Below are positions 1 to 64,000 of a stretch of DNA of 64,000 nt, in pieces; within the stretch, counting starts at the first letter, position 1, and every line of letters starts with the position of its first letter. The notes under the pieces were generated by a model. The model saw only the letters and a program-made list of their open reading frames with translations, was not told the DNA's origin and made no database searches. Made by a program: the position numbers and the translations under genes. This DNA is from Candidatus Altimarinota bacterium (GTDB taxonomy: Bacteria > Patescibacteriota > Gracilibacteria > UBA4473): the NCBI GenBank assembly GCA_965231215.1, contig OZ246423.1, positions 544,001 to 608,000 on the forward strand. Direction: 5' to 3'.

Positions 1-16
1 TCTTACGCTAGTTAAA

Positions 17-910
17 ATGTCAACTATCTTTGAAAAACATTTTCAGGCTTGGAGTTGCACCTTTTCACTCGAATTAATTGAATCAAATTGCGACAGTGAA
101 CACATCGTGGCCGAAATTAAAGATCATTTAGATACCTATGAAAAAACTTTCTCTCGTTTCAAACCTGAAAGTTTAGTATCCCAGTTAAATAACGGCAAAA
201 GCATTATTCCGACTCCCCTTTTTGAGAGCGTCCTCTCTGTAGCTACCGATTTAAGTAAAAAGTTGGATAATTCCTGTTTTAACCCTCACATTGATTTAGA
301 AGCTTATGGATATAGCCAAAGCATAGAAACCCAAAACTTCACCAAAGCAAACCCGAAGTTAAGCCCTCTTCCTAAATTTCCAGAAGGACTAGAAAGGCAG
401 GGAAACAAACTTCAACTAAAACCTGGAAGTTGCATAGATTTTGGATCTTTTTTGAAAGGATACCTCTCTGAACAAATAGCTGAAAAATATAAAAACTGTG
501 CCCGAGGGATAATTGTTAATTTTGGGGGAGACATAAGTGTGAGAGGCCGGGATGTGCACAGTAAAAACTTTGACATGGGAATATTCAACCCCATTACTCA
601 CCAAGACGAAATTATTCTCTTAAACAATCAAAGCTTATCCACCAGCGGAACCTATAAACGAAGATGGCATATTGAAGGCGAAGACCATCACCATATTTTA
701 GATCCTAAAACCCATACCAGCAGTGAATCAGAGTTTGTTTCCATTTCATTTTGGGGTTCTAATGGCGCCTTGTGTGATGCCTTAGCCACAGCTTCGTTTA
801 ATACCAATAGTGAAACCTGGGAATCCTGGAAAAACAAATTTAAATCTATTGAATATCTTGCCATTAAGCCCTCAGGAGGGGTTATAAGCTCGGTTCCATT
901 AACGTCATGA
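17..910 (+). CDS. apbE: FAD:protein FMN transferase (ApbE family), no obvious signal peptide
   Basis: Motifs FSRFxxxSxxSxLN, IDFGSFLKGY, VNFGGDI, STSGTYKR, HHILDPKT, CDALATA. Confidence 0.9.
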   Translation: MSTIFEKHFQAWSCTFSLELIESNCDSEHIVAEIKDHLDTYEKTFSRFKPESLVSQLNNGKSIIPTPLFESVLSVATDLSKKLDNSCFNPHIDLEAYGYSQSIETQNFTKANPKLSPLPKFPEGLERQGNKLQLKPGSCIDFGSFLKGYLSEQIAEKYKNCARGIIVNFGGDISVRGRDVHSKNFDMGIFNPITHQDEIILLNNQSLSTSGTYKRRWHIEGEDHHHILDPKTHTSSESEFVSISFWGSNGALCDALATASFNTNSETWESWKNKFKSIEYLAIKPSGGVISSVPLTS

Positions 911-2082
911 AAATACTAGCGCTAGCGGCTACCAACAACAAAAAATCAATTAATAAAAAATTGTTAAAGTATGCCGTAAGCCTCTTTACGGGAAAACATG
1001 AAATAAAAATAATAGACTTAAATGACTATGAAATGCCCCTATTTTCACCAGAAAGAGCTAGCAAAGAACTCCCAAAACCGGCTCAAAAATTTGCTGAACT
1101 CACCCAGTGGGCAGACTTTGTCATGATAAGCTTTGCCGAATACAACGGATCATATACTCCGGTATTTAAAAATCTTTTAGACTGGGCCTCCATCACCAAG
1201 CAAGAATACTGGGGAGGAAAAGATTTATTTTTGATGGCTACATCCCCGGGGGGCCGCGGGGCTCAAAATGTACTGAATGAAGCCAAAGATTTCTTTCCTT
1301 TTATGGGCGCTAATATTGTTGGAACTTTTTCACTCCCTCAATTTGAACAGTTTTTCCAAAATGAGCATATCACCAATGAGAAATTTGATATTCAATTAAA
1401 ACATCAAATAAGGGCTATTGAAAACCCCGTTCAGCACAAAGCCGATTGGGTTGAAAAGCTATTAGAATCCTTAAATTCTGTATGGATCGTTTTAGGCTAC
1501 GGACTATTCTTGTTTATCTCTATTAATGGTCTTCTAGGGGGTCGGTGGTTTGAAATCTCCAGCCATAATATCTTTTGGATCATAGCGATGTTTGCGGCTA
1601 CTTTTACTCTGACGATAAGACCTATTTATGACCTTCTACCCAAATCAAAACGGATAGAATCTATGTTAAAATGGCGCAAAGGAATAGGATTAATTTCTAG
1701 TGGAATTGTCGTTGGATTTTGGATTAGTAGAAACATAGATTTAGATAATCCAGCATGGATTATAAACTATTTTTCGTATGCAAAATGGTCCCCTTCACTC
1801 GAAAATATCTTAGAAAGAATCACCGAAATAACTGCTTGGATATTGTTTTTAATTTCCAATAAATGGCTATCGGTTCATCTAAACACTCTTTGGAAACATC
1901 TACAAAAACTGGCTTATGTTTATTTCTTATCGGCCGCACTCTTGCTAACAGCAGTTCATCAAAAGCCGTACGGAGCTATGTGTTTACTTTTCTTTTTTAT
2001 CGTCTACCAACTCTGGATTTATGAACGCCTAAACCGTGATCTAAAAAGCACAAGTGCTAACCGGCATAGTCAAGCAAGTTAA
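907..2082 (+). CDS. NADPH-dependent FMN reductase fused to an MsrQ/ferric-reductase-like transmembrane domain
   Basis: N-terminal AEYNGSYTPVFKNLLDW and ATSPGGRGA; C-terminal TM helices with TLTIRP, WRKGIGL, LISN, WKHLQKLAY; ATGA overlap with apbE. Confidence 0.8.
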   Translation: MKILALAATNNKKSINKKLLKYAVSLFTGKHEIKIIDLNDYEMPLFSPERASKELPKPAQKFAELTQWADFVMISFAEYNGSYTPVFKNLLDWASITKQEYWGGKDLFLMATSPGGRGAQNVLNEAKDFFPFMGANIVGTFSLPQFEQFFQNEHITNEKFDIQLKHQIRAIENPVQHKADWVEKLLESLNSVWIVLGYGLFLFISINGLLGGRWFEISSHNIFWIIAMFAATFTLTIRPIYDLLPKSKRIESMLKWRKGIGLISSGIVVGFWISRNIDLDNPAWIINYFSYAKWSPSLENILERITEITAWILFLISNKWLSVHLNTLWKHLQKLAYVYFLSAALLLTAVHQKPYGAMCLLFFFIVYQLWIYERLNRDLKSTSANRHSQAS

Positions 2083-2335
2083 GATTGCTGATTTGTAAAT
2101 AGCCGCAACCTAGAACTTATCACAGAGCAAACCAGAAGAACGCTAAATCCGTTTTTTGAAGGAGCCAGAATATCAATTAAGGCCAAAAGTACTTGTAAAA
2201 AGAGCCTCCTCAGGCCGGGGATGGGAATCTCATTTCCTGATGGTAGTCAGCGCTACAACCTTTTCAGTATTAATCTTGATAAGCTGACCCGTCTGCTTAC
2301 ATTAAAAGCCACAAATTTTATAACCCTTAACGCAC

Positions 2336-2968
2336 ATGTACACGCTCTACACTATTCCCGGATCATGCTCTACTGGTATTGCCGTATTGATGGAAAAACT
2401 AAAAGTAGAATACACTTCAATTAAAAGAAAAGATGTTGAAAATTATGCAACAATTGTGCCAACAAATCAAGTGCCTGCACTAAAAACCGAAGCAGGAAAG
2501 ATCATTACTGAAGGCGGAGCAATAGCGCTTTACCTCCTTGAAAAACACGGTCAGAACTTTTTACCTTCTGATTCTGATCAACGCGCAGATTTTTATCAAT
2601 GGCTCAATTTTGCCTATGCCACCATTCACCCTAGCTATTCTAAAATTTTTGCAATCAAGTCCCAGGAATCAATCGATGAAGCTACCAAACAAAAAATAAT
2701 GCAAAACCTAGCCGACAAGTTGTCTGGGGTTTGGAAAATAGTAGATCAGCATTTAGAAGATCGAACCTTTGTTTTAGGGGAAGAACCTTCACATATTGAT
2801 TACATGATGACCATTTATACAAGCTGGAATAATTACTTCCCTGGCACTAAGGTTTCACTAGGCCAAAACATTAATCGCTTAGTAGAAAATGTGACCGCTC
2901 TTCCTGAGTTTAAAGCCGGATATGAAGCCGAAGGGGCCGAATTCAAACCTGCGCCTTCTTCCTCATAA
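2336..2968 (+). CDS. Glutathione S-transferase (beta-class-like)
   Basis: YTIPGSCS, PTNQVPAL, ITEGGAIALYL, HPSYS. Confidence 0.9.
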   Translation: MYTLYTIPGSCSTGIAVLMEKLKVEYTSIKRKDVENYATIVPTNQVPALKTEAGKIITEGGAIALYLLEKHGQNFLPSDSDQRADFYQWLNFAYATIHPSYSKIFAIKSQESIDEATKQKIMQNLADKLSGVWKIVDQHLEDRTFVLGEEPSHIDYMMTIYTSWNNYFPGTKVSLGQNINRLVENVTALPEFKAGYEAEGAEFKPAPSSS

Positions 2969-3059
2969 AGACGGCCTCACCAAAATAGAGCCTAAATTCA
3001 GGGTTTTAGGCAAATACTAAAATTTCCATAATTAAAAGAATCAATATACTCTTTAGTAA

Positions 3060-3254
3060 ATGAAAAAAATATTAATGGCACTCGGGGTTATTATCGGGAT
3101 CTTTGTGGCGATAGCTATTGCCGGATATATAAAATTTGGCCTCTTGGCTGATGACATTTATGTAACAGATCAAAACGGAGAAGTCGTTAATTACAATGAA
3201 CTACAAAAAAAAATAGAAGCTGGCCAGCACCCGGCAGAATGGCCTGTTGAATAG
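3060..3254 (+). CDS. Small membrane-anchored hypothetical protein
   Basis: MKK plus hydrophobic helix; TATACT 9 nt upstream of the ATG. Confidence 0.6.
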   Translation: MKKILMALGVIIGIFVAIAIAGYIKFGLLADDIYVTDQNGEVVNYNELQKKIEAGQHPAEWPVE

Positions 3255-3370
3255 GGCTTCTTGGTATCTATTTATTTGGAGGGGCTTGTGTGGCAGGACT
3301 GCCTGGCCTTTGTTCGAAAGTTTTATCAAGAAGCTAATAATAGCTTTTTGATTAAGCTCATACGCACTAT

Positions 3371-3883
3371 TTAGCGCCAGGCAATTGACGCTTTAGTGTC
3401 TGGGTTCGTAAGCTCCCCTTTCGAAAGATCTACTGACTCTAAACAGAGAGCCTTGATTTCTTCTTCTGCATCATCAATAAATCCACCTTGATCATCTATA
3501 ATCCCATAATCAATTAGAATTTGCTCATACCCAGCCCAGCTATCACGATCATTTTCAAGGTCTAGCGTTGCTGCTAGAACAAAGATTGCATCAGCTACGC
3601 CTGGGCGCGCCGCTTTCTCAAGCATGTAAACAAATCTCCCGCGGACCGAATCTTGCAAAACAATCTCTGTCGCCCTTTTTGCGGCATCAGCTTCTTTAAT
3701 GGCTTCAGCTGCTGCAGCCTCTACAATTTCTCGCGCACCATCAACTCCAAACATAATCGCTTCAGCATCTTCTTTTACTAGCACATCAGGCTGTGTGCAA
3801 AGCTGCTGCAAGGCTACTACCTGCCCTTTAGTCATTGATGTAGCAACAAAGCACAATAGGGCTTTATTAACTCCTGCATCCAT
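3371..3883 (-). CDS. Hypothetical acidic protein
   Basis: 170-aa ORF, no recognised motif. Confidence 0.55.
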   Translation of the reverse strand: MDAGVNKALLCFVATSMTKGQVVALQQLCTQPDVLVKEDAEAIMFGVDGAREIVEAAAAEAIKEADAAKRATEIVLQDSVRGRFVYMLEKAARPGVADAIFVLAATLDLENDRDSWAGYEQILIDYGIIDDQGGFIDDAEEEIKALCLESVDLSKGELTNPDTKASIAWR

Positions 3884-3927
3884 TAATGTTTTAAGAGTAG
3901 GAATATCTAACTCACCTTTTTCAGCGC

Positions 3928-4350
3928 CTAGCTTTTTTGAATTTCAAATTTAATAACTTTCGCGGCTTCGATGGCCTCAGCTGTCTGTTCTTCATTAGCC
4001 ACCTGATATACCTCTAAAATTTTTGATAAAGCCTCTCTATATTGTGCAATATCGTCAGCAAAAACTGCCTGTAGACTATCTTCTTCAACCTCTCTCTCAA
4101 ATAAATCAAGGAGCTCAAGCAACAGTCGGATAAGCTCTCCCAACTTTTCTTTATCTTTTCCCATAGAAAAAACCTTAGCACTTCCGTCCATCAATCCTGC
4201 ACTTGGCCGTCCGTATTCAAACTGAATGCGACACCCCGCGGCTTTAAAACGAAGTTGCAAGGCCATAAAGTCTTCAAATAAATCATCCGAAACCTCAACA
4301 GCTAAGCCATTAACGTCCAAACTTTTACGAATTGAATCATATTTTGACAT
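3928..4350 (-). CDS. Hypothetical acidic helical protein
   Basis: 140-aa ORF with ATG after an AT-rich leader. Confidence 0.55.
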   Translation of the reverse strand: MSKYDSIRKSLDVNGLAVEVSDDLFEDFMALQLRFKAAGCRIQFEYGRPSAGLMDGSAKVFSMGKDKEKLGELIRLLLELLDLFEREVEEDSLQAVFADDIAQYREALSKILEVYQVANEEQTAEAIEAAKVIKFEIQKS

Positions 4351-4420
4351 ATTTAAAATATATTTATTATTCAGAATTTGGGATATAAAGCCAGACGCAC
4401 CAAAAGATGGAATAAAGAGT

Positions 4421-4508
4421 CGAACCGCTCAATTGTCCCCTGTAGTACGGCTTAAAGGGGACTTAAAAAGTGCTAAATGCAACGTGGCAGGCGCTGAAGG
4501 AATCGAAC
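4421..4508 (+). mobile_element. Recombinase C-terminal remnant ending in a 24-bp copy of the tRNA-Trp 3' end (att scar 1)
   Basis: 4485-4508 TGGCAGGCGCTGAAGGAATCGAAC is identical to 6617-6640; 4421-4503 matches 6353-6435 at 70/83 nt. Confidence 0.8.
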
Positions 4509-4585
4509 TTTATTTCTTAATTTAAAATTCGCTTAAAAATATTGTAAGCCAATCAGTTGAGTATTGGTTTTTAAATTAATACACT

Positions 4586-4894
4586 CTATTTCATCTGGGT
4601 CCCCAGCTTCAATAGGGCAGGTTTAAGCTCAAGCGCCGTCTTTCCCAGCCTTGTTAAAGTGTATTCCACCCTTGGAGGAACCTGCTGGTAATCCTTTCGC
4701 GTAATAAGTTCGTATTTTTGCAATAAGCGCAGTTTTTCTATCAGTATTTTTTCGGAAACATCAGGGATACGCTTTTTAATTTCACCATAACGCCTCGTTT
4801 TTTCTAGTTGCAAAAGAATCAGGAACGTCCATTTACTACCTAGAACTTTAAAAGCCTTACGAATCGGACAGCCACTAACATCAAATGATTTCAT
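4586..4894 (-). CDS. HxlR/DUF24 (MarR-type) redox-sensing transcriptional regulator
   Basis: GCPI, LGSKW, ITRKDYQQVPPRVEYTLT. Confidence 0.92.
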   Translation of the reverse strand: MKSFDVSGCPIRKAFKVLGSKWTFLILLQLEKTRRYGEIKKRIPDVSEKILIEKLRLLQKYELITRKDYQQVPPRVEYTLTRLGKTALELKPALLKLGTQMK

Positions 4895-4909
4895 TTGAAA
4901 ATAAAATTA

Positions 4910-4929
4910 TACTTACAAAAAAGTAGGTA
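4910..4929. promoter_or_regulatory. Probable HxlR operator inverted repeat TACTTAC-N6-GTAGGTA, next to a TTGACC -35
   Basis: Inverted repeat with one mismatch in the divergent hxlR/membrane-gene spacer. Confidence 0.55.
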
Positions 4930-4990
4930 CTTGACCATAAGTTAGCTTTGCAATACACTTTCGTCAAATCTATTTTTTTCTAAGAAAATC

Positions 4991-5668
4991 ATGAACAACC
5001 ACCTACCAAAAAGTAAAATCAGGCTATGCCTTGTCACCTTCGCTATCATAGTGGGAATAGTTGGGATTCTTCATGGGAGCGCTGAATTACTGAAGGGATC
5101 CGCTTTGATAGAGAGTCACTCAGTAGAGGCACTACCAGAAAACTGGCCTAATCCTGGATTTTATAGCATGACGAAGGGAAGCCCTGTTTTTTCGGTGCTG
5201 ACAAATATTCCTCATTATGTGCTCGGTCTTTTGGCTATTTCAGTTTCTATTGCTTTAATTGCTTTCGCCGCGACTTTGATGAGAAGATCCAAATTAGGAA
5301 CCAGCTTGTTACTTTTTGCTTTGTTGAGTATCGGGATATTTTTATTTGGGGCCGGTAGAGGCACGCCGGTAGCCATAAGCCTTCCAATAATAATTGTGGG
5401 ACTCCTGTCTATCATGAAAAAAACCAAAAAAGAACGAAGCGAAACCGGTAAAAAAATGATCTTGTCTGCTTTTAATTTTTTCTATGGATTACATATTTTT
5501 AGCTGGGTTTTATTTTTCCCTATTTTGTTTGTGTTTAGTTTTTATGCTGAAATATCACAACCGTTATTCTTATTCGCGTTTCTCAGCATGCCTGTGGCAA
5601 ATTTAGGGGCGTTAATATTTGGGTTTATGTATGACAAAACAATACATCATGAAATTAAATCTATTTAA
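4991..5668 (+). CDS. Multi-pass membrane protein
   Basis: About 6 hydrophobic segments; GILHGxxE motif. Confidence 0.7.
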   Translation: MNNHLPKSKIRLCLVTFAIIVGIVGILHGSAELLKGSALIESHSVEALPENWPNPGFYSMTKGSPVFSVLTNIPHYVLGLLAISVSIALIAFAATLMRRSKLGTSLLLFALLSIGIFLFGAGRGTPVAISLPIIIVGLLSIMKKTKKERSETGKKMILSAFNFFYGLHIFSWVLFFPILFVFSFYAEISQPLFLFAFLSMPVANLGALIFGFMYDKTIHHEIKSI

Positions 5669-6092
5669 AAATTCTTTAATTCCCGCCTGGGTCAATGTCT
5701 TGTTGGTGGTGCTGATAGTGTTTATGGTGGTACAAGGATACGCGTTCTACCTTGATCCTCAATTTCTTGTTGATGCCGGAATAACCACTGACGGGGCACC
5801 AAATCTTAATATTATCTACACCACCGCCGGAAGACTAATGGCTATGGCAGCGGCGTTTATTTTTGTTCTCTACACACAAAACCCGCAGCAGTATTTAGTG
5901 GTACTGCTGCTAAGCATATTTAAAGATACACAGCAAGCGTTTATTGACCCGTTGTTTCCTTATGCCAACGCTGCCTCAGCAGAAGTTGATTTTGGAATGC
6001 ATTTTGCAATCGTTGTTTTGGAGATTTGGGCTTTTATAGTGGTGTATAGAGTGGCAAAACAGAAGGGTCAAAAAACCTTGTACAGTCTATGA
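5649..6092 (+). CDS. Four-helix membrane protein (DUF4267-like)
   Basis: Probable start MKLNLF at 5649; GRLMAM and KDxxQxxxD pattern. Confidence 0.6.
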   Translation: MKLNLFKNSLIPAWVNVLLVVLIVFMVVQGYAFYLDPQFLVDAGITTDGAPNLNIIYTTAGRLMAMAAAFIFVLYTQNPQQYLVVLLLSIFKDTQQAFIDPLFPYANAASAEVDFGMHFAIVVLEIWAFIVVYRVAKQKGQKTLYSL

Positions 6093-6435
6093 AGCTATCC
6101 ACTAAAGACCCTGAGCTTTTTAAAGGCTTTCAAACAGAGTACAAAGAAGTTAATAGAAAGATAAAAATTAGAGAGTCTCAAAGAGATGAAAAAAGGTTAA
6201 CAGAAGACGATATTATAAGGGTTACTGAAAAAACCCTGTATTTTGTCGAACACCTGGACGAATTGGTCTTCAGTACTACCAGCAGCAGAGAAATAGCACA
6301 CTTTTGGGAGCTCATTTTTGAAGAGACCCCAACACTCGAACAACTCAAAATTCGAACCGCCCAATTACCGCCTGTGGTAAGGCTTAAGGGGGAACTTAAA
6401 AGTTCAAAATGCAATGTGGCAGGCGCTGAAGGAAT
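6089..6435 (+). pseudogene. C-terminal fragment of a probable large serine recombinase running into a tRNA-Trp 3' copy (att scar 2)
   Basis: Coiled coil followed by FWELIFEETPTL...RTAQLPPVVRL...VAGAEG, where AGAEG is encoded by the tRNA acceptor/T-stem copy at 6417-6435; no catalytic N-terminus. Confidence 0.6.
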
Positions 6436-6544
6436 ACTCCGTCCTAGATTTATCCTGAATTTATTTCAGGACTTCGTGACGTCGTCGCACAAAAAACAAA
6501 TGCCTACGGCGCTTGTTTTTGTGTTTGCTCCTCGTATCGAACCC
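6417..6544 (-). repeat. Duplicated tRNA-Trp 3' half interrupted at the T-loop by a 102-nt hairpin-rich insert (6436-6537)
   Basis: TGGCAGGCGCTGAAGGAAT-[insert]-CGAACCC versus the uninterrupted sequence at 6617-6642. Confidence 0.65.
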
Positions 6545-6577
6545 AGCACATATGCGGGTCCTCAAACACTAACTATT

Positions 6578-6614
6578 TTAAAACCCAGACAGCCTAAGGG
6601 CTGACTGATTTTTA
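6578..6614 (-). terminator. Hairpin/terminator downstream of tRNA-Trp
   Basis: CAGACAGCC-TAAG-GGCTGACTG flanked by A and T tracts. Confidence 0.55.
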
Positions 6615-6616
6615 AA

Positions 6617-6690
6617 TGGCAGGCGCTGAAGGAATCGAACCCTCGACCTCGGTTTTGGAGACCGATGTTATACCACTTAACTAAGCGCCT
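6617..6690 (-). tRNA. trnW: tRNA-Trp (CCA) with encoded CCA end
   Basis: Reverse complement AGGCGCTTAGTTAAGTGGTATAACATCGGTCTCCAAAACCGAGGTCGAGGGTTCGATTCCTTCAGCGCCTGCCA folds as a cloverleaf; anticodon loop CT-CCA-AA. Confidence 0.97.
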
Positions 6691-6853
6691 TTGTCATTGG
6701 CAGCTAGGTAATTTCGTAAAATTAAATTTTTACTTCAGTCCTTCGCTACCTTCTCCATACCTTACAAAAGCATACTTTTTTTGCCGCTTTTATTGGGTAA
6801 AAATAGAGAGCACGGGTGATCCTAATATTTACTATAAAAAAATCAATACCCCG

Positions 6854-8785
6854 TTATTTCTTTTGTAATATCTGCCCCATGCAAAGTAATGCCGCTACGC
6901 TCCAAGCCTGATTAATACAACCTTTACCCTCTTTAGGTTTAAGACCATCAAAAACTTCACTCACCCCACCAATACATCCATCTTCATAAAAGTGCTCAAG
7001 TAATGGTTTTACTTCTTCCGTTAAACGAGCTTGTGTGTGCTTGAGACCAAATAAATTTTCATGAGCCACCCAGTAGTCAGCCAATAAAAACGGCCAAACC
7101 GTTCCCTGATGATAAGCCCTATCCCTCTCAAACGAGTCTCCTTTATACTCTGGAATAAAGTTTGGATCATCAGGAGCCAGTGTTCTTAGGCCCAAAGAGG
7201 TATAGCAAGTTTCATAAACTTTAAGCAAAACATTCTCCTGTTGTTGTTTACTCAAAGGGGAAAAGGGCAAGCTCACACTATAAATCTGGTTTGGTCGCAC
7301 AGACTCATCCCATCCCTTCCCAGGCACAAAAACATCATTCAAATAATCACCACATACATTCCAAAATGTAGGCTCAAAATGATGTTCAAATTTACTAATC
7401 CAGCTCCCTACATCAAAGTGCAACTTATTGTTGGCCCCTACTTCCTTACTCAAAAACTGATAAATTTTTAGCGCGTTATACCAAAGACAATTAATTTCTA
7501 CTGGGCATCCTGCACGAGGGGTCACTACAAAATCCCCAACCTTCGCATCCATCCACGTGAGTTGTTGTCCACTATGGGCAGCAAAAATAAGCCCTTCTGA
7601 GGTGATCCCAATATTGTGATGTGTGCCTGAAACATGATATCCTAAAATTTCGGTCAGTTGTGGAAATATTTTATTTACAAAAGTGATGTCTTTAAATTCC
7701 CGGTAGTAATACCAAAGAGCCACAAAAAACCATAACGTTCCATCCGCTGTATTATACTCTAAGGCTTCTCCTGTACGATCAGGGAACCGATTAGGGAGTA
7801 GCCCCTCTTTAGCGGAATCTAAAAACCCTTTTAAAATACCCTGAACCTCTTTTTGACCTAAATGAGGCATTAAAAACCGGAGTGAGATTAATGTGTCTCG
7901 AGACCAATCCATAAACCAAGGATATCCAGCTATGACCGTTTTGGATCGAGTTGAAGCCCGATCCACAATAAACTGTTGCGATGAAAAAACCGCCTCTCTG
8001 TACCAAGGACATTTTTTAGATTCTGGAATAGCCTTATAGTGGTCTTCAACCTCTTTAAACACGGTTTTGGGATTCTTTTTTACTGTTTTTTCTGTCGTGA
8101 GAGTAACAAAAACTGTTTCTCCTGGAGTAAGATTTATGACCAGTTTTCCTGGGGTAAAAGCCTCTTCGGTAGACTCAAAACCTCTCGCGGCTTCCTCCGC
8201 ATAGAAAAAATTATAATACCAATCAGGATTAACCTCCCACTGCCCTAGACTAGAATTTATAATACACAAATCATTCACTTTAAGCGTGGTTTTACTCATA
8301 ACTCGAACTGAAAACCCGTCATGCTTATGGGTTAAGTAGTGATGATCTCGCATAACCAAAAGCGGATTCAGATGAAGCTTAAATTTTGATTCCCCTGTAT
8401 TTTTATAAGAAACAATAGTCGTATTTTTACCCGGCCTCATGGTTATCGATTTCACACACTTCCACTGTTTGTTTCCATACTCCCAAACAGGGTAAGGGAA
8501 CCGCGAAAAGTGGTTCAAATAATCATTGTAAGGCTTCTCACTCCCTACATAAATTTCAGTCGAAAGAGGATAAGTTTTGTCTTTGTATTCTAACTTTTCC
8601 ACCATATGAGAAACTATCATTTGCCGATCTGTTGGTGGATTTTGAGCCATGCATAGCAGTCCATGATAACGCCGTGTATGGCCCCCCAAAATAGTACTCG
8701 ACCCATAGCCTCCAAGTCCATTAGTAATCAGCCATTCTTCGGCCATAAGTTCTCTGGCTGCAGGCTTCAAAAGATTTAATTTCAT
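6854..8785 (-). CDS. Glycogen debranching enzyme / amylo-alpha-1,6-glucosidase (GDE_N + GDE_C)
   Basis: EWLITNGLGGY, RRYHGLL, IAGYPWFxDWxRDT, LTWMDAKV, YHQGTVWP, GCINQAWSVA. Confidence 0.93.
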   Translation of the reverse strand: MKLNLLKPAARELMAEEWLITNGLGGYGSSTILGGHTRRYHGLLCMAQNPPTDRQMIVSHMVEKLEYKDKTYPLSTEIYVGSEKPYNDYLNHFSRFPYPVWEYGNKQWKCVKSITMRPGKNTTIVSYKNTGESKFKLHLNPLLVMRDHHYLTHKHDGFSVRVMSKTTLKVNDLCIINSSLGQWEVNPDWYYNFFYAEEAARGFESTEEAFTPGKLVINLTPGETVFVTLTTEKTVKKNPKTVFKEVEDHYKAIPESKKCPWYREAVFSSQQFIVDRASTRSKTVIAGYPWFMDWSRDTLISLRFLMPHLGQKEVQGILKGFLDSAKEGLLPNRFPDRTGEALEYNTADGTLWFFVALWYYYREFKDITFVNKIFPQLTEILGYHVSGTHHNIGITSEGLIFAAHSGQQLTWMDAKVGDFVVTPRAGCPVEINCLWYNALKIYQFLSKEVGANNKLHFDVGSWISKFEHHFEPTFWNVCGDYLNDVFVPGKGWDESVRPNQIYSVSLPFSPLSKQQQENVLLKVYETCYTSLGLRTLAPDDPNFIPEYKGDSFERDRAYHQGTVWPFLLADYWVAHENLFGLKHTQARLTEEVKPLLEHFYEDGCIGGVSEVFDGLKPKEGKGCINQAWSVAALLCMGQILQKK

Positions 8786-8867
8786 AAGTAGGAAAAGTAT
8801 AAGCTAGAAACCCTAAAAAGCCTTTAAATTTAGCTAGTCAAAGCCTCTAAAAAATGGCTGTTATAAA

Positions 8868-10019
8868 TTATTTAATCTGACTTAAAACCCATACTAGTTT
8901 CAACCGCAAAACCCGCTTTATTTTGGCTTCAATTTCACGTTTAAATTCTGGATTTTTTTTCATGGCTTCCAAGATTTGCACATTAAATTTTTCTGGATCT
9001 TCAGGCATAAGCACAATATCAGCCCCAGCTTTAAGCGCTAAAAAGTCCGCATTATAAAAGTCTCGAACCGCCCCCATATTCATAGCGTCGGTAATAATTA
9101 CACCCTCAAACCCCAAATCTTCACGCAGTAATTTTTGCATAATCACAGGAGACAACGTTGCTGGTTTGAGCTCTGTATCATAATCCGGATGTCCATCTAC
9201 TGCCAAATGGCCTACCATCATTACCAAAGTTCCAGCCTCAATAGCCGACTCAAAATTGGGAAGTTCTAGCAACTTTTTACCAATCGTTTGAACCGCTTTA
9301 TGAGTGTCCCCCTCTACGCTCCCATGGCCAGGAAAATGTTTAGCTGTGGCAATAATGTTGTTGAGGTGATGCTCAAATACAAAATGATTGGCTAATTTCG
9401 TTACCTCTTGCTTAAAAGCCCTATTCCCAATAATACTCTCATTTCCTCCGGCATCGTAGACAGGCGCAAAATTAAAATTTATACCCAAGCTTTTTAATTT
9501 TTGGGCTATAAGCTGAGAGTTAATCTGAGCCTCTTGTAGCGTTTTTATGTCAGCGGTTTTTTCAATATCCAAAAAATTTCCCTCTGGCATACGATTCTCC
9601 AAAAGAGATGGCTCGGCATCAATAGCTATTAAAAGGGGGACTCTTGTTTTGTTTTGGGTTCTCAAATGAGCCACATCAAAATCTGTAAACTTTGAATTCA
9701 GAATCATAAACCCGCCAATATCTCCAGATTGAATCCAGCTTTTTATCTGCACTCTAGGCATACTTTCTTCCCAAGCGGGCATGATGAGTTGAGCCACTCT
9801 TTGTTTAGGCGTAAGTGACTGGTACCAGGCTTCAACTAACTGATCCAAAAATGGATCTTGGCTGAAATAATCCGAAAGTTCAAAATTCAGATCAAAACGA
9901 GCAATTGCAAAATCTGGAAAAAACCACTGGCTCAGCCTTTGCTCCACTGAGGGAACAAAGCCAACCCCAACTCCCAGAGCCAGGCTTAAAACAACTAAAC
10001 AAAAATGTTTCCAATTCAT
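8868..10019 (-). CDS. GH3 family beta-N-acetylhexosaminidase-like glycosidase with N-terminal anchor
   Basis: AIDAE, NFAPVYD, KHFPGHG, DTH, ITDAMNMGA. Confidence 0.88.
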   Translation of the reverse strand: MNWKHFCLVVLSLALGVGVGFVPSVEQRLSQWFFPDFAIARFDLNFELSDYFSQDPFLDQLVEAWYQSLTPKQRVAQLIMPAWEESMPRVQIKSWIQSGDIGGFMILNSKFTDFDVAHLRTQNKTRVPLLIAIDAEPSLLENRMPEGNFLDIEKTADIKTLQEAQINSQLIAQKLKSLGINFNFAPVYDAGGNESIIGNRAFKQEVTKLANHFVFEHHLNNIIATAKHFPGHGSVEGDTHKAVQTIGKKLLELPNFESAIEAGTLVMMVGHLAVDGHPDYDTELKPATLSPVIMQKLLREDLGFEGVIITDAMNMGAVRDFYNADFLALKAGADIVLMPEDPEKFNVQILEAMKKNPEFKREIEAKIKRVLRLKLVWVLSQIK

Positions 10020-10027
10020 AAAAAAAA

Positions 10028-10054
10028 TACTCTACCACGATCAATGGTAGAGTA
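10028..10054 (-). terminator. Intrinsic terminator-like hairpin
   Basis: TACTCTACCA-N7-TGGTAGAGTA next to an A tract (U tract on the minus strand). Confidence 0.55.
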
Positions 10055-10178
10055 TAGTAAAAATTTTTAAAGTCAGAAATTCAAAGGAACAAAAATATTT
10101 TTGAGATAAACCTATTAAATTATACCCGTTCAAAAAATCTCTGAAGTTAACCCTGAAGGTTAAAACTTTAAAAGTTGT

Positions 10179-10505
10179 TTAGTAATAGTGGTAACGAGAA
10201 GAACCACAACCATACCCCGTTCTCATTCGGTAGTTGTGAGAAGGGTAAAGTGTACGGTTAGTCACATTCCGATTGTAGTGGTAGTTGTATTGAGCTACCG
10301 GTCGGTAGTTTCGATAACCACAAGTTGTACAAGGCCGATAGTTTCGATAATTATGACACCCAGTATTACAGGTTCTGTAATTTGAGTAATAACTAGAACC
10401 ACATCCCCCTGAACAAGCAGAACCATAACTATGGTAAGCTTCTGCAGAGCCTGCAAAGAGCATTACCCCAAACAAAAATCCGAAGCCGATCACCATTTTT
10501 TTCAT
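10179..10505 (-). CDS. Secreted Tyr/Cys/Gly/Arg-rich low-complexity small protein
   Basis: Start MKKMVIG, signal peptide ending AEA; CxxxC/CxxC pairs and repeated YRNYRP. Confidence 0.7.
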   Translation of the reverse strand: MKKMVIGFGFLFGVMLFAGSAEAYHSYGSACSGGCGSSYYSNYRTCNTGCHNYRNYRPCTTCGYRNYRPVAQYNYHYNRNVTNRTLYPSHNYRMRTGYGCGSSRYHYY

Positions 10506-10614
10506 TGTGGGATTTATGAAAAACATAACCATCTTACACTTGGCAATATTTACCACAAATTATTTTATGTAATTTTTGTAGTTTAATTTATAAAGCTATT
10601 TAAATTCCAAAATT

Positions 10615-11142
10615 TTATTCAACAATGGCGTAGGCTCGAACCGGACTCCCATCCCCTTCTTGAATTTTTAAAGGCACTCCGTGAAAAAAGAAATGTTTGG
10701 GCAATTTATCAGTATGTTCTAGCCGCTCAAAAGAAATAATGCCCTGTTCCAAAAGATATCTTTCAATCTCAATATCAAACTCAAAGTGAGCGGGCATACC
10801 TATAAATTTTGGTCCAATTTCAACTACTTTTTTAGCTATATCCCACGTAATATCAGTTTTATTAAAAATAAGTCCCAGATTGGGTTTTATATCTTTCTCA
10901 GACTCATAAAGGGTAGCATTCCCCAAAAAATCATGGATCTGGTAATCATCCAAATTTTTACCATCTACCGTTGCATGGATGGGGACATTCACATGCGTTC
11001 CATCATGAGAATTAATTTCTATCCGTCGCATATTCCATCCCGTGTCGGCAAAAACTTCAGCCATAGAAATATTGACTTTCGAGTCTCCGGGATACACCCA
11101 CATTTCTGGGTGAATAGGTTGGGATAAATCTATAATTTTCAT
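10615..11142 (-). CDS. Cyclase family protein (kynurenine formamidase-like)
   Basis: IIDLSQPI, YPGD, HDGTHVNVPIH, GDGSPVRA. Confidence 0.88.
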   Translation of the reverse strand: MKIIDLSQPIHPEMWVYPGDSKVNISMAEVFADTGWNMRRIEINSHDGTHVNVPIHATVDGKNLDDYQIHDFLGNATLYESEKDIKPNLGLIFNKTDITWDIAKKVVEIGPKFIGMPAHFEFDIEIERYLLEQGIISFERLEHTDKLPKHFFFHGVPLKIQEGDGSPVRAYAIVE

Positions 11143-11238
11143 AATCAGAGTATATCAAAAAAGAAGGCTTACAGAAGATATTTTTTACAGAGTTGTCCCT
11201 TCAAAATTAACTAATTCTATGATAAAATGGGGTAACTC

Positions 11239-12339
11239 ATGGAGTTTATAAAAAAAGTTCTCAAATTTTTTTCTCGGTTCACTGATCCAGTGGAAAAGGA
11301 GATTTATAATTTTTTATTAGCCCTGAAGCCAAAATCAAATCGTGAAACCGCCAAAAAAAGAGCTCAAGTTCTACTACAAAAAGACACGGCCCGAATGACC
11401 ATGATTTTAGAATGGAAATTTAAAGGCTACACACACCTCACCAAAAAATATAGGGAACAGTGCTACCAAAATCTAGCATTAATGAAGCAGGATTTTGAAA
11501 AATTTTGTGAAGGAAAAAACCCAACTAATTCAAAAGCCTATCTTGAGTGCATTTCCCAGTATCTCAAACCTCATAAAAAAATTGAATACAAGGCTGGAGC
11601 CAGCTTTGATAAACTCTGTAAAGATCCAAACACAGAAAAACTTGTGGGCGATTGTAACCAACTGGTAGCCCTTTATGTATACTTATTTAGTCAAAAATAC
11701 GACATTGGTGAACTTCAAATCAAACTCATGCCAGGGCATGTATGTCTTCATCATGATGGATTAGATTATGAAGCTACTACTGGAGACATTAGCCAATACA
11801 CAGAGTTTGAGAGACTCGGAAATATCACAGAAATGATCGCTGTAAACCTCCTTGATACGGCTGACCACAGTGAATCCCAACACGAACTCCCCGCCGAAAA
11901 TAAACTTCAATGTGCCGAAGCCGCTCTAGTGTTATCAGAAAATCAAGAAATCGCACAACACAATCTGGATGCGGCTTACCACAATATGGCTATTAAGAAA
12001 ATGAACGCTAAAGACTTCAAAGGCGCGGCCAAATGGGCTGAAAAAACAAAAGATAAAAGCTTGTTAGATGTCGTCTTACACAACGAAGCCGTCTACCATC
12101 TAAACCATAAACACTACGACCGGTCACGTAAAATTTTTAAACGTCTAAGCGATAAGGCTGGAGTCAAAGCCGTAGACCAAAAAGAATTACAGAGCCTGGT
12201 AGAAAAATTAAAAGGCTGCAAAACCACCGCCGACTACAAAGCCAAACGGACCATCATTTACAAAATCAAAAGACTCGCCCTCACCCTGCATGATAGTGAA
12301 ATGCAAAAATTCTGTGAAAATATCCTCAAACAAATCTAA
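11239..12339 (+). CDS. Transglutaminase-like (papain-fold) protein with TPR-like C-terminus
   Basis: GDCNQ...PGHVCL...DYEAT candidate catalytic triad; C-terminal helical repeats (AYHN/VLHN). Confidence 0.55.
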   Translation: MEFIKKVLKFFSRFTDPVEKEIYNFLLALKPKSNRETAKKRAQVLLQKDTARMTMILEWKFKGYTHLTKKYREQCYQNLALMKQDFEKFCEGKNPTNSKAYLECISQYLKPHKKIEYKAGASFDKLCKDPNTEKLVGDCNQLVALYVYLFSQKYDIGELQIKLMPGHVCLHHDGLDYEATTGDISQYTEFERLGNITEMIAVNLLDTADHSESQHELPAENKLQCAEAALVLSENQEIAQHNLDAAYHNMAIKKMNAKDFKGAAKWAEKTKDKSLLDVVLHNEAVYHLNHKHYDRSRKIFKRLSDKAGVKAVDQKELQSLVEKLKGCKTTADYKAKRTIIYKIKRLALTLHDSEMQKFCENILKQI

Positions 12340-12384
12340 TGGAAATAGGCACTATAGCCGATAAGTCTTATTTCAAAGAAATAT

Positions 12385-12416
12385 AAAAAAGCTCTCACCA
12401 AAGTGAAAGCTTTTTT
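12385..12416. terminator. Bidirectional intrinsic terminator
   Basis: AAAAAAGCTCTCAC-CAAA-GTGAAAGCTTTTTT between convergent genes. Confidence 0.75.
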
Positions 12417-12436
12417 ACTCTCTTAGTTAGCCCCAT

Positions 12437-13807
12437 TTATTCTGTTTCCAAAAACCTCTCCTGTAATCTTTCTATAATCGATTCTATTTCTGATGTAATA
12501 CTCAGTATAACCCCCTCATCGGTATTAGATTTTTCAATCATCACATTACTATTCCGAGAAACCGGAACTTCCATATTTTGCAATCGCTCTACGATTTGAT
12601 CAATGAGTGAAGTAATCTCAAGATTAATACCCTCTTCAGTATGGCTTACAGCCTTATTAATAAGGCCTGAGTTGCCTGGCCTTCTTGAAGGACGTTGTGA
12701 TTGAGACTGCCCAAAATTTGGTTGTGGGCCCCCTCGAACCCCTTGGGGTTCCTCAGGCCTCGGGCCATGTCCACCAGCAAAACTTGAATCAGCATTCCCT
12801 TTCAAACATCTTGGGAAAAAAGGAAAAGCATCGGTCGCATAATAGACGTACTCATCGCCAATGAAGATCCCATTACAGGCATCAAGATCTCCAGCACCAG
12901 CAACAAAATCATAATCTTGGGTAAAGGTCCCATCATAAGTTCCCCCTGGCCCTTCACTTCCATCCGGTCTGTTGCCTGATTTTAACTGGTAGCTTGAATC
13001 TATATCAGCTCGATAATAAATCGGAAATCCATCCGCCGCCCAGGCAATTTGAGTCCCCTTAACATCCGAAGAAAGCGAAGACACTAAATCATCAGAAACT
13101 CCATGATAATGGTATTTCCCCCCTGGCTGTACATGCGCATTTTGATGGTCTAATCCCAGGGTCAACCGTGTTCCTTGTATGCCCTCATAGTTCCAAACAG
13201 TCGTTCCACCTGTCCATTTTTCAGCCGTTCCAGGTTCAATCGGAAGTCCGTTTAAGGCCACTCCCACAATTCGCGCTTGGACCGCATTATCAGTATAAGT
13301 GGGGTTTACTGGAATTTTAAATTCATGGTACTGGGCTTCAATTCCATTAGGGTTTTGGCTATTAGGAAAAGTCCCCGTATCATGGTCGGCAATCCCATTA
13401 GATTTAATAATCCGCCTATCCCCTTCAATACTAATTTCTACCCAATTTTCAGTACTAGAAACTCCATCCGGTAATTCGGCCCTTGATTCTTGATTTCTTT
13501 CAGGTCGTCCTTGTCTAAATCCTCTTTGAGGTGACTCAAATGACGTTCTTTCCTGGGGTTGCAAATGGCCCTCTTCTGAATGCGAACCTCTTCCAAAAGG
13601 ATGTCTTGGTTCTCCCCGAAATCCTGGCCCTCCACGTGGGAGACCCCATTGCTGTTGACCTCCTGGTTCCTCCCCAAAATGGTGTGGAGGTGGATGACCC
13701 AATCCTGGACCAAAAGCTTTAGTTTCATCCACAAAACTAAACCCTAAAACTCCAAGAACTAAAAAACCGCTGAACACACCGATAGCCGTTGCACTTTTAT
13801 TTTTCAT
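12437..13807 (-). CDS. Exported YHYH-domain protein with G/P/R-rich linkers and two C-terminal repeats
   Basis: GVALNG, AHVQPGGKYHYHG, AADGFPIY, DLDACNG; EGINLEITS/EGVILSITS repeats. Confidence 0.88.
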   Translation of the reverse strand: MKNKSATAIGVFSGFLVLGVLGFSFVDETKAFGPGLGHPPPHHFGEEPGGQQQWGLPRGGPGFRGEPRHPFGRGSHSEEGHLQPQERTSFESPQRGFRQGRPERNQESRAELPDGVSSTENWVEISIEGDRRIIKSNGIADHDTGTFPNSQNPNGIEAQYHEFKIPVNPTYTDNAVQARIVGVALNGLPIEPGTAEKWTGGTTVWNYEGIQGTRLTLGLDHQNAHVQPGGKYHYHGVSDDLVSSLSSDVKGTQIAWAADGFPIYYRADIDSSYQLKSGNRPDGSEGPGGTYDGTFTQDYDFVAGAGDLDACNGIFIGDEYVYYATDAFPFFPRCLKGNADSSFAGGHGPRPEEPQGVRGGPQPNFGQSQSQRPSRRPGNSGLINKAVSHTEEGINLEITSLIDQIVERLQNMEVPVSRNSNVMIEKSNTDEGVILSITSEIESIIERLQERFLETE

Positions 13808-13893
13808 ATTTTTTCATTAATAATACTCTGTGCAAAGATATATACGCAAGGTTCTTAAAGTTTCTTTCAAAAAAATGTACAGTATTTTCACCA

Positions 13894-15024
13894 ATGAATC
13901 AAAAAAAACAGGATACCGAGTACAAAGCGAGTTGGCTCGAACTTTTTTTTGATTTAGTTTTTGTAGCTTTTATCGCGCAACTTACTTATTATTTAAGCTA
14001 TCATCATCACCACTGGGAAGATTTTTTACAAGTGGGATTAGTAGCTTATATGATCTTTTTGACCTGGCTTATAACTACCGCCAATAGAAACCTCAGGCAA
14101 AATGATGAAGACATTATAGATATTTTAGCTATCCAATCTCAAATGCTCATAATTATGATTATGAGTTTAAGTCTGCCTCAGGCTTTTGGGGATCTGAGTT
14201 GGCTCTTTTTTGGAGCTATGGCCGTAAACGGATTCATTAGTGGCGCCCTTATTAGAAGGTTTTATAGGCTTCACCCAGAAAGGCGTCCAAAAACACTCAA
14301 TATGTGGTGGGGATTTTTTATAGCCGCTTGTTTATGGGCCGTAGCGGGCTTACTTCCAACTCCTTATCTGTACATAGTAGCTCTATCAGCAATGACTTTA
14401 AGTGTATTAAGCCCAATGACTAGGGGAAAAGGGAATACAACAACTCTTTTAAATATGCATCATCTATTAGAAAGACTTGGTCTTTTTCTACTACTGGTGA
14501 TGGGGGAAGCCGTTCTCGTAGTAGCCCTCACCAATGGTTTAGGACAAGAATTCAATCCAGAAAAAGTAATTATTATCCTCTCTGGGGTGATGCTGATGAT
14601 TGGCTTGTGGTGGCTGTATTTTCCTTACATCAATAAGCAGGCAAAAGGCAAAAGATCCCGTCAATTACAAATAACTCTTCACGCCCATAATCTGCTATAC
14701 CTAAGCCTCATTTTAGTAGCTACAGGTTTAAGGATTCTTATTAAAAACCCAGGAGCTTCTTTAGAAAAAATGTGGATATTTTTGGTTGGTGTAGCCACCA
14801 TGATAATCGCTTTTAACATCATTCGTGGAACTCTTACCCACACTACTAAAAAATCTATTCAATCAACTGGAGCCTTTTTAATACTACTTATTTTAATAAT
14901 TGGGTTCTGCCATATAGGATCCTGGCCTGCCATAGCCATGGTACCAGTGATTACCGCCCTTTTTATCGTCTATGCAGTCTTAGACTACTACAAACATTTT
15001 GGTAAAAAATGCGTAATTCACTAG
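13894..15024 (+). CDS. Low temperature requirement protein A (LtrA family)
   Basis: ASWLELFFDLVFVA, HLLERLGLFLLLVMGE, LWWLYF. Confidence 0.9.
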   Translation: MNQKKQDTEYKASWLELFFDLVFVAFIAQLTYYLSYHHHHWEDFLQVGLVAYMIFLTWLITTANRNLRQNDEDIIDILAIQSQMLIIMIMSLSLPQAFGDLSWLFFGAMAVNGFISGALIRRFYRLHPERRPKTLNMWWGFFIAACLWAVAGLLPTPYLYIVALSAMTLSVLSPMTRGKGNTTTLLNMHHLLERLGLFLLLVMGEAVLVVALTNGLGQEFNPEKVIIILSGVMLMIGLWWLYFPYINKQAKGKRSRQLQITLHAHNLLYLSLILVATGLRILIKNPGASLEKMWIFLVGVATMIIAFNIIRGTLTHTTKKSIQSTGAFLILLILIIGFCHIGSWPAIAMVPVITALFIVYAVLDYYKHFGKKCVIH

Positions 15025-15032
15025 AATCCCTC

Positions 15033-16043
15033 CTAAAAAAGAATTCTAACCACTACCCACCAAAGCGCCAAACCAGAAATAACCGTTGCAAAAAAGGGCA
15101 CAAACCAGGTATTAAATTTGAGTTTGTACACAACCCAGAGCAAAGGCAAAAAGAAGGCCAAAATAATCAACTGACCAATCTCTACTCCGATATTAAAAAA
15201 CAATAATGACCAGATCAGCATATTTGGATCTGGAGCATAGTTTTGAAATACCCCTGCAAACCCAAGACCATGGAAAAGGCCAAATAAAAAAATCACCAAA
15301 AGACTATTATGCTGATTTGCAAACCAAGGATATTTCTTACTAAGAAATACCGTAGTTATCGCCATGTAAGCAATAGAGGCAGCAATAATAGGCTCTACGA
15401 TAGACTCGGAAATCGTGAGTATTTGAGTCCCTCCAAGCAGCAATGTAACTGAATGTGCAATCGTAAAAGTTGTTACCAACGCCAACACTCTCCGCCAAGG
15501 GGGAAGCAACAAGACTAAAGCCAGTACAAACAAAATATGATCTAACCCCACCAAAATATGCTCTATTCCAAAAGTTATATAATTCTTGGCAAACTGCCAA
15601 AAATTTACTGCCTGAGGCTCATTATAGACTTCATCAAAAGTCTGTGAAAGCTCATTAAGCAAAACTAAATCATTCGTCGTAAAAGTTCGAGCATCAGTTT
15701 CTCCAGCAAATAACTGTTCTACTTTTTCAAATAAATCGGAATCTTCAAGCTCTGGTTGGGCCTCAATAAAATCTAAAATTTCTTGGTTTTTAGCTTCTGG
15801 GTTTTGTAGCAAATAGTTGATTAACACTTCAGGCAGACTAAAACTTTGATTGGCCTCCGATTCTGCCCACTCCATCCCTGTATTTTGCATCCCTGAACTT
15901 TCTAGAAACGCGTCAAACTCAACCTGAGTCGCATCTGGATTTTCGGCTAAAAATTGCAAAACCTCAGGGGGAATACTATGAGATTGAGCACTCCCAACTA
16001 GAAGTAAAAACCCGAGTGCCAAACTCAAAAATAATTTTTTCAT
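15033..16043 (-). CDS. HupE/UreJ family membrane protein with acidic extracellular N-terminal extension
   Basis: GIEHILVGLDHILF, FTIAHSVTL, FGLFHGLGFA, FNIGVEIGQ. Confidence 0.9.
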   Translation of the reverse strand: MKKLFLSLALGFLLLVGSAQSHSIPPEVLQFLAENPDATQVEFDAFLESSGMQNTGMEWAESEANQSFSLPEVLINYLLQNPEAKNQEILDFIEAQPELEDSDLFEKVEQLFAGETDARTFTTNDLVLLNELSQTFDEVYNEPQAVNFWQFAKNYITFGIEHILVGLDHILFVLALVLLLPPWRRVLALVTTFTIAHSVTLLLGGTQILTISESIVEPIIAASIAYMAITTVFLSKKYPWFANQHNSLLVIFLFGLFHGLGFAGVFQNYAPDPNMLIWSLLFFNIGVEIGQLIILAFFLPLLWVVYKLKFNTWFVPFFATVISGLALWWVVVRILF

Positions 16044-16104
16044 TCTGGATAAGTACACGTAAAACATTTTAAATTTAATTCAAAAAAAATAAACTCATTC
16101 CACT

Positions 16105-16551
16105 ATGTGCAAACTTCCCTACCTTCCTGAAGGAAAAAAAATTCTATATGCTGAACATGATCACGAATTTATGAAAGCCGCCAAATTAGCAGCTGAAAGT
16201 TTATCACTTGATCCTGGACATAAAATTGGCTCGGTTATTGTAAAAGAAGGAGCCATTATTGGGCGGGGGGGGAATGGATCAAAATTTCATCAAAACATTG
16301 GGTGTATCAGAAAAATGTTGCACGTTCCTACCGGAAAAGGATATTGGCTGTGCCCTGGATGCCAAACACATCATCACTCCGAACAGACAGCCCTAAAAGA
16401 CGTCAGAAAAAATGGACATAATCCAGAGGGCGCTGATATTTATCTCTGGGGACACTGGTGGTGTTGCCAATCTTGTTGGGGCAAAATGATAGAAGCTGGT
16501 ATTAACAATGTTTACCTCGCCAAAGACGCTGAAAAACTATTCAAAAAGTAA
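16105..16551 (+). CDS. Deoxycytidylate/cytidine deaminase family protein
   Basis: HSE and CCxxC zinc-binding motifs, GADIY, AGINNV. Confidence 0.85.
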   Translation: MCKLPYLPEGKKILYAEHDHEFMKAAKLAAESLSLDPGHKIGSVIVKEGAIIGRGGNGSKFHQNIGCIRKMLHVPTGKGYWLCPGCQTHHHSEQTALKDVRKNGHNPEGADIYLWGHWWCCQSCWGKMIEAGINNVYLAKDAEKLFKK

Positions 16552-16558
16552 CACAAAA

Positions 16559-18337
16559 TTACTCTGGAACAAATTGAGCTTTAGGCATAAACGTCCCTAA
16601 TTTTTTGCGAGTCCACCAAGTCGTACTTCCTATTTCAGCAAAATTATACTCATACAAAGTGGCTCTGATGTATTTAGGTGTATTTTGGGGGAAGGCTTCT
16701 GACTCAAGCAGTGATAAAACTTCTGGATTTCGCTGAAAAAGAGATTCAATAAACGGCGTCCACCAACTGACATTTTCCCAATTACCTTTGAGCGCCGCAA
16801 ACCACATCTGCCAATCCAGTCTGGGTTGATGTGGGCCTGTAAATCTAGGAATTTTATTCAAATCCCCAGGTTTGTATTTAAATTCATAAGGTCTCCAACT
16901 TTCCCCATCCATAGAGCCCTCAATGACAATCTCAGGGCGCTTAGTAGTCATATTAGCAAAGAGCCCATAACTATTACTCATCTTTAAAGGTGATGTGTAA
17001 GCCATGATAAATTGCACAGGATCACTCACCTTTATCTGGTGATGAAAACTCTGCGAAACCGCCATCGGCACATAGAGCAAAACCACAACCATTAAAAAAC
17101 TTTTAGTCAGCAGCCCTGGAACAGAGGGCTGAATTTTGGATTTAATAATTTGAGGAATACGCTCAATCCTTTGATCATCCAAAAGCAAAACGCAGATCGC
17201 CAACGTCAAAATATTAAAGAAATTATAATTACCACTTATCATAATAAGCAGTTCTAAAACCGTCATACAAATTAAACCAAAGTACCTAAAATTTCTTGGA
17301 GCAAAAATTAAAAAAGGAATCACCAACTGAACAAACAACACCCCCCCAGTACCAAACTTTAATACAAATTCTGGGAGAGAGTGAAACACATACGACAGGG
17401 TGTTTGGAATTGGTTGCGTTTCGAAATGGTAGTCAAGAGCGGTTAAATTTCGCCAATTCTCATCAGCTAAAACTTTGACCATCCCGGACAAAAAGAAAAA
17501 TTTAAACACCAGTAATCGAAACATCCACACAAAGACAGGAAGCCATAAAGGTAAAAATATGGCCAAGAAACCTACCTCCAACAGGAAAATATCCCACTGA
17601 TAACCAAGCCATATCTGTCCCACAGAAAAATAAGAAAGATATAAAAGGTAACACACTAAGGCCGCCCAAATTCTAATTTTTTTGATACACAAACCTAAGG
17701 CCGAAAGAGCTCCCAAAAGACAAACAAATTGAAGCATAATATCGCTACTATTGAACCAAAAAATTGATGGGAAATTTATATAGGCATCAATTCCTGTAAA
17801 AGAAGCCCACCTGTTCAAAAATATCTGAGCAGGAGTGATCCCATTACTGCCCACTAGTCCCAATATTTGGACACTCAAACTCAAAAAAGCCGATATATAG
17901 GTAATCGCCAAAAGGGTGTAAAACCATTCTACAGTTCGCTCAAATCTAGGCGATCTCCAGTCTCTTCCAAATGCAATTTTACACAGTTTATAGGTTAAGT
18001 TACGGTGACGTGCTATCCAGCGATAAATCCCTTCACTTAAGCTTGAAAAAGGTTTTATTTTTTTATAAATCCAATGCCAAACCCCATACCCGCCAAGAGC
18101 CAAAACTCCAAAACCGGCTTCAGCTCCTGATGCTTTTTCTCCGTTCGGATTAATCAACACAATAGCCGACTTAAAATCCTTCAAAGGAATTTTAGGAAAA
18201 TTTTTCTTTTCGATTTGGAAGGGCGAAAATTTCACTTTTTGCCCCACCAGTGAAACTAAATAATTCACACAATACCTACAAAAACCACATTCTCCATCAT
18301 AGATCAAAAGTGGTTTTTTTATTTTCATCAAAAACAT
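16559..18337 (-). CDS. DCC1-like thiol-disulfide domain fused to lipase maturation factor (LMF1 family)
   Basis: YDGECGFC; YQWDIFLLEVGFL, HFETQPIPN, SGNYNFFN, HQPRLDWQMWFAAL. Confidence 0.9.
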   Translation of the reverse strand: MFLMKIKKPLLIYDGECGFCRYCVNYLVSLVGQKVKFSPFQIEKKNFPKIPLKDFKSAIVLINPNGEKASGAEAGFGVLALGGYGVWHWIYKKIKPFSSLSEGIYRWIARHRNLTYKLCKIAFGRDWRSPRFERTVEWFYTLLAITYISAFLSLSVQILGLVGSNGITPAQIFLNRWASFTGIDAYINFPSIFWFNSSDIMLQFVCLLGALSALGLCIKKIRIWAALVCYLLYLSYFSVGQIWLGYQWDIFLLEVGFLAIFLPLWLPVFVWMFRLLVFKFFFLSGMVKVLADENWRNLTALDYHFETQPIPNTLSYVFHSLPEFVLKFGTGGVLFVQLVIPFLIFAPRNFRYFGLICMTVLELLIMISGNYNFFNILTLAICVLLLDDQRIERIPQIIKSKIQPSVPGLLTKSFLMVVVLLYVPMAVSQSFHHQIKVSDPVQFIMAYTSPLKMSNSYGLFANMTTKRPEIVIEGSMDGESWRPYEFKYKPGDLNKIPRFTGPHQPRLDWQMWFAALKGNWENVSWWTPFIESLFQRNPEVLSLLESEAFPQNTPKYIRATLYEYNFAEIGSTTWWTRKKLGTFMPKAQFVPE

Positions 18338-18398
18338 TGTACCTCAAAAAGCTTTTTAATTTTTGCTTTTTTTATGAATAATCAAGAGCAGATCAAAT

Positions 18399-18968
18399 AT
18401 GAAAATCTTTTTTTACACTTTGTTTGCATTAACAGTAATTAATTTTGCCAAAGCAAAAGATGGGTGTCCTGGGCAAGAAGAATGGGTTCCAGAGATTGGA
18501 GACTGCGCTATCGTAGTTTATGACGAAGAGGATCTACAAAATGAAACGCTTGACCAATGGATCGCCAAACTAGACCAATGGTTCAAAAGAGCAAAAAATC
18601 AGACAACCTGTCTAAGAAAGGGCTTCGAATATGCTGAAATTTTGCCGCCTGGCGGAAAAGTGATTTCTGTCTCTGGAACGGTAAAAATTGAACGTGGCCT
18701 TAAAATCCTCATAGCTACACCAGGCCTGGAACTCAAACCAGGGGACATAGTAGCAGTCTCCAAAACCGCCTCCACTGAACTAAAACTAAATCGAACGGGG
18801 ACTCTTAAAGTTACGTCTGAAAATCGTTTTCAGGTACCAAAAAGTAAAGAAAAAAATGGATTATGGCCAAAGATAAATAATTGGACTGGAAGTTTATGGT
18901 CAAATACAAAGAAATGTCTTAGTTCTCCGCCCCCCCCCTCGCTCCCTACGGGAGGGGTAAGAGGATAA
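18399..18968 (+). CDS. Secreted protein with a partial FecR-like domain
   Basis: Signal peptide; GKVISVSGTVKI...LKPGDIV...; ends PTGGVRG. Confidence 0.55.
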   Translation: MKIFFYTLFALTVINFAKAKDGCPGQEEWVPEIGDCAIVVYDEEDLQNETLDQWIAKLDQWFKRAKNQTTCLRKGFEYAEILPPGGKVISVSGTVKIERGLKILIATPGLELKPGDIVAVSKTASTELKLNRTGTLKVTSENRFQVPKSKEKNGLWPKINNWTGSLWSNTKKCLSSPPPPSLPTGGVRG

Positions 18969-19049
18969 AGAAATAACTTTAATGAGTTTCCTAATTTTGA
19001 AACCTATTGAGAGAGGGTTCTTTCTGCCAGTCTATACCGGGATCTAATT

Positions 19050-20468
19050 TCAAATCTTTTTCACACTCTGCCCACCGGCTTCATCGAGCACTTCAAACCC
19101 CAAATTTTTGATATCGTCTCTGAGTTTATCAGACAACTCCCAATTTTTCTGACTCCGAGCTGTAGCTCGTTTCTCAAGTAAATGGTGAACTTCCTGAGGT
19201 ATTTCAACTTTGTCTGAAGAAAGTATATCAAACACAGGGTTAAAATGTTCTTCTAAAAAGGCAATAACCGATTGTGCATCCCCACCACTCAAAGTTCCTG
19301 ATTCTTTTTGCCGCAGGGCTTCACCAATACAGTCAAAAACAGCCGCTAAAGCTTCGGCAACATTCAGGTCATCATAGAGAGCTGCACCATATTTTTCAGC
19401 ACTAGATTTAGCAAAATTAGAGGCTTGGCCTTGGGCCATTTGACTCAAAACTCTACGAGCTTCATTTATTCTTTCAATAGAGTTTCTGGCTTGCAGTAAA
19501 CTATCTTCCGTAAAGTTAAGAGCAGTTCGATAGTGAGCCGCAAGTAAGGCGTATCTGATTTCTTCCCCCTTCCATCCTTTGGCTAAAAGATCTCGAATAG
19601 TAAAAAAATTTCCTTTAGATTTAGACATTTTTTGTCCATCTACCAGCAGGTGTTTGGCATGCATCCAAAAAGGAATGTGATACCCACAACTACACTGATT
19701 CTGAGCAATTTCACACTCATGATGAGGGAAGGCATTGTCTTCACCTCCCGTGTGGATATCGGTGTGAGGCAGCAAAGATTGACTCATAGCTGAACACTCA
19801 ATGTGCCACCCAGGAAACCCTTTCCCCCAAGGACTATCCCACTGCATTAGGTGATTCTCATTGGCTCGTTTCCACAGGGCAAAATCAAGGGGGTTTTCCT
19901 TTTCATCATTCACCTCTACTCGAGCTCCAGCCTGCAAATCGGCCAAATTATTTTTGGAAAGTTTACCGTAGTCTTCAAATTTAGTAGTACGAAAATACAC
20001 CGACCCATTCACTGCATAAGCAAAATCTTTTGCAATCAAAGTTTGGGTCATATCAATCTGCTCTTTGATATAGTCAGTAGCTTTAGGCCGATAATCAGGC
20101 GCTTGAATCCGAAGCACTTTTTCATCCTCTAAAAAATAATTGGTAAATTTTTCAGCGACAGCAAAGGCATCGATCCCTTCAGCTTTAGCTTTTTTGGCAA
20201 TTTTATCCTCTCCATCGGCATCTGCAAAGTCATCATTCGTTAAGTGTCCTACATCCGTGATGTTCTGAACTTTTGTAACTTTATAGCCGGCGTATTTCAA
20301 AACTCTACTTAAAAGATCCGCCATCAAAAAAGATCTAAAATTCCCAATATGAGCAAAGTCATATACCGTTGGTCCACAAGAATAAATATTGACTGCGCCC
20401 TCAACCCGCGTTTCAAGTTTTTCTTTTTTTCCCGATAAAGTGTTATGCACAAAAATGTCCTGCCCCAT
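19050..20468 (-). CDS. cysS: Cysteine--tRNA ligase
   Basis: CGPTVYD, HIGN, GWHIECS, FPHHECE, KMSKS; probable start MGQDIF. Confidence 0.97.
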   Translation of the reverse strand: MGQDIFVHNTLSGKKEKLETRVEGAVNIYSCGPTVYDFAHIGNFRSFLMADLLSRVLKYAGYKVTKVQNITDVGHLTNDDFADADGEDKIAKKAKAEGIDAFAVAEKFTNYFLEDEKVLRIQAPDYRPKATDYIKEQIDMTQTLIAKDFAYAVNGSVYFRTTKFEDYGKLSKNNLADLQAGARVEVNDEKENPLDFALWKRANENHLMQWDSPWGKGFPGWHIECSAMSQSLLPHTDIHTGGEDNAFPHHECEIAQNQCSCGYHIPFWMHAKHLLVDGQKMSKSKGNFFTIRDLLAKGWKGEEIRYALLAAHYRTALNFTEDSLLQARNSIERINEARRVLSQMAQGQASNFAKSSAEKYGAALYDDLNVAEALAAVFDCIGEALRQKESGTLSGGDAQSVIAFLEEHFNPVFDILSSDKVEIPQEVHHLLEKRATARSQKNWELSDKLRDDIKNLGFEVLDEAGGQSVKKI

Positions 20469-20538
20469 TCGTAAATCAAAAAAAATTCTCAAAGAAGGTA
20501 AACCAAAGTACCCTGAAAGTAAATTAATTATCTTGAAT

Positions 20539-20739
20539 ATGGCACACAACACAAAAGATCATGCCTACCACCTGATGATGCAGCTGGTAGAAGAAAATAA
20601 ATCTCTTTGGCGAATTGAGAGAGATTACGCTGTACACGACAGTAATTGTGAGGAATGCTATGCCTTATGGGAAAAAATGAAATCCGAAAAGGCAGAAAAT
20701 ATTAAGACTTTAGAGGCCTTGGTAAAAAAACACCTTTAG
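20539..20739 (+). CDS. Small ferritin-like helical protein
   Basis: YHLMMQLVEENKSLWRI...CEEC...W pattern; start at 20539. Confidence 0.65.
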   Translation: MAHNTKDHAYHLMMQLVEENKSLWRIERDYAVHDSNCEECYALWEKMKSEKAENIKTLEALVKKHL

Positions 20740-21671
20740 TTTTTTAGAGGACAATAAATACTGGTAATAAGTTTTTCTGGCGGAGTGTTAGCCGAATTAT
20801 TTTCATAGATCTCTAGGGGTTCTTTGCCTTTCGCACACTTCAATTTTTTGTAACGCTGGTAACTCATCATAGCCGACCAGCCATTCCCTAAATGTAGATA
20901 AGAACCAGTATGAACTACTTTCAAAGCCTTCCCTCCATCTAAACTCCCCATTACAAATCCATCCAAATTGGAGGGGAGTTGAGAGACAGAAATACCTGAG
21001 GTATAGCTGGCTTTTCGTTGTACCATATCAAACTTATGATAAATAGAAAAAACGGTTCCAGTCGTTTGAAGGCCATGCTCATCTATAGCTTTTTCAAGAG
21101 CTTTAAAATCCTGTTCCATAGCCGGCCCGAGCTCTTCAATAGAGCAAGTATTTTTTCTGCCGATATAGGAAAATCCTTTTGTTTCTACAATTCCTTCAAT
21201 CGCAACTTTTGAAGTCACCGTGCCGGTTTCTGAATATTCTTTGAGCATCCTCAAGCCTCGTTCATAATCCATCCCCACCCAGGCCTCCATCATCCGTTTC
21301 ATCCAAAACATAACCAGTGGCAATGAACTTTTCATCCCCCAAGTAACAACCGTTTGGTGTCCATCAGGGTTAAAATCCCAATACACCTCTCCACGTGATT
21401 TCCAGGGTTTCAAAAATCTAGCTTCATCTTCAATCCGTTGATTTTTAATTAGTTTTTTATGTTCTAATTCTCCAGACCCAATCCATTCACCATCCCATAT
21501 ATGTACGGCTCCTTCTTGTCCCTGAATCCCTTTAAAATCCACACTACAGTTTGGTTCCATAATCAACCAAGGCGACCAAGACTTTTGAACTTCAAAATTG
21601 GCTACCGCCTCAAAGACATCTTCTACTTTAGCGTTTATGCGAATAGATCTTTCAACCGAAAATAAACTCAT
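20736..21671 (-). CDS. SRPBCC domain plus GyrI-like small-molecule-binding domain
   Basis: WSPW, MDYERGLxMLK, HTGSYLHLGNGW, EIYEN. Confidence 0.88.
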   Translation of the reverse strand: MSLFSVERSIRINAKVEDVFEAVANFEVQKSWSPWLIMEPNCSVDFKGIQGQEGAVHIWDGEWIGSGELEHKKLIKNQRIEDEARFLKPWKSRGEVYWDFNPDGHQTVVTWGMKSSLPLVMFWMKRMMEAWVGMDYERGLRMLKEYSETGTVTSKVAIEGIVETKGFSYIGRKNTCSIEELGPAMEQDFKALEKAIDEHGLQTTGTVFSIYHKFDMVQRKASYTSGISVSQLPSNLDGFVMGSLDGGKALKVVHTGSYLHLGNGWSAMMSYQRYKKLKCAKGKEPLEIYENNSANTPPEKLITSIYCPLKN

Positions 21672-21755
21672 GATTGTATCATTAAAAGCATAGGCATCAT
21701 AAACCCACGTTTTAACCTTGTCGAGATTCATTCAAAATTTTATGCTGACATCTGA

Positions 21756-22586
21756 ATGAAAAATCTTATGAGATACATTATTCCAGTACCCATAAAAAAA
21801 TTTTTAAAATTTAATTACTATGCGGTTCTAGATTTTTGTGACAAAGTTACCGGAAAATACGACCCCAAATATCCTCCCAGAAAACTTAACTTTGTAGGCA
21901 GTTCGGATTTCAAAAAAGTAGGTGATGAATTGGTCACTCACTTTAAAAAAGTGGGGAATCTAAAGCCCTCAGATTCGGTCTTGGATATTGGTTCAGGGAT
22001 TGGAAGGATGGCTATTCCTCTAACTGAATATTTAGATCAAAAAGCCCAATACGAAGGCTTTGATATTGATCTTCGAGGGATTGAGTGGTGCCAAAAAAAC
22101 ATAACTCCCAAATACCCTCATTTTCAGTTTCAATACGTAGATATTTATAACAAATATTACAATTCTGGAGGCGCTATATTAGCCAAAAATTTTGTATTTC
22201 CTTATGCAGACAACCAATTTGATTTCATTTTTGCAACTTCGGTTTTCACGCACATGTTGCCTGAAGATATTAAAAACTATTTATCAGAAATAAATCGTGT
22301 ACTTCGCTCCGGCGGAACACTTTTTCTTACCTGGTTTGTACTCAACCCAGAAACCAAAAAACTGATGGAACAAAAAAAATCTAACGCTCACTTCCAGTAC
22401 CAAAAAAGTGATTGTTTTTACTCACACAAAAATAATATTGAAGCTGAAACCGCCTACCTCGAAACCTGGATTAAAGCCCAATACAAAAACGCCAAAATTG
22501 ATAAAAACCTAACCATTCACCACGGATGGTGGCGTGGTAAAAAAGGCCTGAGTTATCAAGACATTATCATCGCTCAAAAACACTGA
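21756..22586 (+). CDS. Class I SAM-dependent methyltransferase
   Basis: VLDIGSGIGR, FDFIFATSVFTHM, RVLRSGG, YQDI. Confidence 0.9.
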   Translation: MKNLMRYIIPVPIKKFLKFNYYAVLDFCDKVTGKYDPKYPPRKLNFVGSSDFKKVGDELVTHFKKVGNLKPSDSVLDIGSGIGRMAIPLTEYLDQKAQYEGFDIDLRGIEWCQKNITPKYPHFQFQYVDIYNKYYNSGGAILAKNFVFPYADNQFDFIFATSVFTHMLPEDIKNYLSEINRVLRSGGTLFLTWFVLNPETKKLMEQKKSNAHFQYQKSDCFYSHKNNIEAETAYLETWIKAQYKNAKIDKNLTIHHGWWRGKKGLSYQDIIIAQKH

Positions 22587-22609
22587 ACCCCCACAAGCAA
22601 GGGGAATAT

Positions 22610-22666
22610 CTCTTCGTGTCCTTAACCCAAACGGACACCTTTCTAGAGAGGGGATACGTAGAGAGA
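22610..22666. repeat. REP-like nested palindrome between convergent genes
   Basis: TCTCTTCGTGTCC...GGATACGTAGAGA arms, with alternative inner hairpins GTGTCC/GGACAC and CCTTTCTAGAGAGG. Confidence 0.4.
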
Positions 22667-22685
22667 AAACAGCTCCATCCCGCGC

Positions 22686-22844
22686 CTAAAATATTGTATA
22701 AATGAAAGGCGCCAGAGCTGAACCTTGTGTAAAAATTATGAGTAATCCCAATAGGCTGAAAATCAAAAACAAAGGAAACATCCAGAACTTCTTTCTTGCT
22801 ACCATAAATCCGAAAAGATCTTTTACAGTTTTAAATTTATGCAT
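22686..22844 (-). CDS. DUF5989 / SxtK-like small membrane protein, 52 aa (not in the ORF track)
   Basis: Translates MHKFKTVKDLFGFMVARKKFWMFPLFLIFSLLGLLIIFTQGSALAPFIYTIF, with the RKKxW and GSALAPFIYT signature. Confidence 0.9.
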   Translation of the reverse strand: MHKFKTVKDLFGFMVARKKFWMFPLFLIFSLLGLLIIFTQGSALAPFIYTIF

Positions 22845-22882
22845 CAAAAAAGATTCTCGTTAAATCCTTTTTAAATTCAAAT

Positions 22883-22912
22883 AAAAAGTGGGGAGTTCCC
22901 TCAAACTCCCCA
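22883..22912 (-). terminator. Intrinsic terminator of the SLH-thioredoxin gene
   Basis: TGGGGAGTT-N6-AACTCCCCA plus U tract on the minus strand. Confidence 0.7.
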
Positions 22913-22940
22913 TCACAAAAACTCAAATCAATCGTACGCT

Positions 22941-24266
22941 CTAAAAAAAGTTCTTTATATCATCAAAGCTAAGTCCTGGTTTAGTCTTCACAACTTTTCC
23001 TGCATCAAAAAAGACTCCCGTTGTCTGATGTGTAACTCCATATTTTTTCTTTAAATCAGCATAAGTATCATAATCAACTTTTAAAATCACGGTGCCTTCA
23101 GGGAGTTCTGAAATCTGATCATTAATTTTTCGTTCTAATTTTTGGCAATTTGGGCACCAACTCGCCTGAAAATTCAAAACAAATTTATCACCATTAGCCA
23201 CTAAAGTGTCAAAACGTTGATAAGAAAAATCTTCATTTACAGCCATTTTTTTCATCATTTTATCTTCTGTGTGAGCGGCTAAATTCGTAAGCCGCCCTTC
23301 TACTACGTGATCAGCTGGCGCTGGATCTCCATCATCCGGTTCAATCGTAAGCACATAGAATAGGTGATCGCTTAAATCCTCTGAAGTTTCATATACGTTT
23401 ACATATCTACCATTATGCTTTTCGGCTTTTCCAGTACTAATAACGCTGAGCCCGTTTGTTTCACGAACAATCCATCCTTCGTAAAAATATCCTTCACCTG
23501 GATCAACTAAGTTTTCAAAATGAGCTACCAAAGTGTACTTGCCATCACTCAATCGGGCTTTGGCATTCCCACTTGCACCGCTTCCATCTACTGGCGCTAA
23601 GATTCCAGCCTGATGAAAAGTGCCTGTAGGAATTTTGATCATCATTTTGTCCTCTGTTACTTTTTCTTCTGGAAAAAAGTATGAATATTTTCTATGAGGT
23701 TTTGTTTGTTTGTTGGCTTTAAGTCGGTAGATAATTTCAGCCATAATGCCACGATTCACCACCTGGTCTATAGCCTGTACCTCTTCTGGAAGAGCCCCAG
23801 CCTCACCAAGATCCTCAAGATAAGGTTTAAACCAAGGGTTTCCAGTTCGAGCTCCTTTCCGGTGAGCTGAGATAATTTTGGCCGCTTCCGCTACATTGAT
23901 GGTAGCACCAGGTCTAAAAGTCCCATCTTCGTAGCCCTTAATGAGTCCTTTTTCATACGCTAAACAAATATAAGGCGTATACCAAACATTCGCTGCCACA
24001 TCACTAAAAGGCACGGTTGAAATAGAACACTGCTGAGCCATCTGAACCCCAAAGTAGGTTTCTATAATAATTTTGGTAAAGGCCGCTCGAGAAATTGATT
24101 GAGCCGGCTTGTAAGTTCCATCTGGATTCCCCGCTACCACCCCTTCTGATTTAAGGTAATTTATGGCTTCGGCATGCGGATGACTGGTTGGCACATCTGG
24201 AAACGCAGCCTGAGTTGCCAGTGGCAAACCCAAAACAAAAGCGAAAAGTAACCAATAATTTTTCAT
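22941..24266 (-). CDS. Exported SLH-domain protein with a central beta domain and C-terminal thioredoxin
   Basis: FPDV, GNPDGTYKP, GYEDGTFRP (SLH); YEGW...LTIEPDDGDPAP; ASWCPNC. Confidence 0.85.
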   Translation of the reverse strand: MKNYWLLFAFVLGLPLATQAAFPDVPTSHPHAEAINYLKSEGVVAGNPDGTYKPAQSISRAAFTKIIIETYFGVQMAQQCSISTVPFSDVAANVWYTPYICLAYEKGLIKGYEDGTFRPGATINVAEAAKIISAHRKGARTGNPWFKPYLEDLGEAGALPEEVQAIDQVVNRGIMAEIIYRLKANKQTKPHRKYSYFFPEEKVTEDKMMIKIPTGTFHQAGILAPVDGSGASGNAKARLSDGKYTLVAHFENLVDPGEGYFYEGWIVRETNGLSVISTGKAEKHNGRYVNVYETSEDLSDHLFYVLTIEPDDGDPAPADHVVEGRLTNLAAHTEDKMMKKMAVNEDFSYQRFDTLVANGDKFVLNFQASWCPNCQKLERKINDQISELPEGTVILKVDYDTYADLKKKYGVTHQTTGVFFDAGKVVKTKPGLSFDDIKNFF

Positions 24267-24362
24267 GAGAGAGAACGTTAAAAAATAATAACTATTTCCA
24301 ACTTAACGATAGGACCAAAAATACTCAAGCCTGCACTGTTGCCTCCGCAACAAAAAAATGAT

Positions 24363-25484
24363 TTAAAGCCCAAGAGATCTGAGTTCTTTTAATAAAAAGT
24401 CAGCATAAAACACATGTCCTAGGGTATCAAAGTGAGGATCTGCGTTATGCAAAAAATAAAGTTTATGCCTTTGTGGATGGTTCCTAAATTCACTCAAAGG
24501 ATTGGCGCATGTTAAATCCAATTTTTTACACCAGTGCAAAATATGCTTTTGTGGGCGGTCAGCCTCTTTGGCTTCCTGATCAAAGTGCATCACCGCGTAC
24601 TTTTTCTCATACCCTTTATCTACCTGTACATCCATAGGAATTAAAGAAATCAAAACCGGAATATCACTGATTTCCGAAAAATATTTAATGCTTTTCATAA
24701 CATCGGTAAATCTATTCCAATAATCTTGAAGTTCTGGATCTTGCGCCGGATGATCTCTAGATAAAAAAACCGGCCAGGTCAGCGTTGGAGGTTCAGATTC
24801 AATGCGTTTCCATCCATTTTTATACATCAGAATTTCAAATCTTTCATTAAGCCAATGCCAGGCATAACTCTGCGGAATTTGGGTTTCTTTACTTTCTAAT
24901 TTCCCTTCGGTGTTAGCAAAAACTTTTTGATCCTTCACCGCTAGTATTTCTTCCCCTCCCATAATCCAGTGCTTTCGACGGAGTTCAGTAATATCATTAG
25001 CCACAAAGATATTCATGATTACCAAATCGGGCTTCATCAATTCCGCATACTTTTGCATAAGCAAATAATAATTATCAATGGAGTATCCAATATGTCCGGC
25101 ATTCCAAACTTTCCATCTCTCCCCCAGTTGTGATTCTAAAATCTCAGAAAAAGTATCTTCTTGATCAACTCCGGTTCCAAACGTAAAGGAATCTCCTAAC
25201 ATCAAAATGTTTTTATCCCAATTATTGGCTTCAAAATTTTCATCTCGAAAACCAATATTATTTATATGAATTTCTGGTGTAGGCACCCCGTACCCATTTT
25301 CAGCGAATGCCCCTGGTTTGTGCGCATAAGTATTCAATGCATCTGGTTGGTAAATAGGAATCCCTACGGCTGAAACGGTATCCTGGTGAAAATTTTTTTC
25401 ATACCTTAAAAAAACCTCCAAACCTCCAAACGCTATCCCTCCAAAAAAGACACAAAAAAATAAATTCCAGAACAAAACCTTCAT
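24363..25484 (-). CDS. SGNH/GDSL hydrolase family protein, membrane-anchored
   Basis: NNIGFRD, LGDSFTFG, NAG, NDI, DPHF...GH. Confidence 0.88.
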   Translation of the reverse strand: MKVLFWNLFFCVFFGGIAFGGLEVFLRYEKNFHQDTVSAVGIPIYQPDALNTYAHKPGAFAENGYGVPTPEIHINNIGFRDENFEANNWDKNILMLGDSFTFGTGVDQEDTFSEILESQLGERWKVWNAGHIGYSIDNYYLLMQKYAELMKPDLVIMNIFVANDITELRRKHWIMGGEEILAVKDQKVFANTEGKLESKETQIPQSYAWHWLNERFEILMYKNGWKRIESEPPTLTWPVFLSRDHPAQDPELQDYWNRFTDVMKSIKYFSEISDIPVLISLIPMDVQVDKGYEKKYAVMHFDQEAKEADRPQKHILHWCKKLDLTCANPLSEFRNHPQRHKLYFLHNADPHFDTLGHVFYADFLLKELRSLGL

Positions 25485-25634
25485 TGAGATATTTATACCT
25501 GATTACCTCCTAATTAACAGCTAAAAATTCCACAAACATGAGGCAATAAATACTCCACCAAGAGGGACTCTTCCTCTCGGAGTATTTCTTCGTCTTCTGG
25601 TATTTCTTTTACAAGTAATGAATCCAAGGAAAAT

Positions 25635-27440
25635 CTAATCTTCTTCAAATTGTTCCAAGACAAAATGCTGTTTCAATTTTTCCTTGTCTATGTCCTGAGA
25701 ATCCACAATACAATTTTCCAATACCAAGATATCCATATCCGTACGAATAAAACACTTAAACGCTTCCTCAAAATGACACACTATTGGCTCTCCACGAACA
25801 TTAAAAGAGGTATTAATAACCGTGTTACAACCCGTTAAATTTTTAAATTCAGAAATAAGGCCATGATACCGAGGGTTGGTTTTAGCCGAAACGGTTTGGA
25901 TTCTGGCCGAACCGTCTTTATGAGTAATCGCTGGTAAATCTTTTACCTTGGTCTGAGTGGTCAATAGCATATACGGACTTTCTTTGCCTCGCAGATCAAA
26001 AATCTCATTTGCCTCTTCTGCCAAAACCGAAGGAGCGAAGGGCCTGAAGCTTTCCCTAAATTTTATTTTTAGATTTACTCGTTTCCAGTTTTCTTCCTGT
26101 CTGGGATCGGCAATAATTGATCGATTTCCTAGAGCCCGTGGGCCAAATTCCATACGACCATGAAAGTGTCCAATCACTTTATCTTGTTCTAAGTATGAAG
26201 CGACTTTTTTTTGTAAGGCTTTTTCAGAATCAAGCTTATCAAATTTAATGCCATTATGTTGCAAAAACCTTTCAATATCTTTCTCTCTAAACGCTGGCCC
26301 TAGATAGACATGTTCAATACTATTTCTTTTAGTAACGCCTTTCCCCTGATGATGAACATACAGTGCCGCTCCTACACTGCCCCCAGCATCTCCTGCCGCT
26401 GGAAAAATAGACAGGTTTTCAAAGGGGCCATCACGTAAAATTTTTCCATTTGCTACACAATTCAACGCTACCCCACCAGACATACAGAGGTTTTTATGGG
26501 GATACTTTTTATACGCATAATTCACCAATCCCATCAGGAGTTCTTCCGTTACTTCCTGAAGGCTTTTAGCCAGGTCTTTATGATATTGAGTAAGATCATC
26601 ATTAGAATTTCTTACCGGCGCTCCAAAATGATTAACAAATTTCTTAGAAATCATTTTAAGGTCGTAACTGTAGGCGAAATATTGTGGCTTTAGATGAAAA
26701 CTCCCATCTTCAAAAACCTCCAAAAGCTCATAAATTTTATCTTTGTATTTAGGTTCTCCATAGGGAGCAAGCCCCATAACTTTATATTCTCCACTATTCA
26801 CTTTAAACCCAAGATAATAAGTAAAAGCGCTATAAAAAAGTCCTAGAGAATCTGGATACACAATTTCTTCTTTGAGGGTAAGTTCATTGTTATTGCCGAC
26901 CCCCAGGGTTGTGGTGGACCACTCACCTACACCATCTACCGTTAAAATAGTCGAGCTTTCAAATTTTGAGACGTAAAAGGAAGAAGCTCCATGACTTATA
27001 TGATGAGGTACATAAAAGATTTTACCATTGTATGGCATTATTTTTTCTGTTCCTTTTTTGGTTCTATTACGAGGCATAAAAATACCCAGCTCTTTACGAA
27101 TAATATGCTCCATCCAGAGTTTTTTACTCAGCCAGGTTCGCATGGCTTTTAGAAAAGATCTAAACCCCAAAGGCCAGTGGCGAATATAGGTCAAAAGAAG
27201 GCGCTCAAACTTCCAGATAGGTTTTTCATAAAAAGCCACATGTGCAACTTCTTCAAGTGTTATGCCACATTCTTCCAGACAATATTCAACCGCTTTCGTA
27301 GGAAAATTTTCATCCTGTTTGATACGTGTAAAACGCTCTTCTTGAGCCGCAGCTACCACTACACCATCTTTTAAAATACACGCACTACTATCGTGGTAAA
27401 AACAGGCAAGTCCTAAAATATATTGTGGCTTTTGGGGCAT
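25635..27440 (-). CDS. O-carbamoyltransferase (NodU/CmcH/SxtI family)
   Basis: YHDSSA, QEERFTRIK, DGVGEW, GEYKVMGLAPYG, EFGPRALGNRS, KFRESFRPFAP, NTSFNVRGEP. Confidence 0.95.
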   Translation of the reverse strand: MPQKPQYILGLACFYHDSSACILKDGVVVAAAQEERFTRIKQDENFPTKAVEYCLEECGITLEEVAHVAFYEKPIWKFERLLLTYIRHWPLGFRSFLKAMRTWLSKKLWMEHIIRKELGIFMPRNRTKKGTEKIMPYNGKIFYVPHHISHGASSFYVSKFESSTILTVDGVGEWSTTTLGVGNNNELTLKEEIVYPDSLGLFYSAFTYYLGFKVNSGEYKVMGLAPYGEPKYKDKIYELLEVFEDGSFHLKPQYFAYSYDLKMISKKFVNHFGAPVRNSNDDLTQYHKDLAKSLQEVTEELLMGLVNYAYKKYPHKNLCMSGGVALNCVANGKILRDGPFENLSIFPAAGDAGGSVGAALYVHHQGKGVTKRNSIEHVYLGPAFREKDIERFLQHNGIKFDKLDSEKALQKKVASYLEQDKVIGHFHGRMEFGPRALGNRSIIADPRQEENWKRVNLKIKFRESFRPFAPSVLAEEANEIFDLRGKESPYMLLTTQTKVKDLPAITHKDGSARIQTVSAKTNPRYHGLISEFKNLTGCNTVINTSFNVRGEPIVCHFEEAFKCFIRTDMDILVLENCIVDSQDIDKEKLKQHFVLEQFEED

Positions 27441-27441
27441 T

Positions 27442-27672
27442 TTAAAATTGTTTCTCTAAGTCTTCTAAGGTTTTAGGTTGGTGTTCAAACGACCTCCAGG
27501 TGGTTTTTGGTTTCCGTTGAAAGAGCGAAAATAAATCATAAAAAATCGAGTAAATCCCAATAAACACAAAGTACACGAGTCCCAACAATATATGCTCATT
27601 AACCCACCCAATAGCATGAGCCAATTTCATCCAACCTTTCCAGAGGTAATTCCCTAAAGTTTTGAGTTTCAT
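27442..27672 (-). CDS. SxtJ-like small membrane protein
   Basis: WMKLAHAIGWVN...LLGLVYF...EKQF; directly upstream of the carbamoyltransferase. Confidence 0.8.
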   Translation of the reverse strand: MKLKTLGNYLWKGWMKLAHAIGWVNEHILLGLVYFVFIGIYSIFYDLFSLFQRKPKTTWRSFEHQPKTLEDLEKQF

Positions 27673-27769
27673 TGATTTAGAACCTAAGAGTTAAAAGTGA
27701 TCAAAAACGAGGAGTTCAAGGAAGCCAAAAATTTTTGCAGCTGACACAGAAATTCAAAGTTTTTCTTCA

Positions 27770-29218
27770 TCACTTTAAATAAGCATTAATTCGGTTTAGA
27801 GATTCCTCTTTTCCAAGTATCTCCACCATCTCAAATGGCCCGGCAGACTTGTCTTTTCCCGATAAAGCTACACGGAACGGCCACAAAAATTGGCCATTTT
27901 TGAGTCCCATTTCTTGGATACGTTCAATACAGATTTCACGGAGATTTTCTCGATTCAAATCTACCTCATCCATGTTTTGCAAGAGTGTAGCAATTTCTGA
28001 CAGAACACTTTTTGATAAAGCCTTATCAACTTTCATTTTTTCATGTTCGAGAAGATCTTCGTTCACTTCTGGAGCCTCATAAAAATAAGCCATATTATCC
28101 CAATAGTCTGAAAATTTTGGTGATTTTTCACGTACAATTTCTAAAATTTTCTGACACTTGGTGGCATCTTCCATACAAGTTTTTAAAGGCTCTGGATCAT
28201 AAGCTTCACTCCACTCTAAAAATCTATTATACAAGATTTCAATATCCAAACGCATGGCCCATTTTTGGTTATACCAGGCAATTTTAGCTTCATCATATTT
28301 AGAAGCCGCCGGATTTATATGTTCTACCTTGAAAACTTCAATCAGCTCAGAAAGTGAGAAAATTTCTTCCGTTGTTTTTGGATTCCAGCCTAAGAAAGCC
28401 AGTCCATTCAGCACCGCTTCTGGTAGATATCCTTGAGCCCTAAAATCAGCAATAAGCACCGTTCCAACCCGTTTAGAAAGCTTTTTACCTTCTGTATCTA
28501 CTACTAGTGGAATATGCCCATAGACTGGAGGATTTACCCCCAGGGCTTCCCACAGCAAAAGCTGTTTTGGGGTGTTGGTAATATGATCTTCTCCGCGAAT
28601 CACATGGCTAATACTTTGTGCCTGGTCATCAAACACATTCGCCAAAATGTACAAAATCGTTCCGTTATTTCGGGCCACCACATAGTCTCCCAGAACTTTA
28701 CTATTAATCTGAACACCACCACGCACCATATCTTCCCATTCAATGAGCCTGTCTTGTGGAGTTTTAAATCTCCACGCATAAGGTTTTCCCGTCATCATCT
28801 CCGCTTCCAATTGGGCTCTGTCCCAATCTCTATAAGGAGACCAAAATACAAAATTCGTCCGTTCTTTATGCGCTTTCTCTCTCATTTGATCAATTTCCTC
28901 TGGGGTCACAAAGCAGGGGAAAACTTTGCCCTCTTCCCATAGTTTTTCAAGTCGACCTTTGTGTTCAGACAGGGAGTCTGTTTGATGCACCATTATAGAA
29001 GCTTCTTCTGGGAAACGCATCCCAAGCCAGCTTAGTCCTTCCAAAATTTCAGCTTCAAAGGCTTTATTTGACCTCTCTATATCGGTATCTTCCCATCTAA
29101 AAACAATAGCTCCGTTATGTGATTTAGCAAAGACATAATTAAACAAAACCGTTCGAGCGGTTCCTAAATGAAGTTTCCCCGTAGGTGATGGAGGCATCCG
29201 AACTATAACTTCTGACAT
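27770..29218 (-). CDS. gltX: Glutamate--tRNA ligase
   Basis: PSPTGKLHLG, RWEDTD, HVIRGEDH, KLSKR, RVALSG. Confidence 0.96.
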   Translation of the reverse strand: MSEVIVRMPPSPTGKLHLGTARTVLFNYVFAKSHNGAIVFRWEDTDIERSNKAFEAEILEGLSWLGMRFPEEASIMVHQTDSLSEHKGRLEKLWEEGKVFPCFVTPEEIDQMREKAHKERTNFVFWSPYRDWDRAQLEAEMMTGKPYAWRFKTPQDRLIEWEDMVRGGVQINSKVLGDYVVARNNGTILYILANVFDDQAQSISHVIRGEDHITNTPKQLLLWEALGVNPPVYGHIPLVVDTEGKKLSKRVGTVLIADFRAQGYLPEAVLNGLAFLGWNPKTTEEIFSLSELIEVFKVEHINPAASKYDEAKIAWYNQKWAMRLDIEILYNRFLEWSEAYDPEPLKTCMEDATKCQKILEIVREKSPKFSDYWDNMAYFYEAPEVNEDLLEHEKMKVDKALSKSVLSEIATLLQNMDEVDLNRENLREICIERIQEMGLKNGQFLWPFRVALSGKDKSAGPFEMVEILGKEESLNRINAYLK

Positions 29219-29278
29219 AAAATTAAAACCATAAGATTGCCCCGGCAGTATAGTACCGAATGCAGAATACTCAATGGT

Positions 29279-30340
29279 TTAACGCCTAATGTTTCCAAAG
29301 ACTCTTGAACTTACAGCTGTTTGAAAGCTTAATGTTGGAAGTCCCGCAGAATCAAAACCGTATTGATCGGGATTCCTCAACTCTGTATCAATAGAAATAA
29401 AGACATGAGGATGTACTTGAGAATCGTCAATTCTAAAACTCAAATAAGGATCTCTATTAGGCGCTGGCTCAAAAAGAAGCGCATTTACCTTTATTGCTAC
29501 TGGTGAAATAGTCGTACTTTCATGGCCTCTATCACAAAAATCTTCATTAGTGGAATCTCCTAAAATCGGATATTCTTCAAAAATATTATCTCCATCTTTA
29601 TCATATAAAAGCTCACATCTAGCCTGACTCGTATCCCATTGCAAACCGACATCAGAGCTACTACCAGGGTCGATTAAATCCCCATCACCATTAGCATCAA
29701 ATGGCCCCCAGATATCGCCTGTTCCATCATTATCGGTATCGGCCGTAAGCTGTCTCTCAATCTCTATCGTATCATTACTTCCGTTATAATATAAAGCCGT
29801 TCTGAGCGTTCGTGCAGAATTAATAAGATAAAGAGTATTAAGATTTAGGTCTCTATCCCAAGCCGTAGAACATTCATCATCATCGGTTCCATTTGGTTTT
29901 TTTCCTCCTAAGTTACGATCTTGTTCTGAATCTCCATTCGTATCCCAATAAAAAATGGTATTATAGCCCAAAGCCGCCCTGTTAGACTGGTTAATAGCCT
30001 CATCAGCATTGTTGTTCTGTATACTCGCTCCATTAGGCACCTGTTGGGTATTAAAGCTCGTACATTTAGTAGCTCCTGGCCCCATTTCTATAAAAAATCG
30101 ATCGTAATCAATGGTGTTATTGCGAATAGTTTGAGCCATTCTTTCCATCAAAAATCTTCCTTCAGCATAAAAATCATGCGAAAACTGAACTCGCCTCTGA
30201 CTAAAATAAATAGAAGCCACAATACTAAGAGCCGAAGTAATCACAATCGCAGCAATACCGGTAGCTGACAGAGTCTCTAGCAGAGTAAATCCTTTGGATT
30301 TGCTTTTGGGTTTCCAGTGTATAAATCGTTTAATATTCAT
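29279..30340 (-). CDS. Type IV pilin-like (PilW-type) minor pilin with Asp-rich putative Ca-binding loops
   Basis: KG|FTLLE prepilin motif; DTNGDS, DTDNDG, DANGDGD, DKDGDN loops. Confidence 0.8.
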   Translation of the reverse strand: MNIKRFIHWKPKSKSKGFTLLETLSATGIAAIVITSALSIVASIYFSQRRVQFSHDFYAEGRFLMERMAQTIRNNTIDYDRFFIEMGPGATKCTSFNTQQVPNGASIQNNNADEAINQSNRAALGYNTIFYWDTNGDSEQDRNLGGKKPNGTDDDECSTAWDRDLNLNTLYLINSARTLRTALYYNGSNDTIEIERQLTADTDNDGTGDIWGPFDANGDGDLIDPGSSSDVGLQWDTSQARCELLYDKDGDNIFEEYPILGDSTNEDFCDRGHESTTISPVAIKVNALLFEPAPNRDPYLSFRIDDSQVHPHVFISIDTELRNPDQYGFDSAGLPTLSFQTAVSSRVFGNIRR

Positions 30341-31043
30341 GCCGTTCAAAAAAATCAAATAAATGCCCTTCTAACAGCGTTGTCCGCAGTCTTCCCTCTT
30401 CCAGCCACTGTACCCGTGACACAACTTTCAAGCGGGCATTATCACAACTCGCATCATCTGAATCGCAAAAAGTCGGAGGAGTCCCTTCATAAGGATTATC
30501 TTTATTCAAAAAAATCTGCCGATAAAAATTCGTCCCCTCAGTCGTAGTCGTATGGGTATATCTTCCCGCCGTTGTTTGGTACAAACGCAGTGGAGCCTGA
30601 TTCGTTTGGGCGCTGTCGCTTAAATCAAGATCCGCCTGCAAAGACGTAAGTTCTAGGTAGTACCGGTTATCGGTTAAATCGTAATCTAAAAGGTAGTAGG
30701 TGCCTGTACCACCTGAGTCCATAGTGCCGCCACCCCCACTGGGGAAACAGGCATTTTTATCCGCCGTAGTATCTAAACATAACCATTTATTTCTTCTATC
30801 ACCTGAATATTTAAGCCAATTGGTATCACGAATATTTCGAACCCCCTCAATCCCTTCACGCGCAATATTGAGAGAAATAATCCGATTTCGGATATTAATA
30901 TTGGTCTGAACCGCTCGATTTAAAATGGTAAATGTAGCGACCAAAACACTGCTCAAAAGAGCCGTTGAAACTACTACCTCTAGGATGGAATCTCCACGAG
31001 CTTTCCATTGTCTTTTAAACCACAAAGTAATTTTATTTTTCAT
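30330..31043 (-). CDS. PilV-like minor pilin
   Basis: RG|DSILEV, AREGIEGVRNIRDTNW, VVSRVQW. Confidence 0.75.
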   Translation of the reverse strand: MKNKITLWFKRQWKARGDSILEVVVSTALLSSVLVATFTILNRAVQTNINIRNRIISLNIAREGIEGVRNIRDTNWLKYSGDRRNKWLCLDTTADKNACFPSGGGGTMDSGGTGTYYLLDYDLTDNRYYLELTSLQADLDLSDSAQTNQAPLRLYQTTAGRYTHTTTTEGTNFYRQIFLNKDNPYEGTPPTFCDSDDASCDNARLKVVSRVQWLEEGRLRTTLLEGHLFDFFERHEY

Positions 31044-31045
31044 TT

Positions 31046-31630
31046 TTAGTAAGTCGGGCAGGTAGTTCCAGACTTGTTAAAGGTAGGAAACCCAGAAACT
31101 CTATTAAAACAAATAGTCTGCTGAAAACTACTATTGGTATGCCCTAAAATATTAGTGACTGATTCGGCTTTTTTATCACTTCCATCATTGTATTCCAGCT
31201 TTGACTGACCTCCACCAGAAAAAAAGATATAAGAAACACTCACTGGAAAACTCGAAGTCATTACAGAGGGGTCTTGATCTTCATTAAAATCCATAGATTC
31301 AAGATCGATTTTTTCTGGACTTACCGTAGCACGCTCTATCGTGTAGTTTGTCGAATCATAAAAACATTGCAGGTCGTAGGTAAAACTCCCTAGAGTCGGT
31401 ATCATTACCGCTCTCCAGTTGATGGCGGTAGACCCATTACTACATTTTTTGTTGGTCATAGCAGCATTACGCGCATCTACAATCGTGTCAAAAAAAGCCT
31501 GAACTTCACTTCTATACTGATCCCTGTCACGTAGACGCCAAAACTCAGGCGCCGAAATAGTAGCAATAATCCCCAAAATGGTCATAGTCGCCAAAACCTC
31601 AATAAGCGAGAATCCAGATTTTCGAAACAT
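31046..31630 (-). CDS. FimT/GspH-like prepilin
   Basis: SG|FSLIEVL, then DARNAAM. Confidence 0.8.
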   Translation of the reverse strand: MFRKSGFSLIEVLATMTILGIIATISAPEFWRLRDRDQYRSEVQAFFDTIVDARNAAMTNKKCSNGSTAINWRAVMIPTLGSFTYDLQCFYDSTNYTIERATVSPEKIDLESMDFNEDQDPSVMTSSFPVSVSYIFFSGGGQSKLEYNDGSDKKAESVTNILGHTNSSFQQTICFNRVSGFPTFNKSGTTCPTY

Positions 31631-31685
31631 CGTTCCTATTGTAGGAAAAAAAGTTTCGGTTACAATCTCGCTCGAATAGAAGCAC

Positions 31686-33491
31686 ATGGAAATTAGAAAT
31701 TTTTGTATTATTGCACATATTGATCACGGAAAGTCCACCTTGGCTGACCGATTCCTAGAGATTACGGGCACCGTTGATAAACGCGATATGAAAAACGACC
31801 AGCTCCTCGATACCATGGAACTGGAACAAGAACGGGGGATCACCATCAAATTGCAGCCGGTTCGAATGAACTGGAAAACTCATCAGTTGAACCTAATTGA
31901 TACCCCGGGACATGTAGATTTTTCCTATGAAGTTTCTCGGTCACTCGCGGCCTGCGAAGGCGCTATTTTGGTCGTAGATGCAACGCAAGGTATTGAAGCA
32001 CAAACCCTCGCTAATGTTTTCCTCGCCATGGAACACGGTTTAGAAGTAATTCCCGTGTTAAACAAAATTGATCTCCCTGCCGCAGAGCCAGAACGCCGAG
32101 CCCAAGAAATTGAAAATGTTTTGGGATTCAAAGCCGAAGAAATTTTATCAGTTTCGGCTAAAGATGGAACTAATGTAGATACCCTTTTAGACACTATTGT
32201 AGAAAAAATTCCAGCACCAGACAATAACCAAGTATTCCAGCATAAGGATGTATTTGCCGATAGCAGTGAAACTAAGGCCCTTATTTTTGATTCTACCTTT
32301 GATACCTACCGAGGGGTCGTCTGTTCAGTACGGGTTTTCGGAGGCGCCATTAAAAAGGGAGAAAAACTTAAACTCCTGCGAACTAATCGTGAAATTGAGG
32401 CTCTAGAAGTGGGATACCTAAACCCTAAATACAATGCTACCCCAAGCCTTAAACGAGGGGAAGTGGGATATATCGTTACCGGGCTTAAAAATGTAGTAGA
32501 TGCCCGAGTTGGCGAAACTATTTATCACGGGAAAAACCAAGAAAAAACACTCCCCTTGCCAGGATACAGTGAAGTAACGCCTTTTGTATATGCTGGAATT
32601 TTCCCCACATCGGGCGATGATTTTTCACTCCTGCGGAAGGCTCTAGAAAAACTTTCACTTAACGACGCCTCACTCAAATACGACCCAGAAAATTCATCCG
32701 CTCTAGGACATGGATTTCGGGTTGGATTTCTAGGATTGCTGCATCTAGACATTGTGCAAGAACGCTTAGAGCGCGAATTTGATCTGGATATTTTAGTAAC
32801 CGCCCCTTCAGTTTTTTATGAAATTGAACTCACAGATAACACCAAAACCATAATCTCCAACCCTGGAGAACTCCCAGAAAAAACACTCTATAACACCATT
32901 GCCGAACCCTGGATGAAGATCAATATTTTATGTCCTTCAGACCAAATTGGAGGGATTATGAAGCTCTGTACAGACCGGCGAGGCCTTTCTACTAACATTC
33001 AATACACGACAGAAAACCGGGTAGAAATGCATTTTGAAATTCCGCTCGCCTCAATCGTTACAGATTTCTACGACGACTTAAAATCCATCTCTTCTGGCTA
33101 CGCCTCTATGAGCTACGAACCCATAGGCCTACGTGAAGGGGCTCTCGTACGCTTAGACATTTTAGTTGCCGGTGATCGAGTCGATGCCCTCAGTCAAATT
33201 GTACACAAAGATGACGCCTACAATATTGGAATAAAATGGTGTGAAAAACTCAAAGAAATCATTCCAAAAGCGCAATTCGCCATCGCTATCCAAGCCGCTG
33301 TTGGAGCCAAAATCATCGCCCGTGAAACCATTCCTGCCCTACGCAAAGATGTAACCGCCAAGCTCTACGGAGGAGACGTCAGCCGAAAGAAAAAACTGCT
33401 CAAAAAACAAAAAGAAGGGAAAAAACGACTCAAGCAATTTGGATCAGTAACTATTCCACAAGCAGCTTTCTTCGCCATGATGAAGAAATAA
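31686..33491 (+). CDS. lepA: Elongation factor 4 (LepA)
   Basis: IRNFCIIAHIDHGKSTLADR, DTPGHVDF, GFLGLLH, RKDVTAKLYGGD. Confidence 0.98.
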   Translation: MEIRNFCIIAHIDHGKSTLADRFLEITGTVDKRDMKNDQLLDTMELEQERGITIKLQPVRMNWKTHQLNLIDTPGHVDFSYEVSRSLAACEGAILVVDATQGIEAQTLANVFLAMEHGLEVIPVLNKIDLPAAEPERRAQEIENVLGFKAEEILSVSAKDGTNVDTLLDTIVEKIPAPDNNQVFQHKDVFADSSETKALIFDSTFDTYRGVVCSVRVFGGAIKKGEKLKLLRTNREIEALEVGYLNPKYNATPSLKRGEVGYIVTGLKNVVDARVGETIYHGKNQEKTLPLPGYSEVTPFVYAGIFPTSGDDFSLLRKALEKLSLNDASLKYDPENSSALGHGFRVGFLGLLHLDIVQERLEREFDLDILVTAPSVFYEIELTDNTKTIISNPGELPEKTLYNTIAEPWMKINILCPSDQIGGIMKLCTDRRGLSTNIQYTTENRVEMHFEIPLASIVTDFYDDLKSISSGYASMSYEPIGLREGALVRLDILVAGDRVDALSQIVHKDDAYNIGIKWCEKLKEIIPKAQFAIAIQAAVGAKIIARETIPALRKDVTAKLYGGDVSRKKKLLKKQKEGKKRLKQFGSVTIPQAAFFAMMKK

Positions 33492-33563
33492 CAAAAACTT
33501 TAAAAAGTGTTATATTTGCATAAATTATAGATTTATCAATTTTTTTGAGGTATAATAGTAGTA

Positions 33564-33815
33564 ATGGAAAAAGTAGCAGAGCAAATAGAAATGAATTTTG
33601 AGCCAGTTCAGCCAGGCGAAACTAGTCCGCCTGATAAAGAGGAGTTGGAACAGGCTTTGGCCAACTATGACAGACTAGACGACCAATGGGACAAATTAAA
33701 CCCAGGAAGAGATCAAAGAGAAATGGCGGAACTAAGAGCACAAATGGAATCTATATTAAAGGAAATTGGGATCACTACTAGGATAGAATTAGGAAAAAGG
33801 GCAAAAGAGTTTTAA
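33564..33815 (+). CDS. Hypothetical protein
   Basis: 83 aa; TATAAT 7 nt upstream of the ATG. Confidence 0.6.
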   Translation: MEKVAEQIEMNFEPVQPGETSPPDKEELEQALANYDRLDDQWDKLNPGRDQREMAELRAQMESILKEIGITTRIELGKRAKEF

Positions 33816-33875
33816 CAAAAATTTTAAAACCTAGCATATTTAATTTAGTATTTGTTTGATATTAAATTTTTCAAT

Positions 33876-34631
33876 ATGGAATTGTTCTTTTTATTACCGG
33901 TAATCGTTATTTTAATGGTAGTTTTCCTTCGCCAGGTAAACCAATATGAGCGAGGCGTTCTTTTTACGCTAGGACGTTTTAGCGGTATAAAAGATCCAGG
34001 ATGGAGAATTGTTATTCCTGTTTTTCAATCAATGACAAAGGTCGACATCAGAACCAAAGCCGTAGATGTACCAGACCAAGAAGCCATTACCAAGGATAAT
34101 ATTCCTGTACGAATAAACGCAGTAGTCTACTACAAAATCCAAGACGCTGCTAAATCTATTTTAGAAGTAGAAAACTTCTTTTGGGCTACCTCACAAGTAG
34201 CACAAACCACGATGCGAAACGCCGTAGGAGAAGTAACGCTTGATGAGCTACTTCAAAAAAGAGCTTCCATTGCCGAAAAAATAAAAGTCACTGTGGACAA
34301 GATCACCGACCCTTGGGGCATCGATGTGGAATCAGTGGAACTGAAAGACGTCATTATCCCAGAAGGCCTTAAACGAACTATTTCTAAAGAAGCTGAAGCC
34401 GAACGTGAAAAAAGATCCGTTATTATCAAAGCGGAAGGAGAAAAAATCGCCGCCGAAAACCTTACCGCCGCCGCTAAAATGCTGGGGGAAGCGAATGGAG
34501 CCCTACACCTAAGAACACTACAATCAATTAACGATCTGAGCTCTGACCAATCCAATACCACTATCTGGATGGTACCAGTAGAAGGGTTCGCCGCGCTCAA
34601 AGGGTTAGCAGAAAAACTCGGGAAAAATTAA
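33876..34631 (+). CDS. SPFH/band 7 (stomatin/slipin) protein
   Basis: QYERGVLFTLG, QEAITKDN, AQTTMRN, EAEREKR, LHLRTLQ. Confidence 0.93.
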   Translation: MELFFLLPVIVILMVVFLRQVNQYERGVLFTLGRFSGIKDPGWRIVIPVFQSMTKVDIRTKAVDVPDQEAITKDNIPVRINAVVYYKIQDAAKSILEVENFFWATSQVAQTTMRNAVGEVTLDELLQKRASIAEKIKVTVDKITDPWGIDVESVELKDVIIPEGLKRTISKEAEAEREKRSVIIKAEGEKIAAENLTAAAKMLGEANGALHLRTLQSINDLSSDQSNTTIWMVPVEGFAALKGLAEKLGKN

Positions 34632-34796
34632 TTTTCCTTTTTAAACTCTCCCCTCATCAGGGGGGGGAGAAGGGAAAGGCAAATAATATTTCTAATATGA
34701 AATGAACTTAGAAGGTTTAGAAACTCTTTATTAGGCTGGCCTTTTTTTGCCTTCTTTTTGGCCACACAAAAAATGAACAGGTATAATCAAACTGTT

Positions 34797-36089
34797 ATGA
34801 ACGAACTTTTCCAAATACTTTCCCCTGATAATCACATCTATCAGTTTTTACTGGCAGTATTGTTAGGCGCCTTTGTTGGTCTGCGACGGGAACTAGAAGC
34901 TCAGAATAAAAAAAAGGAAAGCTTCATGGGCTTCAGAACCATGTCGCTTATGTCTTCCCTCGGAGTCGTTTCTACCTTTTTCCCAGAAATGCCCTACCTC
35001 CCAGCAGTCTGTTTTGTGGGGCTCCTAATGTTTTTAGGAATTGCCTATGCCAATGGAACCTTTCGTTTGAAATTAATAGGAATGACCTCAGAAATTTCGG
35101 CTCTTTTTATGTTTTGGGTTGGAGTTTTAATAGGCTATGAACAACAAGTTTTGGCAGTTATATTAACAGTTTTTATCGGGAGTCTAAATGCGTTCAAAGA
35201 AGAACTTCACCACTTTGCCGGAACCATTAGCCCCAAGGAATGGTCCGGGGCGTTACAACTTTTAATACTCTCTGGAGCTGTCTTGCCCTTCCTCCCACAA
35301 CAGCCAGTAGATCCTTGGGGGGTGTTAGTCCCTTTCAATATATGGTTTCTGGTAATACTGATTTCGGCGATTGGGTTCTTGGGGTACTTCTCTACCAAAT
35401 ATATGGGCGTCAAAGGCGGTATTCCTTTGGTCGCTTTTTTAGGGTCTATTGTGTCCAGTACAGCCGTAACCACCTCACTGGCCGACCAGTCTAAACGATC
35501 AAAATTAACCGGCATTTTTACTGTGGGAATTTTGTTAGCCGTGGCCACTATGAATATTCGAGTAGCAGCAGAAATTATTTTTTGGGGAACTCCCGCAATG
35601 ATTCAGAGCTTGGTTTTTATCCCTTTGTTTATGTTTTTTGCGGGACTAGTTGCGGCCAGTTATTTTTTTCACGAAACCAATAAAAAACATCAATTTAGTA
35701 CCAAAACTAAAGGCATGACCTCTGAACTTCACCTCCAAAGCCCTTTTGAAATTGTGCCAGCCCTTAAATTTGGAGGGATTTTCGTTGTGGTGCTTATAGC
35801 CCTAGCCTTAGGGCAAAAATACTTGGGAGACTCTGGCGTTTATGCCGCCGCATTCTTTTCCGGATTTGTAGATGTAGATGCGATTGTGCTTTCGACTCTG
35901 GAATCCGTAAAGTTAGGAGAAATGCCACAGCCTCTAGCTGAGCGAGCCATAATTTTAGCCGTGATGGTAAATAATGCCGTAAAAATTCTGTATGTAGCTA
36001 TTTTAGGAGGACGAAAACTGGTGGCCAAAGTATCAATGGGAATTGGTTTCACTATTGCCGCTGGATTTGTAGCGGTGTTTTTGTTTTAA
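34797..36089 (+). CDS. MgtC/SapB family protein with DUF4010
   Basis: LGAFVGLRRE, GFRT, LPFLP, GSIVSSTAVT, SGFVDVDAI. Confidence 0.88.
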   Translation: MNELFQILSPDNHIYQFLLAVLLGAFVGLRRELEAQNKKKESFMGFRTMSLMSSLGVVSTFFPEMPYLPAVCFVGLLMFLGIAYANGTFRLKLIGMTSEISALFMFWVGVLIGYEQQVLAVILTVFIGSLNAFKEELHHFAGTISPKEWSGALQLLILSGAVLPFLPQQPVDPWGVLVPFNIWFLVILISAIGFLGYFSTKYMGVKGGIPLVAFLGSIVSSTAVTTSLADQSKRSKLTGIFTVGILLAVATMNIRVAAEIIFWGTPAMIQSLVFIPLFMFFAGLVAASYFFHETNKKHQFSTKTKGMTSELHLQSPFEIVPALKFGGIFVVVLIALALGQKYLGDSGVYAAAFFSGFVDVDAIVLSTLESVKLGEMPQPLAERAIILAVMVNNAVKILYVAILGGRKLVAKVSMGIGFTIAAGFVAVFLF

Positions 36090-36109
36090 ACATTTTCTGT
36101 AAAAACTTA

Positions 36110-36138
36110 TTTACAAAGTTTGGCTTCAGGCTTATATT
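36110..36138 (+). promoter_or_regulatory. Sigma70-type promoter of the ileS leader
   Basis: TTTACA (36110-36115), 17-nt spacer, TATATT (36133-36138). Confidence 0.65.
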
Positions 36139-36164
36139 CGCCATAAGTTCTTTTTTAAAATAAA

Positions 36165-36354
36165 TTCTGTTGAGCGGTTATCACCCGCAATCTTGCCAGG
36201 CAAGACAGAAGCTGGAAGAAATTAACCTTAGTTAAAACTAGAACCAGCCGGATTTTTGGAAACTTTTCCCGTCAGAAAAAAAATAAAGCAAAACGCAGAG
36301 TTGGTACCGTCCAAATTTTGGACACTCGCACGAATATTTTTATTCGTCCTTTTT
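36165..36354 (+). promoter_or_regulatory. Isoleucine T-box riboswitch, ultrashort Stem I type
   Basis: GCGG-TTATCAC-CCGC with ATC specifier at 36180-82; Stem II GCTGG-AAGAA...TAGAA-CCAGC; CCGTCA F-box; antiterminator GAGT-TGGTACC-GTCCAA-ATT-TTGGAC-ACTC (36298-36327); competing hairpin ending GTCC-TTTTT-ATG. Confidence 0.88.
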
Positions 36355-39300
36355 ATGAACCAAAAATTCTTCTCGACTCCAGATCCAAAAACTTCAGTAG
36401 ATGAAGTAGAACAAAATATTCTTGAATTTTGGAACAAAAAAAACATCTTCCAGCAATCTATAGATAGCCGCGATCCAAATAAAGAATTTGTGTTTTTTGA
36501 TGGGCCTCCGTTCGCTACTGGAACGCCTCATTACGGGCACATCTTGGCTGGAACTATCAAAGACGCCATCCCCAGGTACTGGACCATGAAAGGCTACCGC
36601 GTCCCCCGAAAGTGGGGATGGGACTGTCACGGAGTACCCGTTGAATACGGAGTAGAAAAGGAACACGGCATCAAAGGAAAACCTGAAATTGAAGAAATGG
36701 GAGTCGCTAAGTTTAATGAAATGTGTCGCGACGTGGTCCTTAGATACGCCAATGAATGGGAAGCTACCGTCGACCGAATGGGACGATTCGTAGACTTCAA
36801 AGACGATTACAAAACGATGGATCCAGAATTTATGGAATCCGTCTGGTGGGTCTTTAAATCTTTGTGGGACAAAGGGCTTATTTATGAAGGACACAAAGTT
36901 GTGGCTTACAGCCCAAAGCTTGGAAGTCCTCTTTCTAACTTTGAAGCCAATCTCAATTACCAAGACATTGATGACCCGGCTGTAACCGTAAAATTTGAAC
37001 TCATAGACGAAGTAGAGGTAAAACCAGTTCATGACAAAAAAACCTACATCCTTGCGTGGACTACAACCCCCTGGACACTGCCTAGCAACTGTGGCCTCGG
37101 GATGGGAAGAGATCATGAATATATTTTGATTGAACATGAAGGAGAATACTTTTGGATTGCTGAAGGAGCGGCCACGAGATACTTCCCAGAAGATTTTGAA
37201 GTCCTCGCACGACGCAAAGGATCAGAATTTAAAGGGCTCAGATACAGACCCCTCTTTGATTTTTTTGATGATGGCAGCGACCCCAATCGGTTTCAAGTTA
37301 TCCACGATGACGGAGATTATGTATCGCTTCAAGAAGGGACTGGGATAGTGCACTTTGCTCCATTTTTTGGAGCCGAAGACGCTGAGCTCTGTGCTAAATA
37401 CGACATTCATGGAGTAAACCCCATCAACGATGATGGATACTTTACCGAGGCCGCTCCACCGCTAGAAGGAAAATATTTCCGTGAAGATTCCGAAGTTGAA
37501 GGATCAAAAGAAAATAATGCTAATATGTGGGTGATCAACGCCCTTAAAGAATCTGGCCTTCTTTTTCGAAGAGACCAGGTGCGGCACTCTTATCCTCACT
37601 GTTGGCGAACCGATTGTGCACTGATGTATCGTGGGGTAACCACTTGGTTTGTAAAGGTAACCGACTTCAAAGATGACATGATGACCCAAAATCAAAACAT
37701 TAACTGGACTCCAGAACACATCAAAAACGGTCGTTTTGGGAAAATCCTTGAAGGAGCACCAGACTGGGCCATTTCCAGAAACCGATACTGGGGATGTCCA
37801 CTCCCTATCTGGCGATGTGACAAAACTGGAGTTATTGAAGTTATGGGATCTAAAGAAGATTTAGAAAAAAAAGCCGGAGTTTCGGTTTCAGACCTGCACC
37901 GACATTTTATTGATGACCTCACCTGGGAAAATCCCAAAACCGGGGGTACGATGAGACGAATTGAAGAGGTCTTAGATTGTTGGTTTGAGTCTGGTTCTAT
38001 GCCCTACGCCTCAATCCATTACCCATTTTGTGAAAGTGGGAAATATGAATTACAAAGTGCGAAATCCAAAGAAGAAAAAGAAAAGTGTTGGGAGTTTTTT
38101 GTGAAGATGTGGAAAGGTGAATTTGGTTTTGAAATCGATACACCAGAAAGGAAAGAAAACTTCATGGAGGTTTCTAAAACGTGGTACGTAGAAGAAGATA
38201 AAAAACTGTTGGGATCGCTTGAACTCTACTGGGAAAAAACCAATAAATGTTGGAATATTGGTCGTATTGGAGTCATTAAAGACGAACGCAGAACAGGCAT
38301 TGGAACAGCTCTCATGGAAGCAGCTGAAACGTTTTTACAACAAGAAAACCAAACAGAAACAAGCCTTAATGGAGAACAAAAAAGTGCTGGATTTTATGAA
38401 AAATTAGGGTTTGAAAAGATTTCTGAATTTGAACCAGCCGACAAAAACCCTGAAGTCTTAGCTGCCAAATTTACAAAAAAACTATCAACTATCAACCATC
38501 AACCAACCACCTTCCGAACTGCCAATTTCATTTCTGAAGGCATGGATCAGACTCGTGGATGGTTTTACACCCTTCACGTACTCGGGACGGCACTCTTTGG
38601 AAAAAATATTTTTGATAACGTTATCTGTAGTGGAATCGTTCTGGCCGAAGACGGACAAAAAATGTCTAAGTCAAAGAAAAACTACCCAGATCCAAGCCTT
38701 ATTTTTGAAAAATACGGTGCCGATTCAATGCGATTTTATCTCCTACAGTCCCCGGTAGCGACTAAAGGAGAAAGCCTTAAATTTATTGAACGTGAAGTTG
38801 AAGAAGTCCTCAAAAATACCGTACTCCCACTTAAAAATGCCTACCAATTTCTTTCTATGTACGCTGAAATTGACCGATGGTCTCCCACTAAATTTACCTG
38901 GATGAGACATGGAGAAGCCATGCACAATGTAAACCAAACCTACGCGGGAAAAGAAGAAAACTGCAAAGGACTCACAGACACCGGGAAGGCGCAAGCCGAA
39001 AGTCTAAAAGAAATAGTGACTGATTTTGATCACTTAGTAGCTTCGCCCCTTCCAAGAGCTCAAGAAACAGCCACTATTGTAGGGGAGAAATTTGAAACCG
39101 ACGACCGACTCAGAGAAATCAATTTTGGAAATCTTGAAGGTACCCCGTGGAAACCTATTCCAGAAAGACTAGCCAACGACACTACCGAAAACCTAGACGA
39201 GACTCAAACCCGAGCCGAATCTATCATGCACGATTTGAATAAAAGCCATTATGGACAACACATTGGTTTAGTCACTCATGCAGCCCTGATTAGATGTGCC

Positions 39301-40452
39301 CAAACAGGACACCTTTTTGGACACAAAACCAAAGAAGAGCACCTTCCATTTCCACAAATCAGAACCGGAATGTCTCAAATTGTTTTCCCCTTACCACAAA
39401 CCGAAAACGAGCTCGATAAGTGGATTCTTTCTGAAACCCAAACTCTCATCAAAGCCTATACCAAGGCCTTTGATGCCTACGACACAGAAAAAACCTGTCA
39501 CCTACTGCCCCCATTTATTGATAAACTCAATAACTGGTACCTCCGTCAGTCACGAGAACGGTTCTGGGGTGAGGGCCTGAGTGAAGACAAGCGTGGTGCG
39601 TATGAAACCCTCCATTACGTACTTTTAAATGTAAGTAAATTGATGGCCCCAATTATGCCATTCTTTGCCGATCACCTGTACCGAAACCTCACAAACGAAC
39701 CAAACAGATCTGTACACTTAGAATTCCTACCGCTGGCCAATGATCAATTGGTAGACAAAGATTTAGAAAAAAGAATCGATACTGCCAGGGAAATCGTAAA
39801 GTTATCTGCCGCTATCAGAGCCCGAAGCAAAATCAAACTTAGACAACCGCTAGGAAAACTACAATTTGCACTGAGCGAAGAGATCCAAGTAGACCCCTCT
39901 ATCATAGCTCGGGAAGCGAATGTAAAAGAAGTAGAAGTCCTCAAATCCACTGAAGGTGTCGCCGAAAAAATCATTAAAGTAGACGCCCGAAAAGTAGGCC
40001 CAAAGTTTGGTAAAAAAGTGCAAGAACTCATCCAAGCGGGTAAATCTGGAGACTTTGAAATACTCGAAAACGGAAAAGTTCAAGTCGCCGGAGAGATACT
40101 AGAAGCCGACGAATACGAAACCGCATTCATGTGTGAAGAAGGCTTAGAGGCCGATAGCACCCCCCAAGTAGTCGTCCTCCTCAATACTGAAATTACGCCT
40201 GAACTTGAACTCGAAGGACTAAGCCGGGAGTTTATCCGCGCTATCCAAGAACTTCGAAAATCCTCTGGATTTGAAGTCTCTGACCGAATTGAAATCACCT
40301 ATCAAACCTCCTCTGAAAAGCTACAAAAAATGATCAATAAATTCGCTGATCACATCGCTGGCGAAGTTCTCGCCAACAGTATTTCTGAAGGCCGTGGTGA
40401 TCAAGAGTATAACTTTGATGGAGCCCTTATTTCTATCTCTATTTTTAGATAA
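36355..40452 (+). CDS. ileS: Isoleucine--tRNA ligase (type 2) with in-frame GNAT and histidine-phosphatase insertions
   Basis: DGPPFATGTPHYGH, GWDCHG, WTTTPWT, DQTRGWFY, KMSKS; GNAT at about 38029-38511; RHG phosphatase at about 38887-39396; true start MNQKF. Confidence 0.96.
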   Translation: MNQKFFSTPDPKTSVDEVEQNILEFWNKKNIFQQSIDSRDPNKEFVFFDGPPFATGTPHYGHILAGTIKDAIPRYWTMKGYRVPRKWGWDCHGVPVEYGVEKEHGIKGKPEIEEMGVAKFNEMCRDVVLRYANEWEATVDRMGRFVDFKDDYKTMDPEFMESVWWVFKSLWDKGLIYEGHKVVAYSPKLGSPLSNFEANLNYQDIDDPAVTVKFELIDEVEVKPVHDKKTYILAWTTTPWTLPSNCGLGMGRDHEYILIEHEGEYFWIAEGAATRYFPEDFEVLARRKGSEFKGLRYRPLFDFFDDGSDPNRFQVIHDDGDYVSLQEGTGIVHFAPFFGAEDAELCAKYDIHGVNPINDDGYFTEAAPPLEGKYFREDSEVEGSKENNANMWVINALKESGLLFRRDQVRHSYPHCWRTDCALMYRGVTTWFVKVTDFKDDMMTQNQNINWTPEHIKNGRFGKILEGAPDWAISRNRYWGCPLPIWRCDKTGVIEVMGSKEDLEKKAGVSVSDLHRHFIDDLTWENPKTGGTMRRIEEVLDCWFESGSMPYASIHYPFCESGKYELQSAKSKEEKEKCWEFFVKMWKGEFGFEIDTPERKENFMEVSKTWYVEEDKKLLGSLELYWEKTNKCWNIGRIGVIKDERRTGIGTALMEAAETFLQQENQTETSLNGEQKSAGFYEKLGFEKISEFEPADKNPEVLAAKFTKKLSTINHQPTTFRTANFISEGMDQTRGWFYTLHVLGTALFGKNIFDNVICSGIVLAEDGQKMSKSKKNYPDPSLIFEKYGADSMRFYLLQSPVATKGESLKFIEREVEEVLKNTVLPLKNAYQFLSMYAEIDRWSPTKFTWMRHGEAMHNVNQTYAGKEENCKGLTDTGKAQAESLKEIVTDFDHLVASPLPRAQETATIVGEKFETDDRLREINFGNLEGTPWKPIPERLANDTTENLDETQTRAESIMHDLNKSHYGQHIGLVTHAALIRCAQTGHLFGHKTKEEHLPFPQIRTGMSQIVFPLPQTENELDKWILSETQTLIKAYTKAFDAYDTEKTCHLLPPFIDKLNNWYLRQSRERFWGEGLSEDKRGAYETLHYVLLNVSKLMAPIMPFFADHLYRNLTNEPNRSVHLEFLPLANDQLVDKDLEKRIDTAREIVKLSAAIRARSKIKLRQPLGKLQFALSEEIQVDPSIIAREANVKEVEVLKSTEGVAEKIIKVDARKVGPKFGKKVQELIQAGKSGDFEILENGKVQVAGEILEADEYETAFMCEEGLEADSTPQVVVLLNTEITPELELEGLSREFIRAIQELRKSSGFEVSDRIEITYQTSSEKLQKMINKFADHIAGEVLANSISEGRGDQEYNFDGALISISIFR
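38481..38510 (+). repeat. Degenerate heptamer tandem repeat at the 3' edge of the GNAT insert
   Basis: A-CTATCAA-CTATCAA-CCATCAA-CCAACCA-C. Confidence 0.6.
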
Positions 40453-40453
40453 C

Positions 40454-40861
40454 ATGAAGCCTAAAATTTCTGTTATCAGTCTCGGAGTAACCGATCTCCC
40501 AACCAGTATTAAATTCTACCAAAATTTAGGATTTGAACTGGCTCTAGAGGAAAATTTAGACAGTATCGCCTTCTTTAAATTATCAAATCAAGCCATGCTA
40601 CTAGGGCTTTATCCACGTGAAAAACTAGCGGAAGATGCCATGATTCCAAATGATGGAAATGGATTTCCTGGTTTTACTATCGCTCATAATGTGAAAGATG
40701 AAGCCACCGTTGATGCGGTGCTAAAAGAAGCCGAATCCTGTGGAGCTACCATCATTAAACCAGGGCAAAAAGTTTTTTGGGGGGGCTATTCTGGATACTT
40801 TAAAGACCTTGATGGCTTCCTCTGGGAAGTCGCTTTTAATCCTTATATGGATCTAACTTAA
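40454..40861 (+). CDS. VOC/glyoxalase family protein
   Basis: ISLGVTDL, FTIAHNV, FWGGYSGYFKDLDGFLWEVA. Confidence 0.9.
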   Translation: MKPKISVISLGVTDLPTSIKFYQNLGFELALEENLDSIAFFKLSNQAMLLGLYPREKLAEDAMIPNDGNGFPGFTIAHNVKDEATVDAVLKEAESCGATIIKPGQKVFWGGYSGYFKDLDGFLWEVAFNPYMDLT

Positions 40862-40865
40862 AAAT

Positions 40866-41309
40866 ATGTTTGAATCAGTTTTATGGGGCGTCAAAACTAT
40901 TGCTTGGTTCGACTTTTGGTCCATCGAGCATGTGCTCAGTGGAATATCGGCTGGAGACTCTGTAAAAAAACACCATGAACACAAGATCAAAAAACACAAA
41001 ACCGCCCTCCATCCCAAAATTCATTTTCACTTAGACGTTGTAGCCGTGCTTTTTTTAGCCTATCTCTGGGAAGCTATAGAACATTACTTAGAAGTAGGCG
41101 TAGCAGGAAAAGCGGTAGAACAGTGGTTTTACGGCGTAGAATTTTGGGGGAATAGACTTATTACTGACCCGCTACTAGTTGTAGGAGGCTATTTAATTGC
41201 CAAGCACTTTCCGGTCTGTGTCTGGCCTGCCAGAATTCTTTCTGTAACCTGGCTGTTTATACATATTTTCGTCTTCCCCCACTCAATGTACCTTCACGAA
41301 ATTTTCTAA
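40866..41309 (+). CDS. Small membrane protein with a putative metal-binding H/E/D motif
   Basis: DFWSIEH, LWEAIEH, EFWGNRLITD. Confidence 0.65.
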   Translation: MFESVLWGVKTIAWFDFWSIEHVLSGISAGDSVKKHHEHKIKKHKTALHPKIHFHLDVVAVLFLAYLWEAIEHYLEVGVAGKAVEQWFYGVEFWGNRLITDPLLVVGGYLIAKHFPVCVWPARILSVTWLFIHIFVFPHSMYLHEIF

Positions 41310-41311
41310 CA

Positions 41312-41815
41312 ATGAGCGTCTATCAAGCACTACAACAATTTTTTAAAACTCATAAATTAGAATATGAGGAACTAAACCATGATCCATTTTTTTCCGCCAC
41401 TCAAGGAGAACAGTATTGTGAAAGTCACGGATTCCCCATCCCAAAAAATTTGGTTATGACCAATAAAACCCAAGACCAGTTTTGGATGATTACCGTCTGT
41501 GGAAATAAACGAACCGACCTTAATAAAATCAAAAAGAGGCTAGAAATATCTGGATCAAAATTTGTTTTTGCACCACCAGAATTTTTAGCAAAATTTTTGC
41601 GAGTTACCCCTGGATCTGCCTCTCCTTTTGGACTTCTTTTTGATACGGAAAAAAAGGTTCAACACTTTTTGGATCAAGATTTTAAAAAAGCTCAATATTA
41701 TGGATTTCACCCAAACCAAAATACGAAAACCTGGAAAATTTCACCAGATACATTTACACATTTTTTCGATTCAATTGATCGAAAAGTTCAATACTTAGAA
41801 ATTCCTGAAAAATAA
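41312..41815 (+). CDS. YbaK/ProXp (PrdX-like) aminoacyl-tRNA deacylase
   Basis: H-x-P, KNL, VTPGSASPFGL, FHPNQNTKT. Confidence 0.85.
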   Translation: MSVYQALQQFFKTHKLEYEELNHDPFFSATQGEQYCESHGFPIPKNLVMTNKTQDQFWMITVCGNKRTDLNKIKKRLEISGSKFVFAPPEFLAKFLRVTPGSASPFGLLFDTEKKVQHFLDQDFKKAQYYGFHPNQNTKTWKISPDTFTHFFDSIDRKVQYLEIPEK

Positions 41816-41817
41816 AC

Positions 41818-43068
41818 ATGTCTAAATTTCATCAAAACGTTCAAGCCGTCCGTCAAAATCTGAGAAATCTTTTCCCAGAAACTCCGCTGCAGTACAACCA
41901 CTTTTTATCCAAACGTTATAAGGCCAAAATTTATCTCAAACGTGAAGACCTGAGCCCTGTACGAAGTTACAAAATTAGGGGGGCTTTCAACCTGATCTCT
42001 TCAAGGCTGGAAAAAGGGACAAAAGACCAAAAATTTGTGTGTGCTTCAGCCGGAAATCACGCCCAAGGATTTGCCTTTGTCTGTCATCATTTTAAAGTGC
42101 CAGGAACGGTCTTTATGCCTATTACTACACCAGAACAAAAGATTAAAAAAACCAAAGTTTTTGGAGGGAAATACATAAGCATTGAACTCATTGGAGACAC
42201 TTTTGATGAAGCCTACAGTGCCGCACAAAAATTTTGTAACGCGCACAAAGCTTCAATGATTCCGCCCTTTGATCATCCTAAAATTATAGAAGGACAAGCC
42301 ACCGTTGCGGCCGAAATCATAGACCAAATACCAGAAAAACAGATAGATATACTCATCATGCCTGTTGGCGGTGGAGGGCTTTCGGCTGGATGTACTAAAT
42401 TTTTTAAAACTGAAAGTCCAAAAACCAAGCTTTTTTGCTGTGAACCACTCGAAGCCCCAAGTCTGTTTGAAAGCCTCAAGGCAAAAAAGAGAATAACACT
42501 AAAATCTATGAGTACTTTTGTGGATGGAGCCGCCGTAGCACTCGTTGGGGAACACAATTTCAAAATCCTGAAAGAACATATTAAAAACACAGTATTGCTC
42601 ATACCTGAAAACAGGCTTTGTGCGACACTCTTAGAATGCTTAAACCACGAAGGATTTGTACTAGAACCAGCTGGCGCTCTAGCCATAGACGCCCTAAAAA
42701 ACTTTAAACCAGCACAGCTCAAAGACAAAACTATCGTCTGTGTAGCCTCTGGTGGGAACTTTGATTTTGAGAGACTCCCAGAAGTAAAAGAAAGGGCTAT
42801 GCGATACACAGGAGTAAAAAAATACTTTATCCTACGCCTCCCCCAAAGACCTGGCGCTTTAAGAGAGTTTTTAAATATTCTCGGTCCAGATGACGATATT
42901 GCGCGGTTTGAATATCTCAAAAAATCAACCAACTTTGGCTCCGTTCTTTTAGGTATTGAGACCAGTAAACCAGAGAACTTTCAACAACTCTTAAAAAAAA
43001 TGGAACAGAAGGGATTTACCTTTCAAGATGTAACCGACGACGAACTTTTGGCAGGGTTTTTAATATAA
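41818..43068 (+). CDS. ilvA: Threonine ammonia-lyase (biosynthetic short form, one C-terminal regulatory domain)
   Basis: LKREDLSPVRSYKIRGA, ASAGNHAQG, PVGGGGL, TFVDGAAV, SGGNFD, PQRPGALREF. Confidence 0.95.
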   Translation: MSKFHQNVQAVRQNLRNLFPETPLQYNHFLSKRYKAKIYLKREDLSPVRSYKIRGAFNLISSRLEKGTKDQKFVCASAGNHAQGFAFVCHHFKVPGTVFMPITTPEQKIKKTKVFGGKYISIELIGDTFDEAYSAAQKFCNAHKASMIPPFDHPKIIEGQATVAAEIIDQIPEKQIDILIMPVGGGGLSAGCTKFFKTESPKTKLFCCEPLEAPSLFESLKAKKRITLKSMSTFVDGAAVALVGEHNFKILKEHIKNTVLLIPENRLCATLLECLNHEGFVLEPAGALAIDALKNFKPAQLKDKTIVCVASGGNFDFERLPEVKERAMRYTGVKKYFILRLPQRPGALREFLNILGPDDDIARFEYLKKSTNFGSVLLGIETSKPENFQQLLKKMEQKGFTFQDVTDDELLAGFLI

Positions 43069-43209
43069 ATGTGTCACAAAAATGAACTTTCTGAGTTCCT
43101 TCTTAAAAGAGAAAAGTTTAAAAATCCCTATTTTATGGGACAAAAGTTTGACAAGAGGCCTTAATTTTTACAAAATTTTCTCGAACAATTCTTAACCCAC
43201 AAAGGAATC

Positions 43210-43638
43210 ATGAAAAAAACTGTTCTAATGGCGGCTTTGCTTGCAGCCCCAACTATTACTTTTGCAGGCGGTGGAGGTCACATGGGATACCAAGATATGA
43301 TGGACCGAGCCATGAATCATTCTAACGTAGCTCCAGCTGCAGCTAATGAATTTGGAAGCTCTGAAGATCCAGCTAGTATCGTTGAATCTCGACAAATAAG
43401 CGGATCTGAAAACGAAAACTACGTTCGATACAGCTTCTCTTTCATCCCCCAAAGTTACTGGGAAGAAGTTTCAGGATATGATCTTAGCGACGTAAACGGT
43501 CTAATTGAACTCGAAGAATATCTAGGAGAAACTCGACGTGAAGTATTCACTCCAGGAGAAGACCTCAACCGTGAAGATGATCGTCAAGAACGAGCTAAAA
43601 ACAAAGCTCTCAGACTGAGATCTATTACTGGAAACTAA
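43210..43638 (+). CDS. Secreted hypothetical protein
   Basis: Signal peptide MKKTVLMAALLAAPTITFA; AAGGA upstream; own terminator. Confidence 0.7.
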   Translation: MKKTVLMAALLAAPTITFAGGGGHMGYQDMMDRAMNHSNVAPAAANEFGSSEDPASIVESRQISGSENENYVRYSFSFIPQSYWEEVSGYDLSDVNGLIELEEYLGETRREVFTPGEDLNREDDRQERAKNKALRLRSITGN

Positions 43639-43660
43639 TTTTAGAATTTTTATTCCACGC

Positions 43661-43690
43661 AAAAAAGTCCGGCTCTGTGCCGGCTTTTTT
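43661..43690. terminator. Bidirectional intrinsic terminator
   Basis: AAAAAAGTCCGGC-TCTGT-GCCGGCTTTTTT. Confidence 0.7.
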
Positions 43691-43877
43691 GTATTTAGAG
43701 ATCTAAACAAAGTTTATTGGTTCTCCGGCTAAGCTGCTCCCGCTCTTCAATGCTCCAAAATTCATACGATTTCAAATTGCCCCTTAACAAAGGGTTCTGG
43801 TCTGGCTGCTCAATGCCCATCTAATTTTAAAACAGGCCCATTAGACGAGGTTGCTAAGGCACATTTGAAGCTCTATA

Positions 43878-45149
43878 TTAACTTTCTTTACGTCGTACCT
43901 GAGGACGATCTAATTGCCAATTTACGAGCTTTTGCTGTCCAATACCAAACACCGTAGAAGTTAGCCAGTAAATCCCTACAGCGGCCGGGAAAGTAGCTGT
44001 AAACACGGCAATCATAACCGGCAATACCCACAGCATCATCTTTTGCATCTGTTCCATTTGCTCCATCATGCTTGGAGCTTTATCTTTTTTGTCTTTCTTT
44101 TTCTTTGGTACGTCTGATTTTTTAGCCGCCATCATAGAAAGCTTTATCGCTGCAAATTGAGCCACCCCCACCAACACCGGAAGCACATAAAGATTTGGAA
44201 CTTCTAGATTTAATCCAAAAAACTCCGTATCCACCGTAGAAAGATCAAAACCTTGTTGAAAAGAGTACAGCAAGAAATTTAGATGCGGAGACATCCCATC
44301 CTTCACCACTAAGTAAAGGCCAATCAAAAATGGCATTTGAGCCAACATAGGAAGACAAGAGCTCATAGGACTTACTTTTTGAGCTTTATAGAACTCCATA
44401 GTCTTGAGCGCCAACATTTGCTGATTTTTTTCATATTTCTTACGCAAGGCTTCTACCTGAGGTTGCAACTTTTGTAATTTCCTTTGAGATCCCATAGCTT
44501 TTTGATTTGGGAAAAACAAAATAACTCGAACGATAAGCGTTAAAAGCACCACCGCCCACCCAAGAGGATGCCCAGGCAAGACGTTGATTAAAGCTACAAG
44601 TGAATTAAACAAAGGTTCGGTCACTAAAAACCTAAAAAGCTTTCTAAAAAAGCCCGGCCCTGAAAGTTCAAAGTTATCTGTTTCTACCAGCAAAGTTTCA
44701 TCGGTTCCCGACGCTTTTAGCTTTAACCCTATTTTGTAGCTTCCTGGTTCACCAAATACCGAATAATTAAAAGAAGGAAAGTTTAAATAGTGTTTGGTCT
44801 GAGGCGGTAGTTCAAAACTTTTAAGCACGGCTCTATCTTTCCCTGTACATCCAGGAATATCCATGGGCAGACTTTGCCCTCCTAAAACGCCCGAAACCTT
44901 AAAAGAATCAGGATTATCACAGACCGATTCCCACGTGAAAGTTTTATTCGTGAAGTTAGCTAACTCTAGCTGCATTAAGCGTCCTACCACTGGAGTATCA
45001 TCCAACAATTTAAGCTGAACTTCATTTATTTCGGTCTGCGCTTTTTCTTTCTCCCCTGTAAAGTAAGAGTATCCCCAGAAAGCAAGATAGAAAACCGCAA
45101 ACCAGACAAGAAAACTTTTTAAAAATTCGAGTGTTTTTTTACTATCCAT
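43878..45149 (-). CDS. yidC: Membrane protein insertase YidC
   Basis: LGWAVVLLTLIVR, LQP, SCLPMLAQMPFLIGLY, PAAVGIYW. Confidence 0.93.
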   Translation of the reverse strand: MDSKKTLEFLKSFLVWFAVFYLAFWGYSYFTGEKEKAQTEINEVQLKLLDDTPVVGRLMQLELANFTNKTFTWESVCDNPDSFKVSGVLGGQSLPMDIPGCTGKDRAVLKSFELPPQTKHYLNFPSFNYSVFGEPGSYKIGLKLKASGTDETLLVETDNFELSGPGFFRKLFRFLVTEPLFNSLVALINVLPGHPLGWAVVLLTLIVRVILFFPNQKAMGSQRKLQKLQPQVEALRKKYEKNQQMLALKTMEFYKAQKVSPMSSCLPMLAQMPFLIGLYLVVKDGMSPHLNFLLYSFQQGFDLSTVDTEFFGLNLEVPNLYVLPVLVGVAQFAAIKLSMMAAKKSDVPKKKKDKKDKAPSMMEQMEQMQKMMLWVLPVMIAVFTATFPAAVGIYWLTSTVFGIGQQKLVNWQLDRPQVRRKES

Positions 45150-45153
45150 AAGC

Positions 45154-45495
45154 TTAAGCTTTAGTTTTTTGAGCTATAAATTGAAGAAATTTAGCAGAAG
45201 CCACTTCAATACCTGTGATATTTTTAGGAATTGCTTGTCCCTTGTAAAGACAAATACAAAAAATAGGATCAGCCAGCCCAATAATTTGTGATCCAAGTCT
45301 ATCATAGACCTCTCTACGAAAACCATTACGCTTTACCGCACTTTTCTCTACTTTTTTACTAATTACTACCGCTAACTTAGAATTGACTTTCCCAGGCGCA
45401 TATAAAAAGATAAAGTCTCCAGCCTTAAATTTTTTCATTTTTTTCCGGATTGAATCAAATTCTCTACGAGTAAATCGGTATTTTTTAGCAATCAT
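45154..45495 (-). CDS. rnpA: Ribonuclease P protein component
   Basis: VVISKKVEKSAVKRN; lies between rpmH and yidC. Confidence 0.9.
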   Translation of the reverse strand: MIAKKYRFTRREFDSIRKKMKKFKAGDFIFLYAPGKVNSKLAVVISKKVEKSAVKRNGFRREVYDRLGSQIIGLADPIFCICLYKGQAIPKNITGIEVASAKFLQFIAQKTKA

Positions 45496-45520
45496 TTGGT
45501 GAAAGTATACCTAAAAAAAC

Positions 45521-45549
45521 AAAAAGCCGCCCCTTCGGGGACAGCTCTT
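45521..45549 (-). terminator. Terminator between rpmH and rnpA
   Basis: Minus strand AGCTGTCCCC-GAA-GGGGCGGCT-TTTT. Confidence 0.6.
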
Positions 45550-45572
45550 CTATAAAAAATAGTTGGAACAAA

Positions 45573-45725
45573 CTATTTCCAAGAATTTTCTTTAGATTCA
45601 ACACTAAGCTGAGCTCTTCCCTTGGCTCTGCGTCGAGCAATAACAGCTCTTCCGCTTTTAGTAGCCATTCGAGCTCTAAACCCGTGAGTTCTTAATCGTT
45701 TCCGCCATCTTCTTTTTGCAAGCAT
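45573..45725 (-). CDS. rpmH: 50S ribosomal protein bL34, 50 aa (not in the ORF track)
   Basis: [50 protein letters not shown]. Confidence 0.97.
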
Positions 45726-45875
45726 GATTTAGTCGAAAAAATGCCGCGCGAATGTATTTAAATTTCAAAGCCTTGTCAACAAAATAAATCGTAGAGGACT
45801 CTTTGCTCTGAAAAGTATTTCAAAAAAAATTTACAGCTGACAAAGAAATTTAAAGTTTTTGGAGCTTTTTACTTT

Positions 45876-46520
45876 TTAATCAAAAGAACGCTCTAGCACA
45901 TCAAACGCCAATTGAATATCAACCTTATCGATATAAATGGTAAACTCCGAATAGGTCGAAGCTGCCTCAATAACATTAATATTCTGCAAGGCCAAAGCGC
46001 GCAATACGGAGTACAAAAACCCGGCCTGGGTCGCATAGCTCTTTGGATACTTAATAACCAGCGCTGCAATAGTGTCATTCTCATATTTAGGAAGTTCTTT
46101 TATATATTTCCCAAGCAGCTCTCTCCCTAACCGTTGCTCAAACACAATCGTGTATTCATTCATGCCTTCCATAAACCCAAAGTAACCATTCCGCTCTCTG
46201 ATAGCCTGATGAAAGGCATCTATTTCTTTCTCTGTGTTATCGTTTTTATAAAACGTCATCGTCACCAAATTCGACTGTATAGTGATATTTTCGATCACCA
46301 TTTCTTGAAATTTTTTCCTTTTAAACTGTCTTTGCCGCTGTAATCGAGACAGATTCATTAAAATAGCCGATGATTTGACCGGTTTTTGCAACCTGACTTC
46401 TACCATAGGCTGTAAAAACTTGGCTAACTGACTCAAATTAAAAAGCCCATTCCCAAGCCCAAAGCTTAAATGAGTATTTTCAGAAACAATCTCCTTAACA
46501 ACTTCTGATATTTTAATCAT
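45876..46520 (-). CDS. HTH plus ACT-domain putative amino-acid-sensing regulator (aspartate-kinase regulatory-like)
   Basis: NLSQLAKFL, AILMNLSR, LALQNINVIEAASTYSE. Confidence 0.7.
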   Translation of the reverse strand: MIKISEVVKEIVSENTHLSFGLGNGLFNLSQLAKFLQPMVEVRLQKPVKSSAILMNLSRLQRQRQFKRKKFQEMVIENITIQSNLVTMTFYKNDNTEKEIDAFHQAIRERNGYFGFMEGMNEYTIVFEQRLGRELLGKYIKELPKYENDTIAALVIKYPKSYATQAGFLYSVLRALALQNINVIEAASTYSEFTIYIDKVDIQLAFDVLERSFD

Positions 46521-46744
46521 GGTTCAACGCATAAAAACATGCAAAAAGTATATTAAAAACAAAAAATTAACAAAAAAGTTTAAATAATTAATAAAATTAA
46601 GATTTTAATTATAAATATAACGAAACAAGGCCAAAGGCCTCAAAAACATAAATTAACGCACTTTTTCATACTTTTTTCTATCCAAATTTCAAAACCTTAA
46701 AAAAGGGGATATAAAGGTAAACAGTACTCATTAATTTCCTAAAA

Positions 46745-46930
46745 ATGGCTCAAACCACAAAAGCTCCACCAAATGCCACGGAAACCAGTCGAGAAATTCT
46801 AAGATACTATGAATTACTCGAAGTAGAGTTAGAAAAAAAAGGGTTGGAAGTTCCAAGCATTCCGCTGTGCCCCCCTGGTCAGCTCCTTTTAAAGCTTCAG
46901 GGAATGCTCCACGAACTCAAAAGCGTTTAA
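46745..46930 (+). CDS. Small hypothetical protein
   Basis: 61 aa with ATG after an AT-rich promoter region. Confidence 0.45.
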   Translation: MAQTTKAPPNATETSREILRYYELLEVELEKKGLEVPSIPLCPPGQLLLKLQGMLHELKSV

Positions 46931-46973
46931 CGGCTTCACAAAAACAAAAATCAACGCTAAGATGCGGCCACTT

Positions 46974-47705
46974 ATGTGGCCACACAAAATCGAACATTGG
47001 CTCAAAAATCAAAGTCTTCCACAAAGACTCATACTCTCTGGCGGAAGGGGAGTTTTTGATATGGCTATCAATATGGCTGCGGAGTTAAATCAAACCCAAA
47101 AAGAAAAGATTGAAGCCGGCATAGAAGCCGACATTTTATGCTTAAAAGATAACGGTGAGAGTTTTCGCATAGGCCAAGAACAAAACCCAGAACCAAACAG
47201 TGCCAGAGGATTAATAGAATGGGCCAATAAAACCCCGGTAGCCGCCTACCGAATTGTTATTTTAGAAAACTTTGAAAGGGCTTCCCGGGAAGCTCCTCAA
47301 ACCCTCCTTAAAACCCTCGAAGAGCCACCGCCAAAAGCTGTTTTTGTTTTTACTACCCACAACCATCATCAAATCCTGCCCACGATTCTTTCACGAATGA
47401 CAACCGTAGTAATTCCCACCAATTTTGATGAATTTAGTCTTATCCCAGAGGTAAAAATATTTTTAGAAAGTCATGATTTAATGAAAAAATTTCATATTAT
47501 TGAGGCCCTCGACAAAGCCGTTAAAAAAAACAAGAACAAGAAAGAGCTTCTTGATTTTTTAGAAAATTTGATCCTCCATGCTCGCTATTTTCCTCAATAC
47601 CAAGGGGCACTAGAAGCCATATTCCAAGCCCAAAAGGATGTACTCAACAACCTAAACCCACGCCTTACACTAGAACACCTTGCTTTAAACCTAAACCAGA
47701 GGTAG
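46974..47705 (+). CDS. holB: DNA polymerase III delta-prime-like subunit
   Basis: QTLLKTLEEPP, ILPTILSR; adjacent to a PSP1 gene. Confidence 0.8.
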   Translation: MWPHKIEHWLKNQSLPQRLILSGGRGVFDMAINMAAELNQTQKEKIEAGIEADILCLKDNGESFRIGQEQNPEPNSARGLIEWANKTPVAAYRIVILENFERASREAPQTLLKTLEEPPPKAVFVFTTHNHHQILPTILSRMTTVVIPTNFDEFSLIPEVKIFLESHDLMKKFHIIEALDKAVKKNKNKKELLDFLENLILHARYFPQYQGALEAIFQAQKDVLNNLNPRLTLEHLALNLNQR

Positions 47706-47720
47706 AGTGAAAACTGAAAA

Positions 47721-48590
47721 ATGGAAATTATTCAAGTAAGAGACCTTTTACGATATAAAGTTCTAACAGTTCCAGCCCCAGAGGCAACAGAGCTTGGCTT
47801 TAAGCAATCTATACTTTTAAAAGGCAAAAGAGAATCTGTTGTAGCCGAAGTTGTAGGCCTGGCCAGGAAACTACCGGGAGCCAAGGTTGATGAAGAATTT
47901 AAATTTGAAAAAGTACTCACTTTGAAAGACATTGAAAGCTATAAAAAATCTCAAACAGGGGAAGAAAAACGTCTCCAAGGAGCCCAAAAAGAAGCCGATA
48001 AATTAGGTTTAAATATGTACTTTTTTGCTTCTCAAATTGGGTGGCAGGGGAAGGTAGTTTCTTTTCTTTTTACGTCAGAAAATCCGGTAGATTTTAGAGA
48101 TCTACTCAAAGAATTAACCAAAATAACTACCGGCAGGATACACCTTCAAAGAGTAGATCCTCGTGATCGAGCCGACATTATTGGTGGGCCACGATGCTGT
48201 GGCCGCCCAGAGTGCTGTGATATTCACATATCGCATAAAAAGATTTCACTAGACGCCGTACGAGACCAGGGAATTATGATTAAAAATAATTCCAAAATTT
48301 ATGATGTAAGTGGCAAACTAAAACGCTGCCTGCTCCATGAAGTAGATCTCTATAAAAAGTACCGAAAATTCCTTCCACATCTTAAACAAGAAGTAACGAT
48401 TGAAGGCAAAAAGGCTCGAGTGACAGGTTTAGATATTCTTAACGGAAACGTAAAAGTAGTTTTTGCTGATACTGATGTTGTAGAAAATGTTCCCGTGGAG
48501 TTAGTTGAATATCCAAACAAGCAAGCCTTCCCTCGTGAACCATTAAAAATTGAAATGCCTGAAATAGATATTGAAGGGGTAGGAATATAA
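47721..48590 (+). CDS. PSP1-domain protein (RicT/YaaT-like)
   Basis: FTSENPVDFRDLLKEL, RIHLQRV, GGPRCCGRPECC. Confidence 0.82.
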   Translation: MEIIQVRDLLRYKVLTVPAPEATELGFKQSILLKGKRESVVAEVVGLARKLPGAKVDEEFKFEKVLTLKDIESYKKSQTGEEKRLQGAQKEADKLGLNMYFFASQIGWQGKVVSFLFTSENPVDFRDLLKELTKITTGRIHLQRVDPRDRADIIGGPRCCGRPECCDIHISHKKISLDAVRDQGIMIKNNSKIYDVSGKLKRCLLHEVDLYKKYRKFLPHLKQEVTIEGKKARVTGLDILNGNVKVVFADTDVVENVPVELVEYPNKQAFPREPLKIEMPEIDIEGVGI

Positions 48591-48591
48591 T

Positions 48592-49197
48592 TTAAAGAGC
48601 CGAACGCGACACAAACAAAACCAGCATCCCCATACCACACAATACCCAAAAGGCCGTCATTTTAGGTTTGTGGATCCAATCTCTTTCAAGTTTTTTTTGC
48701 AAAAGTTTTTCTACCTCTCCAACTTTAATCTGAGGATTCTGTTTAAAAGCTAAGGCAATTTCAGAAAAATTAATCCGGCTCAACATCATCCGTGCCACCA
48801 ATGGCAGTTCTTTAAACAGGTGATTACTTTTGACCTTTTTATGCGCTAAAACCACTTCACGATGATCACACAATTTTTGCGCACAAAAATGAGTTATAGG
48901 CTCTTTGTAGTGATCATAAATACTATAAAAAGCCCGTGAAAACGCATAATCTTTCCCAAACCAAAAAAATAAAAACGGCAATATAACCAAGAAAAACAAA
49001 ACCAATCCCAAAACAATAACGCATTTAAGAGCCGCTTCACTCTCCAGCCCACACAACCCAAATTTGGGTAGTAAAAAGAGCACAATCCCCCAAGAAAAAA
49101 ATATACCTCCCACAACAAATATAAGCGTTCTGGTAATTACCCCTGTCACTACTTGAGAGGTGATTTCAAAAAAATTTAGAGATTCTTTTTTTTTCAT
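48592..49197 (-). CDS. Hypothetical membrane protein
   Basis: Three hydrophobic segments. Confidence 0.6.
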   Translation of the reverse strand: MKKKESLNFFEITSQVVTGVITRTLIFVVGGIFFSWGIVLFLLPKFGLCGLESEAALKCVIVLGLVLFFLVILPFLFFWFGKDYAFSRAFYSIYDHYKEPITHFCAQKLCDHREVVLAHKKVKSNHLFKELPLVARMMLSRINFSEIALAFKQNPQIKVGEVEKLLQKKLERDWIHKPKMTAFWVLCGMGMLVLFVSRSAL

Positions 49198-49406
49198 GAT
49201 TTAAGATCATATTTTAAATCTTTTGGATCATCAACCTCTATAACTCGCCAAATACCATCTGCACAAAGCTTGGCTTCGAGCAAAAGCCCTTTGTCTATTG
49301 CCGGAATATTAGATTTTGTTTGACGAGGTTCGTCTGGAGCCTCTCCAGAAATATGATCTGGAGGGAACCTATCAAAAAAAACAAAACGAGCAGATTCAAA
49401 GTTCAT
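49194..49406 (-). CDS. Small hypothetical protein
   Basis: 70 aa; ATGA overlap with the downstream gene. Confidence 0.45.
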   Translation of the reverse strand: MNFESARFVFFDRFPPDHISGEAPDEPRQTKSNIPAIDKGLLLEAKLCADGIWRVIEVDDPKDLKYDLKS

Positions 49407-49424
49407 TACATAAATTCTAAATGA

Positions 49425-50174
49425 TTATTCAACCATTTCCCACATAAGTTCAAACATTTCTTTGTACATCGCAATAACAGCTGGATTTTCTATCACAAAA
49501 ACTACCTCAGGTGTGCCTGTCTGGTGAATAAACATAAAACGAGTAGAGATAAGTTTAATCGCTTTAAAGGTTCTTTTGGTAGGTAGTATTTTGACAGACG
49601 TTTTATAACTTTCTTGGTTCTTTTGGTATTCCCGAGCCATCGGACAATCAAAAAAAATCGACCGCCCCTCACGCATTACCTCTCTCCGGCGAATTGGCCA
49701 TTTTGCAAAAAAATCAGGATCTGTGTTATACCAATCCTCTAAGTTACCAAAAACTAAATAATCATCAGAAGGTTTAAGCTGATCCAACATCCACTCGTAT
49801 GCGCTGTACATAGCTTCTTTTCCACGATATACACGAATCAAACTCTGCGTAGCATGACTTCCATGGAGCGCTTCCAATTCTGGCAAACAGACCTCCAATT
49901 CCTGTCTTTGCCGAGCCAAATGCTGTTCTAGATTTTTGGGAGGCAGGGCTTCATACAGTTTTTTAAATCCATGAATCTGGATATTCATGAGTCCCTTTTG
50001 CTCTAGATGTTCGATCACCGTATAAATCGTAGAGCGTTTTATTTCCGAAACTCGAGACAACTGCAAAACCGTACAAGGTCCCAACTCCAAAGCGGTTAAA
50101 TAAATGTCTGACTCTTTATCAGATAGACCTATTATTTTGAGCTTATTTTTGAGGTCTTTTTTGATATATTTCAT
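49425..50174 (-). CDS. TrmB family transcriptional regulator
   Basis: IGLSDKESDIYLTALELG, IKRSTIY, LEQKGL, FELMW. Confidence 0.9.
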   Translation of the reverse strand: MKYIKKDLKNKLKIIGLSDKESDIYLTALELGPCTVLQLSRVSEIKRSTIYTVIEHLEQKGLMNIQIHGFKKLYEALPPKNLEQHLARQRQELEVCLPELEALHGSHATQSLIRVYRGKEAMYSAYEWMLDQLKPSDDYLVFGNLEDWYNTDPDFFAKWPIRRREVMREGRSIFFDCPMAREYQKNQESYKTSVKILPTKRTFKAIKLISTRFMFIHQTGTPEVVFVIENPAVIAMYKEMFELMWEMVE

Positions 50175-50177
50175 TTT

Positions 50178-50196
50178 TTGTCGAAATTCTTGACAA
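50178..50196. promoter_or_regulatory. Candidate TrmB operator TTGTC-N9-GACAA
   Basis: Perfect 5-bp inverted repeat immediately upstream of the regulator start. Confidence 0.4.
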
Positions 50197-50295
50197 CAAA
50201 ATTATATCAAAAACAAAAGCAAAAAGCGATTATTTAAAGTTTTTAAAAACTTTTTTCATAAATTTTGACAAAAATATTTAAATATGGTTATCAAG

Positions 50296-50394
50296 CGGAA
50301 GGTTTTTAGAGTCCGGACTTCTAGAAATCAATGCGCTAAACAAAATTTCATCCTCCTCGTAAAAACCTGAGAAGTCCGGACTCTTAAACCTCCG
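50296..50394. repeat. REPIN-like element: two inverted copies of an AGTCCGGACT palindromic unit
   Basis: Arms 50296-50322 and 50370-50394 share a perfect 15-bp inverted core (AGAAGTCCGGACTCT); same palindrome flanks the RAYT gene. Confidence 0.75.
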
Positions 50395-50398
50395 ACAA

Positions 50399-51439
50399 AT
50401 GGAAAAATCAAATTTCGAATTACTACTCACTCAAGACGTACTCAAGATTGCTGAAAATATTACTCCAGTGCTAGAACATTTTTCAAAACATCTACCAAGT
50501 TACAAATCAATTGTAGACCACGTTCAAGCACACGGCACCTTCCCTCCATCACAAAAGATAAAGGACCTCACATTAGCCCAAAACATACTCGAACATTTTA
50601 GCCAAATCGTCGGCAACACCCGGCAAGATGTCCAAGAAATTGAAGGTGTTCAGGTCATCTATAAGTACGAATCAGAGAACCCTTCTGGAAGTCACTATGA
50701 CCGAGCCTACCCAGCCATTCTTGCACCGCTACTAGAAAGAATCGTTAAGTCTGACAAAACTCTGCTTGAGCTTTCATCGGGATCAGCAGGGATTTCTATT
50801 GCCCTTATTTCATGGCTCTTAGGAATCAATCTAGAGCTCTATATGCCAGATTCACCGTTCAAACTTCGACCAGCTATTCCTAGGGCCTTAGGTGCCAAAG
50901 TATACTTAACTCCAATTGAAGAAGGTGTAGAGGGGGCAAGTAAAGCTATAAATAGAATCATAACTAACCGATCAAAATATCGAGGAAAGCTATTTTTAAA
51001 TCACTCCCAAAAAGAAACCTCCCTTAGCCCCGTAGGAAAACTTGTAGATGAGATACAAGAAAGAATAGATCATGCCATTCTAGTTCACGGTAACGGCACC
51101 TTCATGAGAGCCGTTGGGGAAGCGCTGCCTATAAAAACAAAAGTTTGGGGCACTCGATATAAAGACAACCCAAGCAAAGCATTGCAAATGCCTGGAAACG
51201 ACGAAGTAAATATTGATTTCCTCCACCACGATGCCTACCAACCAAATGAAAAAATCACCATTTCAATGAAAGCAGTAGAAGACTGGCAGCAAGACCCAAA
51301 AAGAAAAAGAGACTACGGCCTTACTAGTAGTTTGGTACGAGTAGTAGGCGAAAAACTTATCAAAGAGGGTAAAATCAAGCCTGGTGAAACCGTACTCATT
51401 CCAGATTACGAACCAGGTCACAGGTGTGAAACTTTCTAA
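50399..51439 (+). CDS. Cysteine-synthase-like (PLP fold type II) protein lacking the canonical Schiff-base lysine
   Basis: YKYESENPSGSHYDR (canonical KxExxNPxGSxKDR), ELSSGSAGIS, ALGAKV, HGNGT. Confidence 0.75.
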   Translation: MEKSNFELLLTQDVLKIAENITPVLEHFSKHLPSYKSIVDHVQAHGTFPPSQKIKDLTLAQNILEHFSQIVGNTRQDVQEIEGVQVIYKYESENPSGSHYDRAYPAILAPLLERIVKSDKTLLELSSGSAGISIALISWLLGINLELYMPDSPFKLRPAIPRALGAKVYLTPIEEGVEGASKAINRIITNRSKYRGKLFLNHSQKETSLSPVGKLVDEIQERIDHAILVHGNGTFMRAVGEALPIKTKVWGTRYKDNPSKALQMPGNDEVNIDFLHHDAYQPNEKITISMKAVEDWQQDPKRKRDYGLTSSLVRVVGEKLIKEGKIKPGETVLIPDYEPGHRCETF

Positions 51440-52956
51440 TGTAAAAAGCTTCGCATACCCGTCAGCACCGTCGCAATCCCGAGTTCATCACATTTAGCGA
51501 AAACATCCGCATCTCCTTTGGCTCCGCCTGGTTGAATCACCGCCGCAATACCCCCTGCTCCAGCCGCTTCCACACTGTCTGGGAAGGGGAAGAAGGCATC
51601 ACTGGCAATAACCGCTCCTTTAGCATTTTCACCAGCATGGTTAAGCGCAATCTCCATCGCTTCTACGCGGGAAGTTTGTCCTCCGCCTTTTCCAATCATG
51701 ACGCCGTCTTTAACCACCACAATGGCGTTTGATTTTACAATTTTGACCATTTTCCACGCAGCTATTAAGTCCTGCATTTGGGATTTCGTTGGTTTTTGGA
51801 TCGTTGGTATTTCTAGACTACTAAAATCTGGAAGCTGAATATCGGCTTCTTGAGCCAGAGTTCCTCCTCGAACCCGCTTCAATACTAGATCTCGAGTTTG
51901 CCCCTCACTAAAGGCTGGAATTTCAAGTACTCGCAGATTTTGTTTTGTTTTTAATACTTCCAACGCCTCATCATCATAACCCGGCGCCATCACAATCTCG
52001 TTAAAGAAACTCACAATTTGCTGGGCCGTAGCTTTATCACACGTTCTATTGAGCGCTATAACTCCACCAAAAGCAGAGAGCCTATCGGCTTCATACGCTT
52101 TGCGAAACGCTTCAGCAATAGATTCCCCAATAGCCGCTCCACAAGGAGTCGCATGCTTGATGATAGTGGCGAAAGCTGGATCATCTTTTCCAGCAAAACT
52201 AAGGGCCAACTCTAAAGCCCCGGCGCTATCTCCAAAATTATTATAAGAAAGCGGTTTTCCATTTAGCTGTTTCGCCCCAACTAAAAGCGGACCACTCGCA
52301 AATGGATCTACCAAGGTAACGGCCGTCTGATGTGGATTTTCTCCATACCGAAGTTGTCCTTTTTTTTCTGCATCTTTGGTTTCTTCTGCCCAGAATTTGG
52401 CAATAAGCAGATCATAGTGAGCTGTCATTTCAAAAACTTTTGTGGCTAAATCTTTTCGAGTGGCTAAAGAAATAGCGCCTGACTCAAGCTCAGAAATAAT
52501 CCGGCCGTAATCGAATGGATCCACTATCGGAGCACAAAATTCATAATTTTTCGCTGCGGCTCGAATCATAGAAGGCCCACCAATATCAATATTCTCTACT
52601 TTATCTTTGAAAGATTTTTGAACGTCTTCATATGTCGCTTTAAATGGATAGAGATTCACACACACAATATCTATATCCTCAATATTATTGGCCTTACAAA
52701 ACTGCTGATGTTCAGCGTTGTCTCGCAGATTTAATACGCCACCAAAAATTTGTGGCGTTAAGGTTTTGATTCGGCCCTCTAGCCCTTCTGGAAAACCCGT
52801 AAAATCAGCTACTTCCATAAGGTTTTGAACTCCAGCCTCACTTAGAGCTCGGTAGGTTCCTCCAGTCGAAAGTATTCTAAATCCAAGTCGTTCTAAATCC
52901 TTACCAAATTCAACGATACCAGTTTTGTCCGAAACCGAAATGAGGGCTGTTTTCAT
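51436..52956 (-). CDS. purH: Bifunctional AICAR transformylase / IMP cyclohydrolase
   Basis: ALISVSDKTG, STGGT, IDIGGPSMIRAAAKN, LRYGENPHQ, SDAFFPF, IQPGG. Confidence 0.97.
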   Translation of the reverse strand: MKTALISVSDKTGIVEFGKDLERLGFRILSTGGTYRALSEAGVQNLMEVADFTGFPEGLEGRIKTLTPQIFGGVLNLRDNAEHQQFCKANNIEDIDIVCVNLYPFKATYEDVQKSFKDKVENIDIGGPSMIRAAAKNYEFCAPIVDPFDYGRIISELESGAISLATRKDLATKVFEMTAHYDLLIAKFWAEETKDAEKKGQLRYGENPHQTAVTLVDPFASGPLLVGAKQLNGKPLSYNNFGDSAGALELALSFAGKDDPAFATIIKHATPCGAAIGESIAEAFRKAYEADRLSAFGGVIALNRTCDKATAQQIVSFFNEIVMAPGYDDEALEVLKTKQNLRVLEIPAFSEGQTRDLVLKRVRGGTLAQEADIQLPDFSSLEIPTIQKPTKSQMQDLIAAWKMVKIVKSNAIVVVKDGVMIGKGGGQTSRVEAMEIALNHAGENAKGAVIASDAFFPFPDSVEAAGAGGIAAVIQPGGAKGDADVFAKCDELGIATVLTGMRSFLH

Positions 52957-53081
52957 AAAAGTATAACAAATGTTTAAGTCGCGCTTCTCATATGTGGTTT
53001 ATTTTTTTGAAGCGCCAAAATAATAACGATAAAATAAAAAAGAAATATATTGACATATTTTGTAAAATATTTATTTAAATA

Positions 53082-53741
53082 TTGATGAGAAAAAGATTTG
53101 TATACCCCCTTCTAGCAATGTTGGCTCCGGGGTCTGCCACAGCATCACTCCCCCCAGAAACGAATTTTCTAACTCCGGCAAATCCCAGAGCAAAAGCAAA
53201 GGCTCCCCTTATTAAACCGGAACATATAGGGCCCCCTGAATCCTTTCATGAAATGTTTGAAGATCTAGCTTCTAGTGTAGTAGGAGAATGTTTGCAGGGG
53301 AGAGGCTCTTCCGAAATTCTTGGTGAAGAAATTTTAAATTTAATTAATAAAGCAGTATCATTAAGAATCAATGAAATTTTGCTTACAACAGACAGTTCTA
53401 AGAATCAAGATCAGCTAGAAAGACTGGAGACTCAAATTAATGCTATTAATAGCCGCTTATTTGGAACCACCTGGAGCCAAAAAATACCAACTACTCTGAC
53501 CACATCAGACGGCACACAATCGAGCCAGGATATTCTAGTAGAAGTTACCTTTAGTGGTTTATGTGCCAGCCCTATGGCCGTTGAGGTTAAAGCGCTCTCA
53601 CTACAACAAGGCCCTAAACGAATACCCATTCAACTTAGTCCTGATTTTGAAAGACAGATATTTAAAGATCTTTATGCCCAGTTCCCGTGGTTGAAAGGTC
53701 TCTTTTTTAAAGATAAAGAAAAGACTCCTCCAAAAAATTAG
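53082..53741 (+). CDS. Secreted hypothetical protein
   Basis: Signal-like N-terminus, no family motif. Confidence 0.55.
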   Translation: MMRKRFVYPLLAMLAPGSATASLPPETNFLTPANPRAKAKAPLIKPEHIGPPESFHEMFEDLASSVVGECLQGRGSSEILGEEILNLINKAVSLRINEILLTTDSSKNQDQLERLETQINAINSRLFGTTWSQKIPTTLTTSDGTQSSQDILVEVTFSGLCASPMAVEVKALSLQQGPKRIPIQLSPDFERQIFKDLYAQFPWLKGLFFKDKEKTPPKN

Positions 53742-54799
53742 CGATCCCACTTCCCCTTGTCCATATTTTCAAGCGCCAGTTTGAGCAAGTCCATAGTGGC
53801 AATAATGTCAGTCTCGTGACACATTTCTACTTCCTGATGCATGTTTCGCAGAGGAACAGAAAGACCGCCAGTAATACAGCCTTGTTCGGTCATCATCTGC
53901 ATTGCCCAAGCGTCAGTTCCTCCAGCATCAAGAACTTCAATCTGGTATGGAATTTTTTTCTTATCGGCGAGTTTTTTTAGATAATCTACTAGCCGAGGAT
54001 CAGCAATAACCACACGGTTCATAACATCAATTGAAGTTCCCCCACCAAGTTTATTAATTTGCTCATGAGCCGTGACTCCAGGAATATCATTAGCAAGTGT
54101 TACATCTAAACAAATCCCAATATCTGGCTGAATTCGATGTACCGCTACCTTGGCTCCACGAATACCCACTTCTTCCTGGGTTGTAAAAACAGCATAAAAA
54201 TCATATGGGATTTTTTTAAGTTTTTTCACTACCTCAATCAGCACAAAAACCAGCATTCTATTATCTAAAGATTTTCCATTCACACATTTTCCCATTTGAA
54301 TGAAATCTCGTTTCCGAGTGATAGGGTTTCCAACTGAAATAAATTTTTCTACTTCTTTTTTGGAGAGACCCGTATCAATAAAAAAATCTTTTAATTCTGG
54401 GTTTTTCTTTCGTTCTTCTTGCCCCATAAGATGAATGGCTTTCCCTCCCATAACCCCCACGATGTCTTCTTTGTCTCCATGAATAGTGACTCTTTGGGAA
54501 GAGAGTGTCTTAGGATCAAATCCTCCAAGGGGGCTAAATCGGATATACCCTTGTTCATCAATGTGGTTGACCATAAACCCAATCTCATCCATATGGGCGG
54601 CGCACATAATTTTTTTGCTTTTTTTGGCCGTTCCCTTTTTTAGAGCTACTAGATTCCCCATATTGTCCACTTCAATGCTATCAACATGAGGCGCTATTTC
54701 TCGCCTGACGATTTCGCGCACATTATCTTCAAACCCAGGCGCTCCAGCCACTTCCGAAAGTTCTTTTAAAAGAGGAATATTGATTTTGCTTTTAGCCAT
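53738..54799 (-). CDS. M42 family metallopeptidase (TET aminopeptidase)
   Basis: AHMDEIG, KSLDNR, QEEVGIRGA, GGTDA, RNMH. Confidence 0.93.
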   Translation of the reverse strand: MAKSKINIPLLKELSEVAGAPGFEDNVREIVRREIAPHVDSIEVDNMGNLVALKKGTAKKSKKIMCAAHMDEIGFMVNHIDEQGYIRFSPLGGFDPKTLSSQRVTIHGDKEDIVGVMGGKAIHLMGQEERKKNPELKDFFIDTGLSKKEVEKFISVGNPITRKRDFIQMGKCVNGKSLDNRMLVFVLIEVVKKLKKIPYDFYAVFTTQEEVGIRGAKVAVHRIQPDIGICLDVTLANDIPGVTAHEQINKLGGGTSIDVMNRVVIADPRLVDYLKKLADKKKIPYQIEVLDAGGTDAWAMQMMTEQGCITGGLSVPLRNMHQEVEMCHETDIIATMDLLKLALENMDKGKWDR

Positions 54800-54885
54800 A
54801 AACATACAAAAAATTAAAAAATATCAGGGGTATAATATTCAATTTTTACAAATACTGAACTATAATTTTAAAAACAAAAGATTCT

Positions 54886-55644
54886 ATGTTTGATAACATC
54901 AAAAATTTTCGCCCCCATCTTTCAAACAAAACCCCCGAAGTCCGGTGGTGGCATCACCTAAACTTTAAAAGAGACAGCAAAGCTCGGGAAGCGGTGGATC
55001 AACTCATGGATAACTCTCGATTAGAAGAAGGATTTTTTGTAATGTGTATGCTTTCTGGAACACTGGCTACACTCGGGATATTGCTCAATGATGTAGCCAT
55101 TTTAATTGCGGCCATGGTGCTGGCTCCTATTTTGAATCCTGTTTTGGCTTTAGCTGCAGGTATTTCCGTGATGAACAAAACGCTTATTTGGTACGCTACT
55201 AAAAGCTTTGTAGGCAGCGTAGTCTTTGTAATCATTGTGTCAGCTTTTCTGGTTAAAATATTAGCTATGCAGGGGTATAATTTTGATATTGATCCATTTT
55301 TAAGAAAGTTTTCTAGTCTGAATCACTTGCTCTTTTTAGCCGCCTTCATTTCCGGATTTTCTGGAGTTTATGCCTGGCTTAAAGCTACCAATATGGGCAA
55401 TATGATTGGGGTGGCTATTGCGGTCTCATTAATTCCATTTATTAGCTTTTTTGGAGTTTTAGTCGGGCTTGAACAATTTGAAGAACTCCATTGGTATGCC
55501 TTTACTTTTACCATAAATCTATTGGCCATAATTCTAGGGGCGACAACCGCGTTCTTGATGCTGGGATTTTCACGAGCCAAAAAAGCCATTGCTACAGAAG
55601 TCGTGATAAATGCAGCTGAAAAACCAAAAAAAGTAGAGGAATAA
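54886..55644 (+). CDS. DUF389 family membrane protein
   Basis: LATLGILLND, IAAMVLAP, GVAIAVSLIP. Confidence 0.85.
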   Translation: MFDNIKNFRPHLSNKTPEVRWWHHLNFKRDSKAREAVDQLMDNSRLEEGFFVMCMLSGTLATLGILLNDVAILIAAMVLAPILNPVLALAAGISVMNKTLIWYATKSFVGSVVFVIIVSAFLVKILAMQGYNFDIDPFLRKFSSLNHLLFLAAFISGFSGVYAWLKATNMGNMIGVAIAVSLIPFISFFGVLVGLEQFEELHWYAFTFTINLLAIILGATTAFLMLGFSRAKKAIATEVVINAAEKPKKVEE

Positions 55645-56517
55645 CTACGGCCCTTTAGGCTTCCAAAAAACCTGATTGGGGATACGCAGATCCACGTGTT
55701 CTATATTCCCTGTATAAAGATTAATTTCATCAGCCACTAGTTCTAATTTTCTCATTTGAGGTTCTAGATCAAGCCGTAGATCAAACCAAAAAACGGTATC
55801 CTGAATAGACACCAAATGCAGCTCATGAGCTATCAAAAAAAGCCGGACTTCCTCAATTACAATCTTAAAATCATTATCAAATACGCCTCGTAAATATTCA
55901 ATCTGGTCCAAATACTCTTTTGAAGTAAGTTTGCTCCCTCCTGTTAGGGATTTTCCCCAGTTCATAAGTTTGATAACGGGGAGCTTTTGATTAGCCGACT
56001 CTCCTAAAATAACACCGTCTTCCGAGATTACAGAAAACCCAGCATCAAAATCATTAAGCACGGTAAATCTAGGGGGGGAAAGCGTTAGTTTCACCTCTAA
56101 GCTAGAGGGCCATTTTTCCGTTATATGAACCGCTCTAAACTCTGGGAAAGTGTTCACCAAAGTCTGGGTGAAAGCCGCTTTGTCCAAAAATATAAGGTTA
56201 GTTCCATAAAAATCTTCTAAAGCCTTTTCTACTGCTTCAGCATTGATATGCGGATTGTCTCGGACTACGACAATTTGTTTTAGATCAAAAAAGGGAGAAA
56301 CCGTCGCAAAAACGACAAACCCCGCCATAAAAATACAAAACAAAAAAAACAACGTAGAACCACGTAAAACCTTCATAATCTGCCTGATAATGACGGTTTT
56401 CGCAATCAAATTTAAAATACGGTTTCGGGCCGTCTTAGGCTTTTGTCGGATAGTTTGGTTTGAATCCAACAAAAAGTATTTTCGTCTTTGGCGAGAGTTT
56501 CGAGACACGAAATACAA
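55645..56517 (-). CDS. FtsQ/DivIB-like cell division protein (POTRA); start uncertain
   Basis: Single TM helix, SPFFDLKQI, GTNLIF, KWPSSLEV, HVDLR. Confidence 0.75.
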   Translation of the reverse strand: MYFVSRNSRQRRKYFLLDSNQTIRQKPKTARNRILNLIAKTVIIRQIMKVLRGSTLFFLFCIFMAGFVVFATVSPFFDLKQIVVVRDNPHINAEAVEKALEDFYGTNLIFLDKAAFTQTLVNTFPEFRAVHITEKWPSSLEVKLTLSPPRFTVLNDFDAGFSVISEDGVILGESANQKLPVIKLMNWGKSLTGGSKLTSKEYLDQIEYLRGVFDNDFKIVIEEVRLFLIAHELHLVSIQDTVFWFDLRLDLEPQMRKLELVADEINLYTGNIEHVDLRIPNQVFWKPKGP

Positions 56518-56533
56518 ACTTAAAAAATAAAAC

Positions 56534-57076
56534 CTAGATACTCATAATATCTTGCTCTTTGTTTTTGGCGATTTCTTCTATGCGCTTGTTGGCTTTATCT
56601 GTGGCTTCTTGGGTCTGCGTTTCCATATCTTTTTGTGCATCTTCTGAAATTTCTCCAGCCTCTTTAAGCTCTTTAATATCATGCATTTCATCGTGACGAG
56701 CATTCCGAACCGAAATTTTGGCTTTTTCTCCAAACTCATGAACCAGTTTAACCAGGTCTCTACGACGCTCCTCGGTCATCGGCGGAACCGGTAAAAACAA
56801 ATGATCTCCCATATTTTGGGGATTGATGCCAATATTCGCCTCTTGAACGGCTTTTTCAATCGGACCAATTATCGTTTTATCCCAGGGTTCAATTTTAATA
56901 GTTTTCGGATCTGGACAACTAATATTGGCTACGGTTTTCAGAGGAACCATAGCCCCATAACTTTCGACCTCTATGTCCTCAACCAGAGCTGTATTAGCTC
57001 TTCCCGTCTGAAGAGAAGCAAACTCTTTTTGTAGATGTTCTATTGCTTTATCAATCTGTGTCTGAAATGTCGCCAT
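56534..57076 (-). CDS. frr: Ribosome recycling factor
   Basis: TGRAN, IEPWD, PPMTEERR, KISVRNAR. Confidence 0.97.
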   Translation of the reverse strand: MATFQTQIDKAIEHLQKEFASLQTGRANTALVEDIEVESYGAMVPLKTVANISCPDPKTIKIEPWDKTIIGPIEKAVQEANIGINPQNMGDHLFLPVPPMTEERRRDLVKLVHEFGEKAKISVRNARHDEMHDIKELKEAGEISEDAQKDMETQTQEATDKANKRIEEIAKNKEQDIMSI

Positions 57077-57136
57077 AAAAATAAGATTTAGAGTGCCCCC
57101 ATCCTACGAAATTTTTGGCCTGGATCAAGAACTGTC

Positions 57137-58465
57137 TCAGTTCGGACTTTCCAGCAGGTCATGACTCTTAGCAAATTGCAGTATTTCACGAGCTACAACT
57201 CGATCATCAAAAGGAATTTTGTTATTTCCTATAGTCTGAACTTGTTCATGCCCACGCCCCGCAATAATGACACAATCCTCAGGCTCAGCCACAAAAATAC
57301 CATACCGAATAGCCTCATATCGATCCTCAATTTCAAAAAAATTATGCCCTTCTTCCCGATTCATGTGGCTTCTAATAATTTTAGCAATATCTTTGGGGTT
57401 ATCATCCAGGGGGTCATCGGTGGTCAGCACAAACTCGTCCGCGTGAGCTTCAATAATTTTCACCGATTCTTGGTAGTACTCACTTTCTAAATTTCGCCCT
57501 CCAAGCCCCCCCCAAACACAAATTACTCGGCCTTTCACAATCCGTTGAAGTGTTTCTAGCACTGCCTTGAGACCACTTGGTTTATATGAAAAATCTACAA
57601 TTACAGAAAAGTCTTGCCCCTCATTTACTGGTTCTAATCTTCCAGCAATTCCAGGGAAGTGCGCCAGTAACTCTTCTAATTTTTCAACCGTGACTCCATT
57701 AGCCGAAACTGCCGCAATAGCCGCTAACATATTTTCTACATTATGCCTCCCAACGATAGGGGTTTTTAAATGCAGATGATGGTTCGGCAGTTTCACCTCC
57801 ATCTGACTCCATCGGGCTTCAAGTAAAACGTTGTTGGCTTTTACTTCTGCGGGCTTTTTGATGCCATAACTCCATTTTCTATCCGCTGGGTAGTCAGCAA
57901 ACAGGTCATAGTGTTCATCATCTCGATTTAGAATCGTGATTTTAGGGACATTAGGCTTTCTATAGCTAGTGTTGAGTGACTTAAAAAGCTTGCCTTTAAC
58001 CCGAACATATTCCGCAAAGTTTTTGTGATAGTCTAAATGTTCATTATCTGAGATATTGGTGAGAATAGCCGTATCAACAGAAACCCCCCAAAGTCGGTTT
58101 TGGTCCAAAGCATGAGAAGACACCTCAATCACGGCAAACTCACAACCTTGTTGCACCATCTTTCGCAAGAGTCTTTGTGTGGTCCAAGGACGAAGGGTCG
58201 TCCGTAGAGTTGGATTATGCACTTTTTGATTTCCAATACTAAAGTGAATCCCAGAGAGAGCGCCTGTTTTTACTCCTGAATTTTGAAGTAAATAATGAAC
58301 CAGCTCAACCGTGGTCGATTTCCCTGAAGTCCCAGTCACGGCAATGACTTTAAGGCGATTTCCTGGAAATCCGTATAACACCGCAGCTAAAATCGCTGAA
58401 TAGCGATGATAGAGCCTTCCAGCCGTTGAATTGGTTGGGAAAATTTTACGGAGCACTTTGAGCAT
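57137..58465 (-). CDS. murE: MurE-family Mur ligase
   Basis: VTGTSGKSTT, EVSSHALDQ, HLDYH, GRLE, AGRGHE, FDDR. Confidence 0.88.
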   Translation of the reverse strand: MLKVLRKIFPTNSTAGRLYHRYSAILAAVLYGFPGNRLKVIAVTGTSGKSTTVELVHYLLQNSGVKTGALSGIHFSIGNQKVHNPTLRTTLRPWTTQRLLRKMVQQGCEFAVIEVSSHALDQNRLWGVSVDTAILTNISDNEHLDYHKNFAEYVRVKGKLFKSLNTSYRKPNVPKITILNRDDEHYDLFADYPADRKWSYGIKKPAEVKANNVLLEARWSQMEVKLPNHHLHLKTPIVGRHNVENMLAAIAAVSANGVTVEKLEELLAHFPGIAGRLEPVNEGQDFSVIVDFSYKPSGLKAVLETLQRIVKGRVICVWGGLGGRNLESEYYQESVKIIEAHADEFVLTTDDPLDDNPKDIAKIIRSHMNREEGHNFFEIEDRYEAIRYGIFVAEPEDCVIIAGRGHEQVQTIGNNKIPFDDRVVAREILQFAKSHDLLESPN

Positions 58466-58547
58466 CACGTCTAATTCTAACAAAGAGAAAGACCTAAACC
58501 CAACTTTTTATTGCTCATTTAGCAAATTTCCCTACATTCGAGTCCTG

Positions 58548-59990
58548 ATGTCAGATGTACTTCCAGTTGTGGCTATTATTGGGCGCCCAAATGTGGGAAA
58601 ATCAACCCTCTTTAACGCCTTTGTTGGAACCCGAAAATCTATTGTGTCAGACATCGCTGGGACCACCCGTGACAGTTTAACAGAAAAGATAGAAGACCTC
58701 GGGGATATTAATTATATGCTTGTAGATACAGCCGGGCTTTCTGACTTTGGCAACCATACCCTAGAAAAAGAAATCCAAACCCAAGCAGAAATAGCCCTCC
58801 AAAACGCTGATTGTATTATTTGGCTCTTAGACGGAAAAGCCGATATCACTCAAGATGATCTTAATATTGCTCAACGCCTACGATCAAAAAGCGAAAAAGT
58901 AATTATTGTCGCTAATAAAATTGACGATGGGAATGACCAAAAAGCCTACAACTTTGCCGAACTCGGGTTTGATATTCCAGAAGTCATATCGGCTAAAAAT
59001 AACTTTGGGTTTTGGGAATTTACAGAAACCGTACAAAACAAATTAAAAGCCCTTGGATTCAACCCTCAAGAAAAATCCGAAACCCCAGACGAAGACGAGC
59101 CACTCAAAATAGCCTTAGTGGGACGTCCAAATGTAGGAAAATCTACATTATTCAATCAATTACTCGGCCAAGAACGAAGCGTCGTCTCCGACATCGCTGG
59201 AACTACTCGAGATTCAATTGATACCGATATTACCTTGAAAAACGGAAAAACTTACCGCCTTATCGACACCGCCGGAGTCCGGAAAAAAGGGAAACTAGGT
59301 AAATCTATGGAGTTTTGGATGTCGGTGAGAAGCCAACAATCCATTGAACGCGCCGACGTGTGCATCCTGCTGATTGATTCTTTAGACGGAGTCACACATC
59401 AAGATTTAGTATTGGCGGGTCGAATTTTAGAAGCCGGAAAAGGCGTCATTATTGGCGTAAATAAATTTGATCTGGCACGAGCCAAATCCAAAGGGGAAGA
59501 AACCCTAGAAACAGAAAAAGATCTAGAAGCCGTGCCCATGTGGGACAAAGACGTAGACGATATCCGTAACCGGTATTTAGCCTACCTACACAAAAAAATA
59601 GCCTTCCTTCCCTGGGCCCCCGTCCTGTTTTTCTCTGGAAAAACGGGGAAAGGGGTCCTCCCTCTCTGGGACTCAATTGAGGGGATTGCCATGCAGCGAT
59701 CCAAACGCATTCCCACCCACGAATTGAATCTTTTTGCCAGAGATATTTACTTTGGACATGTAGCCCCAAGCGTAGGCACCAAACAGGGCAAAATTAAATA
59801 CGTGACTCAAGCAGATATACAGCCGCCTAAATTTTTGTTTTTTGTAAATAATAAACAAGCCTTTCATTTTTCTTATAAACGGTACATAGAAAACCGCCTC
59901 AGAGAAAAATACGAATTCACCGGAACGCCCATCCAAATAGAACTTAAAGATGCCATGAATGAATTCCGAGGGAACAAGAAAGATAAATAA
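58548..59990 (+). CDS. der: Ribosome biogenesis GTPase Der (EngA)
   Basis: Two GRPNVGKSTL / GTTRD / DTAG GTPase domains plus KH-like C-terminus. Confidence 0.97.
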   Translation: MSDVLPVVAIIGRPNVGKSTLFNAFVGTRKSIVSDIAGTTRDSLTEKIEDLGDINYMLVDTAGLSDFGNHTLEKEIQTQAEIALQNADCIIWLLDGKADITQDDLNIAQRLRSKSEKVIIVANKIDDGNDQKAYNFAELGFDIPEVISAKNNFGFWEFTETVQNKLKALGFNPQEKSETPDEDEPLKIALVGRPNVGKSTLFNQLLGQERSVVSDIAGTTRDSIDTDITLKNGKTYRLIDTAGVRKKGKLGKSMEFWMSVRSQQSIERADVCILLIDSLDGVTHQDLVLAGRILEAGKGVIIGVNKFDLARAKSKGEETLETEKDLEAVPMWDKDVDDIRNRYLAYLHKKIAFLPWAPVLFFSGKTGKGVLPLWDSIEGIAMQRSKRIPTHELNLFARDIYFGHVAPSVGTKQGKIKYVTQADIQPPKFLFFVNNKQAFHFSYKRYIENRLREKYEFTGTPIQIELKDAMNEFRGNKKDK

Positions 59991-60005
59991 TTATGCCTAT
60001 TTTCT

Positions 60006-60143
60006 GTTGCCTTGGGGAAATTTTGTCTATCTTCTAAGCGCAGCGAACGTGCAATTCTCATCTGTGTGAACAACCAACGGGAAGTGAGTTTTGAGAATTC
60101 AGTGAGCGAGTTTGTAGAAGATAAGAAATTTTAACACAGCAAC
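60006..60143. other. Long imperfect hairpin (repeat-like element or ncRNA) between der and recF
   Basis: Nested inverted pairs GTTGC/GCAAC, TATCTTCTA/TAGAAGATA, AATTCTCA/TGAGAATT. Confidence 0.5.
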
Positions 60144-60234
60144 TCATCTTTTTTAGTTCGTTTCAAGAAAAAAGGACAGGCCTAGTTCGTTTGTGGTCTA
60201 AACAAAAAATGAACAGAAATTTTTTCAGTGCTTT

Positions 60235-61281
60235 TTAAAGCTCAAAGACTTGAACATCAGACTTAAACCCATCAAAATGAGCTTTATGCGTGGTTGTAAA
60301 AAACACCTGAGCCCCCTCACACAACTGTTCTAGGTGTGTTTGCCGATAATCATCTAACTCCGAAAACACATCATCCAAAAGCAAAATAGGCACCCTCTTT
60401 AAATGCTCTTGGAAAATATATTTTTGAGCAGACAGCATCGCCAACAGAACCGAGCGAGTCTCCCCACGTGAAGCATTTGAAACCACCGGCATATCCCGTA
60501 GATAAAAGACAAAGTCATCTCGGGTTGGCGCTATAAAATTTTTACGAGCAGCAAGCTCTCTTTCCTGATGCTTCATAAAAAAGTCTTCAATAGACGCAGA
60601 AGAAGCCTCAACCGGCTCTGCCAAATCCATCCCAATATGAAGGGATTCAGATCTACCCGTAATTTTTTGTAATTCTTTGGGAAGTTCTTGATTGAGCAGA
60701 TCCAAAAACTCTTGGCGTATCTGCATAATCACAGGCATAGTCTCCACCAAAATAGCATTCCAAGGGGCTAGGTGACTGGCAGAAGGTGATTCTTCTGTAC
60801 GCAGCAGACGGGTTTTTTGTTTATGGGCTTTAGTAGCTCGAGAAAGCTTTTCTCTGTACTGAGGATATATCTGCACCAAAATACGATCAAAAAACTGCAC
60901 ACGGGCTAATTTGGTACCAGAAAACAGGTGTAAATACTCCGGGCAAAATAGAAGGGTCGGAATCTGCCCTATAAGTCGAGTTCGAGGAAGCGCTTTTTTA
61001 TTTTTAGTAAAGGTACGAGAACGTGATCCAATATTGACCCTAAAAGTATCTAGCTCTGTTTGAAGCGTTACCAAAGCTGAATCTTGAGTGAAATCAGCGA
61101 TAAGATCTTTACTAGAGGTTTCCCGCCAGCTCTTGCCGACACTCAAGACAGAAATAGCCTCCAGCACATTCGTTTTCCCCAAACCATTAGGCCCACAAAA
61201 TACCACTCGCTCAGACTCAAACCGAAACGTCTGATCCGCATAGTTTCTAAAGTCCTGAAGACGAAGCACCTCTAACTTCAT
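60235..61281 (-). CDS. recF: DNA replication/repair protein RecF
   Basis: FRNY, GPNGLGKTNVLEAI, PTRDD, ASRGE, PILLLDDVFSELD. Confidence 0.95.
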   Translation of the reverse strand: MKLEVLRLQDFRNYADQTFRFESERVVFCGPNGLGKTNVLEAISVLSVGKSWRETSSKDLIADFTQDSALVTLQTELDTFRVNIGSRSRTFTKNKKALPRTRLIGQIPTLLFCPEYLHLFSGTKLARVQFFDRILVQIYPQYREKLSRATKAHKQKTRLLRTEESPSASHLAPWNAILVETMPVIMQIRQEFLDLLNQELPKELQKITGRSESLHIGMDLAEPVEASSASIEDFFMKHQERELAARKNFIAPTRDDFVFYLRDMPVVSNASRGETRSVLLAMLSAQKYIFQEHLKRVPILLLDDVFSELDDYRQTHLEQLCEGAQVFFTTTHKAHFDGFKSDVQVFEL

Positions 61282-61889
61282 TATTCAAAAATAGGATCAA
61301 AATCCTCTCCCCCAAGTCCGGACTTAGGCAAGTTCGGGGAATCGATACTAAAACTAGAATAAGGCCAGTCTTTTGGATCTTCTACTAGTCCATGTTTTAC
61401 AGCATTACCCTCAATATAATCACCGAGTTGCTCTAAATAAGCTTGATCCAGAACCTCTCGCGCCTGGAAACGCCCTTCAAACATAGGCATTTTAAGGCCC
61501 TTCTTCACCGTTTTTTTGTAGCGTTCATTAAAATACATCGCATAGGATTGTTGAATTTTTCTCATAAAGTGTGAAATTTCTTTAGAAAGCTTTGACTGAG
61601 CCTGGACTTCTAGGTTTTCATCTATCAAATCAGAAGTAATCTGGTTATGAAAACCTTCCGAAAAATCCTGACTCTCAGAAGTCTCCCAAAGCAAAAAATG
61701 AAAATGATTTGGCAAGAAACAAAAATGAGTGATTCTCACAGAAGGGTAATCAATCAAATATCGCTGAATGGTTTTATAAAAACGAACATAATCATCCTTA
61801 TCTAAGAACAATTTTTGTTTATTAAATCCACGGTTATAGACGTGATAATAACTATTTTGGAAAAGATCATCTATACGAGAAGGCATCAC
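61281..61889 (-). mobile_element. REP-associated tyrosine transposase (RAYT / Y1 HUH endonuclease)
   Basis: YHVYNRG, LPNHFH (HUH), YAMYFN, FEGRF, YIEGNAVKHGL, WPYSS. Confidence 0.88.
61314..61325. repeat. REP palindrome AAGTCCGGACTT inside the RAYT 3' end
   Basis: Perfect 12-bp palindrome. Confidence 0.7.
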
Positions 61890-61918
61890 TTACATCATAC
61901 AAAATTCCCAAACTCATG

Positions 61919-61932
61919 CAAGTCCGGACTTG
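61919..61932. repeat. REP palindrome CAAGTCCGGACTTG upstream of the RAYT gene
   Basis: Perfect 14-bp palindrome. Confidence 0.75.
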
Positions 61933-61945
61933 GTGGGGTTTTTAC

Positions 61946-61979
61946 AAAAAGCCCCTAGAGGCGAACCTCTAGGGGTTTT
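61946..61979 (-). terminator. Strong intrinsic terminator of the surface-protein gene
   Basis: CCCCTAGAGG-(UUCG loop on the minus strand)-CCTCTAGGGG with U tracts on both sides. Confidence 0.85.
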
Positions 61980-62025
61980 AAGTTTAAGGTTTAAAAATTA
62001 AACCTGTATTTCAACAGAAAGTTGA

Positions 62026-64000
62026 TTAGGCATCACTGTTAACATGAGCAGTGGTATCCATATCAAGTAGGTATCCATTGAAGAAGTCTGAAGAACCAGA
62101 AACATCAGATTCATCAGACCAAACGATGTTAGCACCGCTACCTACTACATTGGCAGAAGTGTTTGGACCAAATGCAGCGTTATCAGTTGGTATAGTTATA
62201 GAAACTGCATCATCATCAGCTTCTCCTGTACCATCGTTTCGAGTTCCATTAAATAGTAATGCGTAAGTTCGAGAAGAACCAGCATCGATAATTTGGTTCG
62301 TAAAGGTAACTGTAACTGAATCTGTAGTATCAGTTATAACTTTTACACCTGTACCAGCAGCAGCAGCTACAGTAGATGTAGTATCTAGAGTACCATCATC
62401 TTTCACTTGTAGAACTCGGTAAGTTGGGGTACCAGCTTCATAAGTCATCCCTTGAAGTGCAACATTTAGCACAACTTGAGCAAGAGTTACTTCATCAGCA
62501 CTATCTGCAGAAGCAGTAAATCGGTAGAACTCTTGTTCAGCAGAAGATGGATCAGCAAATGTAGGCTGAGTCGTAGCGTGTCGTAATTCCATTTGAGTGT
62601 TAAGAATCAAGAAATCTTGAGAGTTAACAGTAGAAACAGATACGTCAGCAGTTGCTAGGTCAGAACCAGTAGCAGCTGTAACCGCTTCTAAACCGTTTTG
62701 TTGTTGAGTAGTGTCAAGATCAAGATCAAGCACTTGTCCAGTCTGAGACTGATCAGTGATGTCTCGAACATCCACTTTAATAGTTACTGTTGTTGAACCA
62801 TCTTTAGGTACTCGGATTCGGTTAGCGTTTCCAAGTTCGAATTGAAGGTTTCCAGAAATCATAGTTTCAGTTTGAAGCAATTGACCAGATTCACTGTAGA
62901 GTTTGAAGTCCACACGGTCTCCAGCACTAGCGTTAGTAGCTTTGAAGTAGAGGTCAGAAACTTGTACTTCATCATCAGCAGCCGTTAGACGAACTTTAAG
63001 CACGTCCACTTCTGTTTGATTAGCCACTAAAATGTCAGAGAACACCGTAGAACCAAGTTCTACAGTAAGTGTACCAGTTTGAAGGATATCAAACGTAGAT
63101 CCACATAAGTAGTTGTTAGCTGTACCTCCATCACAGTCTCCGTCGCCAGTAGCATCAGCGTTTCCAACACCAAGAGTGATGCTTTCTTCTTGAACTGTAA
63201 CTTCTTGTCCGTTTTCAACATTGTCAGCGTTAACAGCCACAACGTGAACTTGGAAAGTAGAGTTAGAGCTAGACTCAACTACAGGGTCTCCCACAGCGTG
63301 AGTGTTAGCTAGAGCACCAGTACAAGTAACCGTTGTTCCAGAAACAGAAGCAACAGTACAAGTTTCAGTGTTACCAGTAGCACCTACAGTAAGAGTGTCT
63401 CCAGCAGAAATGTTAGCAGCGTTAGCTACGTCAAATGAAGTTGGAGTCACGTATTGAGTGATAAATTTACCAACAATTTCAGCAGCAGCGTGGTTGTTAG
63501 TAAAGGCTGAACTAACAGTAATAACGTTTGTAGTAGTGTTAATAGCAGAAATTGTAGCAATCTCAGCATTTGTACCAGTGTTAGTACCATCAGAAGAAAC
63601 CGAAATTTGGTCTCCTACAGCAAGAGTACCACCAAGACATGGAGCCCCAGCAGTGAATACTCCGTCAGCGTCACCTACAGTAAGGTTGGTAGTACCAGCC
63701 CCTGTAGCACCAGCAAGAGTAAGGTCAGCAGCTGTAGCCGCTTGACAAGCCGCTGTTGTAGTACCAGATCCAGCAGCAAGCGTAGTTGAAGCAGGATTAG
63801 CATCAGCCGCAGAAGTATTAGTATCAAATACTACTTCAAATTCTTTTTGACCAGCTGAAGGAATCAGCACAGTAAGGTCGTTGAATGTAGCAGCACCTGC
63901 ACTAGAAAGGTTTCGTGAAGAACCTTGTTGAGTTCCGTCTACGAAAATCGCAGCCGTAAAGTCTTGGATGTTTGTAAGAGCCGCACCAGTAGCGTCAGTT
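62026..64000 (-). CDS. C-terminal part of a large T/A/S/D-rich surface (S-layer-like) protein; begins beyond the window
   Basis: Frame stays open to the window edge; beta-rich Ig-like segments; ends IVWSDES...NGYLL; strong GCT/ACT/GGT codon bias. Confidence 0.75.
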   Translation of the reverse strand, partial: TDATGAALTNIQDFTAAIFVDGTQQGSSRNLSSAGAATFNDLTVLIPSAGQKEFEVVFDTNTSAADANPASTTLAAGSGTTTAACQAATAADLTLAGATGAGTTNLTVGDADGVFTAGAPCLGGTLAVGDQISVSSDGTNTGTNAEIATISAINTTTNVITVSSAFTNNHAAAEIVGKFITQYVTPTSFDVANAANISAGDTLTVGATGNTETCTVASVSGTTVTCTGALANTHAVGDPVVESSSNSTFQVHVVAVNADNVENGQEVTVQEESITLGVGNADATGDGDCDGGTANNYLCGSTFDILQTGTLTVELGSTVFSDILVANQTEVDVLKVRLTAADDEVQVSDLYFKATNASAGDRVDFKLYSESGQLLQTETMISGNLQFELGNANRIRVPKDGSTTVTIKVDVRDITDQSQTGQVLDLDLDTTQQQNGLEAVTAATGSDLATADVSVSTVNSQDFLILNTQMELRHATTQPTFADPSSAEQEFYRFTASADSADEVTLAQVVLNVALQGMTYEAGTPTYRVLQVKDDGTLDTTSTVAAAAGTGVKVITDTTDSVTVTFTNQIIDAGSSRTYALLFNGTRNDGTGEADDDAVSITIPTDNAAFGPNTSANVVGSGANIVWSDESDVSGSSDFFNGYLLDMDTTAHVNSDA

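Follow-up and report, generated by a model that had tools for sequence, protein, structure and literature searches.

A pared-down isoleucine T-box leader with putative tRNA sensing upstream of ileS in a bacterium of the candidate phyla radiation

Described T-boxes and the ileS leader

T-boxes are a model for how one RNA reads another RNA, and the known rules for them come from Firmicutes and Actinobacteria. The closest described systems are the ultrashort-Stem-I ileS T-boxes of actinobacteria, represented by Mycobacterium tuberculosis (PDB 6UFG) and Nocardia farcinica (PDB 6UFM) and by Sherwood, Grundy and Henkin 2015 (via sections of PMC7583486 and PMC11297988). According to passages of the review PMC7583486, transcriptional T-boxes generally need the elbow platform of a long Stem I, Stem III is indispensable for binding the tRNA 3' end, and the canonical terminator recruits the antiterminator's 3' strands. 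The same passages word the F-box as CCGUCA and give, after Li et al. 2019, a discriminator that consists of Stem III with a purine string (5'-RRRxG-Stem III-AA-3'). According to PMC7778990, the class II covariance model of TBDB was applied to two sets, namely Actinobacteria reference genomes and those class I hits whose Stem I is truncated. No description of a T-box from the candidate phyla radiation (CPR) was found among the open-access papers searched under Patescibacteria, candidate phyla radiation, Saccharibacteria or Gracilibacteria.

We analysed a leader upstream of ileS in a 64-kb window, which is the whole stretch of DNA considered here (64,000 nucleotides). The element occupies positions 36147-36354 on the plus strand. 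The host was a CPR bacterium, as the first-pass annotation had proposed, and its nearest public records carried the names Candidatus Gracilibacteria, Peribacteria, Peregrinibacteria or Patescibacteria group. Every motif listed in that annotation was present in its place when the sequence was re-read. The features are as follows.

36110-36138, plus strand: sigma-70-like promoter TTTACA-17-TATATT (TTTACA 36110-15, 17-nt spacer, TATATT 36133-38), with 10 of 12 consensus matches
36147-36153, plus strand: conserved motif GTTCTTT close to the 5' end, where transcription probably begins
36165-36210, plus strand: Stem I, a three-way junction of a base helix (TTCTG 36165-69/CAGAA 36206-10), the specifier hairpin and P1b; all three helices covary
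36174-36188, plus strand: specifier hairpin (GCGG 36174-77, loop TTATCAC 36178-84, CCGC 36185-88), with AUC at 36180-82 followed by A
36191-36205, plus strand: extra hairpin P1b (TCTTGC-CAG-GCAAGA), inserted at the K-turn position on the non-bulged strand
36211-36248, plus strand: Stem II, with base helix GCTGG 36211-15/CCAGC 36244-48, the opposed strands AAGAAA 36216-21 and AACTAGAA 36236-43 of a predicted S-turn, and distal hairpin TTAAC-CTTA-GTTAA
36249-36279, plus strand: Stem IIA/B pseudoknot, with IIA CGG/CCG, F-box CCGTCA 36269-74 and IIB TTTTC 36264-68/GAAAA 36275-79
36280-36297, plus strand: purine-rich linker without Stem III; its RAG is AAG 36286-88
36295-36329, plus strand: antiterminator, with A1 GAGT 36298-301/ACTC 36324-27 (plus GC/GC and a bulged A) and A2 GTCCAA/TTGGAC 36309-23
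36302-36308, plus strand: T-box bulge TGGTACC, 7 nt, between A1 and A2
36330-36354, plus strand: weak terminator-like hairpin ACGAATA-TTTT-TATTCGT (arms ACGAATA 36330-36/TATTCGT 36341-47), then CC and U5
36355-40452, plus strand: ileS (HYGH/KMSKS type, 1365 aa), the presumed regulated gene, from Pfam and an alignment of relatives

Sequence comparison indicated that this leader is a genuine, pared-down T-box specific for isoleucine, in which tRNA sensing is putative.

In the downstream gene, Pfam identified tRNA-synt_1 (E 1.3e-136), Anticodon_1 and DUF5915, together with GNAT and His_Phos_1 as inserted domains. The mechanical ORF begins at TTG 36256, which is 99 nt upstream of ATG 36355. The IleRS sequences of relatives aligned from residue 1-6 of the product started at ATG 36355. 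This supported the earlier proposal that ATG 36355 is the true start and that the ORF call came too early. No Shine-Dalgarno (SD) sequence was found between 36330 and 36355. The missing SD had been noted before as a property of this leader. It held for ATG 36355, but it was not peculiar to the leader, since SD usage was absent genome-wide (SD 4-mer in 25 of 759 long ORFs, versus a background of 9.5%). Because the genome does not use SD sequences, an SD trap or sequestrator is impossible.

The promoter TTTACA-17-TATATT was the sole promoter-like site on the plus strand between 35900 and 36500. When 19 leaders of the family were aligned and read by eye, a -10-like hexamer was seen 6-7 nt upstream of a G(Y/A)TCTT motif. 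Most members of the window's family had this motif, G(T/C/A)TCTT, 15-22 nt upstream of Stem I, and it was missing from leaders of the Magasanikbacteria and Bdellovibrionales types. Motifs of the GTTCTTT type were not enriched upstream of genes across the genome (0.19 vs 0.30 per kb). Two candidate pairings of GTTCTTT, in a local hairpin and with the 5' arm of the putative terminator, were rejected as inconsistent across the family (by eye).

Detection and conservation of the leader

Covariance model R2 was made from 16 leaders of other genera only, with the window's genus excluded, and it used RNAalifold's own structure. Against the 64-kb window it gave a single match at 36160-36360 with 140.1 bits (E 7e-35), and the runner-up had 14.6 bits. 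For 16 leaders aligned simply with MAFFT, RNAalifold predicted 30 pairs, and 28 of them had compensatory changes. In an alignment of 43 leaders, 94.8% of cells were paired, and double (compensatory) changes were observed in 32 of the 33 pairs. This pairing and covariation was reached by none of 500 shuffles. The covariation score was 0.82 for the 43 leaders, compared with 0.07-0.16 for slid partners. The whole-leader MFE structure (RNAfold) reproduced the listed helices, with a z-score of only -1.9. The R2 match and the covariation bore out the proposal of an Ile T-box upstream of ileS whose very short Stem I presents the specifier in its terminal loop, and the covariation check on the leaders of relatives, which had been suggested with it, supported the fold.

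Rfam was silent on the window. RF00230 gave no match at its gathering score (93 bits), no T-box match was obtained for 36050-36420 at E<=10, and the best RF00230 score across the whole genome was 10.6 bits, located elsewhere. The first-pass annotation had counted a missing covariance-model hit against its own reading, and for RF00230 the hit was indeed missing. However, this silence is uninformative and does not refute the reading, because RF00230 gives other short-Stem-I ileS leaders only 32-59 bits. At the gathering threshold all 20 ileS leaders of other lineages were missed, and 8 of them fell in that range. Scores of 42-59 bits, all below the gathering score, were obtained for ileS T-boxes with a short Stem I from Acidimicrobiia and Bdellovibrionales MAGs. 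Three loci were matched by both model R1 and RF00230: L104 (49 and 57.6 bits, respectively), L081 (33.8 and 59.4 bits) and L080 (77.2 and 31.9 bits). These loci appear to link leaders of the window's type to the known T-box family.

Of 61 related genomes, 37 carried the element, and within the window's family 28 of 36 did. It adjoined ileS in 26 of the 30 loci of relatives. Among 151 sampled Patescibacteria genomes, 35 were matched by a covariance model, and in some of these the specifier was read by eye as GUC (Val). This suggested that T-box-type leaders with putative tRNA sensing are widespread in CPR bacteria. Current annotation at the Rfam gathering score leaves them unmarked.

Stem I was 46 nt long, its specifier was in the terminal loop, and a long Stem I with a distal double T-loop platform was absent. 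In 19 of 20 leaders an NNATCNN loop was closed by a perfect stem of 4 bp. Conservation of the two putative tRNA-contacting motifs in relatives, which the earlier reading had made its prediction, was strong: as aligned, ATC was in the loop of 42 of the 43 rows, and the bulge was TGGTACC in 39. The remaining row for ATC, L072, reads TCAT-GCATCAC-ATGA by pattern scan. The specifier stem was 98.2% paired in the 43 leaders, with compensatory changes in all 4 pairs. The specifier AUC agreed with the amino acid of the downstream ileS and with the tRNA-Ile(GAU) of the genome. The extra hairpin at the K-turn position was confirmed as P1b, which covaries: it was 86% paired, with compensatory changes in 4 of 4 pairs. 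It was present in 36 of the 43 aligned leaders and absent in 7, which included the Bdellovibrionales loci L081 and L104, where a plain K-turn-like GA motif was found. The flanks of the specifier stem were K-turn-like: GA preceded the stem in 23 of 43 leaders, and either GA or AA followed it in 27 of 43. The covarying P1b interrupted the non-bulged strand.

Both helices of Stem II covaried, with pairing of 100% in the base helix and 95% in the distal one. Of the 43 rows, 39 had AAGAAA or AAGAAC as the 5' strand of the predicted S-turn, and 42 had a 3' strand that ended in TAGAA, TAGAC or TAGAT. Helix IIA was 100% paired in the 43 leaders. Half of the 40 leaders compared (20) had helix IIB in register with at least 4 bp, in 8 different helix sequences; its observed mean pairing was 2.6, compared with 0.87 in the cross-pairing control, and RNAalifold picked it unprompted in the 19 family leaders. 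The linker had RAG in 43 of 43 rows. In the window AAG 36286-88 is separated from A1 by just 8 nt (CAAAACGC); they form no hairpin and the purines are retained, which agreed with the earlier view of Stem III as missing or reduced to a linker. A hairpin-free distance of 7-11 nt from RAG to A1 was read by eye in 21 of 43 rows (mis-parsed L077 and L081 set aside). About half of the related leaders have Stem III, and the window and its genus are among those without it.

In the antiterminator, A1 was 95% and A2 93% paired, with compensatory changes in 9 of 10 pairs. The pair at the base of A2 was G-C in the window; it was G-C in 29 and G-U in 5 of the 43 rows. The genome has a single gene for tRNA-Ile(GAU), with A73 and an encoded CCA. 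The UGGU of the bulge is complementary to its ACCA end, so the predicted match of UGGU with A73-CCA was verified on the genome's own tRNA gene. Covariation of the discriminator was considered and rejected: the same-genus locus L003 (genome G004) has UGGC, yet the tRNA-Ile there still has A73.

Expression platform and possible outputs

The hairpin that follows A1 is weak. Alone, 36330-47 was calculated at -6.0 kcal/mol, and it was below the stringency of a simple terminator scan, which did not list it. The corresponding family hairpins were also weak, at -2 to -7.6 kcal/mol. The antiterminator and the hairpin were present together in the MFE structure (-16.3 kcal/mol). Among the 22 family loci where a hairpin could be called, 18 likewise had both in the MFE. 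Of 28 rows of relatives, 11 showed an overlap of 0 nt between the two structures, 5 of 1 nt, 6 of 2 nt and 1 of 3 nt; in the other 5 rows it was 5 nt (L023), no credible hairpin was present (L012, L016) or none was called (L020, L022). A terminator that takes its 5' arm from the 3' strands of A1/A2, and thus excludes the antiterminator, was not found in the window. The first-pass annotation had drawn an alternative helix of GGAC 36320-23 with GTCC 36346-49. It can be drawn, but it was rejected: it was not favoured (-5.7 kcal/mol, versus -16.3 for the antiterminator with the independent hairpin), and it was not conserved, as the hairpin before the U-run in relatives does not use the 3' strand of A2. 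An intrinsic-terminator-like site was located 3' of the gene upstream of the leader, which suggests that this genome employs terminators of this kind.

Based on the sequence evidence, the leader would be a tRNA-Ile(GAU) T-box that controls ileS, and tRNA-dependent transcription attenuation is its most likely output, which we consider probable. The AUC in the 7-nt terminal loop of the 4-bp hairpin would pair with the GAU anticodon. The UGGU of the bulge would pair with the free ACCA of uncharged tRNA-Ile, and A1 would thereby be stabilised. Both steps are modelled on T-box structures described in parts of PMC7583486. The weak hairpin with its U-run right after A1 would be an intrinsic terminator, and A1 stabilised by the tRNA would block its completion. 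Since only 0-3 nt are common to the two structures and they could coexist on paper, the competition would act on the terminator closing pairs beside the U-run. Alternatively, it would be steric: with a rigid tRNA-A1 stack and no spacer to the 5' arm, the hairpin may not fold in the RNA exit channel. What speaks against attenuation is that the putative terminator and the antiterminator do not exclude each other, that the hairpins are weak, and that the long Stem I (generally needed) and Stem III (indispensable), according to the passages of PMC7583486 cited above, are missing.

The same absence of competition by base pairing would suit a translational output of the same sensor, in which a tRNA-dependent fold of the discriminator sets access to the SD-less AUG 36355 within the 30S footprint. 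U5 36350-54 directly abuts ATG 36355, little or nothing separates the U-run from the ATG in the genus, and local structure could be the main determinant where initiation proceeds without an SD. According to PMC7583486, the ultrashort-Stem-I T-boxes known so far are translational, and slow tRNA capture without an elbow platform suits a switch that is not kinetic. However, a hairpin with a run of 4-8 U followed A1 in the family at any distance from the start codon, from 0 to about 60 nt (by eye), and it was also present at 6 loci where another, unrelated ORF precedes ileS. The hairpin excludes the AUG, RNAalifold gave no conserved alternative pairing over the start codon, and no helix that tRNA binding could open was identified. 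We regard a translational output as unlikely. It is still less likely that the hairpin and U-run are a constitutive partial attenuator and that the T-box acts by another route, through transcript stability or processing or through pairing of the 5' GYUCUU with the AAGAA strand. The coexistence of antiterminator and hairpin in the MFE would fit such an attenuator, and G(Y/A)TCTT at the predicted 5' end is complementary (UCUU/AAGA) to the invariant S-turn strand and is not a general promoter feature. The pairing is possible but was rejected as a conserved element, because the second position of the motif varies (T, C or A) with the S-turn strand unchanged and thus shows no covariation, and RNAalifold found no partner for the motif in the 19 family leaders. 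To our knowledge, there is no precedent for a T-box output via stability, processing or 5'-motif pairing.

The leader might also be non-functional, as a decaying T-box relic or a chance assembly of motifs. The missing Rfam match and the loss of Stem III, distal Stem I and a competing terminator would be expected of a relic. This was very improbable given the compensatory changes across many genera, the AUC, UGGUACC bulge, AAGAA and RAG that were kept almost without exception, the E value obtained with the genus left out, and the retained adjacency to ileS. Transcription attenuation remained the preferred output. A joint reading is put forward tentatively, as a possibility well short of probable: a T-box subclass common in one family of the class Gracilibacteria, which would sense tRNA-Ile through a minimal discriminator without Stem III and with a k-junction for the K-turn, and whose terminator would be switched without strand exchange. 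The terminator hairpin, attached to A1 with no spacer, would be blocked only by a locked tRNA-A1 coaxial stack, sterically or at the closing pairs and not through capture of its 5' arm, and the family-specific 5' GYUCUU motif would be a further layer.

Comparison with known T-boxes and k-junctions

In the window leader and its relatives the sensing core is under clear purifying selection, yet the rules on Stem III, the elbow platform and the terminator strands, as given in the review passages, are broken. These leaders could therefore serve as natural minimal constructs for testing T-box requirements.

The window leader resembled the actinobacterial ultrashort ileS T-boxes in its ileS target, in the AUC with a purine in the terminal loop and in the lack of an elbow-binding platform. 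It also shared the Stem II S-turn (predicted here), the IIA/B pseudoknot with CCGUCA, RAG, and UGGUACC between A1 and A2. However, its host is a CPR bacterium, a hairpin with a U-run takes the place of the SD sequestrator, and a third hairpin is present at the K-turn without a Stem III. The A2 base is G-C, whereas a conserved G-U sensor is described in part of the review (PMC7583486). Acidimicrobiia examples scored 43-54 bits with Rfam and the window nothing. With the canonical transcriptional T-box (RF00230; Bacillus subtilis glyQS and tyrS, per sections of PMC7583486), the leader shared the putative sensing by specifier-anticodon and bulge-NCCA contacts, the A1-bulge-A2 antiterminator, and a hairpin with a U-run before an aminoacyl-tRNA synthetase gene. 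Unlike that T-box, it has no long Stem I, specifier internal loop, double T-loop platform or Stem III, and its terminator 5' arm does not come from the A1/A2 3' strands (overlap 0-3 nt in the family).

The Bdellovibrionales MAG loci L081 and L104, together with L113 and L023, were like the window in module order, the AUC terminal loop, AAGAAA, UGGUACC and the R1 match. They had a plain K-turn-like GA motif and no extra hairpin. In contrast to the window's hairpin, their terminator overlaps the antiterminator by 5-8 nt and displaces A1 from the MFE. L104 has Stem III and the window none, and L081 and L104 were seen by Rfam at 57-59 bits.

The k-junction is a K-turn elaborated into a three-way junction, as described for TPP riboswitches in parts of PMC4005666 and PMC10573300. 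The window showed a resemblance to it at the sequence level only: the added helix extends from the non-bulged strand, where it separates the tandem G.A-type pairs from the C helix, in the order CUG-UU-GA-[specifier stem]-AA-[P1b]-CAG. In the window the 2n position is A and not G, and the bulge may be 2 nt, not 3. We infer that the K-turn of Stem I was elaborated into a three-way, k-junction-like fold. Overall, the leader departs from described T-boxes in five respects, which are the ultrashort Stem I, the hairpin at the K-turn, the lack of Stem III, the G-C base of A2, and the weak abutting hairpin with U5 that overlaps the antiterminator by 0-3 nt.

Leader architecture and the downstream gene

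The window spans positions 544001-608000 of a genome of 1.33 Mb assembled as a single contig. The closest public records belong to Candidatus Gracilibacteria, Peribacteria, Peregrinibacteria, the Patescibacteria group and 'bacterium DOLZORAL124_38_8', so the host is probably a CPR bacterium, as the first-pass annotation had supposed. A 265-nt spacer separates an MgtC/DUF4010 gene (34758-36089) from ileS. The spacer was read directly, and all of the motifs reported in the first-pass annotation were found where it had placed them.

Elements of the ileS leader region, 5' to 3' (window positions, + strand)
36110-38: promoter-like TTTACA-17-TATATT
36165-69 with 36206-10: Stem I base helix TTCTG/CAGAA
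ATC at 36180-82: specifier hairpin GCGG-TTATCAC-CCGC
36191-36205: second hairpin (P1b) TCTTGC-CAG-GCAAGA
Next: Stem II GCTGG/CCAGC, with opposed strands AAGAAA and AACTAGAA and a distal hairpin
Next: CGG...CCGTCA, then GAAAA, able to pair with TTTTC of the preceding loop
5' of the antiterminator: A-rich linker including AAG
Next: antiterminator GAGT-TGGTACC-GTCCAA...TTGGAC-ACTC
Up to 36355: hairpin ACGAATA-TTTT-TATTCGT, then CC, U5 and the ATG at 36355

The minimum free energy (MFE) structure of the leader, predicted with RNAfold, consisted of exactly these helices, with a modest whole-leader z-score of -1.9. A model search showed that the element was single-copy in the genome. A terminator-like hairpin with a T-run was observed at 36056-36077, overlapping the last codons of the MgtC/DUF4010 gene, so the leader is probably driven by its own promoter.

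The motif G(T/C/A)TCTT(T) was conserved at 36147-36153 and at the same position in other loci of the window's family, to which it was specific. Since it lies 6-7 nt 3' of a -10-like box, the leader RNA probably begins with it. The motif is complementary to the invariant S-turn strand over UCUU/AAGA. RNAalifold predicted no pairing partner for it, and no enrichment was found upstream of other genes.

The mechanical ORF call began at TTG 36256. The IleRS proteins of relatives aligned from residues 1-6 of ATG 36355, which supported the earlier suggestion that the ORF track starts ileS too early. The resulting IleRS has 1365 aa (36355-40452). Pfam placed a GNAT acetyltransferase domain inside the catalytic domain (aa 600-690, about 38080-38425) and a histidine-phosphatase domain (His_Phos_1, aa 850-985, about 38900-39310) between the catalytic and anticodon-binding domains. 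Among relatives, the length of the ileS open frame varied from about 1040 to 1800 aa, and from this spread IleRS insertions seem common and variable in the lineage. In-frame TGA codons were seen in the ileS of two genomes of the same class (eight in G057, one in G060) and none in the window's ileS; those of G057 and G060 would presumably fit TGA-recoding lineages of their class.

Conservation, covariation and visibility to Rfam

The 5' regions of ileS were taken from 29 relatives, giving 30 loci with that of the window. TGG[ACGT]ACC was present 50-110 nt 5' of ileS in 20/30 loci, the window's own counted. In 19 of those 20, an NNATCNN loop closed by a perfect 4-bp stem lay 97-218 nt upstream of this motif. 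When 16 leaders were aligned plainly with MAFFT and folded by unguided RNAalifold, the architecture that had been proposed from the sequence alone was recovered, with compensatory double changes in 28 of the 30 pairs. A covariance model built from this alignment (R1) matched 25 of the 29 relatives' loci; L006, L027, L028 and L031 gave no match.

In a model-based alignment of 43 distinct leaders, 94.8% of cells were paired and both-side changes occurred in 32/33 pairs. None of 500 shuffles reached any of five measures, and the covariation score fell from 0.82 to 0.07-0.16 when the 3' partners were slid by 1-3 columns. Because this alignment was fitted to the model, more weight was placed on the 16-leader RNAalifold result and on a leave-genus-out control. 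For the control, 16 leaders from other genera and the structure that RNAalifold itself predicted for them were used to build a second model (R2). This model gave a single match in the 64-kb window, at 36160-36360 (140.1 bits, E 7e-35), and the next best scored 14.6 bits.

The expectation that ATC and TGGTACC would be kept in relatives was borne out together with the covariation. ATC stood in the specifier loop in 42/43 rows; the remaining row (L072) was mis-aligned and had its own ATC hairpin in a pattern scan. Of the bases immediately 3' of ATC, 35 were A, 5 were C and 2 were T. TGGTACC formed the bulge in 39/43 rows. The 5' S-turn strand was AAGAAA or AAGAAC in 39/43, the 3' strand ended in TAGAA, TAGAC or TAGAT in 42/43, and RAG was found in the linker of 43/43. 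Judged by sequence, these constants are those of a T-box. The pseudoknot helix IIB of Stem II had four or more in-register pairs in 20/40 leaders, with eight different helix sequences, and was chosen by RNAalifold independently in a second alignment. Two leaders (L007, L029) were observed without the IIA/B pseudoknot and F-box, with the specifier hairpin, Stem II and antiterminator retained.

R1 matched 37/61 related genomes, including 28/36 in the window's family, and leaders in records of Candidatus Magasanikbacteria, Peregrinibacteria and other Patescibacteria. Of 151 genomes drawn evenly from across the phylum, at least 35 were matched (a lower bound, with stricter filters), 4 of these 35 having two or three matches. 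Nine model-matched leaders from other Patescibacteria (L122, L125, L126, L129, L133, L136, L137, L141, L142) carried, on our reading of the alignment, GTC in place of ATC and are probably Val-specific T-boxes. At six loci (L004, L008, L020, L021, L023, L030), the T-box lay 450-900 nt 5' of ileS, with an intervening small ORF of 100-170 aa that differed in each. By eye, we took that of L008 to be like an RpiB/LacAB-type sugar-phosphate isomerase and that of L004 like a membrane protein.

Rfam gave no T-box match in the window at the gathering threshold, nor on 36050-36420 at E<=10. The Rfam T-box model RF00230, with a gathering score of 93 bits, reached only 10.6 bits over the whole genome, at another site. 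All 20 ileS leaders tested from other lineages also fell below the gathering score. At E<=1, 8/13 tested leaders were significant yet sub-threshold: L081 (59 bits) and L104 (58 bits) of Bdellovibrionales, L092, L074 and L075 of Acidimicrobiia (43-54 bits), L103, L088 and the Patescibacteria-group record L080 (32 bits). The other 5/13 had no match, the same-genus L040 among them. The alignments of the three best (L081, L104, L092) lacked 72-76 of the model's distal Stem I positions. Both Bdellovibrionales T-boxes scored by Rfam were also matched by R1. Given these failures and sub-threshold scores in other lineages, the Rfam miss is uninformative on T-box identity. The first-pass annotation had named the lack of a covariance-model hit as a ground for refutation, and the Rfam result considered in isolation would be one; conservation in relatives was strong. 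Standard Rfam annotation thus misses the window's ileS T-box leader.

Ligand, switching and output

The genome has 35 tRNA genes with one tRNA-Ile(GAU), encoded on the complement strand at 525777-525853 of the contig, whose acceptor end is GCCC-A-CCA. The bulge UGGU is therefore complementary to ACCA, and AUC is complementary to GAU. The third-position C of the specifier fits the 'C rule' set out in PMC7583486. We are highly confident that the leader is a real, conserved, Ile-specific T-box. The bulge was UGGCACC in L035 and in L003, a locus of the same-genus genome G004. Discriminator covariation at L003 was rejected: the tRNA-Ile(GAU) of G004 keeps A73 despite UGGC, so that the fourth pair is a C.A mismatch.

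The first-pass annotation had proposed a GGAC/GUCC helix as the alternative to the antiterminator. This terminator was rejected, since it reached -5.7 kcal/mol with loss of the antiterminator (-10.3), against -16.3 kcal/mol for antiterminator and hairpin formed together, which was the MFE in the window. The hairpin at 36330-47 (-6.0 kcal/mol) begins directly 3' of antiterminator helix A1, and both formed together in the MFE at 18/22 family loci.

Overlap of the pre-U-run hairpin with the A1 3' strand (28 rows of the relatives set)
0 nt: 11
1 nt: 5
2 nt: 6
3 nt: 1
5 nt: 1 (L023)
No credible hairpin: 2 (L012, L016)
None called: 2 (L020, L022)

Four leaders (L104, L081, L113, L023) had a 5-8 nt overlap, and their terminator displaced A1 in the MFE. 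These conform to the textbook arrangement, in which the terminator replaces A1, whereas the window does not. Two versions of switching may be inferred for it. Competition could be confined to the closing pairs beside the U-run, G36328 being common to the GC/GC extension of A1 (36295-96 with 36328-29) and to a G-C pair (G36328-C36349) that would extend the stem to the U-run. Alternatively, it would be steric, with the locked tRNA-A1 stack joined without a spacer to the 5' arm of the hairpin.

The output may be transcriptional or translational. Translational control, with the hairpin placed inside the 30S footprint of a start codon without a Shine-Dalgarno (SD) sequence, is a real rival. The genome does not use SD sequences: an SD 4-mer was present at -20 to -4 in 25/759 long ORFs (3.3%, against 9.5% of random 17-mers), and G was depleted to 9-13% upstream of starts. 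The hairpin and U-run were retained at any distance to the start codon, also 5' of unrelated first ORFs. This retention, in a genome without SD usage, favours transcription attenuation, to which we give a slight preference.

Comparison with described T-boxes

According to PMC2916919, T-boxes occur in Firmicutes, Actinobacteria, Chloroflexi, Deinococcus-Thermus and delta-proteobacteria. According to PMC7778990, the TBDB class II model was applied to reference genomes of Actinobacteria and to class I matches with truncated Stem I. No description of a T-box in Patescibacteria, the candidate phyla radiation, Saccharibacteria or Gracilibacteria was found in the open-access full texts searched; supplementary tables (TBDB) may list some.

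As in the actinobacterial ileS class described in PMC7583486, Stem I is ultrashort and displays the specifier in a 7-nt terminal loop. GA precedes the specifier stem and AA or GA follows it, a pattern like that of the non-canonical K-turn arm. The covarying hairpin P1b interrupts the non-bulged strand ahead of the base helix; it was present in 36/43 leaders and absent in the Bdellovibrionales type. We infer from the sequence that Stem I may have k-junction topology, matching the definition in PMC4005666 and PMC10573300, with P1b as the added helix. Stem III was missing in the window and in 21/43 leaders (alignment read by eye), with the purine string RAG...AAAA retained, whereas PMC7583486 calls Stem III indispensable for binding the tRNA 3' end. 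Other relatives, such as L014, do have a Stem III. The basal pair of antiterminator helix A2 was G-C in the window and in 29 of the 43 rows (G-U in 5), in contrast to the conserved G-U that PMC7583486 describes as the steric sensor.
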